This document shows, in pieces, positions 1 to 64,000 of a stretch of DNA of 64,000 nt. Both the position numbers and the translations under genes were made by a program. The DNA is taken from contig CBFDSV010000010.1 in assembly GCA_965612735.1 (NCBI GenBank), positions 268-64,267 of the forward strand, in the 5' to 3' direction. This DNA comes from an uncultured bacterium. GTDB taxonomy: Bacteria > Hydrothermota > UBA3072 > B12-G15. Below the pieces are notes generated by a model. It did not search any database, was not told where the DNA came from, and worked only from the letters and a program-made list of their open reading frames with translations. Numbering within the stretch: position 1 is the stretch's first letter; each line of letters starts with the position of its first letter.

Positions 1-1115
1 CCCAGACATTTCAGGTTACTGATGCAACATGGGCATACGAGGTAGATGCTGCACATTCATCTGTGTCTATGAATAGTTCTGGAGAATTTGTTGTTTGCTG
101 GGAAGATGGAAGGGATGGATGGTGGGAATATGACCAATGGGGAAGAGAGTACTGGGTTTCCAATACCAATGTTTATGCTCAAGTGTATGACTCTTCGGGT
201 AATCCATATTCTTCATATGGTAATTTCAGAGTGGCTGGTTGGTACTTTAGTGATACCTGGGAAGGTTATCCTGCAGTAGCATTGAATGACTCAGGAAGAT
301 ATGTGATCTGCTGGATTGGTTCGGGTAATGTCTGGTTTAAGATGTTCAATGTACCAGTAAATGCTATTAGTTCAGATGTAATAGTTAATTCAGTGTGTCA
401 GGTCACCTATACCAGACCAGCAATCGCTATTGATAACAATGGGAATTTCGCAATTGTCTGGAAGGGAGAAGACGGGAATATATATTTGCAGCAGTACAAT
501 TCAAATGGTGTTCAAATTGGAACAAATATCCGTGTTAATGACTCCCCTGGTAATGTTGAGCGTACAAATCCTTCCATTGCCATGAGTAAGGACGGAAGCA
601 AAATTGTGGTTGCCTGGACAGAGTACAGAACATCCTCAACCAATCCTGATATCTATGCACAGATCTACGAAAATGGTATTCCTGTGGGCTCAAATTTCAG
701 GGTGAACCAGGATGATTCACTCGCCAACAACATTCAGAAATCTACCACTTTTTCTGTTGCATGCAATTCCAATTTCTCAGTCATCACCTGGATGGATAAA
801 AGGATACATGACAATGGTGATATTTATGCCAGTTTAATAAACATCAATTCTACTTGGGTGGATACCCCCAATACCAATCAAGGGGATAATTGTTTTGAGA
901 TTATTCCAAACCCATTCACCTCAACCTTCAGGGTTAAGTTATATCATGAGATATCCGGGAACCATTCTCTTCTTATTTACAACATAGATGGTAGGCTGCT
1001 GAAAAGGACAAAGGAAACGGTTCTGGGAAGGGATTTACCTTCAGGAATCTATTTTATAAAAATTGAAGGATATCCTGATGTCAAAAAGGTGATTAAATTA
1101 AAGGCACTACCCTAA
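1..1115 (+). CDS. Secreted repeat protein with T9SS C-terminal sorting domain (5' partial, continues upstream of window)
   Basis: Reading frame stays open back to position 1 (no stop upstream of the GTG at 63). The last ~75 aa ([11 protein letters not shown]...IYNIDGRLL...[10 protein letters not shown]...K) fit the Por secretion tail pattern. The body has recurring ~45-aa modules. Confidence 0.6.
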
Positions 1116-2788
1116 TAGTCTCCCATATCAAGAAAACCCTTTAACAGATTTGCCCGAATAGGGTGTCTTAATTTTTTCAGAGCCTTCGCCTCTATCTGCC
1201 TTATCCTCTCCCTTGTGACATTGAACATCATCCCAACATCCTCAAGGGTTCTTGGATTGCCATCAATCAATCCAAACCTGAGTTCAATCACCTTCTTCTC
1301 CCTGGGGGTGAGCACAGCCATTGCCTTTTCCAGTTTCTCTTTAAGCAAGGTTCTTGAAGTGAGTTTGTGTGGTGTGGCAGCCTTCATATCCTCAATAAAA
1401 TCACCAAAGAATGTTTCACCATCATCCTCGATGGGAGCATCAAGGGAGACGGCATCCTGTGAAATATGATAGAGACCTGCAATCTTCTCAACAGGCATAT
1501 CAACCCTTTCAGCAATTTCCTCAATGGTGGGTTCTCTCCCTGTCTCCTGCACTATCATCCTTGCTGCCTTTGAGACCTTATGAATTATCTCTATCATATG
1601 AACTGGCACCCTTATTGTCCTGCCCTGGTCTGCAATTGCCCTTGTTATTGCCTGTTTAATCCACCATGTTGCATAGGTTGAAAACTTATATCCCTTCTTA
1701 TAATCAAACTTGTCAACCGCCTTCATAAGGCCGCTGTTCCCCTCCTGAATTATATCCATAAACTCAATACCCCTGCCAATGTACCTCTTTGCTATACTGA
1801 TAACAAGACGCACATTTGCCCTTACCATCTGATGTTTTGCCTGATTCACATAAGACTCCCACTTCTCAATCTCTTCATTCCTCTTTCTCACCACTTCATA
1901 TGGGTCAAGTAACTGTTTCTCAATGCTTCTAAGCCTTTTTAGGTGTTCGCTTATACTGGTGCTATAACCCACTATCTCTTCCTTTGTCATGCCTATCTTT
2001 TCAGGAGTCTCCCTTGCTGCATGGTACAGTATCCTTCTGTGATTTATCCCAGTCTTTCTCTCAATCTTTCTTATGGCCTCCATCTCGGCTTCCATAAGGT
2101 TGAACACCTCTTTTTCAACATCCCTGATCTTCTTCAGATACGGCGCCTGAATCCTCAATCCAGAAAGTTTTCTGGTTATTTTCTTCTCAAGTTCTTCAAT
2201 CTTTTTTTTCACCTCAGGGTCTTTACCATACTTTCGTCTATTCTCCCTCTTCAATTCTTCAAGTTTAACTGTCCACATCCTCACATTGTTGAATGCAATA
2301 AGTAATAAACGCCTCTCATTCTTAGTATTTCTTTTCCCCTTTGGCATTGGAGAGGAAACATGTATAAATTCCTCAACAGGAAGGCTCCTTTCCCTTATCT
2401 TCTGGTCAAAATCAAGGAACTTCCGTATTGCAAAAAGTGATGTGAAAAGATATTCACAAATCTTTCTCCTCCCATCATCCATCTGTTTTGCAAGCCTGCG
2501 TTCCTCCTCTTTGGTGAGGAGTTGAATCCTCCCCATTTCTCTAAGGTACAATTTCACAGCATCATCGGTTTTTCTCAACGCCTTTTTCTGGCTTTCCTCA
2601 AGCCTCTTTCTCATTTCAATGGATTCCTCAGTAACTACATTAACACCACCCTTCTGGAGTTTCTCAACAACCTCTTCAATAAGTATCTCATCACCGCCCA
2701 GATAATCCCTCAGACGCTCAAAGGATATTTCACCCTTTGAGTTAACCATCTTGATTATCTCTTCCCAATCAATGGAATTTATGTCCAT
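1112..2788 (-). CDS. rpoD: RNA polymerase sigma-70 factor RpoD
   Basis: 558-aa ORF; region 2 [37 protein letters not shown], IRVPVHMIE, region 4 [24 protein letters not shown]. Confidence 0.9.
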
Positions 2789-4449
2789 TACCCCTCCCTC
2801 TGAATTTTGAGTTTTTCCCTTAAAAGGTCATCCTGTATCTTCAGAAGAGTAGTTACGACCTCTCCCCTTTTTTCAAGTTCTTTTATCTTCCTGGCTGTTT
2901 CTTCCAGTTTTTCCTGTATTCTCTGCAGTTTCAACCGCCTCATTACATCTCCAACAGGGTCAACCCCATTTATGAGCATCTTGTAAACCTCATCCCTGTA
3001 TGGCTGGGGAAGACTGGAAACCACATCCTCACTATCCATCCTTTCATCCCTGGCTTTTTTTATGAACTCAGAAACAACACCCAGTTTAAAGTTAAATCCA
3101 TCAAGGGCGGAAAGGTCTTCATCACTGTACCCATTTAGAAGCATGGATGCCATGAGTGCAAGTTCCAGTTTTACATCAGGGGATAATTTCACAATCTCTT
3201 TTCTTTCAACCCCACCTTTTCTTCTAACCATCAGAAGTTCTTCCTTTATCATGAGTTCCCTGGAGATTTTTTCCCTATAAATCTCCTGCTTCACACCATC
3301 CCTTATCCTTGAAAGAATCTCCCTGAAGTCATTAACAACCTTTGTCAGGTGGGAAGGATTTTTAAGGTCGTACTTTTGAGAATAATCCTCAAGGAGAACA
3401 TCAATAAACCCCTTTGAATTTGAAAGGATTCTTTGAATCCCATCAGTCCCATCATTTCTCAAAATCTCATCAGGGTCTTTCCCTTCGCTGGAAGAACAAA
3501 GCATTATTTCAACATTTCTGTCAATAAGAAGTCCCATTGACCTCAATGATGCCTTTCTACCAGCCTCATCCATATCATAAAAAAGATATACTTTTCTGGC
3601 ATACCTGGATATTATCTGTGTTTGCTGTTCAGTTAATGAGGTTCCAAGGCTCGCAAGCACATTCTTGAATCCTGCCTGATACATACTCAGGTAGTCAAAG
3701 TAACCCTCAACAAGGATTACGCTCTTTTCCTCAAGTATTTCCTTTCTTGAATGAAAGACAGAGTATAAAGAACTCCTCTTGGAATACACAGGTGATTCAG
3801 GTGAATTCATGTATTTTGGCATTCCTTCTCCAAGTATTCTTCCACCAAATCCAGCAACCCTTCCTCCTGGTGAATAGATGGGAAACATCAATCTATTCCT
3901 GAACCTATCATACATTCTTCCCTGACCACGCACCACAAGCCCAACCTTCAGAAGCACATCTATGCCAAACTTTGCACCAAGTCTGGAAAGTATAATATCA
4001 GAATTTGGCGCATAGCCCAGTTGAAATTCTTCAATGGTCTCCTCAGTTATGCCCCTTTGTTTAAGATAATTGAGTGCAGTCTGGCTTTGTGGAAGCAAAG
4101 AATGGTATATCTTTGCAGCCTCCTCATTCACCTGATAAAACTTGTCCTGGGCATCCCCTGTTAATTTTACACTTATACCAACCATGTCCCCCAGATACTT
4201 CAGGGCATCAATAAAACTCATCTTTTCATATTCCTGAACAAACTTTATGACATCACCGCTTGCTCCACACCCAAAGCAGTGATAAACACCCAGTTCTGGA
4301 TTTACATAAAATGAGGGGTTTTTATCGTTATGAAAGGGGCAGAGACCTTTGTAATTCTTTCCGACCTTCTTAAGGGATACCCTTGAACCTATAACCTCTA
4401 CTATATCAACATGTTCTTTTATTTTATCCACCACATCCTTTAGTGGCAT
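2788..4449 (-). CDS. dnaG: DNA primase DnaG
   Basis: CHC2 zinc finger [11 protein letters not shown]...[10 protein letters not shown] plus TOPRIM region. Sits immediately upstream of rpoD, the conserved dnaG-rpoD order. Its stop overlaps the rpoD start. Confidence 0.9.
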
Positions 4450-4485
4450 AATTAAAATTATGTTTTTTCATGAAATTCGCAAGCC

Positions 4486-5130
4486 CTATTTAAACACTTC
4501 ACCAGCCTCCTTGTACCACAACAGGAGGTCAAGATGGGACGATGGAATCCCCAGTTCTTCTGCGGTTTTCAGGAATAGTTTTTCTAATTCCATATATATT
4601 TTTCTTGAAATTGATTTGGGAACATCCTTAATTTTACCAAGAAATTTTAAATTTTTCAAAATATGTCTGTCAAGTATTGCAAGATTCTCTCCAAAACCAA
4701 TATTTCTTAAAAAATGGCTTGCCTCCTTGTATCCCATTCCCTTCACATCTTTAACAAGGAATTCCCTTGCCTCTTCAGGTGATTTAAATCCTGAAATTAT
4801 GGGTTTAACCCTTGGCATGCCTGCCTCCAGAAAGATTGCCCTTGAATTGATAATGTACTCTGCCTTTTTATTCTTAAACCTCACCCCTTCAAGGCAATCA
4901 ACTATCTTCCTGTAATCCCCATCCAGCAAAAGACTCTTTTGTTCCATTCTCTCAACAGCAGCCCAGCATATCTTTGCCTTTGACTGTGGTGTGAGAAGGC
5001 AGAATATAAACTCCTTGAACATGGCACAATCATCCCCTTTTTCCCATATTCCCCTGAATTCCATCAACCTTTTTTCAATCAAGGGTCTTACTTCCCTGTA
5101 TAATTCTTTTATTTCATGTTTGACGTCCAT
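4486..5130 (-). CDS. ogg: 8-oxoguanine DNA glycosylase/AP lyase, Ogg2 (archaeal/Thermotoga) type
   Basis: 214 aa with the HhH-GPD signature GMGYKEASHFLRNIGFGENLAILDRHI, characteristic of small Ogg2-family N-glycosylase/DNA lyases. Confidence 0.75.
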   Translation of the reverse strand: MDVKHEIKELYREVRPLIEKRLMEFRGIWEKGDDCAMFKEFIFCLLTPQSKAKICWAAVERMEQKSLLLDGDYRKIVDCLEGVRFKNKKAEYIINSRAIFLEAGMPRVKPIISGFKSPEEAREFLVKDVKGMGYKEASHFLRNIGFGENLAILDRHILKNLKFLGKIKDVPKSISRKIYMELEKLFLKTAEELGIPSSHLDLLLWYKEAGEVFK

Positions 5131-5153
5131 AAAGTTTATTGTATAATATAATC

Positions 5154-5603
5154 ATGAAATGTCCATACTGTGGTGATGACAATGACAGGGTGATTGACAC
5201 AAGGCTTGTAAAGGACGGTGAGGCAATAAGGAGAAGGAGGGAATGCCTCTCCTGTGGCAGGAGATTCACCACATATGAATATATTGAAAAAACCCCATTA
5301 CTCGTGATAAAGAAGGACGGAAGACGAGAACCCTTTGAAAGGGATAAGATTCTCCAGGGTATCCTGACAGCATGCCATAAGCGACCCATTCCAAGGGAAA
5401 AAATAGAAAACCTTGTTGATGAAGTTGTATCCGTTGTATCAGACCTTGGTACAAATGAGGTGGAGTCAAGGATAATTGGTGAGGAGATAATGAAAAGGCT
5501 GAAGAAACTTGACGATATATCCTATGTGAGATTTGCCTCTGTTTACAGGGAATTCCGTGATAAAAAAGAATTCATGAAGGAACTGAAGAATCTAAAGGGT
5601 TGA
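5154..5603 (+). CDS. nrdR: Transcriptional repressor NrdR
   Basis: MKCPYCG...RRRECLSCGRRFTTYE zinc ribbon plus ATP-cone. The track start at 5139 is probably an N-terminal over-extension. A TATAAT lies just upstream. Confidence 0.85.
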   Translation: MKCPYCGDDNDRVIDTRLVKDGEAIRRRRECLSCGRRFTTYEYIEKTPLLVIKKDGRREPFERDKILQGILTACHKRPIPREKIENLVDEVVSVVSDLGTNEVESRIIGEEIMKRLKKLDDISYVRFASVYREFRDKKEFMKELKNLKG

Positions 5604-7237
5604 ATACACTTTTTTCTCTTAGATTCAAGAGGATAAAGGGATTTATAAAGAAGGAAATCAGGGGGAGACTCCTAATTTATTTTATTGTTATCTTCATATT
5701 CCTTTCTGGCACATACTGGGTCTTTTTAAGGGTCTTTTCATTCTTAAACAATATTGAGGAGATCGGTGAAATAATTGCAGGAAAAATCATTTCCTATTCC
5801 TTCTTTGTATTCTTCTTCATGCTCCTGATTAGCAATGGGATAACAGCCCTTTCAACATTCTACAGGTCAAAAGAGGTAGAATTCCTCATGGCACTTCCTG
5901 TTCCTCCTGCTAACATTTTCATTTCAAAGATATTTGAGACCTTCTTCTTCAGTTCATGGGCAACACTGATAGGCGCTGTTCCCATTGTGCTTGCATACTT
6001 TATAGCATATGGCTCTCCATGGGGAATAGTTTACACAATCCCATCCTTCATGGGATTCATTGCAATCCCTTCATTCCTTGGAATCATTGTATTGATGGTA
6101 TTGAAAAGAATAAATCCCAACCTGAGTGTAAAGCAACTGGGTATAACCCTTGGCATTATATCAGGCATCATAATATACCTTTACATATTGACAAATCCAT
6201 ATTCCTTTAATATCCCCCAGACAACAAACCTGTACACGGTGAACAGATTTCTTGATAGATTAAGGTTCTCAAACCCTTATTTCCCCAACGAGTGGCTCTT
6301 CAATGTTGTCAGGAGTATAGTTGACGAAAGGATGTTCCAATTTTTTAGATACACAGGTTCACTCCTCCTTGTCTCTTTCTCCCTGTTCCTGATTCTGTAT
6401 TTCCTTGGTGTAAACTGGTACAGGGAGACATGGTTAACAACAGAGCACTCAAAGAAAATCCCCCATATAAGGTTAAGGTTCTTCCTTAATAGACCATCCC
6501 AACTGGTTAACCTTTTATCAAAGGACTGGAGGATATTCATACGCTCACCAAACCAGTGGGTTCAATTTCTTATAATATTTTTACTCCTCCTCTTTTATGT
6601 AATATCATTGAGGAGAACACCTATATATGTGAAGGAGGTCTTCTGGCTCACCATAACAGCCCTCATAAACACAGGTTTTGTTGCATATATAAGTGCAACC
6701 CTCTCATTGCGATTCATTTTCCCTGCAATCAGCCTTGAAGGTGATTACTGGTGGATTCTGAGGTCAGCACCTGTGAAACCGAGAAATATATATATATCAA
6801 AGATGATTTTTTACATTGCCCTGACCACGGTTATCTCCATATATGTGATTTACACCAGCAACATCAGGCTTACAGGTTCATTCATAATAACCCTTGTAAC
6901 AGTCATTATTGGAACAATGCTCACAATCACCTCTGTAATTATTGCAACCACAATGGGTACAATCTTTGTTGACTTCAATGAACACAATCCAGCAAAAATT
7001 GCCTCTGGAATGGGAGGTCTTTTAACTGCTGTACTATCACTTGGTTTTATAGGGCTTTCCCTTATCATCTTCCTCTCACCCTTTTCACACTACCTTGGTT
7101 TACTTCTGAAGGGTATATCTGTGAATCCATGGCCTATTATGAGAAACAGGCTTATCCTTTTCATTGTAATCTCCACCCTTCTTGATACATGGCTTGTAAA
7201 AATAGGGGTATCAAGGATTGGAAGGATTGAAGGCTGA
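5600..7237 (+). CDS. Polytopic integral membrane protein, function unknown
   Basis: 545 aa, more than 12 hydrophobic segments, no recognisable catalytic motif. Start overlaps the nrdR stop by 4 nt (translational coupling). Confidence 0.5.
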   Translation: MNTLFSLRFKRIKGFIKKEIRGRLLIYFIVIFIFLSGTYWVFLRVFSFLNNIEEIGEIIAGKIISYSFFVFFFMLLISNGITALSTFYRSKEVEFLMALPVPPANIFISKIFETFFFSSWATLIGAVPIVLAYFIAYGSPWGIVYTIPSFMGFIAIPSFLGIIVLMVLKRINPNLSVKQLGITLGIISGIIIYLYILTNPYSFNIPQTTNLYTVNRFLDRLRFSNPYFPNEWLFNVVRSIVDERMFQFFRYTGSLLLVSFSLFLILYFLGVNWYRETWLTTEHSKKIPHIRLRFFLNRPSQLVNLLSKDWRIFIRSPNQWVQFLIIFLLLLFYVISLRRTPIYVKEVFWLTITALINTGFVAYISATLSLRFIFPAISLEGDYWWILRSAPVKPRNIYISKMIFYIALTTVISIYVIYTSNIRLTGSFIITLVTVIIGTMLTITSVIIATTMGTIFVDFNEHNPAKIASGMGGLLTAVLSLGFIGLSLIIFLSPFSHYLGLLLKGISVNPWPIMRNRLILFIVISTLLDTWLVKIGVSRIGRIEG

Positions 7238-7874
7238 CCTGATATTAAAATTCTACCAGAAACTGTACAGGCATTTTGGTCCGCAGCACTGGTGGCCTGG
7301 AGAAACCCCATTTGAGGTTATGGTCGGTGCTATACTAACCCAGAACACTGCCTGGAAGAATGTGGAAAGGGCAATTGAAAACCTTAAAAAGGAGAATGCA
7401 CTTTCCCCGGAAGAAATAAACAAAATGAACATAGAAAAACTTGCACAACTGATAAAACCATCTGGATTTTACAATCTGAAGGCAAAAAGGCTTAAATCCT
7501 TTATAGAAAGGTTTATGGAAGATTTCCATGGCGATATTCAAGAGATGAAAAAATTGGAGAAACACACACTAAGGGAATGGCTACTCTCTATTCCTGGTAT
7601 TGGAAGGGAAACCGCAGACTCAATCATCCTCTATGCCATTGAAAAACCCATATTTGTGGTGGATGCTTATACAAGGAGAATCCTCTCAAGGCATGGTTTT
7701 ATAAAAGGTGATGAAGATTACGATGAGATACAGGAAATCTTCCATAGAAACCTTCCTCATGATACAGGGCTTTTCAATGAGTATCATGCACTTATAGTCA
7801 GGCTTGGTAAGGAGTACTGCAAAAAGCAAAATCCCCTTTGCGAAACCTGCCCGTTGAAGGATTACCTACCCTGA
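7218..7874 (+). CDS. HhH-GPD base-excision DNA glycosylase, endonuclease III-like
   Basis: Helix-hairpin-helix LSIPGIGRETADSIILYA...VVDAYTRRIL. C-terminal C-x6-C-x2-C (CKKQNPLCETCP) resembles the EndoIII Fe-S loop but the 4th Cys is absent. Overlaps the preceding gene by 20 nt. Confidence 0.7.
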   Translation: MEGLKADLILKFYQKLYRHFGPQHWWPGETPFEVMVGAILTQNTAWKNVERAIENLKKENALSPEEINKMNIEKLAQLIKPSGFYNLKAKRLKSFIERFMEDFHGDIQEMKKLEKHTLREWLLSIPGIGRETADSIILYAIEKPIFVVDAYTRRILSRHGFIKGDEDYDEIQEIFHRNLPHDTGLFNEYHALIVRLGKEYCKKQNPLCETCPLKDYLP

Positions 7875-8678
7875 AATCCTTGTTTTCAAGCCTCTGATAA
7901 TAAACACCACACTTATTATCATCAATACTATGCTGAATGCCTGTGAAAGGGTTATGTATTTTAAGATGAGTGCATTCCCTTCATAGTATCTGAAGAAATC
8001 TATAATGAATCTGTGGAGTCCATAAAGACCAAGGAAAAGATAAAAGAGGAATCCATCAAAGGGCTTTCTCTTTCTCAAAAAAAGTAAAACTCCAAATATC
8101 AAAAGTAAGTCTATGGCGGATATTATCTGTGTGGGGATCACAGGCAGGGAATGTGAGGCACCAGGCTGTATCCACCCATTCCTTAGATGTGTTTCATATA
8201 CAGGTGGATTCCACCTCCTTGGGAACTCAACCCCAATCCATGAACTGGTCACCTTTCCAAAGCAACATCCATTCAGGAAACACCCTATCCTACCTATGCC
8301 AATGGCAAGTGCGAGCCCTGGTGCAAAGACATCAGTAACCTTTCCAAACTGGAGTTTTGAGACCTTTAGATAAAGAAGTCCACCAACAAATCCACCAATA
8401 AAACCACCATAAAAAACAAGCCCACCTTCCCATACCCTGAATATTGCACCCACATTCTGGCTGTAGTAATTCCACATCTCTATCACATACCATACCCTTG
8501 CACCTATAATCATACCAACCAGTATCCATAAAGTAAGGCTCTCAAGTTTTGACGCATCAAGTTTAACACGCCTGGCCTCACGGAGAATAACATAAAGACC
8601 AGCAAAGTATGCAATAACCATCATCACCCCATAGGAGGGGAGAGAAAAACCCCTTGTGTGAATCAGGTATCTATACAT
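7866..8678 (-). CDS. lgt: Prolipoprotein diacylglyceryl transferase
   Basis: 270-aa membrane protein with the Lgt signature RIGCFLNGCCFGK and a GGxVFYGGFIGG motif. Confidence 0.8.
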   Translation of the reverse strand: MYRYLIHTRGFSLPSYGVMMVIAYFAGLYVILREARRVKLDASKLESLTLWILVGMIIGARVWYVIEMWNYYSQNVGAIFRVWEGGLVFYGGFIGGFVGGLLYLKVSKLQFGKVTDVFAPGLALAIGIGRIGCFLNGCCFGKVTSSWIGVEFPRRWNPPVYETHLRNGWIQPGASHSLPVIPTQIISAIDLLLIFGVLLFLRKRKPFDGFLFYLFLGLYGLHRFIIDFFRYYEGNALILKYITLSQAFSIVLMIISVVFIIRGLKTRISG

Positions 8679-9483
8679 TCACATTCTCCAGATTTCTTAC
8701 AACAAAGGTTTTTGTTGGACATCTTTCAACAGCAGGTTTAAGGTCTTCTGGATTTTTAACATTTTCATAATGTATAACAGGGAGGTATCCCTCCATTGTT
8801 ATATTACCTTCAGGCACAACCCTTGCACAGAGGCTGCATCCTATACACCCTCTGGAACAAACATCTGAAACATCCTTACCCCTTTCAGGAGACACACACC
8901 CAAGATAAATAGGGGCATCCTTTGGAACAAGTGCCATTATCCCCCTGGGGCAGGCCCTGACACATTCACCACAACCAGTACACTTATCCTCTATCACAAC
9001 GGGAAGCCCGTTTTCTCCCATGTACATGGCATCAAAGAGACAGGCCTCAACACAGTCTCCAAGACCAAGACACCCATAAACACATCCCTTATCCCCTCCA
9101 ATAAGATCTAATGCCTTACACGTCTTTATCCCTGTATACTCAGCAAACCTCTTTGCAGTTTCCCTGTCTCCAAGACATTGAACAACAGCAACCTTTGGAA
9201 CAACTGCTGCTGCCTCAACGCCAAGTATTGCTGCAATCTTATCTGCCACCTCCTGCCCACCAACAACACAACCATTTACAGGGTACTTTCCTGCAACAAC
9301 ACCCTCTGCAAAGGGTTCACATCCTGGTGCACCACATCCACCACAGTTTGCCATTGGCAAAACTTCAAGTATTTTCTCTATTCTCGGATCACGTTCAACA
9401 TGGAACTTCTTTGCAGAAAAGGTAAGGAAAAGTCCGAAGACAAGACCAAGCCCACCAAGAACAAGTATTGATATAAGGATCAT
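8671..9483 (-). CDS. RnfB-like iron-sulfur (polyferredoxin) membrane-anchored protein
   Basis: N-terminal TM helix, CGGCGAPGCEPFAEGVVAG cluster-binding segment, two CxxCxxCxxxCP 4Fe-4S motifs (CTGCGECVRACP, CIGCSLCARVVP). No other rnf genes are adjacent. Confidence 0.65.
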   Translation of the reverse strand: MILISILVLGGLGLVFGLFLTFSAKKFHVERDPRIEKILEVLPMANCGGCGAPGCEPFAEGVVAGKYPVNGCVVGGQEVADKIAAILGVEAAAVVPKVAVVQCLGDRETAKRFAEYTGIKTCKALDLIGGDKGCVYGCLGLGDCVEACLFDAMYMGENGLPVVIEDKCTGCGECVRACPRGIMALVPKDAPIYLGCVSPERGKDVSDVCSRGCIGCSLCARVVPEGNITMEGYLPVIHYENVKNPEDLKPAVERCPTKTFVVRNLENVNV

Positions 9484-9604
9484 TCAGCCTCCTTTTTTTC
9501 AGAATAGATACACTCATTAACAGGTTATGTCAAGGGACTTTCTCCATCTAAATTTTAAATGCAACTGGAAGACCTTATATTCAACATCTCTAAAGGCGTC
9601 GTCC

Positions 9605-12274
9605 CTATCTCATGATTATTATTTTCTTTGATATTATCTTATCACTGGTCTTCAACACAATGAAGAATACACCTGTATGTTTTACATGCCATACAACCCT
9701 GTGTCTCCCTGATTTTGCACGACCATTGAAAAGTGTTTTTACCAGTCTACCAGAGACATCATAAACACTCAAACAAACTCCATCTCTCTCAACCCCAGAA
9801 AACTCAACTATTGCCCTCTCAAAAACAGGATTGGTAAGGACTCTCAAAGTTGGCTCCCCCCGTGTTTTACCTATGATTATACCTGTTCCACTCCCCCCAC
9901 TCAGGCTGACATAAATCCAGGCTTCATCAGGGTCGTTTGAGAAAACATCAAGTGTATCATACACCGCCACTGTATCATCAGGCAAGAACCTTATTAAAAC
10001 ATCTATACTGGCACCAGGGGTTATATTCCTTGGGAAGGTAGGGGAAACCACCTTGAAGACAGGTTTATGTAGCACAAGGCTGTCCACAGTGAGCGTATCA
10101 TCTCCTTGATTATAAATTAACAAAGTCCAATCTGCACTATCACCAGGAGAAACAGGGCCGAAGTTGTGGGAATATTCTGAAAGTTCAATATCAGGTGCAG
10201 GACCAGGAAGTGTAAAGTTTTCAGAAAGTTCAGAGGTGTTATCAGTATCATACTCTTCAGCAAGGGCAGTGATTACATTTCCAGGGGACAGATTAACATT
10301 CATTTCAAAGTAACCTGTATCATTCGCAACGGTTGAGCCAAGCAATTGATAGGCATCCCCATGTCCTGTTGAGTTTACGTAAAAGTACACCCAGTACAGT
10401 GAGACCGTGGAATAGGGAGCTGATGTTCCATACACAGTGAATTGTTCTGAAGAAACCTGTGTGGCTCCCAATATCACAGGATAGTTGAAAAGGTCGTTGG
10501 GGCCTGTATCCACATCCCCTGAGTCATTCAGGGTGACACCATCATTGCCCAGGTCAATGGCAATCCCTCTGTTGTTGTATATTCGGTTTGCACTGAGTTG
10601 ATTGTACACTGAACCGTCCCCTATCACGGTTATCCCATTGCTATCACAGAGACCTATAAGATTATCAAAAATCACGTTATTGGTAGAGTTATTATCTATC
10701 CTTATCCCGTCTTTACCGCATTTAAGAATGAGGTTGTTTTCAATTGTGTTAAAATTTGAATTGTTCAGATATATGCCATTTTCACCTTCAATCCCTGCAC
10801 CTGGATTTCCTGTTGTATCAGACCCGAAGTAATTGTTCTCAATCAGGTTGTGTGAACCTCCATATATCTGTAGGGGGTCAACAAAGTAGTTTAATGGCAT
10901 GGTATCATTCCCTATCACATTGTAGTTTGCAGAATCAATTCTCAGACCAAAGAATCTGTTCTTGTAGGGTGTTGACCCATCTGCACCAAGACCGAACCTG
11001 TTGCCGTAAAACTCATTACTATCTGGATTCTCTCCATAATATTGAAGAAGATACACACCTCCATAACTGTTCCCGCAAAAGTAGTTATACTCTATAATAC
11101 TGTTCTTGAGCCATCCATGTATTCCCCTGTAGGAATTCTTCAATATGGAATCACCATAAATATTCAACCCCACAAGGTTATTGTAAATATGTATTCCATT
11201 ACCATACAAAAGCATTCCATATCCACGATTTCCAGAAATTACATTAAAGGCTATAAATGCTGAGTCTGGATAACCAGCCCATGGGTCACCATCCAGCATA
11301 ATTCCACCTCTGTTGGGCAACGATACAGTTCCGCTTGTATCCACACCAATGAAATTAGAATCAACAACAAGGTTCTTTATTCTGTTGGCATATATTCCAA
11401 ACTTATCACTCTGATATGGGGATGTATTGTTCCCATTCCCACTGATAATGTTGCTTGAAACAACAGCATATGAACCACTTCCGGAAAGCATGGAAAAAGA
11501 GATTCCATTGTAGTAATTGCCAAGTGTATCTGTTCCATCTGGTGTGGTACCAATGAAATTATACCTGATATAAACACTATCTCCTGAGCATGTAATCCCA
11601 TATTCTTTATTCCCTGATATTACATTAGACTCTATGTAAGTTTCTGTTGCATTATACGTAACTGTTATTCCACTTCTTGTGTTTCCAAGCCCACGAGTTC
11701 CAAGAGTATCAGTCCCTATATAATTTCCACCAATGTAGGTATTATTCCCACTGGCAATATATACACCATCAGAAAATGACCTGATAATAACATTATCAAC
11801 AATGGTGAAACTGTCTCCATCAACATGGACACCACCACCGTAAAAACCCATGGATGAGTCAATAATATTATCTCTGACAGTTCCACCTGAACCATAACAA
11901 TAGAACTGGGCATGCTTCAGTGTTATATGATGAACCTCTGCACCACCTGCAACCCTGACTTCAATACTATCTATTATTACACTGTAAGGACCTCCGGGAG
12001 CACTGCTTCCATCAAGTTCGTCATAATAGCCAATGTTAATATAACTGTTGCCTCCGGTTGTGTATGCGAATCTACCACTGATCTGAAAAATGATCAGGTC
12101 GTATCCAGGGTTTGCTGCAGCAGAATCAGTTGCATAGAAAAGGGTTCCAGGAATGGTATCAGCACCAGGACCAGTATACAGATTGTCAACGACAAAGGTA
12201 GCAGAAAAAAGGATAATGGGCAGTATAGAAAAGACAACTACCCTTTTGATAAAATGTGTTTCAAAGAAGAACAT
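9605..12274 (-). CDS. Secreted parallel beta-helix repeat protein with T9SS C-terminal sorting domain
   Basis: 889 aa, signal peptide, many NxxIxxN / GIxxxxSxNNxI right-handed beta-helix repeats. The C-terminus (VYDVSGRLVKTLFNG...GVFFIVLKT...K) fits the Por secretion tail. Confidence 0.6.
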   Translation of the reverse strand: MFFFETHFIKRVVVFSILPIILFSATFVVDNLYTGPGADTIPGTLFYATDSAAANPGYDLIIFQISGRFAYTTGGNSYINIGYYDELDGSSAPGGPYSVIIDSIEVRVAGGAEVHHITLKHAQFYCYGSGGTVRDNIIDSSMGFYGGGVHVDGDSFTIVDNVIIRSFSDGVYIASGNNTYIGGNYIGTDTLGTRGLGNTRSGITVTYNATETYIESNVISGNKEYGITCSGDSVYIRYNFIGTTPDGTDTLGNYYNGISFSMLSGSGSYAVVSSNIISGNGNNTSPYQSDKFGIYANRIKNLVVDSNFIGVDTSGTVSLPNRGGIMLDGDPWAGYPDSAFIAFNVISGNRGYGMLLYGNGIHIYNNLVGLNIYGDSILKNSYRGIHGWLKNSIIEYNYFCGNSYGGVYLLQYYGENPDSNEFYGNRFGLGADGSTPYKNRFFGLRIDSANYNVIGNDTMPLNYFVDPLQIYGGSHNLIENNYFGSDTTGNPGAGIEGENGIYLNNSNFNTIENNLILKCGKDGIRIDNNSTNNVIFDNLIGLCDSNGITVIGDGSVYNQLSANRIYNNRGIAIDLGNDGVTLNDSGDVDTGPNDLFNYPVILGATQVSSEQFTVYGTSAPYSTVSLYWVYFYVNSTGHGDAYQLLGSTVANDTGYFEMNVNLSPGNVITALAEEYDTDNTSELSENFTLPGPAPDIELSEYSHNFGPVSPGDSADWTLLIYNQGDDTLTVDSLVLHKPVFKVVSPTFPRNITPGASIDVLIRFLPDDTVAVYDTLDVFSNDPDEAWIYVSLSGGSGTGIIIGKTRGEPTLRVLTNPVFERAIVEFSGVERDGVCLSVYDVSGRLVKTLFNGRAKSGRHRVVWHVKHTGVFFIVLKTSDKIISKKIIIMR

Positions 12275-12441
12275 AACAACCTCCTTTCACGGAAATGGTT
12301 TTGTTCTTCAAAAATAGTATGGAGGACCAGTTGATTTATTATAAAACATCAAATAGATATAGTCAAGGATTTTGTATGTTTCTAAAAGTGTTGGTTTCTA
12401 TCTACCCTTAATTATTTATGTAAACCCGTGTGGCACTCAGT

Positions 12442-13152
12442 CTACAAAATTTCCTGTAAAACATATCTTCTATAGAGTGTTCCATCAAACAGTTTAAGCA
12501 CAAACTCCCTTGTATGCTCCACAGCCTCCATCTTCGCCCTTAAAAACCTCTCCTTCCCGCCTTTTGTCCAGGACGGATTATCCTTTGTCTCTCCAAACCC
12601 AAAAGCACCATGGGGATAATGGTCAATGAAAAAATGTAAACCAACATACACAATCCTGATATAGTCAGGGGGAGCAACTTCAGGGTGGAAAAGGGTATAC
12701 GATACTTTCTCTCTCTGGTCTTTGTTGAGGTCAATGTAATTGGAATGACTGAAAAAGTCCTGCAGGGTATGGAGTGCCCTGCCAAAATTCAACATGGCCT
12801 TCTTATTCCTGGATATCCTATCAACAGATTCAGGATAAGCACCAAGGCTGGAAACAATGTTCCTCACACAGTAAACAAGGAATCTTCTGCCCCCTTCAAA
12901 GGCCTTCAGGTGAAGTTCTGGATTACCATTTCTCACCACCCATGACCTTTCAAAATGTGAAGGGGAAGGTGCACCAAGATACAGGGGACCTACATGGAAT
13001 CTTATATCCTGGAATCGCCCAACCCTTGCAAGAAAATCTATTGTAGACCTGTCAAACCCAAGGGGAATCAGGGCTTCCCTTGTTATCTCCCTGTGAATAT
13101 CACCTTTCCCAGGTGGAAAACCCCATGCGTCGAAGATATCCTCCTTTTTCAA
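12442..13152 (-). CDS. Hypothetical protein, possible Het-C / zinc-dependent phospholipase C-like fold
   Basis: Motifs GDIHREITREAL and ALHTLQDFFSHSNY recall His-rich metal sites of the Het-C/PLC/P1-nuclease superfamily. Assignment is from memory of the motifs only. Confidence 0.3.
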   Translation of the reverse strand: MKKEDIFDAWGFPPGKGDIHREITREALIPLGFDRSTIDFLARVGRFQDIRFHVGPLYLGAPSPSHFERSWVVRNGNPELHLKAFEGGRRFLVYCVRNIVSSLGAYPESVDRISRNKKAMLNFGRALHTLQDFFSHSNYIDLNKDQREKVSYTLFHPEVAPPDYIRIVYVGLHFFIDHYPHGAFGFGETKDNPSWTKGGKERFLRAKMEAVEHTREFVLKLFDGTLYRRYVLQEIL

Positions 13153-13176
13153 TTACTGTTAAAAACAGTGTATAAA

Positions 13177-14487
13177 CTATACTTCCTCTACCTTTTCCTC
13201 TGACCTTATTCCAAGTTCCGCAAGTTCTTTCAAAACAGGCTCGTATATGTCAGGATGTGTAGGTATATGGACACCCGTTTCTTTTATCTCTCCCTCAAGT
13301 ATCAGTTTAACAGCACATGCAGCAGGAAGACTCACTGTCCTTGCAATAGATGTATCCTTCCCTATTTCACCAAAATCAATCAGGGTTGATGTGTATTTAA
13401 CTTTCCTATTCCCATAATCAGCAATCACCTCATCCTTTAATATAACCATATCCCGTTCACCCTCACGATAGGAGAGTTTCTCCAGTAGAAGGTCAACAAA
13501 CACATCAATGGCACCACCTTTTGTCGTTTTTATAGGTTCATTAGAGAAGATACCCAGCCATTCAAGTTTTTTAATGGGTTCACTATCAACTGAAACACCT
13601 GTCTTTTCGGCAAGTGCCTCCTCTGGCTCCTTTTCTGTACCAAGAATCTTATTCATAAACTCCCTGTATGTGATACTACCCCATTCTTTCTCCTCTACAT
13701 CAAGGAGACCTGAGTTTGAAATAACATACCAGAGTTCACACCATCCTGGATAACGGAGGGTTCCCCTGAACATTGTTTCAGCATCCTTAATTCCATAGAG
13801 TTCTATATATGGCATTGAGTCCCTGTTTGGATACACTTCCAGCATCCCAATCCCCTCAACCTCTGTTGTAAACACATCCTTGAATAAATCCTTGCTCTCA
13901 ACCTCAACAACCTTTCCCTCTTTCAGGTATCTTGCGCTGTTCCTTGCTGCAAGGGCAACACCACGAGGACTCCATGAAAACTTGTATCTGAAGGGATTAT
14001 CACTTGCCTCAGGAGCAGGAAGTGCACCACAAAGGGAGCGGAAAGAAACCACCTTTCCACCTTCCTTCTCAACCCTATGGATGGTTTCCATTGCTGACAT
14101 ATGGTCAATTCCGGGGTCAAGCCCTATCTCATTCAGTAATATTACCCCTGCATCTTTAGCCCTCTGGTCAAGTGCCTTCATCTTATCACTCACATAGGAG
14201 GTTGTTACCATTGGTTTTCTGTATTCAAGGCACACATTGGCCACATCCACATGGTATGTATAGGGAAGAAGACTGACAACAATATCTGAATCCTTCACCA
14301 TATTCTTCAGTTCCTCCTTCTCCTCAACTACCCATCTCTTTGCCTCACCATTGGGATGGTCACCAACAAGTTTCTCAGCCTTACTCAGTGTCCTTGAAGC
14401 AACAAGAACCTTAAATCCTTTATTCAGCAGGTAATCCACCATAGGTTTTGACACAAGTCCAGCACCAAGCACAAGAACCTTTTTCAT
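13177..14487 (-). CDS. Saccharopine dehydrogenase (NADP+, L-glutamate-forming; Lys9/SDH-like)
   Basis: 436 aa. N-terminal Rossmann motif KKVLVLGAGLVSKPMVDYLL and overall length are typical of the saccharopine dehydrogenase / carboxynorspermidine dehydrogenase family. Confidence 0.6.
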   Translation of the reverse strand: MKKVLVLGAGLVSKPMVDYLLNKGFKVLVASRTLSKAEKLVGDHPNGEAKRWVVEEKEELKNMVKDSDIVVSLLPYTYHVDVANVCLEYRKPMVTTSYVSDKMKALDQRAKDAGVILLNEIGLDPGIDHMSAMETIHRVEKEGGKVVSFRSLCGALPAPEASDNPFRYKFSWSPRGVALAARNSARYLKEGKVVEVESKDLFKDVFTTEVEGIGMLEVYPNRDSMPYIELYGIKDAETMFRGTLRYPGWCELWYVISNSGLLDVEEKEWGSITYREFMNKILGTEKEPEEALAEKTGVSVDSEPIKKLEWLGIFSNEPIKTTKGGAIDVFVDLLLEKLSYREGERDMVILKDEVIADYGNRKVKYTSTLIDFGEIGKDTSIARTVSLPAACAVKLILEGEIKETGVHIPTHPDIYEPVLKELAELGIRSEEKVEEV

Positions 14488-14500
14488 TATTCCTCCTTTT

Positions 14501-15802
14501 TTACAGGTGTTCTTTCAGGTATCTATAATCAGGGGTCAACTCTCCCCTGTAAACAATAACAGCCCTTTTAAGATAGGGTGGAAGGGTACATCTTTCAAAG
14601 TCCTCTGGATATTTTCCATTCACAATCTCCGGTACAAATTTCTTCAATATGTGGCTGAAGTATATGGAGGCATCCATTGGAACTTCGCTTGGAAGTATAT
14701 CAACTGCAAGTATAACCGGTCCTTCACCATTTATCCCCATCACAATCCTATCCTGCTTTGGTTCATATACATAAACAGGTTCACCTGGCTCTGTTGCCAT
14801 TTCAGTACACTCAATTGCTCCGTTAATATCACAACTGATGTCGCCTATTACTTTGAGTTTGGATTCTCCAGGCACATAGTTTTCCATGAGGTAATCCTTT
14901 GTTACCAGTCTCGGATACCTCTCATCCCAGTAAATTGCATTCACAAGGAGTGTAAGGTACGGAAGATAATTCTCAAATATCCCCTGATATTTCTCTGGAT
15001 GGTTGTAATAATCCTGTAGTTCAAATACTCCTCCATCCTTTCTTACAACCATATCCTCTTCCTTGAACACCACCTTATAGATATGATGCCTCTCCCCTTT
15101 TAGATTTTTCAATTCTGAAGGGGCCACTTCCTGTACAGGGAAGAAATGAAGAACCTCCTGCGCCCCCTGAGATACATTCCCATATCCAGCAATACCCACG
15201 ACCACAGGAGAAATCTCTTCAGGGAATCCAAACCTCTCTATCTCTTCTCCTATGTGCTGGCTTTGTTCCTCAAGTTCCTTAACACTTCTGTACTCATAGG
15301 CCCTTTTAACATGGGAGAGTGGGGTTTTTATTCCCTCAAGTTCAAATCGTTTACCCAGTGCCCATAGAGAATCTATCATGCCTGCAATTCCAGCAAACTT
15401 CCCGAATGCAATGAGCCTTTTACCATTATCATCAACTATCCTCTCATAGTCAATCAATGTGGTTTTTAGTTCAATCATTCTCTTCAACATGGGCATGTTG
15501 TATTCCTGTGCCTTTATCGTGTGGGAAAAGAAAATATAAGTCTTACCCTCTTCAAAGAAATCAACAGGCATCTCTTTTACACCGAAGATAAATGGAGCAT
15601 CAAGTTTTTCTGATACAACAGCACCCGCCTCTATGAAAGCCTCATCTGGGAAAATCCTTATGTCCGAAGGCTGAATCACGGTTTCAATCCCATATTTTTC
15701 TTTGAGTTCCCTTACATCTTCTGGTATGAGTGGAACCCTCTTCTCCCATACAGACTTTGTTTCCCTTCTTATCCCTATCCTTTTCATCTTCACCTCCTTC
15801 AT
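14501..15802 (-). CDS. Lysine-ketoglutarate reductase-like (AlaDH/PNT-family saccharopine dehydrogenase, L-lysine-forming)
   Basis: N-terminus GIRRETKSVWEKRVPLIPEDVRELKEK matches the conserved RRE..WERR.PLTP start of LKR/Lys1 domains. The Lys9-like gene lies 14 nt downstream on the same strand. Confidence 0.55.
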   Translation of the reverse strand: MKEVKMKRIGIRRETKSVWEKRVPLIPEDVRELKEKYGIETVIQPSDIRIFPDEAFIEAGAVVSEKLDAPFIFGVKEMPVDFFEEGKTYIFFSHTIKAQEYNMPMLKRMIELKTTLIDYERIVDDNGKRLIAFGKFAGIAGMIDSLWALGKRFELEGIKTPLSHVKRAYEYRSVKELEEQSQHIGEEIERFGFPEEISPVVVGIAGYGNVSQGAQEVLHFFPVQEVAPSELKNLKGERHHIYKVVFKEEDMVVRKDGGVFELQDYYNHPEKYQGIFENYLPYLTLLVNAIYWDERYPRLVTKDYLMENYVPGESKLKVIGDISCDINGAIECTEMATEPGEPVYVYEPKQDRIVMGINGEGPVILAVDILPSEVPMDASIYFSHILKKFVPEIVNGKYPEDFERCTLPPYLKRAVIVYRGELTPDYRYLKEHL

Positions 15803-15855
15803 GTATACCCGTATTTTCCCTGAAAAATAAATTGTGTCAACCCCCTACCTGGGTA

Positions 15856-15878
15856 CCGAGCGTTCACAAGTTCACAAC
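15856..15878. repeat. Left inverted repeat ccgagcgttcacaagttcacaac (contains tandem gttcacaa x2)
   Basis: Its reverse complement gttgtgaacttgtgaacgctcgg occurs exactly at 16873-16895. Confidence 0.75.
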
Positions 15879-15908
15879 TTGCAATTAACCAATTTTTCTG
15901 TTATACTC
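15879..15908 (+). promoter_or_regulatory. Candidate promoter (TTGCAA-18-TATACT) abutting the left IR, 6 nt before the Y1 gene ATG
   Basis: Sequence ttgcaattaaccaatttttctgttatact then ctatttATG. A near-leaderless arrangement is implied. Confidence 0.25.
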
Positions 15909-15913
15909 TATTT

Positions 15914-16879
15914 ATGGGTAAAGGCCCCCGTGTTGTTTATCCTGGTGCATATCTGCATGTAATGAATCATTCAACTCAATCGCTTCCTCTTTTTAAAACA
16001 AAGAGGGAATATCTTATATTCCTTGACTTACTGGAGAGAAAAACCAATACATACAGTATAGATTTATTTGCCTATTGCCTTATGGGGAATCACTATCATC
16101 TCTTTTTTCATACCCCTACAGGTGAAGTCTCGCTTTTTATTGGGTCTTTACAATCCGCCTTTTCTCAAAAAATAAACAGAATAAGAGGGAAAGCAGGCCC
16201 CCTTTTCCAGAAGGGTTTCACCTCAATTATTGTGGACAAAAATTCTTATTTACTTGAACTTACGCGGTATATCCACTTAAACCCTGTGAGGGCAGGACTT
16301 TCAAAAAATCCAGAGGAATATCCATGGAGCAGTATTCATGCCTACATCAATCCTTCAAAGTACAAATGGATTAATGTTGAGACAGTACTTGACTATTTTG
16401 ATGGAAGTGTTAAATCGTATCTTGAATTTCTTCATGAACCACTTGAAGTTGAAGAAAAAATCAAGCCTTTGGGCTTCAATGGTGCAAAATTTTATGGGAA
16501 TAAATCCTTTGCCAGAAGGGCTTTCGGAAAATATGAAAGAAGAAAAACTACACAGGAAGAGAGAAAATATCAGAAAATCATAAGAGGCAACATTCCCTAT
16601 TCAAAGGTTATTGATACTGTTTTAAGTGAATTTGATAAAAAGGAATTAAGCCAGATAAATAGCAGAAGTTTTGAATCTACCCTTATAAAAAAGTTATTGG
16701 CCTATTTCCTTTTTAACTACACCTTGCTTACTACAAAGGAGATAGCAGACCTTTTAGGTTACAGGTTCAAAACAGGTGTATCTATGGCTGTTAAGAGGGT
16801 TGATACTGAACTTAAGAATGCGGGAGAAATCGCTCAATTTGTAAATAAAATCAAGAGAAAATTAAAAAGTGAGTTGTGA
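15914..16879 (+). CDS. Y1 (IS200/IS605-like HUH) transposase-like protein fused to a C-terminal DnaA-domain-IV-like HTH
   Basis: HUH motif NHYHLFF and catalytic-Tyr region LTRYIHLNPVRAGL. C-terminal LLAYFLFNYTLLTTKEIADLLGYRFKTGVSMAVKRV resembles the DnaA C-terminal DNA-binding helix-turn-helix. 321 aa, about twice a canonical IS200 TnpA. Confidence 0.65.
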   Translation: MGKGPRVVYPGAYLHVMNHSTQSLPLFKTKREYLIFLDLLERKTNTYSIDLFAYCLMGNHYHLFFHTPTGEVSLFIGSLQSAFSQKINRIRGKAGPLFQKGFTSIIVDKNSYLLELTRYIHLNPVRAGLSKNPEEYPWSSIHAYINPSKYKWINVETVLDYFDGSVKSYLEFLHEPLEVEEKIKPLGFNGAKFYGNKSFARRAFGKYERRKTTQEERKYQKIIRGNIPYSKVIDTVLSEFDKKELSQINSRSFESTLIKKLLAYFLFNYTLLTTKEIADLLGYRFKTGVSMAVKRVDTELKNAGEIAQFVNKIKRKLKSEL

Positions 16880-18059
16880 ACTTGTGAACGCTCGGCACCT
16901 GCAAGTAGGTGTAGTGACACCTGCGTACTGGCCTGGATTCAAGTATGGTGGTCCTGTCCATTCTCTACATTTACTCCTTAAAGAATTGAAGAAGCAGGGG
17001 CTAAATATCCAGGTCTATACAACCACCCTATTTCAGAAGGATAACATGTATATGGAAAGAATAGTGGATGGAGTACCTGTAAAATATTTCCCCATCTCTC
17101 CATTATCCGGCTCCTATGGTTATTCGCCAGGGCTCAGAATCCACCTTAAAAATACCGTTCAGTTATTCAACCTTGTTATTATCTCTTCAACCTGGGAGTA
17201 CTCCACCTATACTGCTATGTCAGTATGTACAGGGAACAATGTACCATTTATCTTTATACCCAGAGGCATGCTTCAGAGAAGAACCTTTAGAAGCAAATTG
17301 TGGAAAAAGTATCCGTATTATAAAATTCTTATAGAAAAACCTTTGAATCAGGCACGGGCAATAGTATTTACAAGTGAGTTTGAAAGAGAAGATACATTAA
17401 AACATATTAAACTGAAATCCAAAACCCCTGTTATTCCAAATGGGTTAAACATTAATTCATTAATAAAAGAGGCATCTTCAAACATACACAAAAACTATGA
17501 TAAACTGGAGGATAAATTTCTTATCACATTTATAGGAAGGTTCGTCTGGACAAAAGGCCTGAATAACCTTATACTGGCTTTTGCAAAACTATCAAAGGAG
17601 TTCCCCCATGTTCATCTTGTCCTTGCTGGTGATGGTGAGGAGGGCTATAAGAGAAAAATGCAATGCTGGATAAAAAAGGAAAACATTGAAGACAGAGTAA
17701 CCTTTACAGGATTTTTAACAGGCTCTATGAAATTCTCCCTTTTAAAGGCTTCTGACATCTTTGTACTTCCTTCCTATTCTGAAAATTTTGGTATGGCTTT
17801 GGTTGAGGCAATGGCTGCGGGTGTGCCTGTTTTAACAACCAATAAGGTTGGCATTTATAAGGAGGTTGAAAGGGAAAGGGCTGGAATTGTTGTAACACCT
17901 GAACCTGAAAGTATCTATTATGGATTGAAAAAATTATTGAGTGAACCTGATTTGAGGAAAGCCTTCTCTCAAAGAGGCAGGTCTCTTGTTTTGAAATACT
18001 TTGATATAAAAATTGTTGCTACCAGATACATCAAACTCTTTGAAGAGATACTGTCTTAG
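16869..18059 (+). CDS. Glycosyltransferase family 4 (GT-B, group 1)
   Basis: N-terminal VGVVTPAYWPGFKYGGPV and C-terminal FGMALVEAMAAGVPVLTTNKVG motifs. The first ~15 codons are encoded by the right IR, so the true start is probably GTG 16884 or 16914. Confidence 0.75.
   Translation: MSCELVNARHLQVGVVTPAYWPGFKYGGPVHSLHLLLKELKKQGLNIQVYTTTLFQKDNMYMERIVDGVPVKYFPISPLSGSYGYSPGLRIHLKNTVQLFNLVIISSTWEYSTYTAMSVCTGNNVPFIFIPRGMLQRRTFRSKLWKKYPYYKILIEKPLNQARAIVFTSEFEREDTLKHIKLKSKTPVIPNGLNINSLIKEASSNIHKNYDKLEDKFLITFIGRFVWTKGLNNLILAFAKLSKEFPHVHLVLAGDGEEGYKRKMQCWIKKENIEDRVTFTGFLTGSMKFSLLKASDIFVLPSYSENFGMALVEAMAAGVPVLTTNKVGIYKEVERERAGIVVTPEPESIYYGLKKLLSEPDLRKAFSQRGRSLVLKYFDIKIVATRYIKLFEEILS
16873..16895. repeat. 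Right inverted repeat gttgtgaacttgtgaacgctcgg
   Basis: Exact reverse complement of 15856-15878. Overlaps the stop of the Y1 gene and the annotated 5' end of the glycosyltransferase ORF. Confidence 0.75.
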
Positions 18060-18100
18060 AAATTCTCTGTAACCATTCCCCATTTTCCTGGTCTATATAA

Positions 18101-18346
18101 GTGATGGGTTGCAGAGAGATGGTTGAACTTTTAGGAGAATACATGGAGAGGGAACTGGCAGAGGAGGTCTGCCAGTGCATAGAGAAACATCTGAATGAGT
18201 GTGACAGGTGTAAAAATCTCTATGAAACATATAGAGAGGTTATTGAACTCTGTCAGGAACTTCTTGGCAACAAGTGTGTTTTTTATGCCAAAAAGAAGGA
18301 ACTTCTGGAGTTTTTAAGAAACAAACTGAACTACAAGGAGGTTTAG
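18101..18346 (+). CDS. Small zf-HC2 (ZAS-family anti-sigma-like) zinc-finger protein
   Basis: 81 aa with CQC...H-x3-C-x2-C (EKHLNECDRC), the zinc-binding anti-sigma signature also used by the redox sensor RsrA. No sigma factor gene is adjacent. Confidence 0.5.
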   Translation: MMGCREMVELLGEYMERELAEEVCQCIEKHLNECDRCKNLYETYREVIELCQELLGNKCVFYAKKKELLEFLRNKLNYKEV

Positions 18347-18348
18347 TA

Positions 18349-19002
18349 ATGGGACTTTTAAAAGAAGAAGACAGAAAGTATCTAACCAGCGAGTTTTCAA
18401 AACACATCAAAAACCCTGTGAAGATTATCCACTTCACAAGTGAAAGCAATGAGTGTATGTATTGTAAGGAAACCATGGAAATTCTTAAAGAGGTTGAAGA
18501 ACTTCATGACCTTATAACCCTTTATATCTACAACTTTGACACAGATAAGGATATGGTTGAGAAATACGGGATTGAGATGTTTCCAGCAACTGTGATTGAG
18601 GGAGAGAAGGATTACGGAATAAAGTTCTACGGTATCCCTGCAGGTTATGAGTTCTCCTCTTTGATTGAGGACATAATGGATGTGGGTGAGGGTAAACCAG
18701 ACCTTAAAGAAGAAACCATAAACACACTCAAGGACATAAACAAGCCAGTCCACCTTAAGGTCTTTGTTACCACTTCTTGCCCGTACTGCCCAACCGCAGT
18801 AAGAATCGCCCACAAATTTGCTATGGCGAATGAAAACATAAAGGGAGACATGATTGAGGCAAATGAATTCCCGGAACTCTCCCAGAGATACAATGTGTAT
18901 GCTGTTCCAAGGGTCGTTATAAATGAGGATAGATACTTTGAAGGGGCTCTTCCAGAGAATCAGTTCCTCAATGAAATCCTTGAGGCATTGAAGGAGGGGT
19001 AA
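18349..19002 (+). CDS. Protein disulfide oxidoreductase (two thioredoxin-fold units, glutaredoxin-like)
   Basis: Two CxxC sites (CMYC and CPYC) in tandem Trx folds, as in PDO of hyperthermophiles. A GGAGG RBS sits 7 nt upstream of ATG 18349. The track start at 18274 overlaps the preceding gene and is rejected. Confidence 0.7.
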   Translation: MGLLKEEDRKYLTSEFSKHIKNPVKIIHFTSESNECMYCKETMEILKEVEELHDLITLYIYNFDTDKDMVEKYGIEMFPATVIEGEKDYGIKFYGIPAGYEFSSLIEDIMDVGEGKPDLKEETINTLKDINKPVHLKVFVTTSCPYCPTAVRIAHKFAMANENIKGDMIEANEFPELSQRYNVYAVPRVVINEDRYFEGALPENQFLNEILEALKEG

Positions 19003-19003
19003 A

Positions 19004-19957
19004 ATGGAACTGATATTTGGACCATCCACACAGAAATCCTCAAAAAGAGAATACGATGCCATTGTTATTGGTGCAGGACCTGCTGGTCTAACTGCTGCCA
19101 TATACCTTGCCAGGGCAAAACTCTCAACCCTTATCCTGGAGAAACTTGTTCCTGGAGGGCTTGCAGCAACAACAGACAAAATAGAGAACTATCCTGGATT
19201 CCCGGAGGGTATAGGCGGTGAAGAACTTACATCAAGAATGGAAAAACAGGCAGTGAATTTTGGCGTGGATATTGCTCTTGAAGAGGTTTTGGATGTTGAC
19301 TTCCTGTCAAATCCAAAGGTTATAAAAACTTCCGACAGTGAGTATACAGGAAGGGGAATAATCATTGCAACAGGAACATCACCCAGATCCCTTAATGTCC
19401 CCGGAGAACAGAAGTTCAGGGGTAAAGGTATTTCATACTGTGCAACATGTGATGCCCCATTCTTTCAGGATAAAGAGGTGGTTGTTATTGGATGTGGCAA
19501 CTCCGGAATACAGGAAGGCATATACCTGAAGAAATTTGCAAAGAAGATAACCTTTGTAGAGTTCCTGCCACATATGACAGCAGAAAAGGTGCTTCAGGAG
19601 AGAGTAAGGGCTCTTGACAATGTGGAATTCCTTTTGAATCACCAGGTAACTGCATTTGAAGGAGAAGAAAAACTCACAGGTGTTAGGGTTAAGAACAGGG
19701 AAACTGGCGAAGAATTCCTGATTCCTGCTGATGGCGCATTCGTATATGTTGGTCTCAAACCCAACACAGAATTTCTCAAGGGTAAGGTTGAGATGGATGA
19801 ATATGGGTTTATAAAGACAGATGAAAAATTAAAGACTTCCATCCCGGGTGTCTATGCTGCTGGGGATGTGAGGACAACCATGTTGAGACAGGTTGCAACT
19901 GCTGTAGGAGATGGTGCTCTTGCTGCAAAACTCCTTGAAGAGGAACTGGGAGGTTGA
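19004..19957 (+). CDS. trxB: Thioredoxin-disulfide reductase
   Basis: FAD motif VIGAGPAGLTAA, redox-active CATC, NADPH motif GCGNSG. Confidence 0.85.
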   Translation: MELIFGPSTQKSSKREYDAIVIGAGPAGLTAAIYLARAKLSTLILEKLVPGGLAATTDKIENYPGFPEGIGGEELTSRMEKQAVNFGVDIALEEVLDVDFLSNPKVIKTSDSEYTGRGIIIATGTSPRSLNVPGEQKFRGKGISYCATCDAPFFQDKEVVVIGCGNSGIQEGIYLKKFAKKITFVEFLPHMTAEKVLQERVRALDNVEFLLNHQVTAFEGEEKLTGVRVKNRETGEEFLIPADGAFVYVGLKPNTEFLKGKVEMDEYGFIKTDEKLKTSIPGVYAAGDVRTTMLRQVATAVGDGALAAKLLEEELGG

Positions 19958-20209
19958 ATGGAGAAGAAAAGGACACCAAAGGTGGTTATATTTACAACCT
20001 CATCATGTCCATGGTGCAGAATGACAAAGGAGTACCTGAAGGCACATAAAATTCCATTCAAAGAGGTGAATGTCCAGAGGAATCCATCTGCTGCAAGGGA
20101 CTTGGTGCGGATGACAGGCCAGACAGGTGTACCTGTGCTTTTAATAAATAACAGGCCAGTGGTTGGTTTTAACAAACCAATGATTGACAGATTGCTGGGT
20201 ATTAAATGA
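19958..20209 (+). CDS. Glutaredoxin/NrdH-like small redoxin
   Basis: 83 aa, CPWC active site, GVPVL motif. Start is adjacent to the trxB stop. Confidence 0.75.
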   Translation: MEKKRTPKVVIFTTSSCPWCRMTKEYLKAHKIPFKEVNVQRNPSAARDLVRMTGQTGVPVLLINNRPVVGFNKPMIDRLLGIK

Positions 20210-21522
20210 GGATAATCGTTATAGGTGGTGGTGCAGCAGGAATGTCGGCCGCTGCAAGGGCAAAGAGAACAAACCCTTCTGCTGATGTCGTTGTGTATGA
20301 AGAGGGACGTTTCCTGACCTTCGGGTTATGTGGCATACCTTACTTCATCTCAGACGAGGTTAAGACGATTGACCATCTTGTTGCACTTTCAGACGAACAG
20401 ATAAAGAAAAAGGGCATAGAATTCCACAGATATCACAGGGTGATTGAAATAAAACCCCACAGGAAACAGGTTGTTGTCAGGGATACGAAAGAAAGAGAAA
20501 CACGCATTGAACACTTTGACAGACTTGTGATAGCATCTGGAGCAGAAACCGTGAAAATCTCCAATATTCAGGGAGAGAATATCTTTTATCTGAGAACCCT
20601 TGAAGATGCCCAGAATCTGAAAGACTTTATTAAACATAACTCACCCAGAAATGCAGTTGTTGTTGGAGGAGGCTATATAGGTATGGAGATGGCTGATGCG
20701 TTCAACACCATTGGAATGAACGTAACCCTGATTGAAAAACTACCCCGGATACTTCCGCAATTTGACAGGGATATGGCTGAGAATGCAAGAAAGAAACTGG
20801 AAGAGGCAGGTATAACTGTACGGACTGGTGAAACAGTTCAGGGTATTGATAGGAAGATACTTTACACTGATAAGGGAAGAATTGATTTTGACCTTGCTCT
20901 TGTATCTATTGGAATAAAGCCAAGAACTGAACTTGTTCAGTCAGCAAGAATTGAGACAGGTAGTACAGGTGGAATAAAAGTGGATAGCAGGATGAAGACA
21001 AACCAGTTCAGTATATATGCAGCAGGCGACTGTATCCAGGTGAAACATATTGTCTCAGGAAGGGATGTCTACATTCCACTCGGAACAACTGCCAATAAAA
21101 CAGGCAAGGTTGCTGGTGACAATGCTGCTGGTGGAGAACTTGTATTCTCAGGTATTTCAGGAACAGGCATTTTCAGGACAAGGTGGTTTGACATGGCAGT
21201 CACTGGCCTTACTGAAACACAGGCAGATCTCCTGGGAATAAAGGTGAAGAGCGTTACTATATCTTCCCTTAATAAAGCACATTATATGCCTGAAAGTGAT
21301 AAAATTGTGGTCAAGGTGGTGTTCAAGGAGAATGGAGAATTGGTGGGTGCTCAACTTATGGGAAGGGGTGTTGAAAGGGTAAATATTTTTGCCACTGCAA
21401 TAAAGGGAAAAATGAACCTTATGGATATGGCGGGTATAGACCTTGCCTATTCTCCACCCTTTGCACCTGTGTGGGACCCGGTTCTCATCGCAGTAAATCA
21501 GGCTCTAAAGGAGGTAAAATGA
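20206..21522 (+). CDS. FAD-dependent pyridine nucleotide-disulfide oxidoreductase (NADH oxidase / CoA-disulfide reductase family)
   Basis: IIVIGGGAAGMSAA FAD site, single redox Cys in FGLCGIPYF (Nox/CoADR type), second Rossmann fold VVVGGGYIGMEMA. Confidence 0.75.
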   Translation: MRIIVIGGGAAGMSAAARAKRTNPSADVVVYEEGRFLTFGLCGIPYFISDEVKTIDHLVALSDEQIKKKGIEFHRYHRVIEIKPHRKQVVVRDTKERETRIEHFDRLVIASGAETVKISNIQGENIFYLRTLEDAQNLKDFIKHNSPRNAVVVGGGYIGMEMADAFNTIGMNVTLIEKLPRILPQFDRDMAENARKKLEEAGITVRTGETVQGIDRKILYTDKGRIDFDLALVSIGIKPRTELVQSARIETGSTGGIKVDSRMKTNQFSIYAAGDCIQVKHIVSGRDVYIPLGTTANKTGKVAGDNAAGGELVFSGISGTGIFRTRWFDMAVTGLTETQADLLGIKVKSVTISSLNKAHYMPESDKIVVKVVFKENGELVGAQLMGRGVERVNIFATAIKGKMNLMDMAGIDLAYSPPFAPVWDPVLIAVNQALKEVK

Positions 21523-22037
21523 GGAAACTTCTATTGATTCTGCTTGCAGGAATTATCGTGTTTTCTGGATGCAACAAATCCAGTGAAAACAATAATAAAA
21601 AAACTTCATCCACAAGGGTAGAGGACTCTGGTATTGACTTTACATTGAATGGTCTTGATGGGAAAACATACAGGTTGAGTGACTACCGTGGAAAGGTCGT
21701 TCTGCTTGATTTCTGGGCATCATGGTGTGGTCCATGCAGAATATCCATGCCATATTTTAATAAACTCTATGAAGAATACAGGGATGAAGGTCTGATTGTG
21801 CTTGGTATTGGTCTTGAAAACAATCCCAATAACCTGATAAATGCCGCAAAGAGTATTGGTGTTACATATCCTATACTCCAGGGAACAAGGGAGATTGCAC
21901 AGAGGTTTGCAATCAGAGCAATCCCCACAACCTACCTTATAAACAAAAAAGGGGAAATAGTTTCAAGGCATGTCGGGTTCAGTCAGGAGATATTGAAAAA
22001 TATGGAGAAAGAGATACTGGAACTTCTCAGGGATTAA
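21519..22037 (+). CDS. TlpA/ResA-like thiol:disulfide oxidoreductase lipoprotein
   Basis: Lipoprotein signal LLAGIIVFSGC, redoxin motif WASWCGPC. ATG 21519 overlaps the upstream stop (ATGA). The track start at 21471 is rejected. Confidence 0.75.
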   Translation: MRKLLLILLAGIIVFSGCNKSSENNNKKTSSTRVEDSGIDFTLNGLDGKTYRLSDYRGKVVLLDFWASWCGPCRISMPYFNKLYEEYRDEGLIVLGIGLENNPNNLINAAKSIGVTYPILQGTREIAQRFAIRAIPTTYLINKKGEIVSRHVGFSQEILKNMEKEILELLRD

Positions 22038-23094
22038 ACCTTTCCCTTAAATGTTTTTCAAGCCATCTATTCCCTTTCACAATTAAATCCCTGACCTCTC
22101 TGTAAAATTCAATATCTTTACCAATGGGGTCAGGGATCTTTTCAAGGTCAATAATTTCATAAAAAGGCAGTATTGTATATGGATTTGCTCCAAGAGAGAG
22201 AACTTCCTCTCTGTGAACAGGCTCCATAGGGAGGATCAAATCTGCCCATTGAATAAGTTCCCTTGATATGGGTGTGCTTCTATGGGCAGTAAGATTGACA
22301 CCTATCTCCTCCATAACTTTTATGGCATTCTCTGTGGCAGGTGAACCTGAAAACCCCAGTGTTCCGCATGACCTGATGAACAATGGAAGGTCTCTTGCAC
22401 AGTATGAAAGATGATACTGAGCCATGGGACTTCTGCATGTATTACCAGAGCATACATACAGAATGTTCAGGACATTCCCTTCTGAGAGTAAAATGGTTTT
22501 GCCTGTGATTGCTTCAATCTCAAACACCTTAACAGCACCCATCCTGATAATCACGGGTCTTTCACCTGATACATCCACAACAGTTGATGGTATTCCACCT
22601 TTTGAATCTCCCTTCAACATCAATTCAAGTGGAACCCTTACATCTTTATGAGAAACAGGCGGCACCTCACCAGGGAAGTTTGCAGATGTGTTTATCACAG
22701 GAGAACCAACTCTTTTCATTGCCTCAATCAGTGGAGGAAAATCTGGTATCCTTATCCCTATTTTACCTTCGCCTGAAACAACCCCTGGTGGCAACCCCTT
22801 CTTTGCTCTGAATATAAGTGTAAGCCCACCAGGCCAGTGTTTTTTAATGAGGCTGTTAATATAATTGGGGAATTCCTCCACAAGTTCCTTAGCAGAATCT
22901 ACATCTGGCACAAAAACAGCAAATGGTTTTTCACGCCCCTTCTTCAACTCCCTCAGTTTCGCTACACAATCCTCAGAAAGAATACAACCCATACCATAAA
23001 CTGTGTCTGTGGGGAAACCTACAACCTTGCCTGTCTGGAAAAATTTAACAAGCTCCTCAATACTCATTGCTCCATATGAACTATCACCTACCAT
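22027..23094 (-). CDS. Fusion protein: L-threonylcarbamoyladenylate synthase (TsaC/YrdC/Sua5) + low-molecular-weight protein phosphatase
   Basis: N-terminal YrdC motifs (FPTDTVYGMGC, KGREKPFAVFVP). C-terminal LMW-PTP P-loop CSGNTCRSPMAQ with a downstream DP motif. Confidence 0.7.
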   Translation of the reverse strand: MVGDSSYGAMSIEELVKFFQTGKVVGFPTDTVYGMGCILSEDCVAKLRELKKGREKPFAVFVPDVDSAKELVEEFPNYINSLIKKHWPGGLTLIFRAKKGLPPGVVSGEGKIGIRIPDFPPLIEAMKRVGSPVINTSANFPGEVPPVSHKDVRVPLELMLKGDSKGGIPSTVVDVSGERPVIIRMGAVKVFEIEAITGKTILLSEGNVLNILYVCSGNTCRSPMAQYHLSYCARDLPLFIRSCGTLGFSGSPATENAIKVMEEIGVNLTAHRSTPISRELIQWADLILPMEPVHREEVLSLGANPYTILPFYEIIDLEKIPDPIGKDIEFYREVRDLIVKGNRWLEKHLRERFNP

Positions 23095-23136
23095 GGTAAA
23101 AGCATACTCAATATTGTTTTCTTGTAAAGTATTTTT

Positions 23137-24408
23137 TTAACGCATCTTCCCAGTAAAAAATCTGAACAGGTCGTTGAATGTGATGAAGAGAAACAGGAAA
23201 ATCAAAATAAAAAATCCAATATTTTCAAGTATCTTGAGGCTCTTTTCTCCTGGTTTCTTCCTTGTAATCATCTCAACAATCCCGAGAAGGGCATGAGCAC
23301 CATCAAGTGGAGGAATGGGAATGAGATTCACAATTCCAAGATTGATTGTGATGAAGGCAATGAAATAAATCAGGTTCTTTACACCCCACTTCAAACTTCT
23401 GCCTGTAAGGTAAACAATGGCTATTGGCCCACCAAGTTCCCTTGGAGAGACCTTCCTTTTTATGAGCATACCAAAAACCTTAAAAATCTTGAGTGCGGTA
23501 TCTTCAAACTGATACCAGGAGAGTTTAAAAGTAAGCCCCAGACCAACATGCCTTATTCTGTAAGGTGTCATAATACCTATCATTCCAACAGTGACTGTAC
23601 TGTCCCCCTGCATGGTCTTTGTCTCCTCAGGTACAACAATCCCTGTTTTTATCCCATCCTTTCCTGACTTCCACACAACCTTCAAACTCTCCCCTGGAGA
23701 AGAGAGTATGATATTTCTCATCTCATCCCAGGTTTGAACCTTTTTTCCGTTTATCTCAATTATACTATCCCCTTCTTCTATTCCTGCCCTTGCAGCAGGT
23801 CCATCCTTTTCAATACCACCAACAACTGGTGGGAAAAGAGGGGATATATGCAAAAGTTCTTCCATTGGAGCAACAAGGGTTTCTGGTTTCCCCCCTCTTA
23901 TAACCACAACAGTATTTGTGTCAGTGAACTTATTCTGCACGTCAAACCAATCCTCAACCTTCTCTCCGTTCACTGATACAATCCTGTCAAATTTCTGGAA
24001 AATGGAACTGGAGTCTGGCTGAACAACTGTTGTTGCAGGGGTTTCAATGCCCATGACACCTATTGTTCCAAGGTATATGATAAAACCAAGTAGAAGGTTG
24101 GCAAAAGGACCTCCAAGCACAATCATTACCCTTATCCATGCAGGCCTTGAATAGAACTCATCTGGCTCACCCTCTATCTCTCCAGGCTCCATTCCATGAA
24201 GTTTCACATATCCACCTATTGGGAATGCACCAATTTTATACTCTGTCTCCCCCCTCTTCCATTTAACTATTGCAGGTCCAAACCCTATTGAGAAAACAGG
24301 AACCTTAACCCCACCCTTTCTGGCTATGATGAAGTGAAACCACTCATGGATAAATATCAAAAAACCAAGAAACAATATTGCCACAACTATGGAAAGGAAA
24401 GCCATCAT
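23137..24408 (-). CDS. rseP: RIP zinc metalloprotease RseP (site-2 protease)
   Basis: HEWFHF HExxH in TM1, PDZ domain, LDGG motif. Confidence 0.85.
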   Translation of the reverse strand: MMAFLSIVVAILFLGFLIFIHEWFHFIIARKGGVKVPVFSIGFGPAIVKWKRGETEYKIGAFPIGGYVKLHGMEPGEIEGEPDEFYSRPAWIRVMIVLGGPFANLLLGFIIYLGTIGVMGIETPATTVVQPDSSSIFQKFDRIVSVNGEKVEDWFDVQNKFTDTNTVVVIRGGKPETLVAPMEELLHISPLFPPVVGGIEKDGPAARAGIEEGDSIIEINGKKVQTWDEMRNIILSSPGESLKVVWKSGKDGIKTGIVVPEETKTMQGDSTVTVGMIGIMTPYRIRHVGLGLTFKLSWYQFEDTALKIFKVFGMLIKRKVSPRELGGPIAIVYLTGRSLKWGVKNLIYFIAFITINLGIVNLIPIPPLDGAHALLGIVEMITRKKPGEKSLKILENIGFFILIFLFLFITFNDLFRFFTGKMR

Positions 24409-25523
24409 TTTATCAACCTCCTGGCATATTCAGCAGCCCACACCTCTGCTTGAAGCACATCTTCAACATCTTCAATTTTAACTGGCTTGTGGGCTTCAAC
24501 CGTTTCGCTCACAACCCTGTATATATCATTAAAACCAATTTTACCGTTCAGGAATGCCTCTACAGCAATCTCATCTGCCCTGGACATTACAGCAGGCAGG
24601 GTATTCTCTTCCTTAAGCAGGTGAAGTGCCAGTTTGAGAAGTGGGAATCTTTCAAAATCAGGTGATTCAAATGTCAGGGAACCAACATCAATCAGATTGA
24701 GCGATTTCACAGGTGAAGTTATCCTCTCAGGGTAGGTGAATGCATACTGGATGGGAATCCTCATATCCGGGAGCGACATCTGGGCAATAACACTACCGTC
24801 CATAAATTCAACCAGACTATGTATAATAGACTGTGGATGTATAACGATCTCAATCATATCTGCTGAGAGATTAAATATTGCCTTTGCCTCATGTGCTTCA
24901 AGCCCTTTATTAAAGAGGGTTGCTGAATCCACTGTAATCTTCTTGCCCATGTTCCAGTTGGGATGTTTCAATGCCTCTTCAGGGGTTATACCTGATAGGT
25001 CTTCTCTATTCCTGAAAGGTCCTCCAGATGCGGTTAAAATAATCCTTTTAACATCCTCTCTTCTTCCTGCATGGATTGACTGAAATATGGCAGAATGTTC
25101 AGAATCCACCGGTATAAACTCTTTGCCTTTTATCCTATCCCTCAGAATAGGGCTGAATGCCACAAGTGTTTCCTTGTTCGCCATGGCTATCCTTATGTTT
25201 TTATCCAGCGCCTTCAAAAGAATATTGATAACACCTGTTCCAGTTGTTGAAATAAGGAGAATATCAACGAGCTCAAGGGCTTCTTCAATCTCCTCAAACC
25301 CTATTAACACAGGAATATCAAAAACCTCTCTTGCATTTTCCCCTTCTACTGGGTCAATCACTCCAATCAGTTCTGGTTTGAATTTATCCACCTGACTTGC
25401 AAGTTCCTTTATATTTGAATGGCAGGAAAGAAATGTTATTTTGAAATCCTCCAATCTTTCCAGAACATCAAGTGCGTTCCTTCCAATAGAACCTGTTGAA
25501 CCAAGTATTCCAACCTTTTTCAT
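24405..25523 (-). CDS. dxr: 1-deoxy-D-xylulose 5-phosphate reductoisomerase
   Basis: GILGSTGSIG NADPH motif; Dxr core conserved. Confidence 0.9.
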   Translation of the reverse strand: MKKVGILGSTGSIGRNALDVLERLEDFKITFLSCHSNIKELASQVDKFKPELIGVIDPVEGENAREVFDIPVLIGFEEIEEALELVDILLISTTGTGVINILLKALDKNIRIAMANKETLVAFSPILRDRIKGKEFIPVDSEHSAIFQSIHAGRREDVKRIILTASGGPFRNREDLSGITPEEALKHPNWNMGKKITVDSATLFNKGLEAHEAKAIFNLSADMIEIVIHPQSIIHSLVEFMDGSVIAQMSLPDMRIPIQYAFTYPERITSPVKSLNLIDVGSLTFESPDFERFPLLKLALHLLKEENTLPAVMSRADEIAVEAFLNGKIGFNDIYRVVSETVEAHKPVKIEDVEDVLQAEVWAAEYARRLIK

Positions 25524-26317
25524 CTTGCTGCAAAGAATCTCAGGTAGTAGTAGATTAAAGGTGCAGTAAACAGGACTGAGTCAAATCTATCAAGGATACC
25601 ACCGTGGCCCGGTATTGTGGAAGATGCATCCTTTGTGTTCACATCCCTCTTCATCATTGACTCAACAAGGTCTCCAACAGGTGCAACAAATGCTGTCCCA
25701 ATTCCAAGCATGAGGCAATCAAACCAGGAGAGATAAGGTGCGTAAAACTGCTGATAGAGAAAGGCGGCACCAACAGTGAAGAACCCACCACCTATCACAC
25801 CCTCCCATGTCTTCTTTGGTGAAACCCTCGGGAAGAATAGATGTTTTCCAAATTTTCTTCCAACAAAGAACGCCATTGTATCATTCGTCCATGCAAGGAT
25901 AAATGGAAGAAGTGCAAAACTTGTTCCAAGCCTCACCTTAAACCCAAGAAGGTTGTAATACTCTGTCCTTGAAATCACCTGTGGAAGGTTCATCAGGAGG
26001 ATAAGATGGCTGAAAAGCCATCCCACGTATATCACTCCGAATATTGTGCTTGAAATGTGGAATATGGCCTGGTCCTGTTTTTTTCTGAACAACTCTGCAA
26101 TACAGACAATGTAGACAAGTGCAACAGGGGTTATAACTGTGAAGATATGGGACTGGAAATAGGCATTTACACCAAGTATTAAAGCAGCAATAATCCCGAG
26201 TTTTTTGTATGGATTCAAACCCCTTCTTCTCAGGAGGTCCATGAATTCATAAGTACCTAAGAATATACCAAGTTCAACAAGGATAAGATAATAGATACCA
26301 CCTGCCCAGGTTATCAC
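25520..26317 (-). CDS. cdsA: Phosphatidate cytidylyltransferase
   Basis: CTP-transferase signature ESxxKRxxxxKDxSxxIPGHGGxLDRxDS. Confidence 0.85.
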   Translation of the reverse strand: MITWAGGIYYLILVELGIFLGTYEFMDLLRRRGLNPYKKLGIIAALILGVNAYFQSHIFTVITPVALVYIVCIAELFRKKQDQAIFHISSTIFGVIYVGWLFSHLILLMNLPQVISRTEYYNLLGFKVRLGTSFALLPFILAWTNDTMAFFVGRKFGKHLFFPRVSPKKTWEGVIGGGFFTVGAAFLYQQFYAPYLSWFDCLMLGIGTAFVAPVGDLVESMMKRDVNTKDASSTIPGHGGILDRFDSVLFTAPLIYYYLRFFAAR

Positions 26318-26367
26318 AATCAGGGCAGGTATAAAGAGGATGGCGGTAATCCACCTATGAAAGAGAT

Positions 26368-27048
26368 TTATATCCCTCCGAATCTTCTCTCCCTTGTTGA
26401 GTATGATTTTATTGCCTTCAAAAGTTCCTTTTTATCAAAATCAGGCCACAGAACATCTGTTATGTACAATTCAGTGTAGGCAATCTGGTAAAGCAGGAAG
26501 TTGGATATCCTCATCTCACCACTTGTTCGGATAAGAAGGTCAGGGTCGGGCATCTCTGGAAAATAGAAAAACTCCTTTATTTTCTCCTCATCCACCTTCT
26601 CGCCTTTCTCAATGGCCTTGTTCACTGCATCAACAATCTCTGCCCTTCCGCTATAATTCAGTGCTATTATCAAAGTAAGGTCTCTGAATTTTGCAGTCTC
26701 ATTCGAAACCCACTCCATATTTTCTATAACCTCCTCAGGCAGACCCTCTCTTCTCCCTATGAAGACCACCCTCACCTTCTTCTCTTTCAGGTTCTTAATC
26801 TCCTTCCTTATGACATCTGTAAAGAGTTTCATAAGACCCATAACCTCATCAGGGGGTCTTGTCCAGTTCTCTGTGGAGAAGGTGTACAGGGTGAGATACT
26901 TCACCCCAAGGTCCAGGCAGGCCTCTATTGTTTTTCTTACTGCCTTAACCCCTGCCCTGTGTCCATATATCCTTGGAAGCCCACGCTTCCTTGCCCATCT
27001 TCCATTGCCATCCATAATGATGGCAATATGGAGTGGGATATTAATCAT
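26368..27048 (-). CDS. uppS: Isoprenyl transferase (undecaprenyl diphosphate synthase)
   Basis: HIAIIMDGNGRWA and the cis-prenyltransferase core. Confidence 0.9.
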   Translation of the reverse strand: MINIPLHIAIIMDGNGRWARKRGLPRIYGHRAGVKAVRKTIEACLDLGVKYLTLYTFSTENWTRPPDEVMGLMKLFTDVIRKEIKNLKEKKVRVVFIGRREGLPEEVIENMEWVSNETAKFRDLTLIIALNYSGRAEIVDAVNKAIEKGEKVDEEKIKEFFYFPEMPDPDLLIRTSGEMRISNFLLYQIAYTELYITDVLWPDFDKKELLKAIKSYSTRERRFGGI

Positions 27049-27598
27049 TCAGGATTTCCTCTTCCTTCCTGTGTACGACCTCGTCTATCTGAGCCACAAA
27101 TTTATCTGTGAGTTCCTGAACCTCTCTTTCAGCCCTTAATGCATCATCCTCAGAAATCTCACCGTCGTTCTTTGCCTTTTTTATCTTCTCATTGGCTTCC
27201 CTTCTGAGATTCCTAATTGCCACCTTACCCTCTTCACCTATCTTTTTTACAAGCTTTGTAAGTTCAATCCTTCTCTCCTCAGATAGTGGAGGAATGGGAA
27301 TTCTGAGTTTATCCGGTTCTACAATGGGGTTCAAACCAAGATTTGAACTAAGGATAGCCTTCTCAATGGCCTCAAGTGCATTCTGGTCCCATGGGTGGAC
27401 AATAAGCATATTTGGCTCAGGTGCAGTGATTGATGCAATCTGATTAAGTGGAACTGTTGCTCCATAGTAGTCAACCTTCAGGTTCTGTAGTATGGAGGGC
27501 GAAGCCCTTCCTGTTCTTATTCCTGCCAGTTCTTCTTCAGTGACCTTCACAGCCTTTGACATCCTCTCCTTTATATCCCTCTTTAATTCCTCTAACAT
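27041..27598 (-). CDS. frr: Ribosome recycling factor
   Basis: 185 aa, typical Frr sequence. Confidence 0.9.
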   Translation of the reverse strand: MLEELKRDIKERMSKAVKVTEEELAGIRTGRASPSILQNLKVDYYGATVPLNQIASITAPEPNMLIVHPWDQNALEAIEKAILSSNLGLNPIVEPDKLRIPIPPLSEERRIELTKLVKKIGEEGKVAIRNLRREANEKIKKAKNDGEISEDDALRAEREVQELTDKFVAQIDEVVHRKEEEILND

Positions 27599-27606
27599 TT
27601 CACCCC

Positions 27607-28305
27607 CTATTTTATTATTGAACCTATTCTTTCTCCACTGACAAATCTTCTTAAACTTCCCGCTTTGAAAAAGTTAATCACAGATATGGGAAGTTTGTGC
27701 TCCATTGCAAGAGAAAATGCAGTGAGGTCCATAATCTTCAAACCTTTATCTATTGCCTCCTTATAGGATAGTTCAGGAAAAAACTCTGCCTCTGGATTTT
27801 TTTCAGGGTCTTCACTATACACCCCATCAACCTTTGTTGCCTTGACCAGGATATCCGCCTTTATCTGGAGTGCCCTGAGAACCGCTGCTGTATCAGTGGT
27901 GAAGAAGGGTCTTCCCGTTCCCCCACAAAAAACAGCAATACCCCTGAAGTGTTCCCCTCTGTACTGGGGAATAACATCCCTGACCTCAAGCCCTGAGAAT
28001 ACGGAAACATCCACACCCCTATGCAGAAGAGAATGATAAAGAAGGAGGCCGTTGATGTTGGTGGCCATCATGCCTGCATAATCCATACCTTCTCTATCAA
28101 GCGAGGTAAAGGACTTTGCACCCCTGATTATATTCCCTCCCCCTACCACAACACCAATACGAACACCCATTTCATACACTGGAATAATCTCTCCAAGAAT
28201 ATAATCAAGCCCTTCCTGTGAAATGGCCTTCTCTTTATCCGAGAAGGCCTCACCACTTATCTTGAGTAGTATTGTACTAAAAGGCTTGTCACTCTCCAAG
28301 TTCAA
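27607..28305 (-). CDS. pyrH: UMP kinase
   Basis: KxSGE and GGGN motifs of the amino-acid-kinase fold. Confidence 0.9.
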
Positions 28306-28882
28306 ACCTCACGAATCTCTTTATTGTTATATTCTCACCAAACTTTGCTATGTTCTCCTTAACGAACTCCTCAATGGTCTTTTTATTATCCCTGAAATAT
28401 GGTTGTTCAAGAAGAACCTTCTCCTTAAGGAAATTCTCAAGTTTACTCTGAACTATCTTTTCAATAACGTGCTCTGGCTTGCCCATTGACATGGCCTGTT
28501 CACGATAGATCTCTTTTTCCTTCTCTAACACCTCTTCAGGAACAGAATCCCTTGAAACAGCAACAGGGCTCATTGCAGCAATCTGAATGGCTATCTCCCT
28601 TGCAAATTTCTGGAAGTCCTCTGTCCTTGCAACAAAGTCTGTCTCACAGTTCACCTCAACAAGAACACCAATCCTGTTGCCTGGATGTATATATGCCATA
28701 ATTACACCATCATTGGTCTGTCTGCCGACCTTCTTTGCTGCCTTGGCAATACCCTTTTTTCTCAAAACTTCAATTGCCTTCTCTATATCGCCCTCTGTTT
28801 CAATCAGAGCATTTTTACAATCAAGAACCCCTGCACCTGTCCTTGCACGAAGTTCCTTTATGAGTTCAAGGTCAACCTTCAC
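28289..28882 (-). CDS. tsf: Elongation factor Ts
   Basis: [20 protein letters not shown]. The track start at 28924 adds a K/R-rich extension that overlaps rpsB by ~50 nt. Alignment to the canonical N-terminus puts the real start at the GTG near 28882. Confidence 0.85.
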
Positions 28883-29609
28883 TTTCTTCCTCCCTTTCCT
28901 TTTCTTTTTTTGGCTGCTCATCAACAGCCATTTTTAACCCCTCTGCAATTGCTGAGGTTATCACCTTTGTTATGAGTTGTATTGACTCAATGGCATCGTC
29001 ATTGGCAGGGATCGGATAGTCAACAAGATTTGGGTCACTGTTGGTATCCACAATACCAATCACAGGGATTCCAACAATCCTTGCCTCACGAACCGCATTA
29101 ATCTCTTTTCTGATATCCACAACGTACATCACATCAGGTATCCTGACCATATCCTTGATACCTTCAAAGTACTTGGTCATCTTGTCCCTTTTTCTCTGGA
29201 GTTTTATGATTTCTTTTTTTGTCAGGTTCTTAAACTCTCCAAGTTCAAAGAGTCTGTTGAGTTCATTGTATTTATCAATGCTCTTTTTGAGGGTGGAAAA
29301 ATTGGTCAATGTTCCACCCAGCCACCTTGTATGCACATAAAATGCACCAACCTTCTCTGCCTCTTCCTTTATAATCTCACTTGCCTGCTTTTTGGTACCA
29401 ACAAAAACAAACTTCTTTCCCTGGGATGCCATATCCCGTGCAAAGTAATATGCATCATTGAGAAGATGCATAGTCTTCCGAATGTCTATAATATGTACAC
29501 CCTTTTTCTCTCCGTATATATAGGGAGCCATAGCAGGATTCCATCTTGACCTCTTATGTCCAAAGTGAATCCTTGCATCCAGAAGTTCCTTGAATGTTAC
29601 AAGTGCCAA
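28872..29609 (-). CDS. rpsB: 30S ribosomal protein S2
   Basis: Typical S2 sequence ending in an acidic tail. Confidence 0.9.
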
Positions 29610-29619
29610 TATAACCTCC

Positions 29620-30015
29620 TTATCTCTTGGAGAACTGGAAGCGTTTCCTTGCCTTGGGTCGTCCGTACTTCTTCCTCTCCACCATCCTGGGGTCCCTCTT
29701 CAGGTATCCAGCGTCCTTGAGTATCTTTCTGAGTTCAGGATTATATTTAACAAGAGCCCTTGCTATACCATGCCTAACAGCACCTGCCTGTGCAGATATT
29801 CCACCACCCCTGGCAAAAACCCTTATATTAAACTTGCCCACATACCCTGTGAGTTCAAGAGGCTTCATAACATCAAAAATCAGTGCCTCTCTGGGAAAAT
29901 ACTCCTTCAAGGGTTTCCTGTTAACAGTGATTTCTCCCTTACCATTTTTAACCTCAACCATCCTCACAGTGGCACGGGCAACCTTTCTTCTTCCTGTGGC
30001 AACTATCTCTTCCAT
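29620..30015 (-). CDS. rpsI: 30S ribosomal protein S9
   Basis: C-terminal GRPKARKRFQFSKR. Confidence 0.9.
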   Translation of the reverse strand: MEEIVATGRRKVARATVRMVEVKNGKGEITVNRKPLKEYFPREALIFDVMKPLELTGYVGKFNIRVFARGGGISAQAGAVRHGIARALVKYNPELRKILKDAGYLKRDPRMVERKKYGRPKARKRFQFSKR

Positions 30016-30018
30016 TTA

Positions 30019-30453
30019 TTACCCTCCTATCTCAAGAACCTTTGGTTTCTGAGCCTCATGGGGATGTTTATCCCCTGCATAAACCTTTAGTTTTTTAATC
30101 ATCTTTCTGCCAAGTTTGTTTTTGGGAAGCATTCCCCTGACTGCATGGTAAATAATCTCCTCTGGCTTCTTCTCCTTCATCATCTTGAAAGGAATAACCT
30201 TCAATCCACCAAGATAACCACTGTGCCTGTAATACTTTTTCTGCTCCTCTTTTTTACCGGTTAAGAGCACCTTATCAGCATTTATACAGATAACAAAATC
30301 TCCATTATCAATATGGGGCGTATATTCTGGCTTATGTTTCCCTCTCAGGATGGTTGCTATCCTTGTTGCAAGTCTGCCTAAGGGGATACCTGTGGCATCC
30401 ACCACATACCACTCCCTTTTCACATCCTCTTTCCTTAATGTAAAAGTACTCAT
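30019..30453 (-). CDS. rplM: 50S ribosomal protein L13
   Basis: 144 aa, typical L13 sequence. Confidence 0.9.
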
Positions 30454-30510
30454 AAAACCTCCTTGGGGGGTTCTCTAAATTAAAACCTTTTCCTCTCTCT
30501 TTTTAACTGG

Positions 30511-30538
30511 ATTATATTATTTTTTTGGGTAATGTCAA
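30511..30538 (-). promoter_or_regulatory. Consensus sigma-70 promoter (TTGACA-16-TATAAT) for the rplM-rpsI...rseP gene string
   Basis: Minus-strand reading cTTGACAttacccaaaaaaataaTATAATccag, ~60 nt upstream of the rplM start. Confidence 0.5.
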
Positions 30539-30549
30539 GGGAAGGAACG

Positions 30550-30580
30550 AAAAAAGGGGGCTAAAAGCCCCCTTTTATTT
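30550..30580. terminator. Rho-independent terminator, bidirectional (A-run / GGGGGC-taaaa-GCCCCC / T-run)
   Basis: aaaaaaGGGGGCtaaaaGCCCCCttttatttctttt lies 15 nt past the stop of the minus-strand gene ending at 30595. Confidence 0.6.
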
Positions 30581-30594
30581 CTTTTAAAATCTTC

Positions 30595-32301
30595 TTACTG
30601 GAGTACATTCACCTTCTGGGCAAATGTTCCATCCTGAGAAGACATTTTCACAAAATATACACCTGAAGAAAGCCCATTATCAAGTTCTACAGTGTAAGTA
30701 CCACTCCTCTTTTCACCCTCAACAAGTTTTGAAACCAATCTTCCTGATACATCGTGTAGAGTAATCTTTACCCTTCCAGGTGTAATCACCCTGTACACTA
30801 TACCTGGATTGGCATAGGTTCCTGTAACAGAAATAAATCTTATATTGCCATCTATATCATCTTCTTCAACGCCATCATTTGAATACCAGTCAAGATAGAT
30901 GGCGTATCCCTCTCTCCACGCAGCGTATAACACAGCAGAATACCAACTATAGCCATTGTGAAGCCATCCTGCTGTTGGTGGCCAGAAACCTGTTGCGTCA
31001 TAATCATTCACCTTAACAGGTGTGGTGAAACTTGATGGATCAGAATAAGAGGACCATGAAAACATTGTGGAATCACCAGGGTCCTGGTTATAAGCCACGG
31101 TTACAGAACCATAAGTCTTTGAAGAACGTAAGGTCGGCATATTTTCAGCATCAGATGATTGGCCAATTGTACCTCCATATGTCCATGATGTACCTGCATC
31201 CTGTGAATAATAATAGGCAACATTGTCGCCATTACTCGTCCCACCAAATGTGGCTACTATCCAGCCAGGATTATTTGAACTCCGGCGTGCAAAGGCGATA
31301 TCAGGGTATGAAAGCGAGAATTGAGCACTGTTATTACTTACCTGCTGGGAACCTATCCATGATGCACCATGAGTTGTGCTTCTCTTCAAGCGTATCTCCT
31401 CATGGTCTCCTGCAAGCCTCTGGTCTATGAAAACAACCCCTACCTGACCATCCACACCAGCAGCAATAGCCGGTTCTGGAGCAGTCTCTGGTGTAACAAA
31501 CAATGAGGTTTGGTCTGTCCATCCACTGCCATCAAGGTGATTTCTGGCTGCATAAACTGAATTTGATGTGTCTGGAATATATGTAACATAGAGATATGCA
31601 CTATCACCAATATCTGCATCCATATCATAGTAATAAACCGTATCAGCCACCAGTTCCCAGTAGTTCTGGGTACTATCTATTTTCATTCTTCTCAGATACA
31701 ACTTCCTATCGTCTGGTGAATCAACCCATATCGCCATAGAACATATCCAGAGATCTCCATTTTCATCCCTTGCAACCCTGACTTTGGGATTTTCAACCCT
31801 TCCGTCATAGTTATAACTATTCAGGAATATATCCCAGGTGAGGCCTCCATCCTTTGATATGTAAACATACACACTATCCTGCGTTGAATGGTCAGTATCC
31901 ACTGTAACAAAAAGGTAATGGGTTTGATCATCAGCATCAAAATCCTGACCTGATCCTGCTGTAACACTTGACACAAGTATGTCTGTGGACCAGAGTACTT
32001 CTCCATCAGCAGGGTCGCCTTCATTCTTTTCTTTTACTGGAAGAGGCTCTCCTGTAAATGGATTTATATTTCCTGATGTAGGGTCATCAGGGTCAGGCAA
32101 AAGACTGGCATCAATTGAGGGTATCAGTATATGACTTGCCTGGACCTTGTAAGAACCATCCAGATCTTCTCCAGCTATTCCAGTATGTTTCTCACCGGGA
32201 ATATTTGTAATACCTTCAATAATTGATGTCTCCCCTGAAAGTTGACCAAAACCGAACAATACAAAAACCACTAAAACAGATACAAAACGTACCAACTTCA
32301 T
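30595..32301 (-). CDS. Secreted BNR/sialidase-like repeat protein with T9SS C-terminal sorting domain
   Basis: Signal peptide; several BNR-like S/G-x-D-G-G-x-T-W boxes (DGGLTWD, HGASWIG, AGTSWTYGG). C-terminal tail VKITLHDVSGRLVSKLVEG...GVYFVKMSS...K. Confidence 0.6.
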   Translation of the reverse strand: MKLVRFVSVLVVFVLFGFGQLSGETSIIEGITNIPGEKHTGIAGEDLDGSYKVQASHILIPSIDASLLPDPDDPTSGNINPFTGEPLPVKEKNEGDPADGEVLWSTDILVSSVTAGSGQDFDADDQTHYLFVTVDTDHSTQDSVYVYISKDGGLTWDIFLNSYNYDGRVENPKVRVARDENGDLWICSMAIWVDSPDDRKLYLRRMKIDSTQNYWELVADTVYYYDMDADIGDSAYLYVTYIPDTSNSVYAARNHLDGSGWTDQTSLFVTPETAPEPAIAAGVDGQVGVVFIDQRLAGDHEEIRLKRSTTHGASWIGSQQVSNNSAQFSLSYPDIAFARRSSNNPGWIVATFGGTSNGDNVAYYYSQDAGTSWTYGGTIGQSSDAENMPTLRSSKTYGSVTVAYNQDPGDSTMFSWSSYSDPSSFTTPVKVNDYDATGFWPPTAGWLHNGYSWYSAVLYAAWREGYAIYLDWYSNDGVEEDDIDGNIRFISVTGTYANPGIVYRVITPGRVKITLHDVSGRLVSKLVEGEKRSGTYTVELDNGLSSGVYFVKMSSQDGTFAQKVNVLQ

Positions 32302-32388
32302 AAAGCCCTCCTTTCGGATTTAAGATTAGATAATGAATAGTACGCATAAAGTACTATTGTCAACCCACAAAAGTTAAAATATCAGAAA

Positions 32389-33471
32389 TCAATAAACTAT
32401 ATGCCTCCAGATAATTTCACCTTTATCGCTACCCTTGTAAATCTGAACCCAAACATCATGAGGGGCATCAGGGTCTTCTGATTCAAAAAGTATAACCCAG
32501 CTCTCCGTGATTGTTGAACCTATTGGAAGAACTGAAAGGTCAACATTGCCATCGTAGGGTAGCTGAACCCATTTTCCACCTGTTTTTGTTGCAAGGTCTT
32601 TTGGATGGATATGAAGAGTATCATAGTCAGTTGACCAGTAGATAGAACCATCGGATTCCTCATACCCATACTCTGCATAAACCCCATCCATCTTTTTATC
32701 AGGTGAAACCACATTCACCACAACATTCCCAGAAAGTGTATCAGTTATCATTTCAAGGTTAAACTGGCAGTTATGCTCATAGCTATCACCATCACCCACT
32801 CCATGAAGAGGAGCATCCGTAATAAGGATGAATATCTTCTGTACCCCACCCCTATAGGAAAAATGCTTGTAAGCAAAGTATATTGCGTCAAGCCCATTTT
32901 CTGGCCACTCATTACCATTGTCACCCATATATCCAGCATAGAGCCCTTTAATAAAGTGGTAAAATCCTGTTGTGGAATCAGTATAGTTTTCTGTGAGTGG
33001 TGTATATCCAATAACACTATCAGTATAAGCAACTGCTCCAAGCCTGAGGTCAAAGCCCTGTGATTTCAAATATTCAGCAAAATCAAGAACGCTGGCCTTA
33101 ACACTGTCAATCTCTTCTCCCATACTTCCAGTTACATCAATTATAAAGACGATATCAGCAATCGAAGATACTCCCTCTCCTACCTTTTTAATAAGGATAC
33201 CCTGAACAAGACTATCCTCTGCAACCATAACCTCGTCCTCTTTCAAAGTGGAATAAGGTTCCCCTGTGGAAGGATTTATAATCGGATTGAGTCTGATTGC
33301 GACCCGATCTGGATTATCAGTATCAAGAGAAATACCTCCACTTAAAACGAGTGTAGGTTCCTCAATGTGTGGTGGAGAAAATGTCCCCGGGTCTGGTGGA
33401 ATTTGCTCCTGAAACAACCAGCATCCTGAGAGCAATACCAATAACGGAAGCAACATAACTACCTTTTTCAT
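32389..33471 (-). CDS. von Willebrand factor type A domain lipoprotein
   Basis: GGGAGG RBS then MKKVVMLLPLLVLLSGC lipobox. vWA MIDAS segment DIVFIIDVTGSMGEE. The track start at 33600 is a likely over-extension. Confidence 0.6.
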   Translation of the reverse strand: MKKVVMLLPLLVLLSGCWLFQEQIPPDPGTFSPPHIEEPTLVLSGGISLDTDNPDRVAIRLNPIINPSTGEPYSTLKEDEVMVAEDSLVQGILIKKVGEGVSSIADIVFIIDVTGSMGEEIDSVKASVLDFAEYLKSQGFDLRLGAVAYTDSVIGYTPLTENYTDSTTGFYHFIKGLYAGYMGDNGNEWPENGLDAIYFAYKHFSYRGGVQKIFILITDAPLHGVGDGDSYEHNCQFNLEMITDTLSGNVVVNVVSPDKKMDGVYAEYGYEESDGSIYWSTDYDTLHIHPKDLATKTGGKWVQLPYDGNVDLSVLPIGSTITESWVILFESEDPDAPHDVWVQIYKGSDKGEIIWRHIVY

Positions 33472-33665
33472 AAAAACCTCCCTGTTTGTGTTCATAATAT
33501 AATAAGTCAAAATATTAAAAATGCAACTGGCTATTCCAACGCTCCATTTAAAGTCTATCATTCTTTTCCCAAACACAAAATACATTCCTCGATAAAGCAA
33601 CTATTCCTTTAAGATCCTTCTTTACAACATTGTATAATTATGTAAAATAATCAAAAGGAGGTTAC

Positions 33666-35345
33666 ATGAAGATAGAAAATGTCAGGGATTTCAGAAGGGT
33701 TGTGAATATAGCGGGTGATAGAGGAGACAGGGTGTTCTTAATGGAAAAAAGGGGAAAAGAGTTCCAGAAAATCACATACGCTGAAATGAGGCACCTTGTA
33801 AGATCCCTCTCTGAGTTCCTCTTTTCACTGGGAATCAACAAAGGAGATAAGATAGGCATACTTGCAACAAACCGGATAGAATGGGGAATCGCATACCTTT
33901 CCATTGTTTACGGTGGAAGGATTGCAGTTCCACTTGACCCACAGTTAAAAGAGGAAGAGATATTAACCTTGATGAAAATTGCTGAAGTGAAGGCAGTTTT
34001 TACCACTGAACGCTTCTTTGAAAGGGTATCAGGTGCTGGTATCCCTGTGATTACACTGGATGATACACATCCTATAAAGTTCAGTGAAGCAATAGAAAAG
34101 GGAGAAACACTTTTGAAATGGAATGGTGAGATTAAGGTTGAGGTAAATCCAGATGATATTGCCTCCATTATTTTCACATCCGGAACAACAGGTGCATCAA
34201 AGGGTGTTGTATTAACACATAGAAACTTTTTGTTTGATGCTGATATGAGTGAAAGACTCCTCAAGTTGATAGATGATGAAATATTCCTTTCCGTTCTTCC
34301 AATACATCATACATTTGAGTTTACAGCAGGATTTGTTGACCCACTTATCAGGGGAAACACCATCTGTTACGCAAGGTCACTGAAATCAAAGGAACTTCTT
34401 GAAGACCTGAAGGATTCAAGGGCAACCATGCTTCTTGGTGTTCCTCTTCTATTTGAAAAACTTTATCAGGGAATTATGAAAAAGATTGGAGAGGCAGGAG
34501 GGTTGAAAGGACTGATGTTAAAATATGGAATAAACAAGGGGATGAGGGATGCAAGGAAAAAAGGAAATATTCCTGTCAGGAATTTTGTTACAAGGAAGAT
34601 ACTTGAACAGGCAGGTCTCTCCTCAATCAGGGTAATGATTGCGGGTGGTGCAGCACTCAAGCCTGAAGTGGAAGAGGGTATAAGGGCACTCGGTATCGGG
34701 ATAGTTCAGGGTTATGGCCTTTCCGAGGCATCGCCGGTTGTCACAATAAATCCACCTGACAGACCAAAAATCGGTTCAATTGGGCTCCCATTACCTGAGA
34801 CAGAGGTCAGAATTCACAACCCCGACCAGGATGGAATTGGAGAACTCATTGTTAAAGGAGAACACGTGATGCAGGGATACTACAACAACCCTGAGGCAAC
34901 TGCAGAGACCATAATGGATGGATGGCTTCACACTGGTGACCTTGGATATATGGACGAAGATGGATATTTTTACATAACGGGCAGGAAAAAGGCAGTGATT
35001 GTTACACCGGGTGGTAAGAATGTATTCCCTGAAGAACTGGAGTACAAACTCCAGCAGATTGACATTGTTGAAGAGGTTCTTGTAATTGGTGTTTTTGACA
35101 GTGAAAAGAAGGGCGATGAGATAATGGCAATCATATATCCAGACTGGGAATTGCTTCCAGAGTGTACAGGTGATGATAGAACTGCATGTGCAAGGGAGAA
35201 ACTTGAAGGATTGATTAAAGAACTCAACGCAGAACTCCCTCCATACAAGAGAATAAAGTACATTGAGGTAAGGGAAGAGGAGTTTCCCAAAACCACCACA
35301 AGAAAGATAAAAAGATACCTGTTCCAGAATGTGAAAAAAATATAA
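33666..35345 (+). CDS. Long-chain fatty-acid--CoA ligase (AMP-binding enzyme)
   Basis: AMP motif IIFTSGTTGASKGVVLTHRN, plus YGLSE and GWLHTGDLGY motifs. Confidence 0.85.
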   Translation: MKIENVRDFRRVVNIAGDRGDRVFLMEKRGKEFQKITYAEMRHLVRSLSEFLFSLGINKGDKIGILATNRIEWGIAYLSIVYGGRIAVPLDPQLKEEEILTLMKIAEVKAVFTTERFFERVSGAGIPVITLDDTHPIKFSEAIEKGETLLKWNGEIKVEVNPDDIASIIFTSGTTGASKGVVLTHRNFLFDADMSERLLKLIDDEIFLSVLPIHHTFEFTAGFVDPLIRGNTICYARSLKSKELLEDLKDSRATMLLGVPLLFEKLYQGIMKKIGEAGGLKGLMLKYGINKGMRDARKKGNIPVRNFVTRKILEQAGLSSIRVMIAGGAALKPEVEEGIRALGIGIVQGYGLSEASPVVTINPPDRPKIGSIGLPLPETEVRIHNPDQDGIGELIVKGEHVMQGYYNNPEATAETIMDGWLHTGDLGYMDEDGYFYITGRKKAVIVTPGGKNVFPEELEYKLQQIDIVEEVLVIGVFDSEKKGDEIMAIIYPDWELLPECTGDDRTACAREKLEGLIKELNAELPPYKRIKYIEVREEEFPKTTTRKIKRYLFQNVKKI

Positions 35346-35388
35346 GAATTTTAGGTGGACATAAAAGTACAATCCCGTATATTATAAT

Positions 35389-36357
35389 ATGCTCCTATTC
35401 CTTTGTTCTGGTTTACAGTTAATCTTTACAGGTGATTTCTTACCTGCTCACAGATTGGTTCCATATATAAGAAAGGAACCAGTCCATCCAGTGAAGAATA
35501 TTTATCCTCAGTTTGTCAGGGCTGATTTTGTAATAGTGAACCTTGAATCCCCCATAACGAATGTGGGTAAACCAGCCGACAAAAAATACACATTCAGGAT
35601 ACCAGAAACCTTTTCACCATATTTCAGATTATGGCACATTGATGCAGTGACCCTTGCAAACAACCACATAATGGATTATGGGGTGAAGGGATTGAAAAGA
35701 ACACTTATCCATCTTGATGGTAATGGCATCAAGCACACAGGTGCAGGAATGAATCAGGAAGAAGCAATGAAACCAATTATTCTTGAAAAGGACGGAATAA
35801 TTATTGGAATACTTGCATATTCATTAACATATCCTGAAAGTTTCTATGCAGGTAAAGAAAAACCCGGAACAGTGTATGGTTCGTATGGTAATATATTGAA
35901 AGGAATAGGCTCCATAAGGGACTCGGTTGACTTCCTGGTGGTTGCCTTTCACTGGGGTCAGGAATTGCTTGATACCCCAAAGGTTTATCAAAAAAAACTT
36001 GCAAGATTCTGTATAGACAATGGTGCTGACCTTGTAATCGGACACCATCCCCATGTCACGCAGGGTGAGGAGATGTACAAGGGTAAACTCATCGTGTATT
36101 CGCTTGGGAATTTTGCATTTGGCACCTTCTCAGAAAGGGGAAAGGGGGAGATGCTGGTGGTGGATATAAAAGGAGATTCAATCCATTACAACATCATCCC
36201 CCTTGAGGTAAGGCCTTCCCGCACTGATTTTTCACCTTATACACTGAAAGGTGAAAGGAAGTACAAATCCCACTTCACTCCACATAAACCTCAACCACAT
36301 CCTCCCCATCCATTAATTTTACCATCTGAAACCTACCTCTATCCTTCAGAAGACTGA
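35389..36357 (+). CDS. CapA/PgsA-family metallophosphatase (poly-gamma-glutamate capsule synthesis protein-like)
   Basis: LESPIT..., VTLANNHIMDYG, VVAFHWGQE, GADLVIGHHPHV motifs of PGA_cap. The C-terminal ~27 aa are P/H-rich and overlap the convergent ORF. Confidence 0.7.
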   Translation: MLLFLCSGLQLIFTGDFLPAHRLVPYIRKEPVHPVKNIYPQFVRADFVIVNLESPITNVGKPADKKYTFRIPETFSPYFRLWHIDAVTLANNHIMDYGVKGLKRTLIHLDGNGIKHTGAGMNQEEAMKPIILEKDGIIIGILAYSLTYPESFYAGKEKPGTVYGSYGNILKGIGSIRDSVDFLVVAFHWGQELLDTPKVYQKKLARFCIDNGADLVIGHHPHVTQGEEMYKGKLIVYSLGNFAFGTFSERGKGEMLVVDIKGDSIHYNIIPLEVRPSRTDFSPYTLKGERKYKSHFTPHKPQPHPPHPLILPSETYLYPSED

Positions 36358-36760
36358 GCATCCTTTTAAATTCCTCCTGTTCTTTTTCATCATCCATGTT
36401 TATTATGTCAAAAAGTTTCTCTGTGAAGGAAATTGAGATCCTCAGACTGAGTTTATCACTTCCAGAATATATCTTCACCCTCAGGTCCTCTCCCTTTCCA
36501 GGTTGAAGCACCTCTGAATCATCAAGGAGGTATCCTTCAAGATGTGAACTGTCCGTATCCATTGTGATGAACTTTCCTTTCTTACCCTTGAATTCCTTGA
36601 ATGCTCTCACAATACTATCCTTTTTGAAGTCCTCTCCATTATCATTGGCAATGGATATACCGAGCGCCATAAACTCTGCAGGAACCTGAACCCTTATAAA
36701 CTCACCCTCATTCCCTGTTATGTCAAACCTGACAAAGAGTGATAAGAGTATAAAAATCAT
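36275..36760 (-). CDS. Hypothetical small exported protein
   Basis: 161 aa, N-terminal hydrophobic segment, last gene of the GntR-ABC operon. Its 3' end overlaps capA by 83 nt. Confidence 0.35.
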   Translation of the reverse strand: MIFILLSLFVRFDITGNEGEFIRVQVPAEFMALGISIANDNGEDFKKDSIVRAFKEFKGKKGKFITMDTDSSHLEGYLLDDSEVLQPGKGEDLRVKIYSGSDKLSLRISISFTEKLFDIINMDDEKEQEEFKRMLSLLKDRGRFQMVKLMDGEDVVEVYVE

Positions 36761-36762
36761 AC

Positions 36763-37608
36763 CTACCTCCTTTCAAGTTCAATTACACCATTTGTTACAA
36801 GAATCTCCATTGGAATTTCCCCATCCCCTGTTGAAACATTTACCTCCATTGAGGAGAAACGCCTTGATACATCTGGATTCTTAAATCCTTCAAGTTTTAT
36901 TGTTCCAGAGTTGGTCTTTGCATGAATCTTATAATCCTCACCCTTTATTCCTAATTTTACACTCCCATTAACAAGGTTCACATGCATAGAATCTTTAACC
37001 TGAACCTCACCACTAACCTTGCCATCCACAAGGTCTACACCCATACTTCCACAATCACTATCAAGGTTTACAACCCCATTCACAATGTCTATATCCATCT
37101 GCTTCCCATTACCCGTGAAGTCAACCTTTGCATTTACCGTGCTGATTTCCATATCTTCAATATCACAGTCTATCCTTATCTGGTTGTTTACGCCTTCCAC
37201 AAGTATGGTATCTGGGGAAGGTGCTAACAGTTCAATGTCAACGCTTACATACTTTCTTCTCTTTACATTTATAAAAATCCTCCCATCTGAATACCTTTTC
37301 TCAATCAAGCCTGTGGTATCAACCCTTCCATACCTTTTGAAGATTTTATACTCTACTTTGACCTTTCCATCATCTGACTTTTCTATATCCACTCTACCAT
37401 TTGGATTTGTTATATTAATAATACTGACGTTCTCCATATCCAGAGTGTCAACAATTACAACCACAGGCTCTTTCTTCCAGTTGACATGATAGGGATTGAC
37501 TCCTTTCTTCTTCATTTCTATATCGACAAGGGTGCAGTCCTTCACTGTGGAAAATATCAGAAATGGAAGAACAAGAAAGGTGTTCAAAAACAAACTCAAA
37601 AACCTCAT
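36763..37608 (-). CDS. DUF4097-like (LiaG/YvlB-type putative adhesin beta-strand repeat) protein
   Basis: Signal peptide followed by repetitive V-x-L/V-x-x-G-x-V strands (VNLDSDCGSMGVDLVDGKVSGEVQV...). Confidence 0.45.
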   Translation of the reverse strand: MRFLSLFLNTFLVLPFLIFSTVKDCTLVDIEMKKKGVNPYHVNWKKEPVVVIVDTLDMENVSIINITNPNGRVDIEKSDDGKVKVEYKIFKRYGRVDTTGLIEKRYSDGRIFINVKRRKYVSVDIELLAPSPDTILVEGVNNQIRIDCDIEDMEISTVNAKVDFTGNGKQMDIDIVNGVVNLDSDCGSMGVDLVDGKVSGEVQVKDSMHVNLVNGSVKLGIKGEDYKIHAKTNSGTIKLEGFKNPDVSRRFSSMEVNVSTGDGEIPMEILVTNGVIELERR

Positions 37609-37609
37609 A

Positions 37610-38311
37610 TTACACCTCCACCTTTTCAATCAACAGTGAAGAAATGTAAACAAGTATTAAGCCAAACAGCAGTGTTGCAAAAAACCAGTCAAGGGGTAGG
37701 GTCTTTGATATTTCTATTTCAGTGGTATGGATGGAGATTGTTACACCCGGAACAGTGGAAAAAATCTGCCTCAGCAATGGTAGAATTTTGCCATAGAGAA
37801 TACCAATCCCTGCAAGGACTCCAAAGGTGACAAGGCCTTTCAACTTAGGGGAGTATCTTCCAACAATGTATGCAAAAACAGGGAATGGGATAATCAATGA
37901 GGCAGTCATTGAAAAGAACACTATCATTTTTATCACCTCATAAAGGGATATGCCAAGAGGATTCTCCGGGAGGGTGAGGATGTATGGAACAAAGAGAACA
38001 AGGGTATAGTAAAGAAAAACCTCAAGCACAACAACACCAATCTTTGTCAGTACAATCTCATAACCCCTGATGGGTAAAGAGAAAAGTGTGTAGATGGTAT
38101 TCCTGTCCCATTCATCCTTAAACACCCCTATGGATTTGAGGAAAACATACAGGTACATGGGTGTTGATGTGATTGCCAGTGACACAGAGGAAGAGATGAA
38201 TCTATTCCCTGAGAAAAGGTACATCAGGAGATTTACTCCGAGAACAAACCCTGCAATACCAATAATCCATCCCATCTCATCCCTTAACTCTTTTACAAAA
38301 AGATTATTCAT
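37610..38311 (-). CDS. ABC-2 type transporter permease
   Basis: 233 aa with six hydrophobic segments, immediately downstream of the ABC ATPase. Confidence 0.6.
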   Translation of the reverse strand: MNNLFVKELRDEMGWIIGIAGFVLGVNLLMYLFSGNRFISSSVSLAITSTPMYLYVFLKSIGVFKDEWDRNTIYTLFSLPIRGYEIVLTKIGVVVLEVFLYYTLVLFVPYILTLPENPLGISLYEVIKMIVFFSMTASLIIPFPVFAYIVGRYSPKLKGLVTFGVLAGIGILYGKILPLLRQIFSTVPGVTISIHTTEIEISKTLPLDWFFATLLFGLILVYISSLLIEKVEV

Positions 38312-38993
38312 TGTACACCTCCCTGAATATCTCCTCTATGCCTTTGCCGTATTCTGCCCTCAATTCATCTGCATCCCTGTGAAGGAAAACCGCTCCTTCT
38401 TTCAGGAAAATCACTGAGTCAAAGAGTTTCTCCACCTCCTTAACAATATGGGTGGAAAAAATCACAGTTTCATTCCCCTCAAGGGATTTTACAATTGCCT
38501 CCTCTATTCTTTCCCTTGAGGCAGGGTCTATACCACTGAGCGGTTCATCAAGGAGAAAAACCTTTGCCTCCCTTGATAGGGCAAGGAAAAGCCTCAGCCT
38601 TGCCCTGAATCCCCTTGAAAGTTCCCCAACCTTTCTGAACCTTTTAATGCCAAGAACAGACTGGAGCATTTCGGCCTTCTTTTTATTCCAGTCGTTAAAA
38701 TAAGATGAATACCAACCTATACATTCCTCAACCCTCATCCAGGAATACAGTGTATCTATTTCAGGAACATAGGCTGTAAATTTTCTGGTCTTCCAGCCTG
38801 GTTTTCTGTAATCAATGGTCACTGTACCTGATGTAGGTCTCAGCATACCCATAAGGAGTTTAAGAAAGGTGCTCTTACCACTTCCATTTGGACCTACAAG
38901 CCCAACAAAACTTCCCTTTTTGATTTCAAGGGTAACATCTGACAATGCCTCAACCCCTGGATAAATTTTTGTGAGTTCAATTGCCTCAATCAT
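38304..38993 (-). CDS. ABC transporter ATP-binding protein
   Basis: Walker A GPNGSGKST, signature LSRGFRARL, Walker B LLDEP. Confidence 0.85.
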   Translation of the reverse strand: MIEAIELTKIYPGVEALSDVTLEIKKGSFVGLVGPNGSGKSTFLKLLMGMLRPTSGTVTIDYRKPGWKTRKFTAYVPEIDTLYSWMRVEECIGWYSSYFNDWNKKKAEMLQSVLGIKRFRKVGELSRGFRARLRLFLALSREAKVFLLDEPLSGIDPASRERIEEAIVKSLEGNETVIFSTHIVKEVEKLFDSVIFLKEGAVFLHRDADELRAEYGKGIEEIFREVYNE

Positions 38994-39315
38994 AAAGCCC
39001 CTCCAGTATTTCTTTGATTTTCTCCTTCTCAAGCCCCAGTTCTTTCAAAGATAAAAGAAACTCCTCAAATGCCTCTTTCACCAGTTCCTTCTTTAGTTCC
39101 TCAACCTTCTCTTCATTAACAAAAGAACCACTGCCCACCCTTGCCCTGATTATCCCTTCCCTTTCAAGTTCTCTGTATGCCCTGGCAACCGTGTTAGGAT
39201 TCACCTCAAGTTCAAGTGCAAGTTCCCTTACGGTTGGAAGGGAACCCGCATACTCACCCCTTACAATACGGCGCTTCACCAGTTCCATTATCTGTATGTA
39301 TATTGGCCTATCCAT
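38986..39315 (-). CDS. GntR-family (YtrA-like) transcriptional regulator
   Basis: wHTH LPTVRELALELEVNPNTVARAYRELEREGII; short ~110-aa YtrA subtype. First gene of the ABC operon. Confidence 0.8.
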   Translation of the reverse strand: MDRPIYIQIMELVKRRIVRGEYAGSLPTVRELALELEVNPNTVARAYRELEREGIIRARVGSGSFVNEEKVEELKKELVKEAFEEFLLSLKELGLEKEKIKEILEGLYD

Positions 39316-39329
39316 CCTGAAGTTATACA

Positions 39330-39367
39330 TTGTATTAAATAAATAATACAATAATACAATTTGTCAA
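39330..39367 (-). promoter_or_regulatory. Candidate autoregulatory operator overlapping a TTGACA-16-TATTTA promoter of the GntR operon
   Basis: Plus strand reads TTGTATTA-aataaa-TAATACAA-TAATACAA-tt-TGTCAA: an inverted pair of 8-mers plus a third direct copy. It spans the -10 to -35 region, 15 to 50 nt upstream of the GntR ATG. Confidence 0.4.
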
Positions 39368-39477
39368 GAGGGTTTTGATAATTGGATAGGATTTAAAAAT
39401 GCATTATTTTTTTCGGCCATATCTTGGTTGACAGAACCCATGTTTTTTTTATTATCACCAGAAAAAAGGAGGTTATA

Positions 39478-40041
39478 ATGACCCTTTTACTCGTTCACAG
39501 GCCAAAACATCTTTTGCTCTCGCTCCTCTATGATATGGGATTGATTACTCTCGGAGTCCTTCTCCTTGTAGTTTCTGCACGGACAGTGATACCCCTCCCA
39601 TTCACACCTGTTCCTGTAACCGGCCAGACACTTGCTATCTTTCTCATTGCCTCATCCATGGGCAGAACAAGGGGCACCCTTTCTGTTCTTTCCTACATAC
39701 TTGCGGGAATTGCAGGATTACCCGTGTTTGCTGATGGCACATTGGGTATTGCAAGGATTTTTGGCCCCACTGGGGGATATATCATAGGATTCCTCCTTGG
39801 TGCCTATGTTATCGGGTATCTGTCTGAAAAGGGCTGGGACAGACAATTCCTTAAAGCACTTCTAACCTTCCTTATTGGAAACATACTTATCTACATACCA
39901 GGGATTATTCAACTTTCAATCTTTACTGGATGGAACAAGGCCTTCCTCATGGGATTGTATCCGTTCATTCCCGGTGATATAGTGAAAATAATGATTGCAG
40001 GGACATCACTCCCTCTCCTCTGGAAATTAAGAAGGGCATAG
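39478..40041 (+). CDS. bioY: Biotin transporter BioY
   Basis: AAGGAGG RBS. PVTGQTLAIFLI... and the BioY S-component TM pattern. Confidence 0.8.
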   Translation: MTLLLVHRPKHLLLSLLYDMGLITLGVLLLVVSARTVIPLPFTPVPVTGQTLAIFLIASSMGRTRGTLSVLSYILAGIAGLPVFADGTLGIARIFGPTGGYIIGFLLGAYVIGYLSEKGWDRQFLKALLTFLIGNILIYIPGIIQLSIFTGWNKAFLMGLYPFIPGDIVKIMIAGTSLPLLWKLRRA

Positions 40042-40052
40042 GGGGATATACC

Positions 40053-40838
40053 ATGAAAAAATACATTTTAATGCTTTTTCTCTTCATCCTTTCCTGTTCA
40101 AAGGAAGAGCCAAATACCTTTTCAGGTGTTTTTACAGGTGATGAATATCTTATAAAGTCACAGGTCTCGGGCATTGTGGAAAGAGTAAACTTCCATGAAG
40201 GAGCAAAGGTGAAAAAGGGAGACACTCTCCTTGTGATAGACCACAGGGAGGTCACGCTACAGATAAAATCCCTTGAATACACAGTCCGCGACCTGATGCT
40301 TCAGGTTAACAATGCAAAGGAAGACCTTGAAAAGGCAGAGAAACTTTTCAAATCATCAGCAATCACAGAGGACAGTTATAAGAGAACAGAGAGAAGATAC
40401 AAATCCCTCCTGCTTGAATTGAATGCTGCAAAGTATAAATTACTTGCACAGAAGGAAAACCTTAAGAAGTTCTTTGTTACATCCCCTGTTGATGGATATG
40501 TGAACAAAAAGATGGTAAACACTGGTGAAACAGTGCTTCCAGGAATGTCCATTGTTGAACTCGTGAGACCAGAAAAGGTGTATCTGAATATCTATGTTCC
40601 TGAGGACAAACTTCCCACGGTTAAAATGGGCCAGGAAGTGGACATTCACATAGATGCCTATAAAGGCAGAACCTTCAGGGGGAAGGTGGTCTTCATATCA
40701 GAGAAGGCAGAGTTCACTCCCAAAACCATTCAGACAAAGGAAGAGAGGGTCTTCCTTGTGTTCCGTGTGAAGATAAAGGTTGAGAACCCTGAACTTGTGA
40801 TAAAACCCGGGATATATGGTGATGCAGTCCTCAAATGA
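40053..40838 (+). CDS. HlyD-family periplasmic adaptor (membrane fusion) lipoprotein
   Basis: Lipobox LFILSCS, coiled-coil centre, beta-barrel C-terminus; precedes the ABC/ABC-2 genes. Confidence 0.7.
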   Translation: MKKYILMLFLFILSCSKEEPNTFSGVFTGDEYLIKSQVSGIVERVNFHEGAKVKKGDTLLVIDHREVTLQIKSLEYTVRDLMLQVNNAKEDLEKAEKLFKSSAITEDSYKRTERRYKSLLLELNAAKYKLLAQKENLKKFFVTSPVDGYVNKKMVNTGETVLPGMSIVELVRPEKVYLNIYVPEDKLPTVKMGQEVDIHIDAYKGRTFRGKVVFISEKAEFTPKTIQTKEERVFLVFRVKIKVENPELVIKPGIYGDAVLK

Positions 40839-41559
40839 ATTCATAATTGAGACCTTTGACCTCACAAAAAGATTTGGAGACCTTGTTGCTGTTTCCAATC
40901 TGAACCTGAGGATTAAAAAGGGTGAGATATTCGGATTTTTAGGACCAAATGGTGCGGGTAAAACAACAACAATAAGGATGCTCTGTGGCATCCTTCTTCC
41001 AACATCTGGAACAGGAATCGTGGCAGGGTATGATATAGTGAAAGAGCCTGAAAAGATAAAATCAAAGATTGGGTATGTTTCACAGAGGTTCAGCCTTTAT
41101 CAGGATTTAACAGTGTATGAAAATCTTTACTTCTATGCACACCTTTATGGGATTACAGGTGGTGAGGCAAAGAAAAAAATTGAAAAAATGATAGAGATAG
41201 CTGGATTGAAAGGGCGAGAGAAGGCTCTAACCATGCACCTCTCCGGTGGACAGAAGCAGAGGCTCGCCCTTGTCTCAGCATTGATACATGAGCCAGAGAT
41301 TCTCTTTCTTGATGAACCAACAGTTGGTGTTGACCCAATAACCAGGAAGGAATTCTGGGATATTTTGAGGGGTCTTGCAGACAGAGGCTACTCCCTGATA
41401 GTAACAACACATCTGCTGGATGAGGCATACAAGTGTGATTCACTCGGATTCATGCACAGAGGAAAACTCCTTGCACATGGAACCCCTGACCAGTTAACAG
41501 AGAATGGCAAACATACACTTGAAGAGACCTTTGTTAGACTTGTGAAGGGTAATGAATAG
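40816..41559 (+). CDS. ABC transporter ATP-binding protein
   Basis: Walker A GPNGAGKTT, LSGGQKQRL, Walker B LFLDEPTVGVD. Confidence 0.85.
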   Translation: MVMQSSNEFIIETFDLTKRFGDLVAVSNLNLRIKKGEIFGFLGPNGAGKTTTIRMLCGILLPTSGTGIVAGYDIVKEPEKIKSKIGYVSQRFSLYQDLTVYENLYFYAHLYGITGGEAKKKIEKMIEIAGLKGREKALTMHLSGGQKQRLALVSALIHEPEILFLDEPTVGVDPITRKEFWDILRGLADRGYSLIVTTHLLDEAYKCDSLGFMHRGKLLAHGTPDQLTENGKHTLEETFVRLVKGNE

Positions 41560-42598
41560 TTTTCTTTCCATACTGTGGAAGGAGATAATACATATAAAGA
41601 GGGAGAGAAGGATTGCTGTGATTGTGTTCACCTTCCCCCTTATCATGACAATACTCTATGGCTATGCCATATCCTTTGAGCCAAAAAATGTTCCAACAGG
41701 TCTCCTTGACTTTGACAACTCCACAAAATCACGGGAACTTATCCTCAGCCTCTCCTCATCAAAATACTTCATTATCCACAGGGTAAGTTCTACAGATGAG
41801 ATTTACAGAAGGATAATTCAGGGGGAAATAAAGTGCGGTATTGTGATACCCCCGGATTTCTCAAGAAAGGAGAAAATGGCATCCATTCAGGTAATAATTG
41901 ATGGGAGTGACCCGAATCTGGGTAAAGGAATCCTCAAAAACATTCAGTCATTCTTTATTCCATCACAGGTGAACACAAGGTTCCTTTTCAATCAGAGGAT
42001 GGTGAGTTCAAACTTCTATGTTCCAGGAATAATCGTTGTCCTCATCACCATAATAGGGGTGATAATCACCTCCCATTCCATTGTGAAGGAAAAGGAACAG
42101 GGAACATTTGAACTGCTCAGCACAACGCCTGTGAGTTCCACTTCACTTATACTCGGAAAGATTCTACCATATGCCATCATCTCCCTTATCGATGTTTTTC
42201 TCATCACGGGTTTTGCAAGACTGATATTCTCAATCCCTGTTCGGGGTTCCCTGCTCTCACTCTTTCTCAACACCTCCCTTTTCCTTCTTCCAACCCTCTC
42301 CATAGGTGTAACAATCTCTACACTTTCAAAAACTGAACTCACTGCACTCTTTGCCTCCTTCATTATCATAACCCTTCCCTCCATACTCCTATCAGGATTT
42401 GTTTTCCCTGTTGAAAACATGCCAGGATGGCTCCAGATTGTAACACAGTTCCTCCCTGCAACACACTTCCTGAAGATAGTAAGGGGGCTCTTCCTCAAGG
42501 GAATAAACTTTTTCCCTGCAGAAGGGTTTACACTACTGGGACTGGGTTTCCTGTATGCGTCCATTGCCATTGTATCATCAGGAAAGAGGGTAAAATGA
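41552..42598 (+). CDS. ABC-2 family transporter permease (YbhR/YbhS-like)
   Basis: N-terminal TM helix, large periplasmic loop, C-terminal six-TM bundle with the ABC-2 motif. Confidence 0.7.
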   Translation: MNSFLSILWKEIIHIKRERRIAVIVFTFPLIMTILYGYAISFEPKNVPTGLLDFDNSTKSRELILSLSSSKYFIIHRVSSTDEIYRRIIQGEIKCGIVIPPDFSRKEKMASIQVIIDGSDPNLGKGILKNIQSFFIPSQVNTRFLFNQRMVSSNFYVPGIIVVLITIIGVIITSHSIVKEKEQGTFELLSTTPVSSTSLILGKILPYAIISLIDVFLITGFARLIFSIPVRGSLLSLFLNTSLFLLPTLSIGVTISTLSKTELTALFASFIIITLPSILLSGFVFPVENMPGWLQIVTQFLPATHFLKIVRGLFLKGINFFPAEGFTLLGLGFLYASIAIVSSGKRVK

Positions 42599-43653
42599 AC
42601 AGGGTAAGGCTCAAGGGCATGTTGAGAAAAGAGTTCATACAATTGAGGCGGGACAAAAGGCTCTTCCCCATGCTCTTCTTCGCCCCTCTATTTCAACTAT
42701 TTCTATTTGGGTACGCAGTGAGTCTGGACATCAAGGATGTTCCAATGGTGGTTGTTGACAACAGGAATGACAGTTTCTCCCGTGAGGTCATTTTATCACT
42801 AATATCAAGTGGCTATTTCAGGGTTATATGCTCCACACATTCATTACAAGTTATGGACAGGAAGATACTCATGGGAGAGGCAAATGCAGGAATCATAATA
42901 AATGAGGATGGGAAGATAGGTGTTTTCATAGATGGCTCAGACAACAATGCAGCAGGCATCATTCATGGATACTTTGAACAGGTGCTTTCAAGATTCTCAA
43001 ATCATATTCCTGAAGTTTACCCCATCCCCAGATTTCTCTTCAATCCAGAGATGAAGTCTGTGAATTACATGGTGCCAGGGGTTGCGGGTATGGTGATACT
43101 CATCATCGCTTCCGTTCTTGCCGCTGGCATACTTGTTAAGGAAAAGGAGATTGGAACCATGGAGCATCTGCTTGTGACCCCCATATCTCCTGCTGAGATG
43201 GTTCTGGGAAAACTCATCCCCTTTATTTTCATCTCCTACATTGAGATGGGACTTGTGATTCCTGCTGGTATAATCTTCTTCCACATCCCATTCAGAGGAA
43301 ATATCTTATTCCTTATTGTAGCAACATTCCCATTCATCATAACAATCCTGTCCATAGGGCTACTCTCATCAATCATATCCTCAACTCAACAACAGGCTGT
43401 AATGACTGCATTCCTGTTTATGTTTCCCAATATTGTTCTTTCGGGATTCATATTCCCCATTGAAAACATGCCTGATTGGCTCCAGAAAATCACCTATCTT
43501 CTCCCCTTCAGATACTACATGACCATACTCAGGTCTGTTTTCCTTAAGGGAGGGGGATTTCCCCAGTTGTGGAGAGAGATTTTAATACTTTGCATCTTTG
43601 CTCTGTTCTTCTTCACACTTAGCGTGAGAAGGTTCAGGAAGATACTCACCTGA
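42595..43653 (+). CDS. ABC-2 family transporter permease, second copy
   Basis: Paralogous to the preceding gene. ATG 42595 overlaps the upstream stop. The Cys-rich extension from the 42427 track start is rejected. Confidence 0.7.
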   Translation: MNRVRLKGMLRKEFIQLRRDKRLFPMLFFAPLFQLFLFGYAVSLDIKDVPMVVVDNRNDSFSREVILSLISSGYFRVICSTHSLQVMDRKILMGEANAGIIINEDGKIGVFIDGSDNNAAGIIHGYFEQVLSRFSNHIPEVYPIPRFLFNPEMKSVNYMVPGVAGMVILIIASVLAAGILVKEKEIGTMEHLLVTPISPAEMVLGKLIPFIFISYIEMGLVIPAGIIFFHIPFRGNILFLIVATFPFIITILSIGLLSSIISSTQQQAVMTAFLFMFPNIVLSGFIFPIENMPDWLQKITYLLPFRYYMTILRSVFLKGGGFPQLWREILILCIFALFFFTLSVRRFRKILT

Positions 43654-43749
43654 GATTCATTTGAAAAAATATCCATAATATTGAACCCATCAAACATGGT
43701 GAAAAAAACACCTTTCCAGAGTATGGAGATTTTATTCCATCATTTACGG

Positions 43750-44727
43750 TTAATAAGGGGGAAGACTCAGGCTGAGTGCAAACTGCGCCACACTTGACCA
43801 CCCAAGTAAAAAGGCATAAGAAAACCAGTTTGCCATATAATCACCTGAACCGTCCATAAATAACCCTGGAACTATGCCCACTGCTGTCCAGAGTATCCCA
43901 CCAAGCATTGATACAGTCGCCTTTTTCCCAAATTTTGTAATTCCAGAATCATCTGAAGATATCCAGTTATTCAGGATTTTGTCTTCCAGACACCCTATGA
44001 AGATAGCAGATGGCGCATTGATTCCAAGAATAATAAGACCTCCAACCATAAGTCCCGTATCATCATTATTTGGATATGGAAGGGTTGTAAGGAAAACCCC
44101 TGTGTGGGCTACAGCAATTGTTGCATTCATAAGAGGCCTGGGAGGAAGTGTGAACCTTGAGCCACTTTTCAGCATTGCCTCAATTCCACCTGATATTGAG
44201 AAGTTAACCTCAGAGAAATCAATATTCCTATTACTATTTGTAGGATGGTATTTCTGTAATCTTCCATTAACAAACAGGGAAAGATTTAATGGAAGATTTC
44301 CAGGTGGATAAGCATTTAACTTAAAATCCATATAATAACGGGGATAATTCTCTAAAATATAGCAAGTTTTTGTTATCACTCCATTTTCAATGGTGTATTC
44401 TCTGTAAATACCTCCAGGAGAAATTACAGATGGGATATTGTTAATAATACCCAACTTAATGCTCAAAGACGACCATTCAAGAGGCCTGTATTCAAAATAA
44501 AGAGGGAATAATGAAATGAAGGATTTTAATCTGAGGTATGTGCTATCCCCTATGTATCTATCAATACCATGCTTTTCAAAACAAAACACTCCTATTCCCA
44601 ATGCCATACTTCTATTACGGATGCCAATCTCAACAAGTTCAACAAATAGTGTTTTTTCTTCACAATAGAATCGCACTCCCCCAGAAACATATTTTATATC
44701 TAACAACCCTACTATCACCCAGAGCAT
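43750..44727 (-). CDS. Hypothetical membrane-associated protein
   Basis: 325 aa; C-terminal third has three Gly-rich hydrophobic helices. No recognisable motif; monocistronic. Confidence 0.35.
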   Translation of the reverse strand: MLWVIVGLLDIKYVSGGVRFYCEEKTLFVELVEIGIRNRSMALGIGVFCFEKHGIDRYIGDSTYLRLKSFISLFPLYFEYRPLEWSSLSIKLGIINNIPSVISPGGIYREYTIENGVITKTCYILENYPRYYMDFKLNAYPPGNLPLNLSLFVNGRLQKYHPTNSNRNIDFSEVNFSISGGIEAMLKSGSRFTLPPRPLMNATIAVAHTGVFLTTLPYPNNDDTGLMVGGLIILGINAPSAIFIGCLEDKILNNWISSDDSGITKFGKKATVSMLGGILWTAVGIVPGLFMDGSGDYMANWFSYAFLLGWSSVAQFALSLSLPPY

Positions 44728-44816
44728 AATCTATTATTGTTTTTGATTTTTTCTTTGTCAAGAAAGATTATACGCACAACATTAAATGGGGAAATATTTA
44801 ATCATCTTGACATAGT

Positions 44817-45737
44817 ATGATTTGGATATATTCTCCTGTTATGGAGATCAGGGATGAGATATTAAAACTTAAAAAGGAAAAAAATGCGGTAATCCTTGCC
44901 CATAACTATCAGATACCTGAGATTCAGGATATTGCTGATTTTGTGGGGGATTCATTGGACCTGTCAAAGAAGGCAAGGGATACAGATGCAGATGTAATAG
45001 TCTTCTGCGGTGTTAAGTTTATGGCAGAAACAGCAAAGATTCTTTCACCTGAAAAAACAGTTTTACTTCCTGAAAAGGATGCTGGATGCCCCATGGCTGA
45101 TATGGTCACACCTGAGGATGTTATGGATTTAAGAAAAAAATATCCTGATGCAACCTTTGTTGCCTATGTGAACACAAATGCAGATGTCAAGGCACTCATT
45201 GATGTCTGCTGCACATCAGCCAATGCCGTAAAGGTTGTAAACGGGATAAAGGCCCATAGAATTGTTTTCCTTCCTGATAAGAACCTGGGGAAATGGGTGC
45301 AGAGGCATACAGATAAAGAGATAATAATATGGCACGGCTTCTGCCCCACCCATCACAGTTTTATTACACCCGAAGATATTAAAAACCTTAAAAAAGAACA
45401 CCCTGATGCACTGGTGATGGTTCATCCTGAATGCACCCCTGAGGTTATTGACCTCGCTGATGAGGTTGCAAGTACAAATGGAATGGTTCGCATAGCAAGG
45501 GAGAGCAATAAAAAGGAATTCATTGTGGGAACTGAGGAGGGACTTGCATACAGATTAAAAAAGGAGAATCCTGAAAAGGAATTCTATCCTATAAAAAAGG
45601 CAATATGTTCAGACATGAAAAAAATAAACTTACAATCTATCCTCAACAGCCTTAAATACAATCAGTTCGAAATAAAACTCTCTGATGAAATCATTACACG
45701 TTCCCGGAATGCGCTGAACAGGATGCTTGAATTTTAA
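44817..45737 (+). CDS. nadA: Quinolinate synthase A
   Basis: NAVILAHNYQ and VKFMAETAKIL signatures, three conserved Cys for the Fe-S cluster. Confidence 0.85.
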   Translation: MIWIYSPVMEIRDEILKLKKEKNAVILAHNYQIPEIQDIADFVGDSLDLSKKARDTDADVIVFCGVKFMAETAKILSPEKTVLLPEKDAGCPMADMVTPEDVMDLRKKYPDATFVAYVNTNADVKALIDVCCTSANAVKVVNGIKAHRIVFLPDKNLGKWVQRHTDKEIIIWHGFCPTHHSFITPEDIKNLKKEHPDALVMVHPECTPEVIDLADEVASTNGMVRIARESNKKEFIVGTEEGLAYRLKKENPEKEFYPIKKAICSDMKKINLQSILNSLKYNQFEIKLSDEIITRSRNALNRMLEF

Positions 45738-45756
45738 GGCATCAATGAACTTGAAA

Positions 45757-46911
45757 TCATCTTACATACAGGAGTGCACCCTTTAAGTATTCAAGTTCTG
45801 GTGAGTAAACCCTGACGGGATGGTCAAATGGATGTCCTGTTAATTCAAGAAGTATCAATTCCTTCCCAACCTTCTGGCCTGAATGGAATATTGCCCTTTT
45901 GAAATCCTCTGTATGTATATTCCCTGAACATGAGAAGGTAAAAAGAAGACCCTGACCAAGGGAGTGAATGGCATTTGCATTCAGTGATGTAAACTTCTTT
46001 ATCCCCTGTTCTTTATCCTTCCTCTTTAACGCAAGGTTGGGTGGGTCAAGTATTATCATATCCCCGTTCCACCTCTCCCTCATAACATCCTCTGCCTTTG
46101 CCAGCACCTCCCTGTGTTTATGTGAAGGAATTCCATTCAATTTGAAGTTCTCCTTTGCAAGTTCAAGTGCCTCCTTTGATGTATCAACATTAACAACCTC
46201 TCCTCCCCCAAGGCATGCATATACACCAAAACCACCTGTATAGGAATAAAGGTTCAGCACCCTTGATGGTGAAAGTTCCCTGACCTTCTTTCTGTTCTCC
46301 CTCTGGTCTATGTAAAACCCTGTTTTGTGCCCCCTCTTAACATCCACAAGGAATTTGACCCCATTCTCCTGAACCTGTACAAGGTCAGGTGGCTCCTTCC
46401 CTAATATTGTTCCTCTTAAAAGTGGGAGTTTTTCCCGTGAACGAACCTGGACATCGTTTCTCTCATAAATCCCTTCAGGCTTGAAAATCTGATTGAGTGC
46501 ATCAATTATCATGTGCTTCATCTTATCCATACCAAGTGTCTGGAACTGAACCACAAGATAATCCGCATATCTATCAACAATCAATCCAGGTAGAAGGTCT
46601 GAATCAGAATATACAACCCTGTAAACATTGGTGTTTTCAAGGAATCTTTCACGTAAAAGATTGGCGTTTATTATTCTTTTCTTGAAAAATTCCCTGTCTA
46701 TCCTTTCCTTTCTGAAGGAGAGCATCCTTACCCTTATATCAGATGCAGGATTGTAATAACCCCTTCCAAGAAACTTCCCATCAACAGAAACCACATCCAC
46801 TATACCACCAGGGTGAACATCCTTAACTGTTTTGATTGCACCTGAAAATATCCAGAGATGCCTGTTCTTATAAAAGTTCTGTTTTTTAACAATACACAGA
46901 CCCGTATTCAT
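45757..46911 (-). CDS. Class I SAM-dependent 23S rRNA m5C methyltransferase (RlmI-like, PUA + MTase)
   Basis: PUA-like N-terminus, SAM motif VLNLYSYTGGFGVYA, DPP catalytic motif. Confidence 0.8.
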   Translation of the reverse strand: MNTGLCIVKKQNFYKNRHLWIFSGAIKTVKDVHPGGIVDVVSVDGKFLGRGYYNPASDIRVRMLSFRKERIDREFFKKRIINANLLRERFLENTNVYRVVYSDSDLLPGLIVDRYADYLVVQFQTLGMDKMKHMIIDALNQIFKPEGIYERNDVQVRSREKLPLLRGTILGKEPPDLVQVQENGVKFLVDVKRGHKTGFYIDQRENRKKVRELSPSRVLNLYSYTGGFGVYACLGGGEVVNVDTSKEALELAKENFKLNGIPSHKHREVLAKAEDVMRERWNGDMIILDPPNLALKRKDKEQGIKKFTSLNANAIHSLGQGLLFTFSCSGNIHTEDFKRAIFHSGQKVGKELILLELTGHPFDHPVRVYSPELEYLKGALLYVR

Positions 46912-47016
46912 AGGGATAGTTTATCCTCTATATAACCCCTGTCAACATTTCCATTTAATTTGATACTTGATTATTCTTCTGAAATGTATTATTATTAAAA
47001 AAACCAGGAGGTGTCT

Positions 47017-47961
47017 ATGCATAAATGTTTAGTTTTTATAATTGTTTTTGCTGCAACTGGTCTCTTTGCCTCACCAGTGCTTGATGGTGTGATAAGCCCT
47101 TCTGATGGCTGGAATTTTCTTGTTGCAAATCCCGATACCCAGACCTCTTCCTTTGAAGGTGCGGATATTGAATCACTATTTTACTTTGAAACCAGGGACT
47201 CTCTTTATATTGCATTCACCACACAAAACAGGGCTTCATGGGGTGTTGCCTATGGAATTGTCTTTGATACAGACAGGGGAAACTTTTCCGGTTATGTGAG
47301 TGGTGGTGATGCATGGGGAAGAAATATAATCTTTGGTGATGGGATTGACCCCACATTCTGTATTGATTATCAGGTATACATGTGGTGGGATGGTTCAGGT
47401 GGTTCCATAACCGCATGGTATTTTTACAGGTGGAATCAGGACTCATTGAGATTTGAGGACATAGGTTTTCCTATGGAAGACAGGGCTTATACAGGTGACG
47501 CATCAACAGGCCTTCAGTGCATTGAGATGAGATTTCCCCTTGATAAGTTTGGGAATCCTGATTCATTCAGGTTTGTTGCATATATAACGGGTGTAATCAA
47601 TTCTTCTGTTGTGGATATTCTACCCCAGAACCCATCTGTGGAATTCCCTGCAACGGGTGGAGAATGGACAGACCAGGACACCATTGCCACCTTTGTGAGG
47701 ATATATGGCCATGAAGGTATTCCAGAGGCATTCCCGGTTAATGGGAATGTGGTCTTTTATGACAGGGGTTATCTTTTTATTGGTGGAACAGGTGTAGTTG
47801 ATGTAACAATCTCTGATGTTGGTGGAAGGATTGTTCTAAAAAGGAGGCTCAACCTCTCACAATCAAGGACTGTTGTATTTGATAAACCATGCGGCATCTA
47901 CTTCGTCCGTGTTGAAGCAGATGGAGTGGTCAAAACGGGAAAAATAAGCATTATTAAATGA
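47017..47961 (+). CDS. Secreted hypothetical protein with T9SS C-terminal sorting domain
   Basis: AGGAGG RBS then MHKCLVFIIVFAATGLFA signal. C-terminus VVDVTISDVGGRIVLKRRL...GIYFVRVEADG...K. Its stop overlaps the next gene's start. Confidence 0.55.
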   Translation: MHKCLVFIIVFAATGLFASPVLDGVISPSDGWNFLVANPDTQTSSFEGADIESLFYFETRDSLYIAFTTQNRASWGVAYGIVFDTDRGNFSGYVSGGDAWGRNIIFGDGIDPTFCIDYQVYMWWDGSGGSITAWYFYRWNQDSLRFEDIGFPMEDRAYTGDASTGLQCIEMRFPLDKFGNPDSFRFVAYITGVINSSVVDILPQNPSVEFPATGGEWTDQDTIATFVRIYGHEGIPEAFPVNGNVVFYDRGYLFIGGTGVVDVTISDVGGRIVLKRRLNLSQSRTVVFDKPCGIYFVRVEADGVVKTGKISIIK

Positions 47962-48845
47962 AGAGACACCTGGGGGACTATGCCTTCATAGTCCCCTTTC
48001 TATCCATCTTTCTCATATTCCTTGCATTCCCCGTGATCTATGCAGTTTACTTGAGTCTACACAGGGTTGAAAACCTGTACAATGTGTTTGGTGGACTCAC
48101 CTTTGTTGGGATCGGCAACTATATAATGCTCTTTAAGGACATCAGGTTCTGGTGGTCTTTATTGATAACATTCTACTACGCAATCCTCTCAATACCTGCT
48201 GGAATATTCTTCTCCCTTATTCTTGCGTCCCTCCTGAACAACAGGTTAAAGGGTGTTACAATCTACAGGAGCGCATTTTTCCTCCCATATATCCTTGATG
48301 TATTCGTTGTTGGTATTGTATGGACATTCCTGTACAGTTCACCCTATGGTATAGTAACCAGACTCCTCGCAAGGATAGGACTCCACACTCCTGGCCTCCT
48401 ATCCAACCCAAAGACTGCACTTCCTGCAGTGGTACTTGCAATGACACTGAAGAACAGCGGATTTGGCATGATACTTTTCCTCTCCACCATGCAGAACATC
48501 TCTCCATCACTTTACGAGGCAGCAATGATTGATGGTGCATCCGCATACACTAGATTTAGACACATCACAATCCCCATGCTGAAACCAGTTATCCTATTTA
48601 TGGTGATAATAGGGTTTATAGGGGCACTTTCAGCCTTTGCAGAATTTTATGCCACCACAGGGGGAGGACCAAGTGTTGTTGTTGCAGGAAGGAGTCTGGG
48701 TGCAACAGAGGTATCCGGTCTGTACCTTTACAGAAATTTTGAGGCACTGAAACTGGGGTATGCTGCATCCATCTCCTTCATTCTCCTGCTAATCACCCTT
48801 GTATTCTCATACATCAGTTCAGGTATCATGAGGGAAAGACTATGA
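47958..48845 (+). CDS. Carbohydrate ABC transporter permease (MalF/UgpA-type)
   Basis: Six TM segments and the EAA loop (YEAAMIDGASAYTRFRHITIP). Confidence 0.8.
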   Translation: MKRHLGDYAFIVPFLSIFLIFLAFPVIYAVYLSLHRVENLYNVFGGLTFVGIGNYIMLFKDIRFWWSLLITFYYAILSIPAGIFFSLILASLLNNRLKGVTIYRSAFFLPYILDVFVVGIVWTFLYSSPYGIVTRLLARIGLHTPGLLSNPKTALPAVVLAMTLKNSGFGMILFLSTMQNISPSLYEAAMIDGASAYTRFRHITIPMLKPVILFMVIIGFIGALSAFAEFYATTGGGPSVVVAGRSLGATEVSGLYLYRNFEALKLGYAASISFILLLITLVFSYISSGIMRERL

Positions 48846-49645
48846 AGAAATTCTTCCTCTATTTCCTTCTAACAACCCTTGCCCTGATTGTCCTCTTCCC
48901 ATTTATCTGGATGCTCATAACCGCATTCAAGCCTGAACCTGAGGCATTATCCCTGAACCTTTTTCCACAACATCCCACCATACAGAATTTTGTAAAGGTT
49001 ATAAGGAATTTTTCCTTTGGAAGATACTTTTTGAACAGTCTTATTGTTGCAACATCCGCTGGTATCCTTGCAACCCTCTTTGCCACACTTGCTGCATACC
49101 CAATGGCAAAGAAGGAATTTCCAGGAAAGAAGTTTCTCTTTGGTGCATTCCTTTCATCAATGATGATACCTGGGCTCATGTATATGATTCCCCAGTTTGC
49201 TATTGTGAGTAAGTTTGGATGGATTAATACCTATTTTGCAATGGTTGTCCCCCACCTTGCCAATGTCTTCGGTCTTTTTCTCATGGTTCAATATATGAAG
49301 ACTCTTCCGGATTCCCTGATTGAGGCAGCAAGGATTGACGGTGCAAGTGAGTTCAGAATCTTTTATTCAATCATTGTTCCACTCTCAATGCCCATCATAA
49401 TAACAATCTTCCTCCTCACATTCCAGTTCCACTGGAACAACTTCCTCTGGCAGTTGATTGTGACAAACACTGAAAGGATGTATACAGTACCAGTTGGTCT
49501 TGCCATGTTCAGGAGTGCACATGAAGAGATGTATGCCTTGAAAATGGCCGCATCAACCATCTCAATAATCCCCATTGCTGTAATATTTCTATTTGCACAG
49601 AGATACTTTATAGAGGGTATCACATCCGGTGCAGTGAAGGGTTAA
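48842..49645 (+). CDS. Carbohydrate ABC transporter permease (MalG/UgpE-type)
   Basis: EAA loop IEAARIDGASEFRIFYSIIVP. Translationally coupled to the preceding permease. Confidence 0.8.
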   Translation: MKKFFLYFLLTTLALIVLFPFIWMLITAFKPEPEALSLNLFPQHPTIQNFVKVIRNFSFGRYFLNSLIVATSAGILATLFATLAAYPMAKKEFPGKKFLFGAFLSSMMIPGLMYMIPQFAIVSKFGWINTYFAMVVPHLANVFGLFLMVQYMKTLPDSLIEAARIDGASEFRIFYSIIVPLSMPIIITIFLLTFQFHWNNFLWQLIVTNTERMYTVPVGLAMFRSAHEEMYALKMAASTISIIPIAVIFLFAQRYFIEGITSGAVKG

Positions 49646-51247
49646 TCACCACTTCTTTGAATATGTGAGTTTCAAGTACATCTCGTTGTAATCACCCTTT
49701 GAATTGTGATTACTGGAGAATTCAGTTCTAAACCTGAAACTACCAATTACACCAGCATCAAGTTCTGTATCACCGTAGATTGTGGTGGTGGACTCATCTC
49801 CTGTATCAAATGTTATACCAGCAGAGTTTTCAAACATTGAGATTGGGAAGTCAACGGATATATCAAGGTTCTTCATAGAAGAAACACTATCCGTGTATGT
49901 GCATCTCTGATACCCTGTTGAGATGTTTAGATTAGCCGCAGAGAGAAAGCCCATACTTAGTGATAATTGAACTCCATTTGAAACATAAGGGGTTGTTGTA
50001 TCACTGTATGCATTGTTTGAATAGGTCAGGTTGACTGAATTATTCAGGGATGCAACCCTGAAAAACATACCTGTGGAGATGGTTAAAAGGTCGTAACCTC
50101 TTTCTCCACCACCCTCAAGGTCTGTCTCCCTGTAAGGGCTGTACAGTATATTTATATAGGGAAGGTGTGGAATAAAGACACCTGCCTGGAATGTAAAGGT
50201 TCTGAACCTGGTGGTTGTTGTTATCCCCGCTGTGTTGTTGTAATCATTGTTCATTGCAAACATAAATGTTAAGAGGCTTGAAAAACCTGTGTTCAACTGG
50301 ATGTCAAAGCCCCTTCTATCCTTTCTCAACTGCGGATTTCCCGATGTGGTGAACCCTGGTCCAACATATCTGTACCCAAAGGAAAGTGAAGTGGAGCCAA
50401 ATCCAAGCCCTGAAACAATTGAGTATGCATAATCAAAGGAGGTACTTATATTGGGATGAAAATTGCTGGATATCCATTCAGGAAACTCCTCAACATACTC
50501 CTGTTTTATTGTCCTGTCCCTTGTATACTGGGAGACAGCCCCTTCTGTTTTTATGTAAAATGGACTCCCCTCTGAAAAAATCTGGATTTCAGCACCCAGA
50601 ACAAAGTTCTCCTCAGGGGATAGGACAAGTGTTGTATCACTATCACCGTAGGCCTTATAAAAATCAGGGATAGAGCCTGAATCATCCCATGTATGGAGAA
50701 AATTCACAAAGAAATGCCCACCCTCTTCCTTACCAAATCCCACTTTAAGCCCCAGTGCATTCCTGGTGTATGTCCCGTCTGTTGTATCAGAACCAGCAAC
50801 CGCCCTCTTCATCCTTCCACCTGCACCAGCAAGGAAGAAAATCCATGGGTTGAATTTTATAGAAAGCCCATTAACAGGAACACCCTTCAATGTATAATCA
50901 GAGTATTCTGGATAGGAAGTACCAATCTCAATCCCTGATATGGAGAAAACAAAATTTGGTGCCTTTGCCATCCCTTTGATAAGTTTTGATGGTTGCAAAA
51001 GAATCCTGTACTTGTTTATTGCCTGCCTTAATGAACTCTCTTCGGATGAGATGAGTGTATTTATTGACAGTGGCATACCAAAGATCTTCCACTCCGGGTC
51101 AAACATGAATCTGTAAATGGGTCTACCATCCTCATCAGGTGAAGGCACGGGGAAGAACTCTGCCTCAATCCCCAGACTTCCATGGAAACTGAAGAGTTCT
51201 CCTAAAAGCAAAATGGGAAGTAAAAACACAACAATGGCCCTATTCAT
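49646..51247 (-). CDS. Predicted outer-membrane beta-barrel protein, unknown family
   Basis: Signal peptide, alternating hydrophobic beta-strand pattern throughout 533 aa, aromatic C-terminal residue (…YSKKW), no POTRA or plug motifs. Last gene of the four-gene coupled operon. Confidence 0.5.
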   Translation of the reverse strand: MNRAIVVFLLPILLLGELFSFHGSLGIEAEFFPVPSPDEDGRPIYRFMFDPEWKIFGMPLSINTLISSEESSLRQAINKYRILLQPSKLIKGMAKAPNFVFSISGIEIGTSYPEYSDYTLKGVPVNGLSIKFNPWIFFLAGAGGRMKRAVAGSDTTDGTYTRNALGLKVGFGKEEGGHFFVNFLHTWDDSGSIPDFYKAYGDSDTTLVLSPEENFVLGAEIQIFSEGSPFYIKTEGAVSQYTRDRTIKQEYVEEFPEWISSNFHPNISTSFDYAYSIVSGLGFGSTSLSFGYRYVGPGFTTSGNPQLRKDRRGFDIQLNTGFSSLLTFMFAMNNDYNNTAGITTTTRFRTFTFQAGVFIPHLPYINILYSPYRETDLEGGGERGYDLLTISTGMFFRVASLNNSVNLTYSNNAYSDTTTPYVSNGVQLSLSMGFLSAANLNISTGYQRCTYTDSVSSMKNLDISVDFPISMFENSAGITFDTGDESTTTIYGDTELDAGVIGSFRFRTEFSSNHNSKGDYNEMYLKLTYSKKW

Positions 51248-52764
51248 TTCATCTTCCTGATTTTGTATTCCCTTATCTTTATATTCTTTTTATCCAGTTT
51301 CTTCCAGTTATCAGGGGCAATCAACTGGAACTTATCACCTGTGAACCTCACCCCCTTTGTCTCAACTTCTTTCCTCTTACCCTCTTTTATCTCAGCAACC
51401 TTCAGGTCACACACAATCTCCCTCTTTCCTGCCTTCACCAGAAGACCCTTCACATCCTCGGTAATCTTCAGAAAAACAGGATTGTCCCTTTCAATCTTCA
51501 CATTCTTCAAAGTGAATGACCTGTACCTGTCTTCCCTGGGAAGTTTCTTTGTTATCTCAATATCAAAACTTGGCCTTCCCCTCTTTGTCTTAACAAGCAC
51601 CTCACCCCTCTTTTTTCCTGCAATTCCGATTTTTATCTCATCCTTACCCCTTCCTGAACCCTTTGCCTCAATCCTGATAATGTCCCTTCCACCAGCCATG
51701 GTGAACTTATAATTCCCCTTTTTGGGTGTTACCTTTATGTTGAACTCCTTTGCTGGAGCACCTCTGAAGAAGTAGATTTCAACAGTTTTACCCTTCCCTG
51801 GCCTTCCACCTATGAATGGCATCCTCACTATGTTCCTTATCCTCTTTGCTGGGTTCTTCTCTATATCAGAATACCTCAAATGCTCCCCTGCCTCTGTTTT
51901 ATACAGTCTGTGTCCCTCATTATCTGTAATCTGGGATACAGACGCACCAGCAAGGAACAGACCATTCAATTCATCAAGAATTGCGCCAAGTTCAAGTGGA
52001 TTTCTTGATGCATCCCTCACAACGGATATGGGTGTGACGAATATCATTCCGTCTGGTGAACGCCATATACTATCATTCGCCATTCTAAATTCCCAATCAC
52101 CAGACGGTTTTATCTCTATATAATTGCTATCATGCAGATAATAACTTGAATCCTCAGGGAAGAACCTGTTTGAATCGTAAACATAGATATACTTATTCCC
52201 ACCGCGTTCCTCTGTTCTGTATGGAACAATTGTGTGACCCACAAGGCTGTAATCCTTCACCAAGGTCAACATGGGTGGGTCATCCTTTGCCATGTAATAC
52301 TTTATCTGGTCATAGGCATACAGGGCATCATGAAGATGATGACCATTGAATATATCAATAAGCCAGTTTATACCTGCATGGCTCCACTCATGGCACTGCA
52401 TTATGATAATCGCATTCCTCAATGTTGTATCAGCAGGCCCGGCAGTGTCACCTTCAAAAACATATATGGGTCTGCAAAAACCCATGTGCCCTTCTTCATG
52501 GAGAATAAGCAGGCTCAAGAGAGACATGCCAAAGCAGTTTCCCGCAGCAACTGCAAATGCAGCGTTGTATGCTGCATAGAATGCCTGGTCCATGGGGTCT
52601 GCTGGATTTATGCCTATGTAAGATTTTTCAAACAACTCCCAGGGAAGATGGGTGATGCCAAAGTTCTCAAAGTGCCACCCATTTATCTTTGCATAATCAT
52701 CACCCATAACAGGCAATGAAATCAAAACAGTTAAAACTATCAAAATAGACATTGACCTTTTCAT
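51244..52764 (-). CDS. Secreted hypothetical protein with putative thiol/metal hydrolase-like N-domain and Lys/Arg-rich C-terminal tail
   Basis: GGAGGG RBS then MKRSMSILIVLTVLISLPVMG. N-domain has GNCFGMS (GxCxG) next to HEEGH (HExxH-like) plus CHEWSH. The final ~150 aa are ~30% K/R. Confidence 0.45.
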   Translation of the reverse strand: MKRSMSILIVLTVLISLPVMGDDYAKINGWHFENFGITHLPWELFEKSYIGINPADPMDQAFYAAYNAAFAVAAGNCFGMSLLSLLILHEEGHMGFCRPIYVFEGDTAGPADTTLRNAIIIMQCHEWSHAGINWLIDIFNGHHLHDALYAYDQIKYYMAKDDPPMLTLVKDYSLVGHTIVPYRTEERGGNKYIYVYDSNRFFPEDSSYYLHDSNYIEIKPSGDWEFRMANDSIWRSPDGMIFVTPISVVRDASRNPLELGAILDELNGLFLAGASVSQITDNEGHRLYKTEAGEHLRYSDIEKNPAKRIRNIVRMPFIGGRPGKGKTVEIYFFRGAPAKEFNIKVTPKKGNYKFTMAGGRDIIRIEAKGSGRGKDEIKIGIAGKKRGEVLVKTKRGRPSFDIEITKKLPREDRYRSFTLKNVKIERDNPVFLKITEDVKGLLVKAGKREIVCDLKVAEIKEGKRKEVETKGVRFTGDKFQLIAPDNWKKLDKKNIKIREYKIRKMK

Positions 52765-52776
52765 ATCACCCTCCAT

Positions 52777-55149
52777 TTATGGTGAGATTACACCCTTAAC
52801 AGATGCAGAAGGCCTTGAATGATTTCCATTTTTCCCTATACACTGCACCCTGTACCAGTATTCTTTTCCCTTCACAACTGTCCTGTCCATGTATTTATTT
52901 ACCTTGAGGAGTGGACTTATCTGGATAAATCCCCTTGTGGGGTTTTCACTTCTGAACACAACAAAACCAAGATAATCATCTGAAAAACCTGGCTCCCATG
53001 TAATCTCAAGTATACACCCTTCAGCAGGGTTCACTTTAACATTGAATGGCTTGGGTGGTAGAGCAAAATCAAATGTATAGGTCTCAACTGGCACAGATGG
53101 TTCACCAATGTTTCCCAGATAATCAGCAGCCCTCACCCTGTAGTAATATGTGGTCTTTGGCTGGACTGTTGTATCAAGGAATGAGAAGATTGAATCCTCA
53201 GCCCAAATATTGGTTGCTGGTATATCCTCACAGTTGCACCCTTCAGGGAATATAAGGGAATCGCTCACCCTCACCCATGGTCCTGAAGGCCTCTCAGCCC
53301 TCTCAACAATAAATCCGAAAAGGTCCTGCACTGGTGGTGCAACCCATTCCACCTTTATTGCCCTGTTTCTTGCCTTGAGTGCTGAAATAACAGGTGGTGG
53401 AGGTGGGGTCTTCTCTCTGAGTTTCACACACACAGTCTTTGATGTATCACTTATGTTCTGACTCCTGTCAAATGCCTTCACAGAGTATCTATAACAAATG
53501 GGAGAGCCTTCAGGAACAGTATGGTCTTCATATGTGAATGTCCCTGTATCACTGATTGTGGCTATCAAACTGAGTGGATAAATCCTGTACTCCTTCTTTC
53601 TACACTCCCACTGCTTCTGTTCATTCCTCACACTCTCAACACACACACTATCACCACCACAGATACCCCTGTAAATCATATAACCTGCAAGGTCTTTTGG
53701 TGGATGGGCTGGTTTTTCCCATGTGAGTTTAATATACTTCTCGTATCCCTCTCCACGAAGATTCACTGGTGGAGGGGGTGGAGTTGTATCAGGAAGATAA
53801 CCACCAGCAGCAGCAGAAAGTGCGCTCCTATTCAATGCCATGTCTATTGTCCTCACCCTGTACCAGTAGGTCTTTTCACCTTCTGGTGACCGCAGAGATG
53901 GGTCAGTGTCCCTGAATGTTACCAGTGATGGTCCTGTATCAGGTGGCTGTGGCACGAGGGTTGCAACAATTGTGCTATCACCAAGAGAATCAGCCTTTGT
54001 GAACCTGTAAACCCTGTAACCCTTCACACCATTTATCTCCTTATTCCCCTTTATATCCTTGTTCAGCCTGTACCATCTCACAAGGAGTGCATCGGTCTGT
54101 TGAACTACTTCAACACCATACGGAACAGCAGGTGGTGTTTTATCAACAGGTTTTGCAGTCTTCCATGAACTCCATGTACCTGGCCTACCAAGTATATCGT
54201 ATGCCCTGACCCTGTAGTAATATTTCGTTCCATTGAAGGGGCCATCAATTGAATCTCCCTGAACCACATGTTTTACTGGATTACCGTTCTCATCCCATCT
54301 AACATAGTCAAGGAAACAGTAGGATTCTGGAATGGTATCACCATTTATTGTAACATTGCATTTCCCCATGGCAGTTGCCTCATTAATCCTTCTGGCAGTT
54401 CCTGTTGATTTTTTCCTCTGTATCTCAAAACCTGTTGCGTTGTCCATCTCATCCCACAGGAGTTGAACCTGATTATCACCTGGAATTGCCCTCAGGTTCG
54501 GTGGTGCAGGGAGTTTTGTTGCCTTTCCTGCAACCACCCTTACATCTGTGGCCACGACAAGCCCTTCATGCCCCTTCCTGTCAACAGCAACAATCTTATA
54601 CCAGTATGTCTTTCCATAAGTGAGATTTTCGTCCATGTATCCAAACCCCATGGCAAGTGCAATTTTGTAGTAAGCCTTTGCAAGGAACTTGACCTTTTCA
54701 AAGACCTCACCTGTATCTGGAATCACGGTCAAACTGCACGGGTCAAAGGAAACATAACCACCTGGTAGCACTTTCCTCAATCTGAATCCTCCGCCGGGTG
54801 GAAATCCTGTACCCGGTTTTCTACGTGTCTTTTCAGGCTTATAGGCAAGTGCCTTTGATATTGCGTTCCACTCCTCACTTCCTACAGGAATAATTGCCTT
54901 GAGTTTATCACAGTTTGATACCCTCCTTACCGGTGCAGAATTTATTGGTGTTGAAGGATAGGATGCAGAGAGATTGTCTTTTCTGTAAATATTGTAACCA
55001 TATGTTCCGCTCATTGGAGTCCATATCAGGAGAACAAAACTGTTTCTACCATCCTTACCACCGGTTGCATAGGCAGATGGGTAAAGGTTTAAACCCAGCA
55101 GAATTAGAAAAAGCAGTGATTTCTTAATCATATTTAAGCCTCCTTTCAT
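52777..55149 (-). CDS. Secreted multi-FN3-domain protein
   Basis: Signal peptide; about six fibronectin-III-like modules, each ending in a (T/K)YWY(R/K)V.A.D…GN.S motif, separated by TPPPPP-type linkers. The ATG overlaps the stop of the upstream giant gene. Confidence 0.55.
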   Translation of the reverse strand: MKGGLNMIKKSLLFLILLGLNLYPSAYATGGKDGRNSFVLLIWTPMSGTYGYNIYRKDNLSASYPSTPINSAPVRRVSNCDKLKAIIPVGSEEWNAISKALAYKPEKTRRKPGTGFPPGGGFRLRKVLPGGYVSFDPCSLTVIPDTGEVFEKVKFLAKAYYKIALAMGFGYMDENLTYGKTYWYKIVAVDRKGHEGLVVATDVRVVAGKATKLPAPPNLRAIPGDNQVQLLWDEMDNATGFEIQRKKSTGTARRINEATAMGKCNVTINGDTIPESYCFLDYVRWDENGNPVKHVVQGDSIDGPFNGTKYYYRVRAYDILGRPGTWSSWKTAKPVDKTPPAVPYGVEVVQQTDALLVRWYRLNKDIKGNKEINGVKGYRVYRFTKADSLGDSTIVATLVPQPPDTGPSLVTFRDTDPSLRSPEGEKTYWYRVRTIDMALNRSALSAAAGGYLPDTTPPPPPVNLRGEGYEKYIKLTWEKPAHPPKDLAGYMIYRGICGGDSVCVESVRNEQKQWECRKKEYRIYPLSLIATISDTGTFTYEDHTVPEGSPICYRYSVKAFDRSQNISDTSKTVCVKLREKTPPPPPVISALKARNRAIKVEWVAPPVQDLFGFIVERAERPSGPWVRVSDSLIFPEGCNCEDIPATNIWAEDSIFSFLDTTVQPKTTYYYRVRAADYLGNIGEPSVPVETYTFDFALPPKPFNVKVNPAEGCILEITWEPGFSDDYLGFVVFRSENPTRGFIQISPLLKVNKYMDRTVVKGKEYWYRVQCIGKNGNHSRPSASVKGVISP

Positions 55150-58100
55150 TCTATGTAAAAGCCCTGTGAGGAACTGAAACCAGCGGTAACTTCAACAGAG
55201 GCGCACATCACCCAGAGGACACATCCTTCAAGCCCCACGGTTCCCTGGAATGCAAATGGTGTTACTCCAGGGATAATTTCAAGTTCTCCCCATGCTGCGG
55301 CTGACACAAGCCCCCACAGGATTTCACCATGCAGATATATTCCCACAACAGCAACAACATAGGGAAGGGGAAGCCCTACCATGTACTGGATTGTCTCATC
55401 AGGTCCAACAACATTGAGGAACGCACCCACACCTGCGTAGATTTCAATCCCTCCAGAAAAGATACCAAAGTTCACATCAAAATTAATGTCGCCAAATCCA
55501 TAAACACCTGTCAGTTTGTCAGGAAGGTTGTCTATATTCACTCCAAATTTTCTGTTTGTACTGCTTCCATCAAGAAGAACCCATGCCTTGCTTTTTGGTG
55601 CATTCACACCCAGATAAATCCCTCCAGCAAGCCCACCACCAAGTCTGAAGCCACTTATGGTGACCGCTGCCCTGCCCTGGAGATAATATGACAGTGGTTC
55701 AATGTGCCAGTTCATCTGGCCATCAGCCTCAAGCCCTGCTGCAATTGCGCTGAAGTCTATATTCCCCTTTATCTCGCCTTCAAGGGTTGCATGGGCAAGG
55801 TCACAGGTGAGTGCAACACTTCCTGTTAATTCAACATTGCCTATACCTGTAACATCAAGAAACATTATGCCAGCCGCTCTGAACATAACCATGGTCGGGG
55901 TCACTACCATCTTCGCCTCAACACTTCCACCACCACTGGCAACAAGAATGAGCCCTTCTGTTGCCTCAATCCTCCCACCTATAACAATCCTCTTCAATTC
56001 ATCTGACTCAATGGTTGCGCACCCCCATAGACTACCAAAGGTTGTGGTGTTGTTGGAGGGTGGAAGCACAAGGGGGTGATGCTCTGAAGAAGACATGCAT
56101 ATCTGTATAATGGAACTATCCACTGTAATCTTTGAGTAAATGGGTGAACTGGAGAAAAGAGAGATTTCTGGAGTTCCTGTTCCCCTGAAACCATTCTGGT
56201 CTTCCTCATCATAACCAACCTCCTGGAACTTCATATCAGATAGACCAGACCCCCAATCCCTCTTCAGCATAAACTTTTTGGGGTCAATCTTTACATATCT
56301 TCCATAATATGGTGGGTCTGATTTATTGTACTTTGCATCGTGTATTGTTATCATCCTGTCAGGCTGTCCAAAGAACTTGATATAAACCCCACACTTTACA
56401 ACAAGTTCACCAGGTTTTGAGGGGTCATAGGAAGAGAGTGCAGCAGAATCAAGGGTGATGTAAAATCCATCAAACTTCTGATTTGCAGAATTCTGGTTGA
56501 AATAAAACCTTCCTATGTTTCCATCAGCAAGCATCTCTCCCCATATTATATTGAAACCTTTAGAGAAGTGGACCGGTTCGTATATCTCGGCATTAGTATA
56601 TATAATCTCACCCATTTTGATACTTGTTATCCCCCTCTCAGAGGATATACCCACACCCCAGTAATCAAGTTGAATGGTATCTTTGAATGCAACAAGACCC
56701 CCAACAAAACTTGCTGTGGAAGTAACACCCAATTTCCTGAATGGAAAGGCTGTTGAGGAATCCTTTGAACCCACAGGGTAAGGAATCCTGAAGTATCCTC
56801 CCAGGTCTGAATTGAAGGCAGAGTTGCCTGCAAACTGGAAAAGGAGATTCAATGTTGTATCCTTCCTGTTTCCGAGGTCTGTTCCGAGAACCGCATCAAA
56901 GGATGTTTTTGCAGCATAACCTGGTGTTCCAGGGATGCCAAGTTCCTCCTCCTGTGGTGGATAGTACTCCCTCATCCTGTTGTACTCACCTGTTACACCC
57001 TGCATTCCAATGTTCATCCATCCACACATGTAATGGCCTGTGAACCTTATTGGCTTCCTGGAATCGGGTGAATGAACAATAAGTGTATCTTTGTTTTTAA
57101 GCCTTATTGATAGTCCTGGAAGGGTATCAATACCTGTGTAACCATGGAATGTATCCCCTGATACTGGTGGCTTGAATTCAATTGGGCCTGCAATGAGTCT
57201 GAAATTTCCTTCTGTCCAGGCAAGTTCAAAACCACCCCATGCAATCCTGCTCAGTGATTTCAATTTACCTGAGATTGAAAGTGTAGTATCCACAATCAGT
57301 GTATCATAGGAGGCAACAGACTTACCACCTTTACCGTCTGAAACCCCATTCTCACCCTCTGGTAAATAAACCTTGCCTTCATAGAATCTGGCACCCGTAA
57401 CCCTGCAATTCATTATTGTGAGTTCTCCATTGTAAAGTTCTACCTTAAACCCAATGGGTTCAAGGGAAACAAAGGCCCATGGCTTGCTCAGGGTCATGTT
57501 TGCAGAAAAACCTTCAGGCCTTATTACTGCGTTTGTGAACCTGTACTCTCCATAGAGATAACCTGTGTTTGAGGTATCCATCTCTGGATTTTCAATCGTA
57601 TGCCCGCTGAGCAACGTTATTCCCACATCTGGTGTCACTCTCCTTTCAAGGTCAATCTTCAACTCTCCATCTGCCCTCACCTTTATTCCTGTACCAGAAA
57701 GCACAAACACAGGGACATCTGCAGGTGTTAATTCTCTGTAAAATTCTATCAATGGCTTTGTTTTCTGCTTGAATGGACCAAACTTGAACCCACCGCATCC
57801 TGTATCTGAGGCAAGACAGGTTGGTGAAACACTCAATGTTACATTCGCAGAATCTGGCCAGAGATGAACCCTGTGGAGGAGAACAGGATAACCATATACC
57901 TCTACTCTTGCTGGAGGACTGAAATCTTTAACAATCTCTCCCTCTGTCACTGTTATTGTATCTGGAGAGGATTGTGTTCCCTTAAGGTTTGAAAAACTCA
58001 CATTGAATTTATACTGTACTGCAATTATTGGTGGGGCTGCTGGATTGGTGTAGTTTCTTATTGTCTGAATAACATATGTTTCACCACTTCCCGAGAGTGA

Positions 58101-58961
58101 ATTCAGGGTTGATGAACCATCATAGGTTATGTTTGATACAATAAATTCACCAATCTTCATTGTCCTGGGAAGTGATGTGCCTGAGGGTTTTTCTGTATTG
58201 AATGTCCAGACCTGACTCCTGCCACGATTCTTTCCCAGTTCAAAACCATTCTGGTCATATGCCCGCACCTGCCATGCAAAGGTTTTGTTCTGTATAAAAA
58301 ATCGTGTCCTGAAGGTGTATGTAAAACTTGTCCCCTTTATGTTTTCCTTCTTGAACACGGGTCTGTTTGATGCAATTGCCTCCATTGGTGTCTGCCCCTT
58401 CAGAACCTCAACAATAATGAGTGTATAACTCGGCCTTACACCAGACGGAAGTGGTGCAGAGGGTGTCCAGGAAAATGTGATACTCCTTCCCTTTATTGTG
58501 TATCCATCCCTTGGGGTTATCAGTCTTGGTGCTTCAGGTTCAGCAACACTTGCTGAATAACAGTTGCTTCCCAGAAGGACATTGGTTCTAACCTGGAATA
58601 CCCTTATACATATCTGGTAATTGCCTGGTGGTATCTTCCCTGTTCTGACAATGTAGTCCCTGTATTCTGCATTGTATCTCACATTTGTAATCTCTTTTAT
58701 ATCAGAAGGTCTTATCCTGCTTGTGCCAGAGGGAAGTGATAATGTATTGGAATTTGCACGGAATACCTCTCCTGCCTTTGTCTCCGTTATTGTCAATTCA
58801 AGATAAACCTGGTATGTTGTGGATGTTGGATTTGTCAGGTCAACCCACCATAGTTTCTCAACCTCCATTCTGCTGGGTGGTGGTCTGTGTATTCTTACAT
58901 TGATCTGTGCAGAAAGGCTCAGAAAGAGAAAAAAGAAAAGAAAAACAGAATATTTTTTCAT
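55146..58961 (-). CDS. Giant secreted hypothetical protein (1271 aa)
   Basis: AAGGAGGG RBS then MKKYSVFLFFFLFLSLSAQ signal. Two ~130-aa N-terminal Ig-like repeats, long beta-rich remainder, no T9SS tail. First gene of the coupled operon. Confidence 0.5.
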   Translation of the reverse strand: MKKYSVFLFFFLFLSLSAQINVRIHRPPPSRMEVEKLWWVDLTNPTSTTYQVYLELTITETKAGEVFRANSNTLSLPSGTSRIRPSDIKEITNVRYNAEYRDYIVRTGKIPPGNYQICIRVFQVRTNVLLGSNCYSASVAEPEAPRLITPRDGYTIKGRSITFSWTPSAPLPSGVRPSYTLIIVEVLKGQTPMEAIASNRPVFKKENIKGTSFTYTFRTRFFIQNKTFAWQVRAYDQNGFELGKNRGRSQVWTFNTEKPSGTSLPRTMKIGEFIVSNITYDGSSTLNSLSGSGETYVIQTIRNYTNPAAPPIIAVQYKFNVSFSNLKGTQSSPDTITVTEGEIVKDFSPPARVEVYGYPVLLHRVHLWPDSANVTLSVSPTCLASDTGCGGFKFGPFKQKTKPLIEFYRELTPADVPVFVLSGTGIKVRADGELKIDLERRVTPDVGITLLSGHTIENPEMDTSNTGYLYGEYRFTNAVIRPEGFSANMTLSKPWAFVSLEPIGFKVELYNGELTIMNCRVTGARFYEGKVYLPEGENGVSDGKGGKSVASYDTLIVDTTLSISGKLKSLSRIAWGGFELAWTEGNFRLIAGPIEFKPPVSGDTFHGYTGIDTLPGLSIRLKNKDTLIVHSPDSRKPIRFTGHYMCGWMNIGMQGVTGEYNRMREYYPPQEEELGIPGTPGYAAKTSFDAVLGTDLGNRKDTTLNLLFQFAGNSAFNSDLGGYFRIPYPVGSKDSSTAFPFRKLGVTSTASFVGGLVAFKDTIQLDYWGVGISSERGITSIKMGEIIYTNAEIYEPVHFSKGFNIIWGEMLADGNIGRFYFNQNSANQKFDGFYITLDSAALSSYDPSKPGELVVKCGVYIKFFGQPDRMITIHDAKYNKSDPPYYGRYVKIDPKKFMLKRDWGSGLSDMKFQEVGYDEEDQNGFRGTGTPEISLFSSSPIYSKITVDSSIIQICMSSSEHHPLVLPPSNNTTTFGSLWGCATIESDELKRIVIGGRIEATEGLILVASGGGSVEAKMVVTPTMVMFRAAGIMFLDVTGIGNVELTGSVALTCDLAHATLEGEIKGNIDFSAIAAGLEADGQMNWHIEPLSYYLQGRAAVTISGFRLGGGLAGGIYLGVNAPKSKAWVLLDGSSTNRKFGVNIDNLPDKLTGVYGFGDINFDVNFGIFSGGIEIYAGVGAFLNVVGPDETIQYMVGLPLPYVVAVVGIYLHGEILWGLVSAAAWGELEIIPGVTPFAFQGTVGLEGCVLWVMCASVEVTAGFSSSQGFYIE

Positions 58962-58974
58962 ACGGCCCTCCTTT

Positions 58975-59003
58975 ATTTTATAAACCCTACCACAGTGAAA
59001 CAA
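58975..59003 (-). promoter_or_regulatory. Candidate sigma-70 promoter (TTGTTT-17-TAAAAT) for the four-gene envelope operon
   Basis: Minus-strand reading TTGTTTcactgtggtagggtttaTAAAATaaaggagggccgtATG. Confidence 0.35.
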
Positions 59004-59033
59004 AAAATCAAGAAAACAACCTCCAGGACTTTC

Positions 59034-60962
59034 TTAGATGTACTTCTCAAACCACTTGATTATCTGATTGAGTCTTTCTACCCTCCTATCAGGTCTTCCA
59101 TGCCTTGAAAGTTCGTGAGTCTCTCCGGGAAAGACGACAAATTTAACCTTCTTGTCCATCATCTTCATTGCCACATACAGCTCCTCACCCTGATTTATTG
59201 GAGCCCTGAAGTCCATGGTTGAATGGATGATGAGCAGGGGAACATCAATATTCCCTGCATACTTCAGTGGTGACATGTCCCAGAGATACTGATAATCTTC
59301 GTCCTTTCTGATACCACCAGTAAAACTCATGATGAAATGAAAGCCCATGTCAGAACTCAAAAAGGATATTTCATCGTAAACACCCCGCTGGGCTACACCC
59401 ACTTTAAATATCTTTGTGTGGGAGAGAATCCAGGCAGTGGAAAAACCACCGTAACTTCCTCCTAAAAGCCCTATCCTTTCACCATCTATGTATGGGAGTT
59501 TCTTTAATTTCCTCACAAATCTTTTTATGTCCTCTGTATCAGGTATTCCCCACTTCCTGTGCAGGGCAAGGGCAAAATCCTCTCCATACCCTACACTTCC
59601 ATGGGGGTTTGAGAAGAAAACAGCGTATCCCATTGCATTGAGCACATGGAATTCATGGAAAAATGAATATCCATAACAGGCATGAGGCCCTCCATGAACC
59701 TCAACAAGGAGTGGATACTTTTTATTCTTCTTCATGTCTGGTGGTTTCATTATCCAGCCCTCAACAGTATCACCCCCAGAGCCCTTCACTGTAATCCTCT
59801 CTGGATAGGAGAGATCGTATTTTTTTAATAGATTTTTATTGGGTGAAAATACTGGTTTTGACTTTCCAGATTTTTGAACATATATGGTGCATGGGTCAAT
59901 GGGGTTTGATGCTCCAAAAACACATCTATCCTTGTTAGTATCAAATGCCAGTACCTTGAAGTCCCCTGTTATATATGGAGTAAACTCCTTTGTTTTGATA
60001 TTCAGCCTGTATATATTCCCTCTTCCATTTTCTGTTACTGGAAGGAAAACAGATTCACCATCATCAGAAACCTTGAGAAGGTCTATCCTTGAACCTCCCA
60101 GGTCGTCAAGTATGGGAGTTCCAATATACACATCCAATCCCTCTGTCAGTTTTATAAATTCACTGCCCCTGATAGAACGATAGTAGATATGTCCATGCTT
60201 GAATCTGTACTCCTCTGGTTTTTCAAAACCATATATCAAAATTCCCCTGCCATCCTTTGTGTATTGAACCTGTGAAATAAAAAGTTTGATGGGTAACTTT
60301 ATCCTTTTAATCCTTCCACTCTTCACATTCACTATAAAGATATTTGTGAATCTGAATCTTTTCCAGTCAAAGGACTCAGGGGCTGTGCAAAGAATCTGTT
60401 CACCATCAGGTGATACATCCCTCAAACCAAATCTCTTTTCACCTGGAACAATCTCTTTAACCCTACCTGTCTTGATGTTCACTGATACAACAGGGAATAG
60501 TGGTACTTCCTTATAGAAAAAGTTCGCTGTCTTGTAGGGAAGGGATTCTATCTCAAAACATACAACATCCTGTTCAGGGGTTTCATACAGATTTGTGTAG
60601 ATAACTCTTTTGTCAGGTGAAGGGAAAAGATGAAGAGGGGTCTTTTTTTCAAACTCTGCAATAACAAAGGATTCCCCTCCATCAACAGGTATTCCCCTTA
60701 TAAACGATTTTTTTTCTTTACCCGCCTCAATAAAATAAATGGTCTTACCATCTACTGAATACCTTATTGTGTTAAAGTTTTTATCCCTGATAAAGGTTCT
60801 GCACTTTTTCTTCTCAAGAGGGCAGAGTAAAAGGTCTGATGTATAGGAGTACTTCTCCTTTTTCTTTTTTATCCTTTCAATCCTGACAGCAAAAAAATCT
60901 CCTGAGGGAGAAATAACTATCTCCCTCAGGAACTTCAATTTATAAAGGTCTTCGGGTTTCAT
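59034..60962 (-). CDS. S9-family serine peptidase (prolyl oligopeptidase / acylaminoacyl-peptidase type) with N-terminal beta-propeller
   Basis: Catalytic GGSYGG nucleophile elbow, downstream Asp and His regions, N-terminal TolB-like propeller repeats. Confidence 0.8.
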   Translation of the reverse strand: MKPEDLYKLKFLREIVISPSGDFFAVRIERIKKKKEKYSYTSDLLLCPLEKKKCRTFIRDKNFNTIRYSVDGKTIYFIEAGKEKKSFIRGIPVDGGESFVIAEFEKKTPLHLFPSPDKRVIYTNLYETPEQDVVCFEIESLPYKTANFFYKEVPLFPVVSVNIKTGRVKEIVPGEKRFGLRDVSPDGEQILCTAPESFDWKRFRFTNIFIVNVKSGRIKRIKLPIKLFISQVQYTKDGRGILIYGFEKPEEYRFKHGHIYYRSIRGSEFIKLTEGLDVYIGTPILDDLGGSRIDLLKVSDDGESVFLPVTENGRGNIYRLNIKTKEFTPYITGDFKVLAFDTNKDRCVFGASNPIDPCTIYVQKSGKSKPVFSPNKNLLKKYDLSYPERITVKGSGGDTVEGWIMKPPDMKKNKKYPLLVEVHGGPHACYGYSFFHEFHVLNAMGYAVFFSNPHGSVGYGEDFALALHRKWGIPDTEDIKRFVRKLKKLPYIDGERIGLLGGSYGGFSTAWILSHTKIFKVGVAQRGVYDEISFLSSDMGFHFIMSFTGGIRKDEDYQYLWDMSPLKYAGNIDVPLLIIHSTMDFRAPINQGEELYVAMKMMDKKVKFVVFPGETHELSRHGRPDRRVERLNQIIKWFEKYI

Positions 60963-60969
60963 ACAATGT

Positions 60970-61392
60970 TTATTTCTTTACGTTCTTCTCAATCTCTTCT
61001 TTGAGCCATGGAATCACAGAATCACCCTTCATGAGTGAATCAACCTCTGAGGGGTCGCTCATCTTAATCTTGAACATCCAGCCCTTACCATAAGGGTCCT
61101 GATTCACTATGGAGGGGTCATCCTCAAGTTCTTCATTCACCTCAACAATCTCACCTGAAACTGGTGCAAATATCTTACCCATCCACTTCCCCGTCTCATA
61201 GGAACCAACTGCCTCATCCTTTGAGACCTCATCCCCTTCCATTGGAAGTTCAATGAAACTCAATTCACCAGCAAGTTTCTGGGAAAAGTCGTCCATACCA
61301 ATAATTGCGGTGTCTCCATCAACCTTGACCCACATATGTTCCTTGTGGAAATAAAGATCATCAGGAATAAGATATCCTTCATACTCAGCCAT
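60970..61392 (-). CDS. gcvH: Glycine cleavage system H protein (lipoyl carrier)
   Basis: EHMWVK and lipoyl-lysine context ETGKWMGKIFAPVSGEIVEVNEEL. AAGGAGG RBS positions the start at the second Met (MAEYEGY). Confidence 0.8.
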   Translation of the reverse strand: MAEYEGYLIPDDLYFHKEHMWVKVDGDTAIIGMDDFSQKLAGELSFIELPMEGDEVSKDEAVGSYETGKWMGKIFAPVSGEIVEVNEELEDDPSIVNQDPYGKGWMFKIKMSDPSEVDSLMKGDSVIPWLKEEIEKNVKK

Positions 61393-61418
61393 GTTACCTC
61401 CTTTTTTCATTTTTTAAA

Positions 61419-61446
61419 ATCATAGAGAAAGATTTCTCAATGTCAA
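61419..61446 (-). promoter_or_regulatory. Candidate sigma-70 promoter (TTGACA-16-TATGAT) upstream of gcvH
   Basis: Minus-strand reading ctaTTGACAttgagaaatctttctcTATGATttt. Confidence 0.35.
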
Positions 61447-61455
61447 TAGAGATTC

Positions 61456-63861
61456 TCATTTCACAATAAAAAACTTTTTTATTACTGAAGGTTCCGATGA
61501 AATTTTCAGGAAGTAGAGCCCTGGAGGGAGAAAATCCAGTTCCAGAACCCTTCTCTTCTGCTTTTCAACAATTGCTGTCTGAAGAACCCTTCCTGTTATA
61601 TCAATTATCTGAATGGGCAACTCTTTTTCTGTACCATTCATAATAACAACCCTATTTATACCGATGGAGAAACTCACAGTAAAGGGGTTTTCTGTTTTTA
61701 TTGTGATGGATTTTGAGAAGACCTTTTCTGTTCCAAAGTTACCTGATATTCTTAAAACATGGAATCCTTGAGATAGTTTCCCTCTCCACATCCTGGAGTA
61801 CCCAGCAAGGGTTTCAATTGTCTTCCATTCTCCATTTTTTCTTTTCTGTACAGCGAATGATAATGGGTCATTTTCTGATTCCCAGAAGAGGGTCACCACA
61901 TTTCCTGAAACAATTGCTGAAAGATTTATCCTCATTGCTAGCAGTGCTGATATAAAATCTGATTGGGCGCGGGGTGATATTTCATAATCAGAATTATAAG
62001 GGGTGGATGTGTCATACTGCCTGAGAATGCCCTGAATATGCTGATTTGTTATCCAATCAGGTCCCCAACCATCTATGTCCGTATCACTGTCTATCCATAT
62101 ATGGCCTGAATCCCCATTGATGTCAACGATTGTATCAAGCGTGTTCTGGCCGGATGGCCAGGGTGATGAAAAGGCCGTATCCACATTCAGTATAAAGACA
62201 AGTTTGCCCTCGTATGCCTCACCCATCTGGGATACACTGATGGTCTCTGGTGGAGGAACTGTTCCTGTACCGAGTTTTGTTATCCATTGACCAACATAAT
62301 CAAGTTCTGTCTCTCCAGCAAAACTGGTTATGGTTCCAATAACCTTTAGTGATTCTCCCTGATGTATAGACTGGATATAGGTTGCTCCATCGTGGTGGCA
62401 TGCAATCCCTGATGTGGAGTCCTGTATGTAAAAATGTAAGTAAGTTTTTGCAAAGGTACTCTCACCTGCTGTAACTACACCATGAACAATCGCCTCATAT
62501 CCTCCATATACGGGTCTTCCATCTATATCATTCACCCTCAGGTCAATTATATCCATTCTTCCCCAGAAAAATCCCCTTGAGGTATCGGAAAGACTCTCCC
62601 TGCCTCCATTGTCAACCGCCCTTATGAAGAAGGAGTCAAGCCTAACACCCCTATTCTGTCCATTGAGCACACACCTGAAGGTGTCACCACTTTCCTGTTC
62701 CATCTGAATAGAATCAAATCCTGCTGAACTTAACCAGTAGTAAAACATGGCTGTGTCAACACTTCCATTGTCTGTTATGACTGCATGGAAGGTATCAGGT
62801 TGCAGCGCCTCAGGAACATATGGTGTTCTCCATATCCTTCCAATTGAGGGTGGAGGGTCATAAACACTATTTCCCTCACCGGGTGTCCCATAGGTTTCAT
62901 TGGATGCAAGCCAGTTGGCTCCATTTGTATTGTCGTATGAAGGGTCAATGAGTTCAGCACTTGGTCCAGATCCATCCGCCTGTGTTGGCCATGGGCTTGA
63001 GTCATCATAGGGAACACTATCAACAAGTGTAGAGTCTGAATTTCTCAACCATATCACCTCACCCCCATTGGAGAGACTGACAGCAGTCATATTCCCGATT
63101 ACCTGGTCATTTCCATTCAGTATATCATCCTGATACTCACTGACTGATTGGAGGGAATCCATGTTTTTTGTTATAATGAGGTATTCTGCTGGAGGAAGTT
63201 CAATAGCCGGTATTATGAACGAACCATTATTATCTAACAAAAGCCACCTTGTTAAATTGACCGTATCAGAACTGGGATTGTAAATTTCAAGCCACTCAAA
63301 GTAGTTATCATCACCAAGGGATGTGGATGGATTATACATAATTTCATTTATTACAACCCCTGAATCTTCATGGGAAGGCATGCTGAAAACCGCCCTGTCT
63401 ACGTATATTACAGCATCACCATCCCAGGAACCTGAAACATCATAGAATCTGATCTGGGCTACTGCAGAATCTGCACCTGATGGTGGTCTCAAAGTATCTG
63501 TGGTTAGAACCTGCCAGTATGGTTTATCAACTGAGTAACTCCCATCATAGTATCCAGATATGTAGGAACCGTTTCCATACCAGAGCACACAAACCCTTGC
63601 CCTTCCAGCAGGGTCATTATCAAAAACAAAGAAGGTGAAAACATATAAACTATCTTCACTGATTGAAGGAACAGCATTGCTCAACCTCTGGGTTGTTGTT
63701 GAGTTAAAATAAATTCTGCAGGAGGAACCTCCATGAAAAACAGTATCGGTATTTTCAGTCATGGTTATGGCAGATGTCGCATCCCAGGAAGTAGGCAGAC
63801 CACCTGACCAGTTCTCAAAGTCTCCATTAAGAATAAGATTACCAAGAATTAAAAAAATCAT
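61456..63861 (-). CDS. Secreted lamin-tail-domain (LTD) protein with CBM-like N-terminus and T9SS C-terminal sorting domain
   Basis: AGGAGG RBS. N-terminal NGDFENW motif typical of CBM4/9-like modules. LTD signature VINEIMYNPS...DDNYFEWLEIYN. C-terminus IQIIDITGRVL...GLYFLKISS...K. Confidence 0.6.
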   Translation of the reverse strand: MIFLILGNLILNGDFENWSGGLPTSWDATSAITMTENTDTVFHGGSSCRIYFNSTTTQRLSNAVPSISEDSLYVFTFFVFDNDPAGRARVCVLWYGNGSYISGYYDGSYSVDKPYWQVLTTDTLRPPSGADSAVAQIRFYDVSGSWDGDAVIYVDRAVFSMPSHEDSGVVINEIMYNPSTSLGDDNYFEWLEIYNPSSDTVNLTRWLLLDNNGSFIIPAIELPPAEYLIITKNMDSLQSVSEYQDDILNGNDQVIGNMTAVSLSNGGEVIWLRNSDSTLVDSVPYDDSSPWPTQADGSGPSAELIDPSYDNTNGANWLASNETYGTPGEGNSVYDPPPSIGRIWRTPYVPEALQPDTFHAVITDNGSVDTAMFYYWLSSAGFDSIQMEQESGDTFRCVLNGQNRGVRLDSFFIRAVDNGGRESLSDTSRGFFWGRMDIIDLRVNDIDGRPVYGGYEAIVHGVVTAGESTFAKTYLHFYIQDSTSGIACHHDGATYIQSIHQGESLKVIGTITSFAGETELDYVGQWITKLGTGTVPPPETISVSQMGEAYEGKLVFILNVDTAFSSPWPSGQNTLDTIVDINGDSGHIWIDSDTDIDGWGPDWITNQHIQGILRQYDTSTPYNSDYEISPRAQSDFISALLAMRINLSAIVSGNVVTLFWESENDPLSFAVQKRKNGEWKTIETLAGYSRMWRGKLSQGFHVLRISGNFGTEKVFSKSITIKTENPFTVSFSIGINRVVIMNGTEKELPIQIIDITGRVLQTAIVEKQKRRVLELDFLPPGLYFLKISSEPSVIKKFFIVK

Positions 63862-63882
63862 AACGCACCTCCTGAAGATTTA

Positions 63883-63911
63883 ATTATAACAACCATACTC
63901 CTGCCTGTCAA
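63883..63911 (-). promoter_or_regulatory. Perfect-consensus sigma-70 promoter (TTGACA-17-TATAAT) for the LTD T9SS cargo gene
   Basis: Minus-strand reading aagTTGACAggcaggagtatggttgtTATAATtaaatcttcAGGAGGtgcgttATG. Confidence 0.5.
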
Positions 63912-64000
63912 CTTTGGGAGGGAAAATTTAAAATATACTGAAGACATTAAATCAGATTCTCTCCTGACTTCTAATCTAAATTTTTCTTCAGTTCAAGAAG

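Follow-up and report, generated by a model that had tools for sequence, protein, structure and literature searches.

What kind of element is a gene for a Y1 nuclease that lies alone between two long inverted repeats? The gene considered here was found in a 64-kb stretch of DNA (64,000 nucleotides, hereafter the window) from an uncultured bacterium. We conclude that it probably forms a TIRtron, that is, a unit encoding a TIRYT protein and framed by bipartite 28-bp terminal inverted repeats (TIRs) in a candidate division WOR-3 bacterium, and that it would act in the manner proposed in the last section. The arrangement of a TIRYT gene with TIRs is already published and not novel (PMC3733652, PMC6006769), and the WOR-3 unit is a divergent example of an element class that is catalogued but uncharacterised.

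The repeats and the gene between them

The two arms of the inverted repeat are 28 nt long and 96% complementary, with one mismatch, and the 992 nt between them contain exactly one ORF (Table 1). The perfect 23-mer CCGAGCGTTCACAAGTTCACAAC occurs exactly twice in the window, once on each strand, and never in 100 shuffles. Window search and shuffles thus uphold the main claim of a preliminary description of this DNA, namely a 28-nt inverted repeat (23 nt perfect) around a single 321-aa gene. Its estimate of about 1.05 kb for the unit is also accurate (1048 bp), as are the tandem 8-mer (GTTCACAA twice) reported in each arm and the overlap of the right arm with the stop codon of the gene (TGA, 16877-16879). 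The right arm further overlaps the GTG called as start codon of the next gene downstream, which encodes a GT4 glycosyltransferase. Outside the arms, the inverted repeat continues weakly, and in sister strains (L001, L005) it extends to 42 nt at 83%. One further near-match in the window (53997-54012) falls within an ORF of 790 aa and is no better than chance.

Neither arm is palindromic: each is built as a tandem direct repeat and lacks a GTAG tag. We looked for REP-like or IS200-like hairpins within the arms and at the unit ends, and DNA folding gave no significant z-score (+0.2 to -1.3). The comparison with REP systems made in the preliminary description holds for the protein, which is RAYT-like, and fails for the repeats, which are not REP-like palindromes.

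A promoter had been proposed at the inner edge of the left repeat. Its hexamers and position are as described, the first T of the -35 hexamer being the last base of the left TIR, but the spacer measures 17 nt instead of 18 nt. As the ATG follows the -10 hexamer by 7 nt and a Shine-Dalgarno sequence is absent, the mRNA is predicted to be leaderless. In many homologues, the inner end of the TIR reads TTGACA and lies about 30 nt ahead of the start codon.

Table 1. Features of the unit and its surroundings (window positions).
Feature	Position	Strand	Basis or remark
Weak outward extension of the inverted repeat, CAACCCCCTACCTG	15838-15851	+	partner at 16900-16913
Left TIR, GGTACCGAGCGTTCACAAGTTCACAACT	15852-15879	+	repeat search; invariant in 7 strains; same 28-mer ends the short elements
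Outer module of left TIR	15852-15863	+	read as a diverged form of the family motif GGGGTCAGRTCT
Tandem direct repeat, GTTCACAA twice, in left TIR	15862-15877	+	candidate binding sites of the HTH domain
Promoter-like TTGCAA-17-TATACT, TG before the -10	15879-15907	+	first T of the -35 is the last base of the left TIR
TIRYT gene, 321 aa, RAYT-like Y1 HUH nuclease fused to DnaA-domain-IV-like HTH	15914-16879	+	profiles, fold
Y1 HUH nuclease domain, aa 1-140	15914-16333	+	HUH at 16091-16099 (H60-Y61-H62), Tyr119 at 16268-16270
DnaA-domain-IV-like HTH domain, aa 228-318	16595-16867	+	family profile, structure match
Right TIR, GGTGCCGAGCGTTCACAAGTTCACAACT (minus-strand reading)	16872-16899	-	repeat search; invariant in 7 strains
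GT4 glycosyltransferase gene	16884-18059	+	called start codon inside right TIR
Strain-hypervariable 14 nt directly outside right TIR	16900-16913	+	imperfect partner of 15838-15851

The protein and its published relatives

The encoded protein consists of a RAYT-like Y1 domain, a helical linker and an HTH of the DnaA-domain-IV type. Pfam Y1_Tnp matches aa 13-121 (E 5e-9), the HUH motif is H60-Y61-H62, and the catalytic-type Tyr119 sits in RYIHLNPVRAGL; H60, H62 and Y119 are invariant across 38 aligned homologues. The HUH/Tyr core named in the preliminary description is intact. The nearest fold of the catalytic domain is E. coli TnpA_REP (PDB 4er8, Foldseek E 7.9e-7), Foldseek also matching the IS608 and ISDra2 TnpA proteins, and the NCBIfam model NF047646 (REP_Tyr_transpos) gives 73.9 bits against a cut-off of 80.

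The suggestion of a C-terminal DnaA-domain-IV HTH fared unevenly. The single sequence remains sub-threshold against Bac_DnaA_C (E 0.059, 13.8 bits against a cut-off of 31.5). However, a profile of the 38 homologues matches DnaA domain IV structures in the PDB (8btg, 1l8q, 1j1v, 3pvp) with E 4e-12 to 3e-9, and superposition of the AlphaFold model with DnaA domain IV (3pvp, 1j1v) gives a target-normalised TM of 0.85 and an rmsd of about 2 A. PF08299 is present in many homologues. Profile and predicted structure show the C-terminal domain to be a homologue of DnaA domain IV.

The TIRYT/TIRtron class was described by Di Nocera, De Gregorio and Rocco (2013, BMC Genomics 14:522, PMC3733652). In the portions of that paper drawn on here, TIRYTs are RAYT-like Y1 proteins longer than RAYTs, flanked by TIRs instead of REP palindromes, with the right TIR placed at the 3' end of the gene or overlapping it, and the TIRs are dispersed as singles or dimers in some genomes. 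The WOR-3 unit matches this description, and its distant homologues bear the published GGGGWSAS motif as GGGGTCAG. It differs in carrying GGTRCCGA in place of GGGGTCAG, in having partner elements (355-444 bp) whose conserved, non-coding interiors fall into three unrelated types, and in its host, WOR-3 being absent among the species named in those portions. Quentin et al. (2018, BMC Genomics 19:475, PMC6006769) equated subclass 2.1 of TnpA_REP-like proteins with TIRYTs and defined a subclass 2.1.2 with a C-terminal Bac_DnaA_C domain. The WOR-3 protein resembles the latter in its Y1 core, conserved linker and DnaA-domain-IV-like HTH, although no REP-like repeats were seen near such genes in 2018. 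A literature search returned nothing on TIRYTs or Bac_DnaA_C-transposase fusions later than these two papers, and Bertels 2017 addresses neither TIRs nor the DnaA domain. The presence of TIRs instead of hairpins, which the preliminary description considered unusual for a Y1 gene, is real, but it is no oddity, being the family-wide property of a published class.

Among better-known systems, RAYT-REPIN pairs (E. coli TnpA_REP, Pseudomonas RAYTs) are similar in that they provide the top structural match of the catalytic domain, and in that the WOR-3 gene is single-copy and vertically inherited with its repeat dispersed at no fewer than ten other loci. They differ in that the WOR-3 repeats are neither palindromic hairpins nor GTAG-tagged, the partners measure 355-444 bp against about 100 bp for REP doublets, and the protein has an extra domain predicted to bind duplex DNA and scores just under the RAYT cut-off. 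IS200/IS605 elements (IS608, ISDra2 TnpA) share the HUH/Y1 fold and the lack of target-site duplications around elements, whereas the WOR-3 unit has TIRs in place of subterminal hairpins, a single-copy gene at a fixed locus and a protein twice as long.

Family searches gave at least 2472 matches. Flanking TIRs are significant at 34 of the 39 distant homologue loci, the right arm usually lying at the stop codon. These TIRs begin with GGGGTCAGRTCT and continue with a variable part, often a tandem 7-8-nt repeat: in a logo of the 34 loci, positions 1-12 are conserved and the remainder is variable, and perfect tandem 7-8-mers occur in 6 of the 34 family TIRs, compared with 0.2-1.3% in shuffles. Given this division into 12 conserved outer nt and a variable inner part, the inner part is a candidate HTH site. 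A homologue with 51% identity shows the same layout with GTTTACAA twice in both arms (C to T in all four boxes); its TIRs are homologous to those of the window while its neighbour genes differ.

Most, but not all, published TIRYT members carry GGGGWSAS in the TIR. The window has GGTRCCGA at this place, the 51% homologue has GGTGTCAG, one mismatch off the motif, and the other 32 loci, almost without exception, show GGGGTCA[GA] or something close to it. The outer module of the window is the most diverged of the 34 examined, and we read GGTRCCGA, from sequence comparison, as a divergence of the homologous module.

Quentin et al. doubted that the HTH reads the TIR, GGGGWSAS being unlike a DnaA box (PMC6006769). 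The inner repeats found here suggest an answer, namely that the candidate target of the DnaA-like domain is not the conserved GGGGTCAG but the inner half of the TIR, with its variable tandem repeats. Across the 34 loci, the inner TIR covaries weakly with the C-terminal domain, and when the N-terminal domain is taken as the control the signal shows no domain specificity (partial rho 0.08, p 0.06). We rejected the reading of GTTCACAA as a DnaA box in its own right: the best register, AAGTTCACA, fits TTWTNCACA at only 5 of 8 specified positions, which by our estimate is about the chance level when both strands of a 28-nt TIR are read, and the DnaA box has no relation to what other members carry as inner repeats (TTGACAT, GAAACTA, TAAAGAA, TTAATTA).

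One locus for the gene, many loci for the repeats

In more than 20 contigs, drawn from many samples, the gene is flanked by the same neighbours. WOR-3 assemblies that carry it include GCA_053940145.1 and the DRQ23 and ENF18 MAGs. All recovered full-length copies (13 contigs with the exact protein and 7 from the 97% cluster) map to this one locus. Between strains, dN/dS is 0.07-0.11 with dS up to 0.19, and neither TIR has changed; such constraint at dS 0.19 indicates long vertical inheritance. The gene is thus single-copy at one locus, as counted over contigs, and selectively maintained. Together with the TnpA_REP fold match, the single copy, fixed locus and purifying selection bear out the earlier proposal that the unit is closer to a RAYT-type or domesticated Y1 module than to a classical insertion sequence.

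The same locus is also found without the Y1 gene. In this allele (L053), a solo TIR lies ahead of the promoter of the GT4 gene, in the same register, and the GT4 gene, with a promoter of its own, is longer by 20 N-terminal codons. The allele does not fit simple excision or insertion. A 90-bp segment in it was considered as a homologue of the Y1 5' region and rejected, the identity of about 50% by eye consisting mostly of shared -35, -10 and ATG positions.

An exact 19-mer scan of metagenomes recovered the same repeat at many other loci of the same organism. It returned 43 contigs, of which about 36 are genuine; chance matches are expected for a 19-mer search, and we consider as such the seven contigs L020, L026, L028, L031, L036, L040 and L056, which lack the GGTRCCGA prefix and have a GC content of 0.47-0.55 (L036 shows a tetranucleotide correlation of 0.31 with the window). 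Only two complete full units were recovered, both at the locus of the window. By contrast, at least 10 other loci carry intergenic, non-coding elements bounded by TIRs, with about 20 complete TIR pairs of 355-444 bp. None of them lies in the window. Tetranucleotide correlations of the short-element contigs with the window are 0.92-0.97, as opposed to -0.08 to 0.63 for unrelated loci, and the neighbour proteins share MAG accession series with the Y1 protein (DRQ23_, HDI8xxxx, MCD627xxxx). By composition and accession series, the short elements and the Y1 gene belong to the same bacterium.

These results bear on the counter-case raised in the preliminary description, an ordinary resident gene with a palindrome around it by chance. 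The presence of only two repeat copies in the window is in its favour. Yet the repeat is absent from shuffles, stays invariant between strains while its surroundings vary, and has homologous counterparts around most distant homologues; what defeats the counter-case is the recurrence of the repeat at many further loci in this organism, and we regard that reading as refuted, with virtually no chance of being correct.

The TIRs of the short elements are almost always inverted pairs with both members conserved, and the sequences they enclose fall into three unrelated types. Mean divergence is 23% for the interiors and 0.6-1.2% for the TIRs. The exact-match search accounts for part of this TIR conservation, as it forces identity over the central 19 nt in one TIR of each contig; the nine TIR positions outside this constraint diverge by 2-3.6%. 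We rejected a coding or RNA function of the interiors: no conserved ORF was detected in them (indels are not multiples of three), no Rfam match, and no conserved RNA fold on the one strand folded (RNAalifold -5.8 kcal/mol, one compensatory pair). An inverton reading, in which the IR-bounded segments of about 330 bp would be invertible promoters, was likewise rejected, as each flank is always joined to the same interior end and no inversions were thus seen.

Target-site duplications, which the preliminary description suggested looking for, were not found around the short elements: anchored direct repeats at 20 distinct elements reach only 0-3 nt, which is the chance level. Their absence is expected for HUH/Y1 elements. 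The target consensus over 37 distinct flanks is a weak C/A bias at -4/-3 only, and no filled/empty site pair with both flanks orthologous was found among the recovered contigs. Some copies (L048 and L037) may stem from segmental duplication. Like MITEs, the elements are short, non-coding and present at multiple loci, with TIRs identical to those of a transposase-encoding unit; unlike classical DDE-type MITEs, they show no target-site duplication and their interiors are unrelated to the Y1 gene, save for about 17 nt beside one TIR.

Could the 1048-bp unit nevertheless be an autonomous, currently mobile insertion sequence that moves or copies itself, with the short elements as internal-deletion derivatives (MITEs)? 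Such an origin would accommodate a TIR-bounded unit with a promoter in its left end, the presence/absence polymorphism seen in L053, the different neighbours of the 51% homologue, and the B end of the short elements, which resembles the right subterminal region for about 17 nt past the TIR. We nonetheless find it improbable, as every recovered full-length copy sits at one locus, dN/dS points to long vertical inheritance, and the short-element interiors are otherwise unrelated to the gene. On plasmids, the family is also uncommon, with matches in 19 of 72,556 records and none of them full length.

A proposed mode of action

In the TIRtron reading that we favour, the HTH would bind, as double-stranded DNA, the pair of tandem GTTCACAA boxes in each TIR, and so place the Y1 domain where it could cut and religate a single strand, at the conserved outer module (GGTRCCGAGCG in this unit, GGGGTCAGRTCT in the family). 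The TIRYT would act in trans on every TIR-bounded segment, and thereby spread or maintain the population of 355-444-bp non-coding elements, while its own gene would stay put and be vertically inherited, by analogy with RAYTs and their REPINs. Because the -35 hexamer abuts the left TIR, protein bound there should also repress its own leaderless transcript.

Regulation could in principle be the whole function, the protein being a fully domesticated DNA-binding regulator that controls adjacent promoters, with the TIRs as operators, Y1 chemistry unconnected with mobility and short elements as relics. The contact between the -35 hexamer and the TIR, the solo TIR in the same register ahead of the GT4 promoter in L053, the strong purifying selection at a fixed locus, and the right TIRs of short elements, which lie some 30 nt ahead of housekeeping genes (for example LysRS), all speak for this. 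On the other hand, the HUH motif and catalytic Tyr are invariant in 38 of 38 aligned homologues, TIRs are nearly always conserved inverted pairs, which an operator does not need, and three unrelated interiors lie between the same ends, which argues for end-directed DNA transactions. We judge a pure regulator improbable, and no likelier than the mobile insertion sequence considered above.

A more speculative variant of TIRYT action, which we hold to be possible though rather unlikely, is that the two TIRs pair on single-stranded DNA (for example the lagging-strand template) into a 28-bp panhandle, the HTH reading the lineage-specific tandem boxes of this duplex and the Y1 domain cutting the outer module at the foot of the stem. 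If true, this would explain why a single-strand-specific HUH enzyme has TIRs rather than hairpins, as well as the bipartite TIR and the mobilisation of any interior, and it would be a recognition mode undescribed for any transposase. In that case, the WOR-3 system would represent an independent second type of REPIN-like repeat population with vertical inheritance.

Beyond the question of the target of the DnaA domain, the unit belongs to a catalogued element class and leaves current views unchanged. TIRYTs are nevertheless a very large family, described only in two in-silico papers, and this locus provides a compact natural test system for them, with an intact gene under selection, perfectly conserved bipartite ends, a small set of short partners in the same genome and a gene-less allele.

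The Y1 gene and its inverted repeats

A repeat search of the window recovered the perfect 23-bp inverted repeat (28 bp with one mismatch) reported around a single 321-aa gene in the preliminary description. The two arms of this terminal inverted repeat (TIR) are 96% complementary and 992 nt apart. Within the 64 kb, the perfect 23-mer has exactly two copies, one per strand, and 100 dinucleotide-preserving shuffles of the window yielded none. At 1048 bp, the unit has the size first estimated (~1.05 kb), and each arm does carry a box in two tandem copies (GTTCACAA x2). The right arm overlaps the stop codon of the gene, as described, and also covers the GTG at which gene callers begin the downstream GT4 glycosyltransferase gene.

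Features of the unit and its immediate surroundings
Feature	Position	Strand	Details
Promoter-like site of the divergent operon	15813-15840	-	TTGACA-16-GAAAAT
Left TIR arm	15852-15879		28 nt
Promoter-like site of the Y1 gene	15879-15907		TTGCAA-17-TATACT, TG before the -10
Y1 (TIRYT) gene	15914-16879	+	321 aa; sole ORF between the arms
Right TIR arm	16872-16899		28 nt
Stop codon of the Y1 gene	16877-16879		TGA
GT4 gene	16884-18059		start GTG (16884)

The promoter-like site of the Y1 gene lies at the inner edge of the left repeat, as had been stated, the first T of its -35 being the last TIR base, but its spacer is 17 nt long instead of 18. With 7 nt between the -10 and the ATG and no Shine-Dalgarno sequence, the transcript looks leaderless. 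The divergent saccharopine-dehydrogenase operon also has a promoter-like site, 12 nt outside the left TIR; the TIR thus lies between two putative divergent promoters. Elsewhere in the window, a tandem-box copy with two mismatches (GTTTACAGGTTCACAA, 53997-54012, minus strand) was rejected as a chance-level match within a 790-aa ORF (52777-55149).

The protein matches Y1_Tnp in Pfam (aa 13-121, E 5e-9) and falls just below the RAYT threshold in NCBIfam (REP_Tyr_transpos, 73.9 bits for a cut-off of 80). The DnaA domain IV-type helix-turn-helix (HTH) proposed for its C-terminus yields only a sub-threshold Bac_DnaA_C match with the single sequence (E 0.059, Pfam), whereas a profile of 38 aligned relatives matches DnaA domain IV structures (E 4e-12 to 3e-9), as well as E. 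coli TnpA_REP (4er8, E 6.6e-4). In these relatives H60 and H62 (the HUH motif), R118, Y119, H121, N123 and P124 are invariant. The top PDB match of the AlphaFold2 model (mean pLDDT 84) is again 4er8, followed by the TnpA proteins of IS608 and ISDra2, and its C-terminal domain superposes on DNA-bound DnaA domain IV (3pvp, 1j1v) with a target-normalised TM of 0.85 and an rmsd of ~2 Å. Given these profile and structure matches, the protein is a Y1 nuclease fused to a DnaA-IV HTH, and its initial label was therefore correct. A database search returned 2472 relatives of ~317 aa, many with precomputed PF01797 and PF08299 and several named RayT or "transposase" by their source. Among PLSDB plasmids, relatives are rare, with matches in 19 of 72,556 records. 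None of these reaches 80% coverage of the query, and they are annotated as plain "transposase".

RAYT-like genes with flanking TIRs were termed TIRtrons, and their products TIRYTs, by Di Nocera et al. 2013 (PMC3733652), who observed a GGGGWSAS motif in many of the TIRs; some TIRs also occur as dispersed families, singly or as dimers. Quentin et al. 2018 (PMC6006769) assigned TIRYTs to subclass 2.1 of TnpA_REP-like proteins, a Bac_DnaA_C-like C-terminus being a trait of subgroup 2.1.2. They found no REP-like repeats near these genes and doubted that the HTH recognizes the TIR, given how little GGGGWSAS resembles a DnaA box. Our literature search found no later or experimental work on TIRYTs. 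The feature is a divergent new member of a described but uncharacterised class, in a phylum apparently new to it.

A resident gene of a WOR-3 lineage

The host belongs to candidate division WOR-3 (MAG proteins HDI82843.1 and RKZ22614.1). We examined 13 contigs for the exact protein and seven for its 97% cluster representative (P0001). At every place shown, the neighbours of the Y1 gene are the same saccharopine-dehydrogenase operon and, on the other side, the same GT4 gene. Its between-strain dS reaches 0.19, with a dN/dS of 0.07-0.11, and neither TIR varies among strains, while the 14 nt directly outside the right arm are hypervariable. Constant neighbours, low dN/dS and invariant TIRs are the signature of a vertically inherited gene under selection, not of an active IS, in line with the initial preference for a RAYT-type or domesticated module. 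The GT4 gene is itself an allelic mosaic, as a segment (~17325-17592) is only ~50% identical in four strains (L030, L049, L001 and L008), in which its flanks are 95-99% identical.

One allele (L053) lacks the Y1 gene; all more distant strains carry it. L053 is the closest relative of the window at this locus (98-99% identity) and shares its private GT4 version. There (L053 1372-1490, versus window 15852-16911), 90 bp come straight after a solo left TIR. They comprise TTGAAC-17-TATAAT-6-ATG and 20 codons, which extend the GT4 ORF at its N-terminus, the junction being at window position 16911. Neither allele can be derived from the other by simple excision or insertion. L053 may reflect either an old presence/absence polymorphism reshuffled by recombination or a one-ended, TIR-targeted integration plus an adjacent deletion.

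Bipartite TIRs across the family

Among the matches listed in species-representative genomes, we sampled 39 loci (~27-32% identity over most of the query) from phyla including Nitrospirota, Desulfobacterota, Omnitrophota, Acidobacteriota and Gammaproteobacteria. A flanking inverted repeat scores above all shuffles at 34 of these distant loci, typically with its left arm 20-80 nt 5' of the start codon and its right arm at or over the stop codon. When TIRs are aligned at their outer edge, positions 1-12 (GGGGTCAGRTCT) are nearly invariant, while the inward sequence is variable. Perfect adjacent 7-8-nt tandem repeats occur in six of the 34 TIRs (versus 0.2-1.3% of shuffles), and many others read CTTCAnnCTTGACA, the second unit being a -35 hexamer ~30 nt upstream of the ATG. 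Some distant TIRtrons carry two copies of the outer module (GGGGTCAGG) on the same side of the gene, 13-27 nt apart (L116 3910-3950, L113 3933-3960, L103 3931-3958).

The nearest relatives outside the species of the window (L012 and L013, 51% identical) have different gene neighbours and the same layout, with GTTTACAA x2, hence a C to T change in 4/4 boxes; their outer module reads GGTGTCAG, a form intermediate between that of the family and the GGTRCCGA of the window. Our comparison adds to the published description a TIR which is bipartite throughout the family, and a leaderless-like promoter geometry at the TIR common to many members. The conserved outer and variable inner TIR parallel the protein, whose mean identity is 48% in the N-terminal domain and 22% in the C-terminal one.

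Short TIR-bounded elements and a proposed REPIN-like relationship

Further copies of the repeat were sought by scanning JGI metagenome contigs for exact matches to a 19-mer (GCGTTCACAAGTTCACAAC), which was found in 43 contigs. Seven are chance matches lacking the GGTRCCGA prefix (GC 0.47-0.55); the others carry the full 27-28-nt TIR, with 37 distinct flanks and, conservatively, at least 10 distinct loci. The complete unit is present on only two of them, both at the locus of the window. Inverted TIR pairs with a total span of 355-444 bp are found on ~20 contigs (two pairs in L048), while single TIRs lie mostly at contig ends, as expected because assemblies break at repeats. None of these short elements lies within the window.

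Interiors are 72-100% alike in the main family, whereas the 444-bp type and a 408-bp element have interiors related neither to that family nor to one another. We detected in them no conserved ORF (indel lengths are not multiples of three), no Rfam match and, folding one strand, no conserved RNA fold. The elements are intergenic and adjoin housekeeping genes (LysRS-type synthetase, ComM-like ATPase, ATP sulfurylase, DnaJ/TPR protein, HEPN/NTase pair). Mean pairwise divergence is 23% in interiors versus 0.6-1.2% in TIRs (2-3.6% at the nine TIR positions left free by the exact-match scan). Main-family interiors contain one box GTTYACARGTGT, matching the tandem-box junction, followed by GGGTGCC, matching the TIR outer edge (columns ~110-130 of alignment A4; e.g. 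L048 ~3680-3700). In L025 (~915-937) and L027 (~2720-2740), a second copy of the outermost 9 nt of the TIR (GGGTGCCGA) lies 4 nt beyond the element (GGGTGCCGAccctGGGTGCCGAGCG); this copy is absent at the orthologous loci L014 and L015. In L048, direct copies (3544-3917 and 6238-6606) surround a 523-aa FlgD_ig/Por_Secre_tail gene (4526-6097), and in L037 the order is permuted (gene end, element, gene start), an arrangement suggestive of either a tandem array or recombination among elements.

Tetranucleotide correlation with the window is 0.92-0.98 for 17 of the 18 genuine TIR contigs of at least 6 kb (0.81 for L044), versus 0.94-0.96 for 8-kb chunks of the window and -0.08 to 0.63 for unrelated loci. 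In addition, the 90%-identity clusters of proteins flanking the L048 elements include DRQ23_06325, DRQ23_06245 and the HDI8xxxx series, the MAG series which also hold the Y1 protein (DRQ23_04710, HDI8xxxx). Shared composition and shared MAG series thus place the Y1 gene and the short elements in one genome. The original observation is confirmed, and its interpretation was essentially right.

The target-site duplications that had been proposed as a check were not found around the short elements, which in this respect resemble HUH/Y1 elements and differ from DDE-type MITEs. The data fit a RAYT-REPIN-like relationship between one immobile, selected nuclease gene and the dispersed short elements. 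The nuclease would act in trans on the end sequences, the sole feature common to otherwise unrelated short elements. The contrast between conserved outer module and Y1 domain on the one hand, and variable inner boxes and HTH on the other, suggests a division of labour, in which binding of the tandem boxes as double-stranded DNA would fall to the HTH, and nicking at the outer module to the Y1 domain; covariation between inner TIR and protein domains was weak and without domain specificity. Since the -35 abuts the TIR in the window and in the family, HTH binding is also predicted to autorepress the Y1 gene. More speculatively, the two TIRs could pair as a panhandle on single-stranded DNA and offer the HTH a duplex, which would reconcile a single-strand-specific enzyme with TIRs. 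To the described class, the WOR-3 lineage adds a clean set of partner elements resembling REPINs.

What the first reader, a model, noticed from the sequence alone, without database searches (positions are those of the whole stretch)
49646..59003. Four-gene, translationally coupled operon of giant uncharacterised envelope proteins ending in an outer-membrane beta-barrel
Four minus-strand ORFs run back to back: a 1271-aa protein, a 790-aa FN3 array, a 506-aa protein and a 533-aa beta-barrel. Every junction is an ATGA or TAAATG overlap, which points to obligate co-expression and probably fixed stoichiometry. All four carry Sec signal peptides and none has the T9SS tail found on the other large secreted proteins in this window. 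The operon has a promoter candidate and is bounded by genes on the opposite strand. None of the four matches a family I can name: no POTRA, no TonB plug, no usher. A secreted giant protein, an FN3 stalk, a small basic-tailed protein and a dedicated barrel, all co-translated, looks like a self-contained surface machine such as a new secretion, adhesion or S-layer-anchoring module. This is the best candidate in the window for an undescribed system.
Basis: partly seen in the sequence, partly recalled or inferred. Interest (0 to 1): 0.75.

Follow-up and report, generated by a model that had tools for sequence, protein, structure and literature searches.

The report
Tagged giant protein with dedicated barrel
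This is a real, conserved four-gene operon with no named relatives, in which a giant secreted protein carries an N-terminal tag that across many uncultured bacteria is encoded next to, or fused to, one family of large outer-membrane barrels, pointing to an undescribed route for placing proteins on the cell surface.

Summary
The four minus-strand genes exist as described: A 1271 aa, B 790 aa, C 506 aa, D 533 aa. They are tightly packed and conserved in order in related genomes with unrelated flanks. None matches a curated family, except FN3 in B.

The operon joins two separable modules.
1. The first ~260 residues of A (here called NTM) pair with barrel D. D models as a roughly 26-strand outer-membrane barrel with no plug or POTRA domain. 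A orthologues with NTM have D in the locus in 17 of 21 cases. Orthologues without NTM never do (0 of 6). Other D-family barrels sit beside unrelated NTM proteins, and two independent NTM–barrel fusions exist.
2. The A body, the FN3 protein and protein C form a trio found in at least five phylum-level lineages. C has a papain-like fold with invariant Cys81, His181 and Asp201.

Most likely, D is the cognate export pore or anchor for NTM-tagged proteins, and C processes A or B. TamAB, usher, two-partner secretion and T9SS membership were tested and not met. The nearest described thing is the TANFOR toxin class, whose export route is unknown. All function here is inferred from genomics and models.

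The parts
55146..58961 (-). Gene A: a 1271-aa secreted giant protein made of a signal peptide, the NTM tag and the A body.
   Evidence: ORF and ribosome-binding site seen. Orthologues are 44-50% identical in the WOR-3-type clade and 28-33% identical in other phyla. No Pfam or PDB match.
58176..58904 (-). NTM: the N-terminal two-domain module of A (aa ~20-262). It starts right after the signal-peptide site and carries the motifs PPPNQL..EDLW, G..PEG.Y..C, PRLISP and YAWQV.
   Evidence: Alignment A6. The module is found alone at the N-terminus of proteins of 215-3400 aa. It is fused to D-family barrels. hhalign to the N-terminus of Bacteroidota giants encoded beside D-like barrels gives probability 93.8%. 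The TANFOR match is weak, E 0.004-0.009.
55149..58175 (-). A body (aa 263-1271): a conserved module of about 1000 aa that is always C-terminal in its relatives.
   Evidence: In other proteins it is fused behind FG-GAP, TIG or PPC domains. No relation to TamB: hhalign probability 0.2%.
55149..55964 (-). C-terminal Gly-rich hydrophobic region of A (aa ~1000-1271). The last 71 residues have no Lys or Arg, and the protein ends in GFYIE.
   Evidence: The alternating beta-strand pattern is as strong as in barrel D. Orthologues without NTM end in GFEIY or GFEIF. Its nature is unresolved.
52777..55149 (-). Gene B: a 790-aa secreted array of six FN3-like domains with poly-proline linkers.
   Evidence: Pfam fn3 at 39.5 bits. 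Repeat and linker positions. Orthologues range from 790 to 1043 aa.
51244..52764 (-). Gene C: a 506-aa secreted protein with a papain-like thiol peptidase domain followed by basic beta-sandwich domains.
51997..52689 (-). Peptidase-like domain of C (aa ~30-260 in 510-aa numbering). Candidate triad codons: Cys81 at 52534-52536, His181 at 52234-52236, Asp201 at 52174-52176.
   Evidence: C81, H181, D201 and N203 are invariant in 27 sequences. Cys81 opens helix 81-95, His181 begins strand 180-191, and Asp201 follows strand 194-200. The GNCFGMSL / H / DPN motifs persist in relatives at about 22% identity.
49646..51247 (-). Gene D: a 533-aa outer-membrane beta-barrel of about 26 strands, with no plug or POTRA domain, ending in SKKW.
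58962..59033 (-). 72-nt spacer between the same-strand upstream S9-peptidase-like gene and gene A. It contains the AAGGAGG site.
   Evidence: No sigma-70-like promoter or terminator match was found here.

Best explanation
The operon encodes one example of a widespread, undescribed pairing. Secreted proteins that begin with a ~250-residue two-domain tag (NTM) pair with a dedicated outer-membrane barrel of about 26 strands (the D family).

Proposed course of events:
1. All four proteins cross the inner membrane by Sec.
2. The NTM of A docks to, or inserts into, barrel D.
3. D then acts as the export pore and/or the surface anchor for A.
4. The body of A works with its two constant partners: the FN3 rod B as a spacer or scaffold, and the papain-like thiol peptidase C, which most likely cleaves or matures A or B.

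What is shown: the genes, their conservation, the barrel and peptidase folds, and the NTM-D genomic coupling. What is inferred: docking, export or anchoring, and proteolytic processing.

In logic this resembles two-partner secretion (an N-terminal recognition domain plus a cognate barrel) and the pairs of T9SS type-B C-terminal domains with PorP/SprF barrels. The parts are unrelated to either.
For: 1. Co-variation. 17 of 21 full-length A orthologues with NTM have D in the locus. Three of the four exceptions (L021, L022, L024) are second cassettes in MAGs whose first cassette (L008, L013, L019) has D. The fourth (L032) is cut at a contig end. All 6 orthologues lacking NTM, from KSB1, Calditrichaceae, Cloacimonadota, Acidobacteriota and UBA2214, have no D in the locus.
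2. Fusions. Two independent proteins have NTM joined to the N-terminus of a D barrel: an 850-aa protein on three contigs and a 952-aa protein. NTM E-values are ~1e-35.
3. Other cargo. D-family barrels at 28-31% identity lie beside non-A proteins of 384-1245 aa that carry NTM. All 10 non-A-B-C D loci with at least 2 kb of upstream sequence contain NTM: seven by direct HMM hit (L101-L104, L106, L110, L111), one in the barrel fusion itself with under 0.5 kb of upstream contig (L112), and two with the NTM-like giant detected only by hhalign (L006, L087).
4. Bacteroidota. In Pedobacter endophyticus and a second lineage, a D-like barrel is followed by a 2286-2381-aa giant whose N-terminus aligns to NTM (hhalign probability 93.8%, E 1.7e-7), and then by an FN3 protein.
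5. Tag-like behaviour. NTM sits right after the signal peptide on proteins with many different cargo domains. In a sample of 37, 8 carry Peptidase_C25, and others carry RCC1, PD40, RTX, PKD or LamG.
6. Barrel size. D models as a plug-less, POTRA-less barrel of about 26 strands. It is closest in size to ushers and MtrB, which hold or pass protein.
7. Recurrent peptidases. Cysteine peptidases of three unrelated families recur in D loci: papain-like C here; a C-like fragment directly upstream of the L112 fusion; a 700-950-aa protein family in L103, L104 and L106 of which only the L106 member hits Pfam Peptidase_C13 (the others are linked by BLAST); and C25 fused to NTM in L110.
8. Recurrent Ig-like partner. 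An Ig-like repeat protein (FN3 or PKD) also recurs in these loci.
Against: - No experiment and no complex model supports this. The direction of transport and the location of A are not known.
- C and B track the A body, not NTM or D. They stay with A in lineages that lack NTM and an adjacent D, so C is unlikely to be simply a tag-removing enzyme.
- In an ordinary barrel the N-terminus is periplasmic, so the NTM-barrel fusions may mean NTM is a periplasmic or lumenal docking domain rather than an exported signal.
- A's own C-terminal ~270 residues look like amphipathic beta strands with a beta-signal-like end in some orthologues. A might therefore insert into a membrane by itself.
- D's structural hits are generic for large barrels.
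Confidence: 0.5

Rival explanations
1. Nutrient-capture complex. D is an uptake channel and NTM merely tethers surface enzymes and binders to it, in the manner of SusCD or RagAB. The enzymes degrade a substrate and the barrel imports the products.
Against: D has no plug and no TonB-box domain. The flanking genes are not conserved between loci. A tethered enzyme still has to cross the outer membrane, so an export role is not removed. The A body has no recognisable enzyme or binding domain.
Confidence: 0.15
2. Interbacterial toxin delivery related to the TANFOR polymorphic toxins. A would be the delivery protein and C the toxic effector encoded downstream.
For: The window's A gives the only hit to the TANFOR model (E 0.004-0.009). 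TANFOR proteins are Sec-dependent giants with Fn3 neighbours, and sometimes the toxin is encoded in the next gene (PMC7073777). True TANFOR operons have a PKD protein upstream and an unknown 750-800-aa protein downstream, which parallels the non-A-B-C D loci. C's best structural neighbour is a T6SS effector domain, 9jdd.
Against: The TANFOR score is 16-17 bits against a cutoff of 67, and only 1 of 17 NTMs hits it at all. A's C-terminus is conserved, not polymorphic. C is the most conserved protein of the set, has its own Sec signal, and has no candidate immunity gene beside it. No toxin domain was found among the 37 NTM proteins sampled.
Confidence: 0.1
3. Envelope-spanning structural or lipid-transfer bridge. 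A is held in the inner membrane, or in the outer membrane, by its hydrophobic C-terminus and reaches D with its N-terminus, like an inverted TamB-TamA pair.
For: Hydropathy peaks of 1.5-1.9 in the last ~110 residues, and no basic residues in the last 71. A is about the size of TamB. One of 20 orthologues gives a TamB Pfam hit at E 0.057.
Against: hhalign of the A profile to E. coli TamB gives probability 0.2%, and the D profile to TamA likewise. The hydropathy is borderline and alternates like beta strands. The A body is fused behind adhesion-type domains such as FG-GAP, TIG and PPC in other proteins, which fits a surface protein better.
Confidence: 0.07
4. No functional unit: four unrelated secreted proteins that happen to be adjacent.
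For: No experimental data. The junction overlaps are not conserved.
Against: The gene order is kept at 34-50% identity in many loci with different flanks. NTM and D co-vary, and fusions exist.
Confidence: 0.02

Closest known systems
TANFOR-domain polymorphic toxins of Bacteroidetes (TIGR02542; Jana, Salomon and Bosis 2020, PMC7073777)
   Same: Both are large Sec-dependent proteins defined by an N-terminal domain followed by an FN3-like domain, carrying many different downstream regions. Fn3 or PKD proteins are encoded alongside. Their export route across the outer membrane is unknown. The window's A gives a weak TANFOR hit.
   Different: The score is far below the cutoff and is absent in orthologues and in other NTMs. 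A has a conserved, non-toxin C-terminus and no immunity gene. No toxin domains were found in the NTM proteins sampled. A cognate barrel has not been described for TANFOR.
Two-partner secretion (type Vb: TpsA with an N-terminal TPS domain, plus a TpsB barrel)
   Same: The logic matches: a ~250-residue N-terminal recognition module on large, variable cargo, with a dedicated barrel gene next to the cargo gene.
   Different: There is no TPS, ShlB or POTRA family match. D has about 26 strands rather than 16 and has no POTRA domains. NTM is predicted to be Ig/FN3-like rather than a beta-helix. Extra constant partners, FN3 and a thiol peptidase, are present.
T9SS cargo handling (Ig-like C-terminal domain signal, PorP/SprF or PorV barrels, PorU C25 sortase-like peptidase)
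   Same: An Ig-like sorting domain, cargo-adjacent barrels, a cysteine peptidase in the pathway, and the same kinds of cargo (C25, PKD, FN3) in the same group of phyla.
   Different: The tag is N-terminal. No Por_Secre_tail or PorP/SprF match was found. The barrel is unrelated. The same genome has other proteins with T9SS-like tails, so this would be a separate route.
LapA-LapG-LapE adhesin retention system
   Same: A giant surface protein held by its N-terminal module in an outer-membrane channel, plus a periplasmic papain/transglutaminase-like cysteine peptidase acting on it.
   Different: LapA leaves by a type I system and LapE is TolC-like. LapG is Peptidase_C93, and no such hit was found. 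Here the peptidase tracks the A body rather than the tag.
Chaperone-usher pore (FimD/PapC) and MtrB
   Same: These are among the best structural matches to D, and they are large plug-able barrels that hold or pass protein.
   Different: No Usher or PapD family match, no plug or terminal domains, and no chaperone gene. The similarity is no better than to FhuA or porins.

Membership tests
TamA/TamB translocation and assembly module | TamA: an Omp85 16-strand barrel with POTRA domains | tested here: not met
   No Pfam or NCBIfam hit. hhalign of the D profile to E. coli TamA gives probability 0.2%. The model has about 26 strands and no POTRA domain.
TamA/TamB translocation and assembly module | TamB: an AsmA-like/DUF490 protein with an N-terminal signal anchor | tested here: not met
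   No hit for the window's A at E<=1. One of 20 orthologues hits at E 0.057. hhalign of the A profile to E. coli TamB gives probability 0.2%.
Chaperone-usher pathway | An usher with plug and terminal domains, plus a PapD-like chaperone and pilin genes | tested here: not met
Two-partner secretion (type Vb) | A TPS (Haemagg_act) domain in the cargo, and a ShlB barrel with POTRA in the transporter | tested here: not met
   No such Pfam hits at E<=1.
Type IX secretion cargo | A C-terminal Por_Secre_tail or type-B C-terminal sorting domain | tested here: not met
   Absent from A-D at E<=1 and from the 20 A orthologues.
TANFOR polymorphic toxins | An N-terminal TIGR02542 domain above the cutoff of 67 bits | tested here: not met
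   15.9-17 bits, E 0.004-0.009, in the window's A only. No hit in 3 orthologues, in the barrel fusion or in the Bacteroidota giant. Only 1 of 17 NTMs hits.
TANFOR polymorphic toxins | A variable C-terminal toxin domain with an adjacent immunity gene | tested here: not met
   The A C-terminus is conserved across phyla. There is no small ORF after A, C or D.
TANFOR polymorphic toxins | A Sec signal and Fn3 or PKD proteins in the neighbourhood | tested here: met
   Signal-like N-terminus. B is an FN3 array. Compare with PMC7073777.
Papain-like (clan CA) cysteine peptidase (protein C) | Cys at the start of a helix, then His and Asp/Asn on following strands, all conserved | tested here: met
   C81, H181, D201 and N203 are invariant in 27 sequences. 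Their positions relative to helix 81-95 and strands 180-191 and 194-200 fit. The motifs are kept in relatives at about 22% identity.
Papain-like (clan CA) cysteine peptidase (protein C) | Fold similarity to solved members | tested here: inconclusive
Papain-like (clan CA) cysteine peptidase (protein C) | Thiol-dependent hydrolytic activity | not testable with these tools
   Needs enzyme assays with a C81A control.
Outer-membrane beta-barrel protein (protein D) | A signal peptide, an all-beta closed barrel and a C-terminal aromatic residue | tested here: met
Fibronectin type III array (protein B) | Pfam fn3 above the gathering score, with repeated units | tested here: met
   39.5 bits against 25. 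Six repeat motifs.
LapG-type adhesin release system | A Peptidase_C93 protease, an RTX adhesin exported by type I secretion and a TolC-like pore | tested here: not met
   No C93, RTX or OEP hits in A-D. A has an N-terminal Sec-type signal.

The most novel reading that the evidence does not exclude
NTM plus the D-family barrel, with an associated cysteine peptidase and an Ig-like repeat protein, constitute a previously unrecognised and widespread outer-membrane protein export and anchoring pathway. It would be found in WOR-3-type, Bacteroidota and related bacteria, would be distinct from types V and IX, and could also be the missing export route for TANFOR-like giant proteins.
Probability: 0.3. 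Interest if true: 0.9.

Novelty: new variant of a known kind. Interest (0 to 1): 0.72.

Why it matters
Only a few ways are known for two-membrane bacteria to move proteins across or onto the outer membrane, and each was a landmark when found. The evidence here points to another way, built from parts with no named relatives: an N-terminal tag and a cognate barrel.

- It is widespread. The tag and the A body together give 3192 protein clusters at 50% identity.
- It occurs in poorly known phyla, and also in at least one cultured genus, Pedobacter, so it is directly testable.
- It gives a concrete candidate for how TANFOR-like giant proteins leave the cell, a question the 2020 paper left open.
- It defines three new families worth structural work: the A body, the GNCFGMSL thiol peptidase and the D barrel.

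Tried and rejected
- Pfam and NCBIfam scans of all four proteins found only FN3.
- PDB sequence searches with C, with A and with the A profile found nothing.
- TamA/TamB was rejected by hhalign against the E. coli proteins.
- TANFOR membership was rejected by scans of orthologues and of 17 NTMs.
- An improved NTM HMM did not reach the Bacteroidota giants. Only profile-profile comparison did.
- A sigma-70 promoter and terminator scan gave no site in the upstream gap and fewer sites than in shuffled sequence.
- Word-indexed homologue searches for D found only 10 proteins, even with a profile. The metagenome pattern scan was needed.
- The afdb50 fold library was unavailable.
- Foldseek of C against the PDB gave no match at E<=0.001.
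- Literature searches for SaeA, DUF928 and related terms found nothing useful.
- Hydropathy and beta-moment scans could not settle whether the A C-terminus is embedded in a membrane.
Full report
**Observation**

Four long minus-strand ORFs lie back to back at 49646-58961.
- A: 1271 aa from an ATG preceded by AAGGAGG.
- B: 790 aa.
- C: 506 aa, or 510 aa from an earlier ATG.
- D: 533 aa.

A/B and C/D share ATGA overlaps. B's TAA is followed directly by an ATG, but the conserved Met (M5 invariant), a GGAGG site and the public gene calls favour the start 12 nt later.

The upstream neighbour (59034-60962) is on the same strand, 72 nt away. The claim that the operon is bounded on both sides by opposite-strand genes is therefore wrong. 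A sigma-70-type scan finds no promoter in that gap.

Identical proteins are in public data only as 'hypothetical protein [bacterium]'. Relatives of C at 41-43% identity are labelled candidate division WOR-3.

**Known families**

Pfam and NCBIfam recognise only FN3 in B (39.5 bits), plus a sub-threshold TANFOR match in A (15.9 bits against a cutoff of 67). PDB sequence searches with C, A and a 20-sequence A profile find nothing. There is no POTRA, plug, usher, TPS, AsmA/TamB or T9SS-tail hit. hhalign of the A and D profiles against E. coli TamB and TamA gives probability 0.2% each.

**Synteny**

The A-B-C-D order recurs at 34-50% identity in many contigs with unrelated flanking genes. The unit is therefore real. 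Junctions in orthologues vary from a 47-nt overlap to a 101-nt gap. Translational coupling is a local feature, not a conserved one.

**Protein D**

**Protein C**

A model built from 27 sequences (pLDDT 76) has an alpha/beta N-terminal domain and C-terminal beta-sandwiches.
- Foldseek agrees only weakly: 9jdd has probability 0.93 but E 0.19.
- Cys81 at the start of a helix, His181 at the start of a strand, and Asp201/Asn203 are invariant.
- These motifs persist in distant relatives at about 22% identity from many phyla. There the same module follows LamG and LGFP repeats, and it is not covered by any Pfam model.

I read C as an active thiol enzyme of the papain-like clan, distant from all solved members.

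**Two modules**

A profile scan of species-representative genomes with C found about 30 loci in which A, B and C are adjacent. They come from WOR-3-type MAGs, KSB1, Calditrichaceae, Cloacimonadota, Acidobacteriota/Terriglobales and UBA2214. D follows C only in the WOR-3-type clade.

The reason appears to be the first ~260 residues of A, which I call NTM.
- A orthologues with NTM have D in the locus in 17 of 21 full-length cases. Three exceptions are second cassettes in MAGs whose first cassette has D, and the fourth is cut by a contig end. All six orthologues without NTM lack an adjacent D.
- P0008, found on three contigs, and a second protein (L112) are fusions of NTM to the N-terminus of a D barrel.
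- A metagenome scan with the D profile found barrels at 28-31% identity next to unrelated proteins of 384-1245 aa that carry NTM. Some loci have two or three such proteins. All 10 non-A-B-C D loci with at least 2 kb of upstream sequence contain NTM: seven by direct HMM hit, one in the barrel fusion itself (L112, which has under 0.5 kb of upstream contig), and two with the NTM-like giant detected only by hhalign.
- In Pedobacter endophyticus and another lineage, a D-like barrel is followed by a 2286-2381-aa giant whose N-terminus aligns to NTM (hhalign probability 93.8%), and then by an FN3 protein.

**Breadth**

phmmer of A (aa 1-1200) against 1.84 billion cluster representatives gives 3192 hits at E<=1e-3. 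In the 150 best hits, which are the only ones listed, they split in two.
- NTM sits at the N-terminus of proteins of 215-3400 aa. In a sample of 37 such proteins, the downstream domains include Peptidase_C25 (8 of 37), GEVED, RCC1, PD40, RTX, PKD and LamG. None is a toxin domain.
- The A body is always C-terminal, in proteins of about 900-2435 aa. In long relatives it sits behind FG-GAP, TIG or PPC domains.

NTM therefore behaves like a sorting or docking tag. The A body behaves like a C-terminal functional or anchoring module.

**Recurring cast in D loci**

D loci that lack A-B-C also contain the following:
- a ~465-aa protein ending in a PKD domain;
- NTM proteins, two of which are NTM-C25 peptidases;
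- a 700-950-aa protein family, of which only the L106 member hits Pfam Peptidase_C13 (2.5e-08); the L103 and L104 members are linked to it by BLAST alone;
- in L112, a C-like fragment directly upstream of the fusion.

A tagged protein, an Ig-like repeat protein, a cysteine peptidase and the barrel thus recur together, with non-homologous substitutions. This is the pattern expected of a functional system.

**Closest known**

TANFOR proteins of Bacteroidetes (PMC7073777) are Sec-dependent giants. They are defined by an N-terminal domain followed by an FN3-like domain, have Fn3 and PKD neighbours, and have no known export route. Their operons have a ~450-aa PKD lipoprotein upstream and an unknown 750-800-aa protein downstream, much like the D loci found here.

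Membership fails, however. Only the window's A touches the TANFOR model, far below the cutoff. A's C-terminus is also conserved rather than polymorphic.

**Mechanism**

- Most likely (about 0.5): D is the cognate outer-membrane partner for NTM-tagged proteins, acting as a pore and/or an anchor. A is one such cargo. B is a rod-like scaffold, and C processes A or B.
- Against a simple tag-removal role for C: C and B follow the A body even where NTM and D are absent.
- Unresolved: the last ~270 residues of A are Gly-rich and hydrophobic with an alternating pattern. The final 71 residues have no Lys or Arg, and NTM-less orthologues end in an aromatic residue. This region could be a membrane beta domain, transmembrane helices or a solenoid core.
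- Rivals: a nutrient-capture complex, a toxin system with C as the effector, an envelope bridge, or chance adjacency. Each is weighed in its own section.

**Verdict**

Everything functional is inferred from comparative genomics and predicted structures.

Noticed in passing
L033-L086 (for example L033:6654-9545, L042:6084-9395, L049:4595-8305): The peptidase-plus-beta-sandwich module of C, with motif GNCFGMSLE, also ends large proteins of 650-1400 aa in Cyanobacteria, Actinomycetota, Bacteroidota, Betaproteobacteria and Planctomycetota. There it sits behind LamG and LGFP repeats. No Pfam model covers it. This is a broad, unnamed family of papain-like enzymes.
   Followed up: partly
L021, L022, L024 compared with L008, L013, L019: Three MAGs carry two A-B-C cassettes each. 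One has barrel D and one does not, although both A copies have NTM. One barrel may serve both cassettes.
   Followed up: partly
L089/L101/L102 (850-aa protein P0008) and L112:485-3343: Two independent natural fusions join the NTM tag to the N-terminus of a D-family barrel. In L101, a separate 1245-aa NTM protein lies immediately upstream of the fusion.
   Followed up: yes
L110 (1532-15961), L104, L106, L103, L097: Loci in another lineage hold one or two D barrels, up to three NTM proteins (two with Peptidase_C25), a repeated ~465-aa family ending in a PKD domain, and a 700-950-aa protein family (L103, L104, L106) of which only the L106 member hits Peptidase_C13.
   Followed up: partly
L006 (Pedobacter endophyticus CP064939.1 568468-590171) and L087/L088: The barrel-giant-FN3 cluster lies beside LytTR-type response regulators and, in L087, a histidine kinase. 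This hints at regulated expression. L006 also has a thiol-activated cytolysin family gene nearby.
   Followed up: no
window 55149-55361 (A aa 1201-1271): The last 71 residues of A contain no Lys or Arg, six Glu, two invariant Cys (1247, 1253) and the near-invariant motif GEILWGLVSA.AWG. No explanation so far accounts for this composition.
   Followed up: partly
window 59034-60962 (-): A 642-aa gene that by its sequence looks like an S9 prolyl-oligopeptidase-type serine peptidase lies 72 nt upstream on the same strand. No terminator-like site lies between it and A. Its orthologues are not next to the cassette in other loci.
   Followed up: partly
window 61456-63861 (-) and 47011-47961 (+): Two flanking ORFs end in sequences that look like T9SS C-terminal sorting tails (for example ...GLYFLKISSEPSVIKKFFIVK). 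The organism probably uses T9SS for other cargo. I did not test this with a family scan.
   Followed up: no
P0113, P0109 and other proteins in alignment A8: The A body also occurs as the C-terminal ~900 residues of proteins of up to 2435 aa, whose N-terminal parts carry FG-GAP, TIG or PPC domains.
   Followed up: partly
L007, L026-L029, L031 (A orthologues of 1340-1378 aa): A orthologues outside the WOR-3-type clade replace NTM with a different N-terminal region of about 300 aa and unknown nature. Five give a probably spurious NusA_N hit.
   Followed up: no
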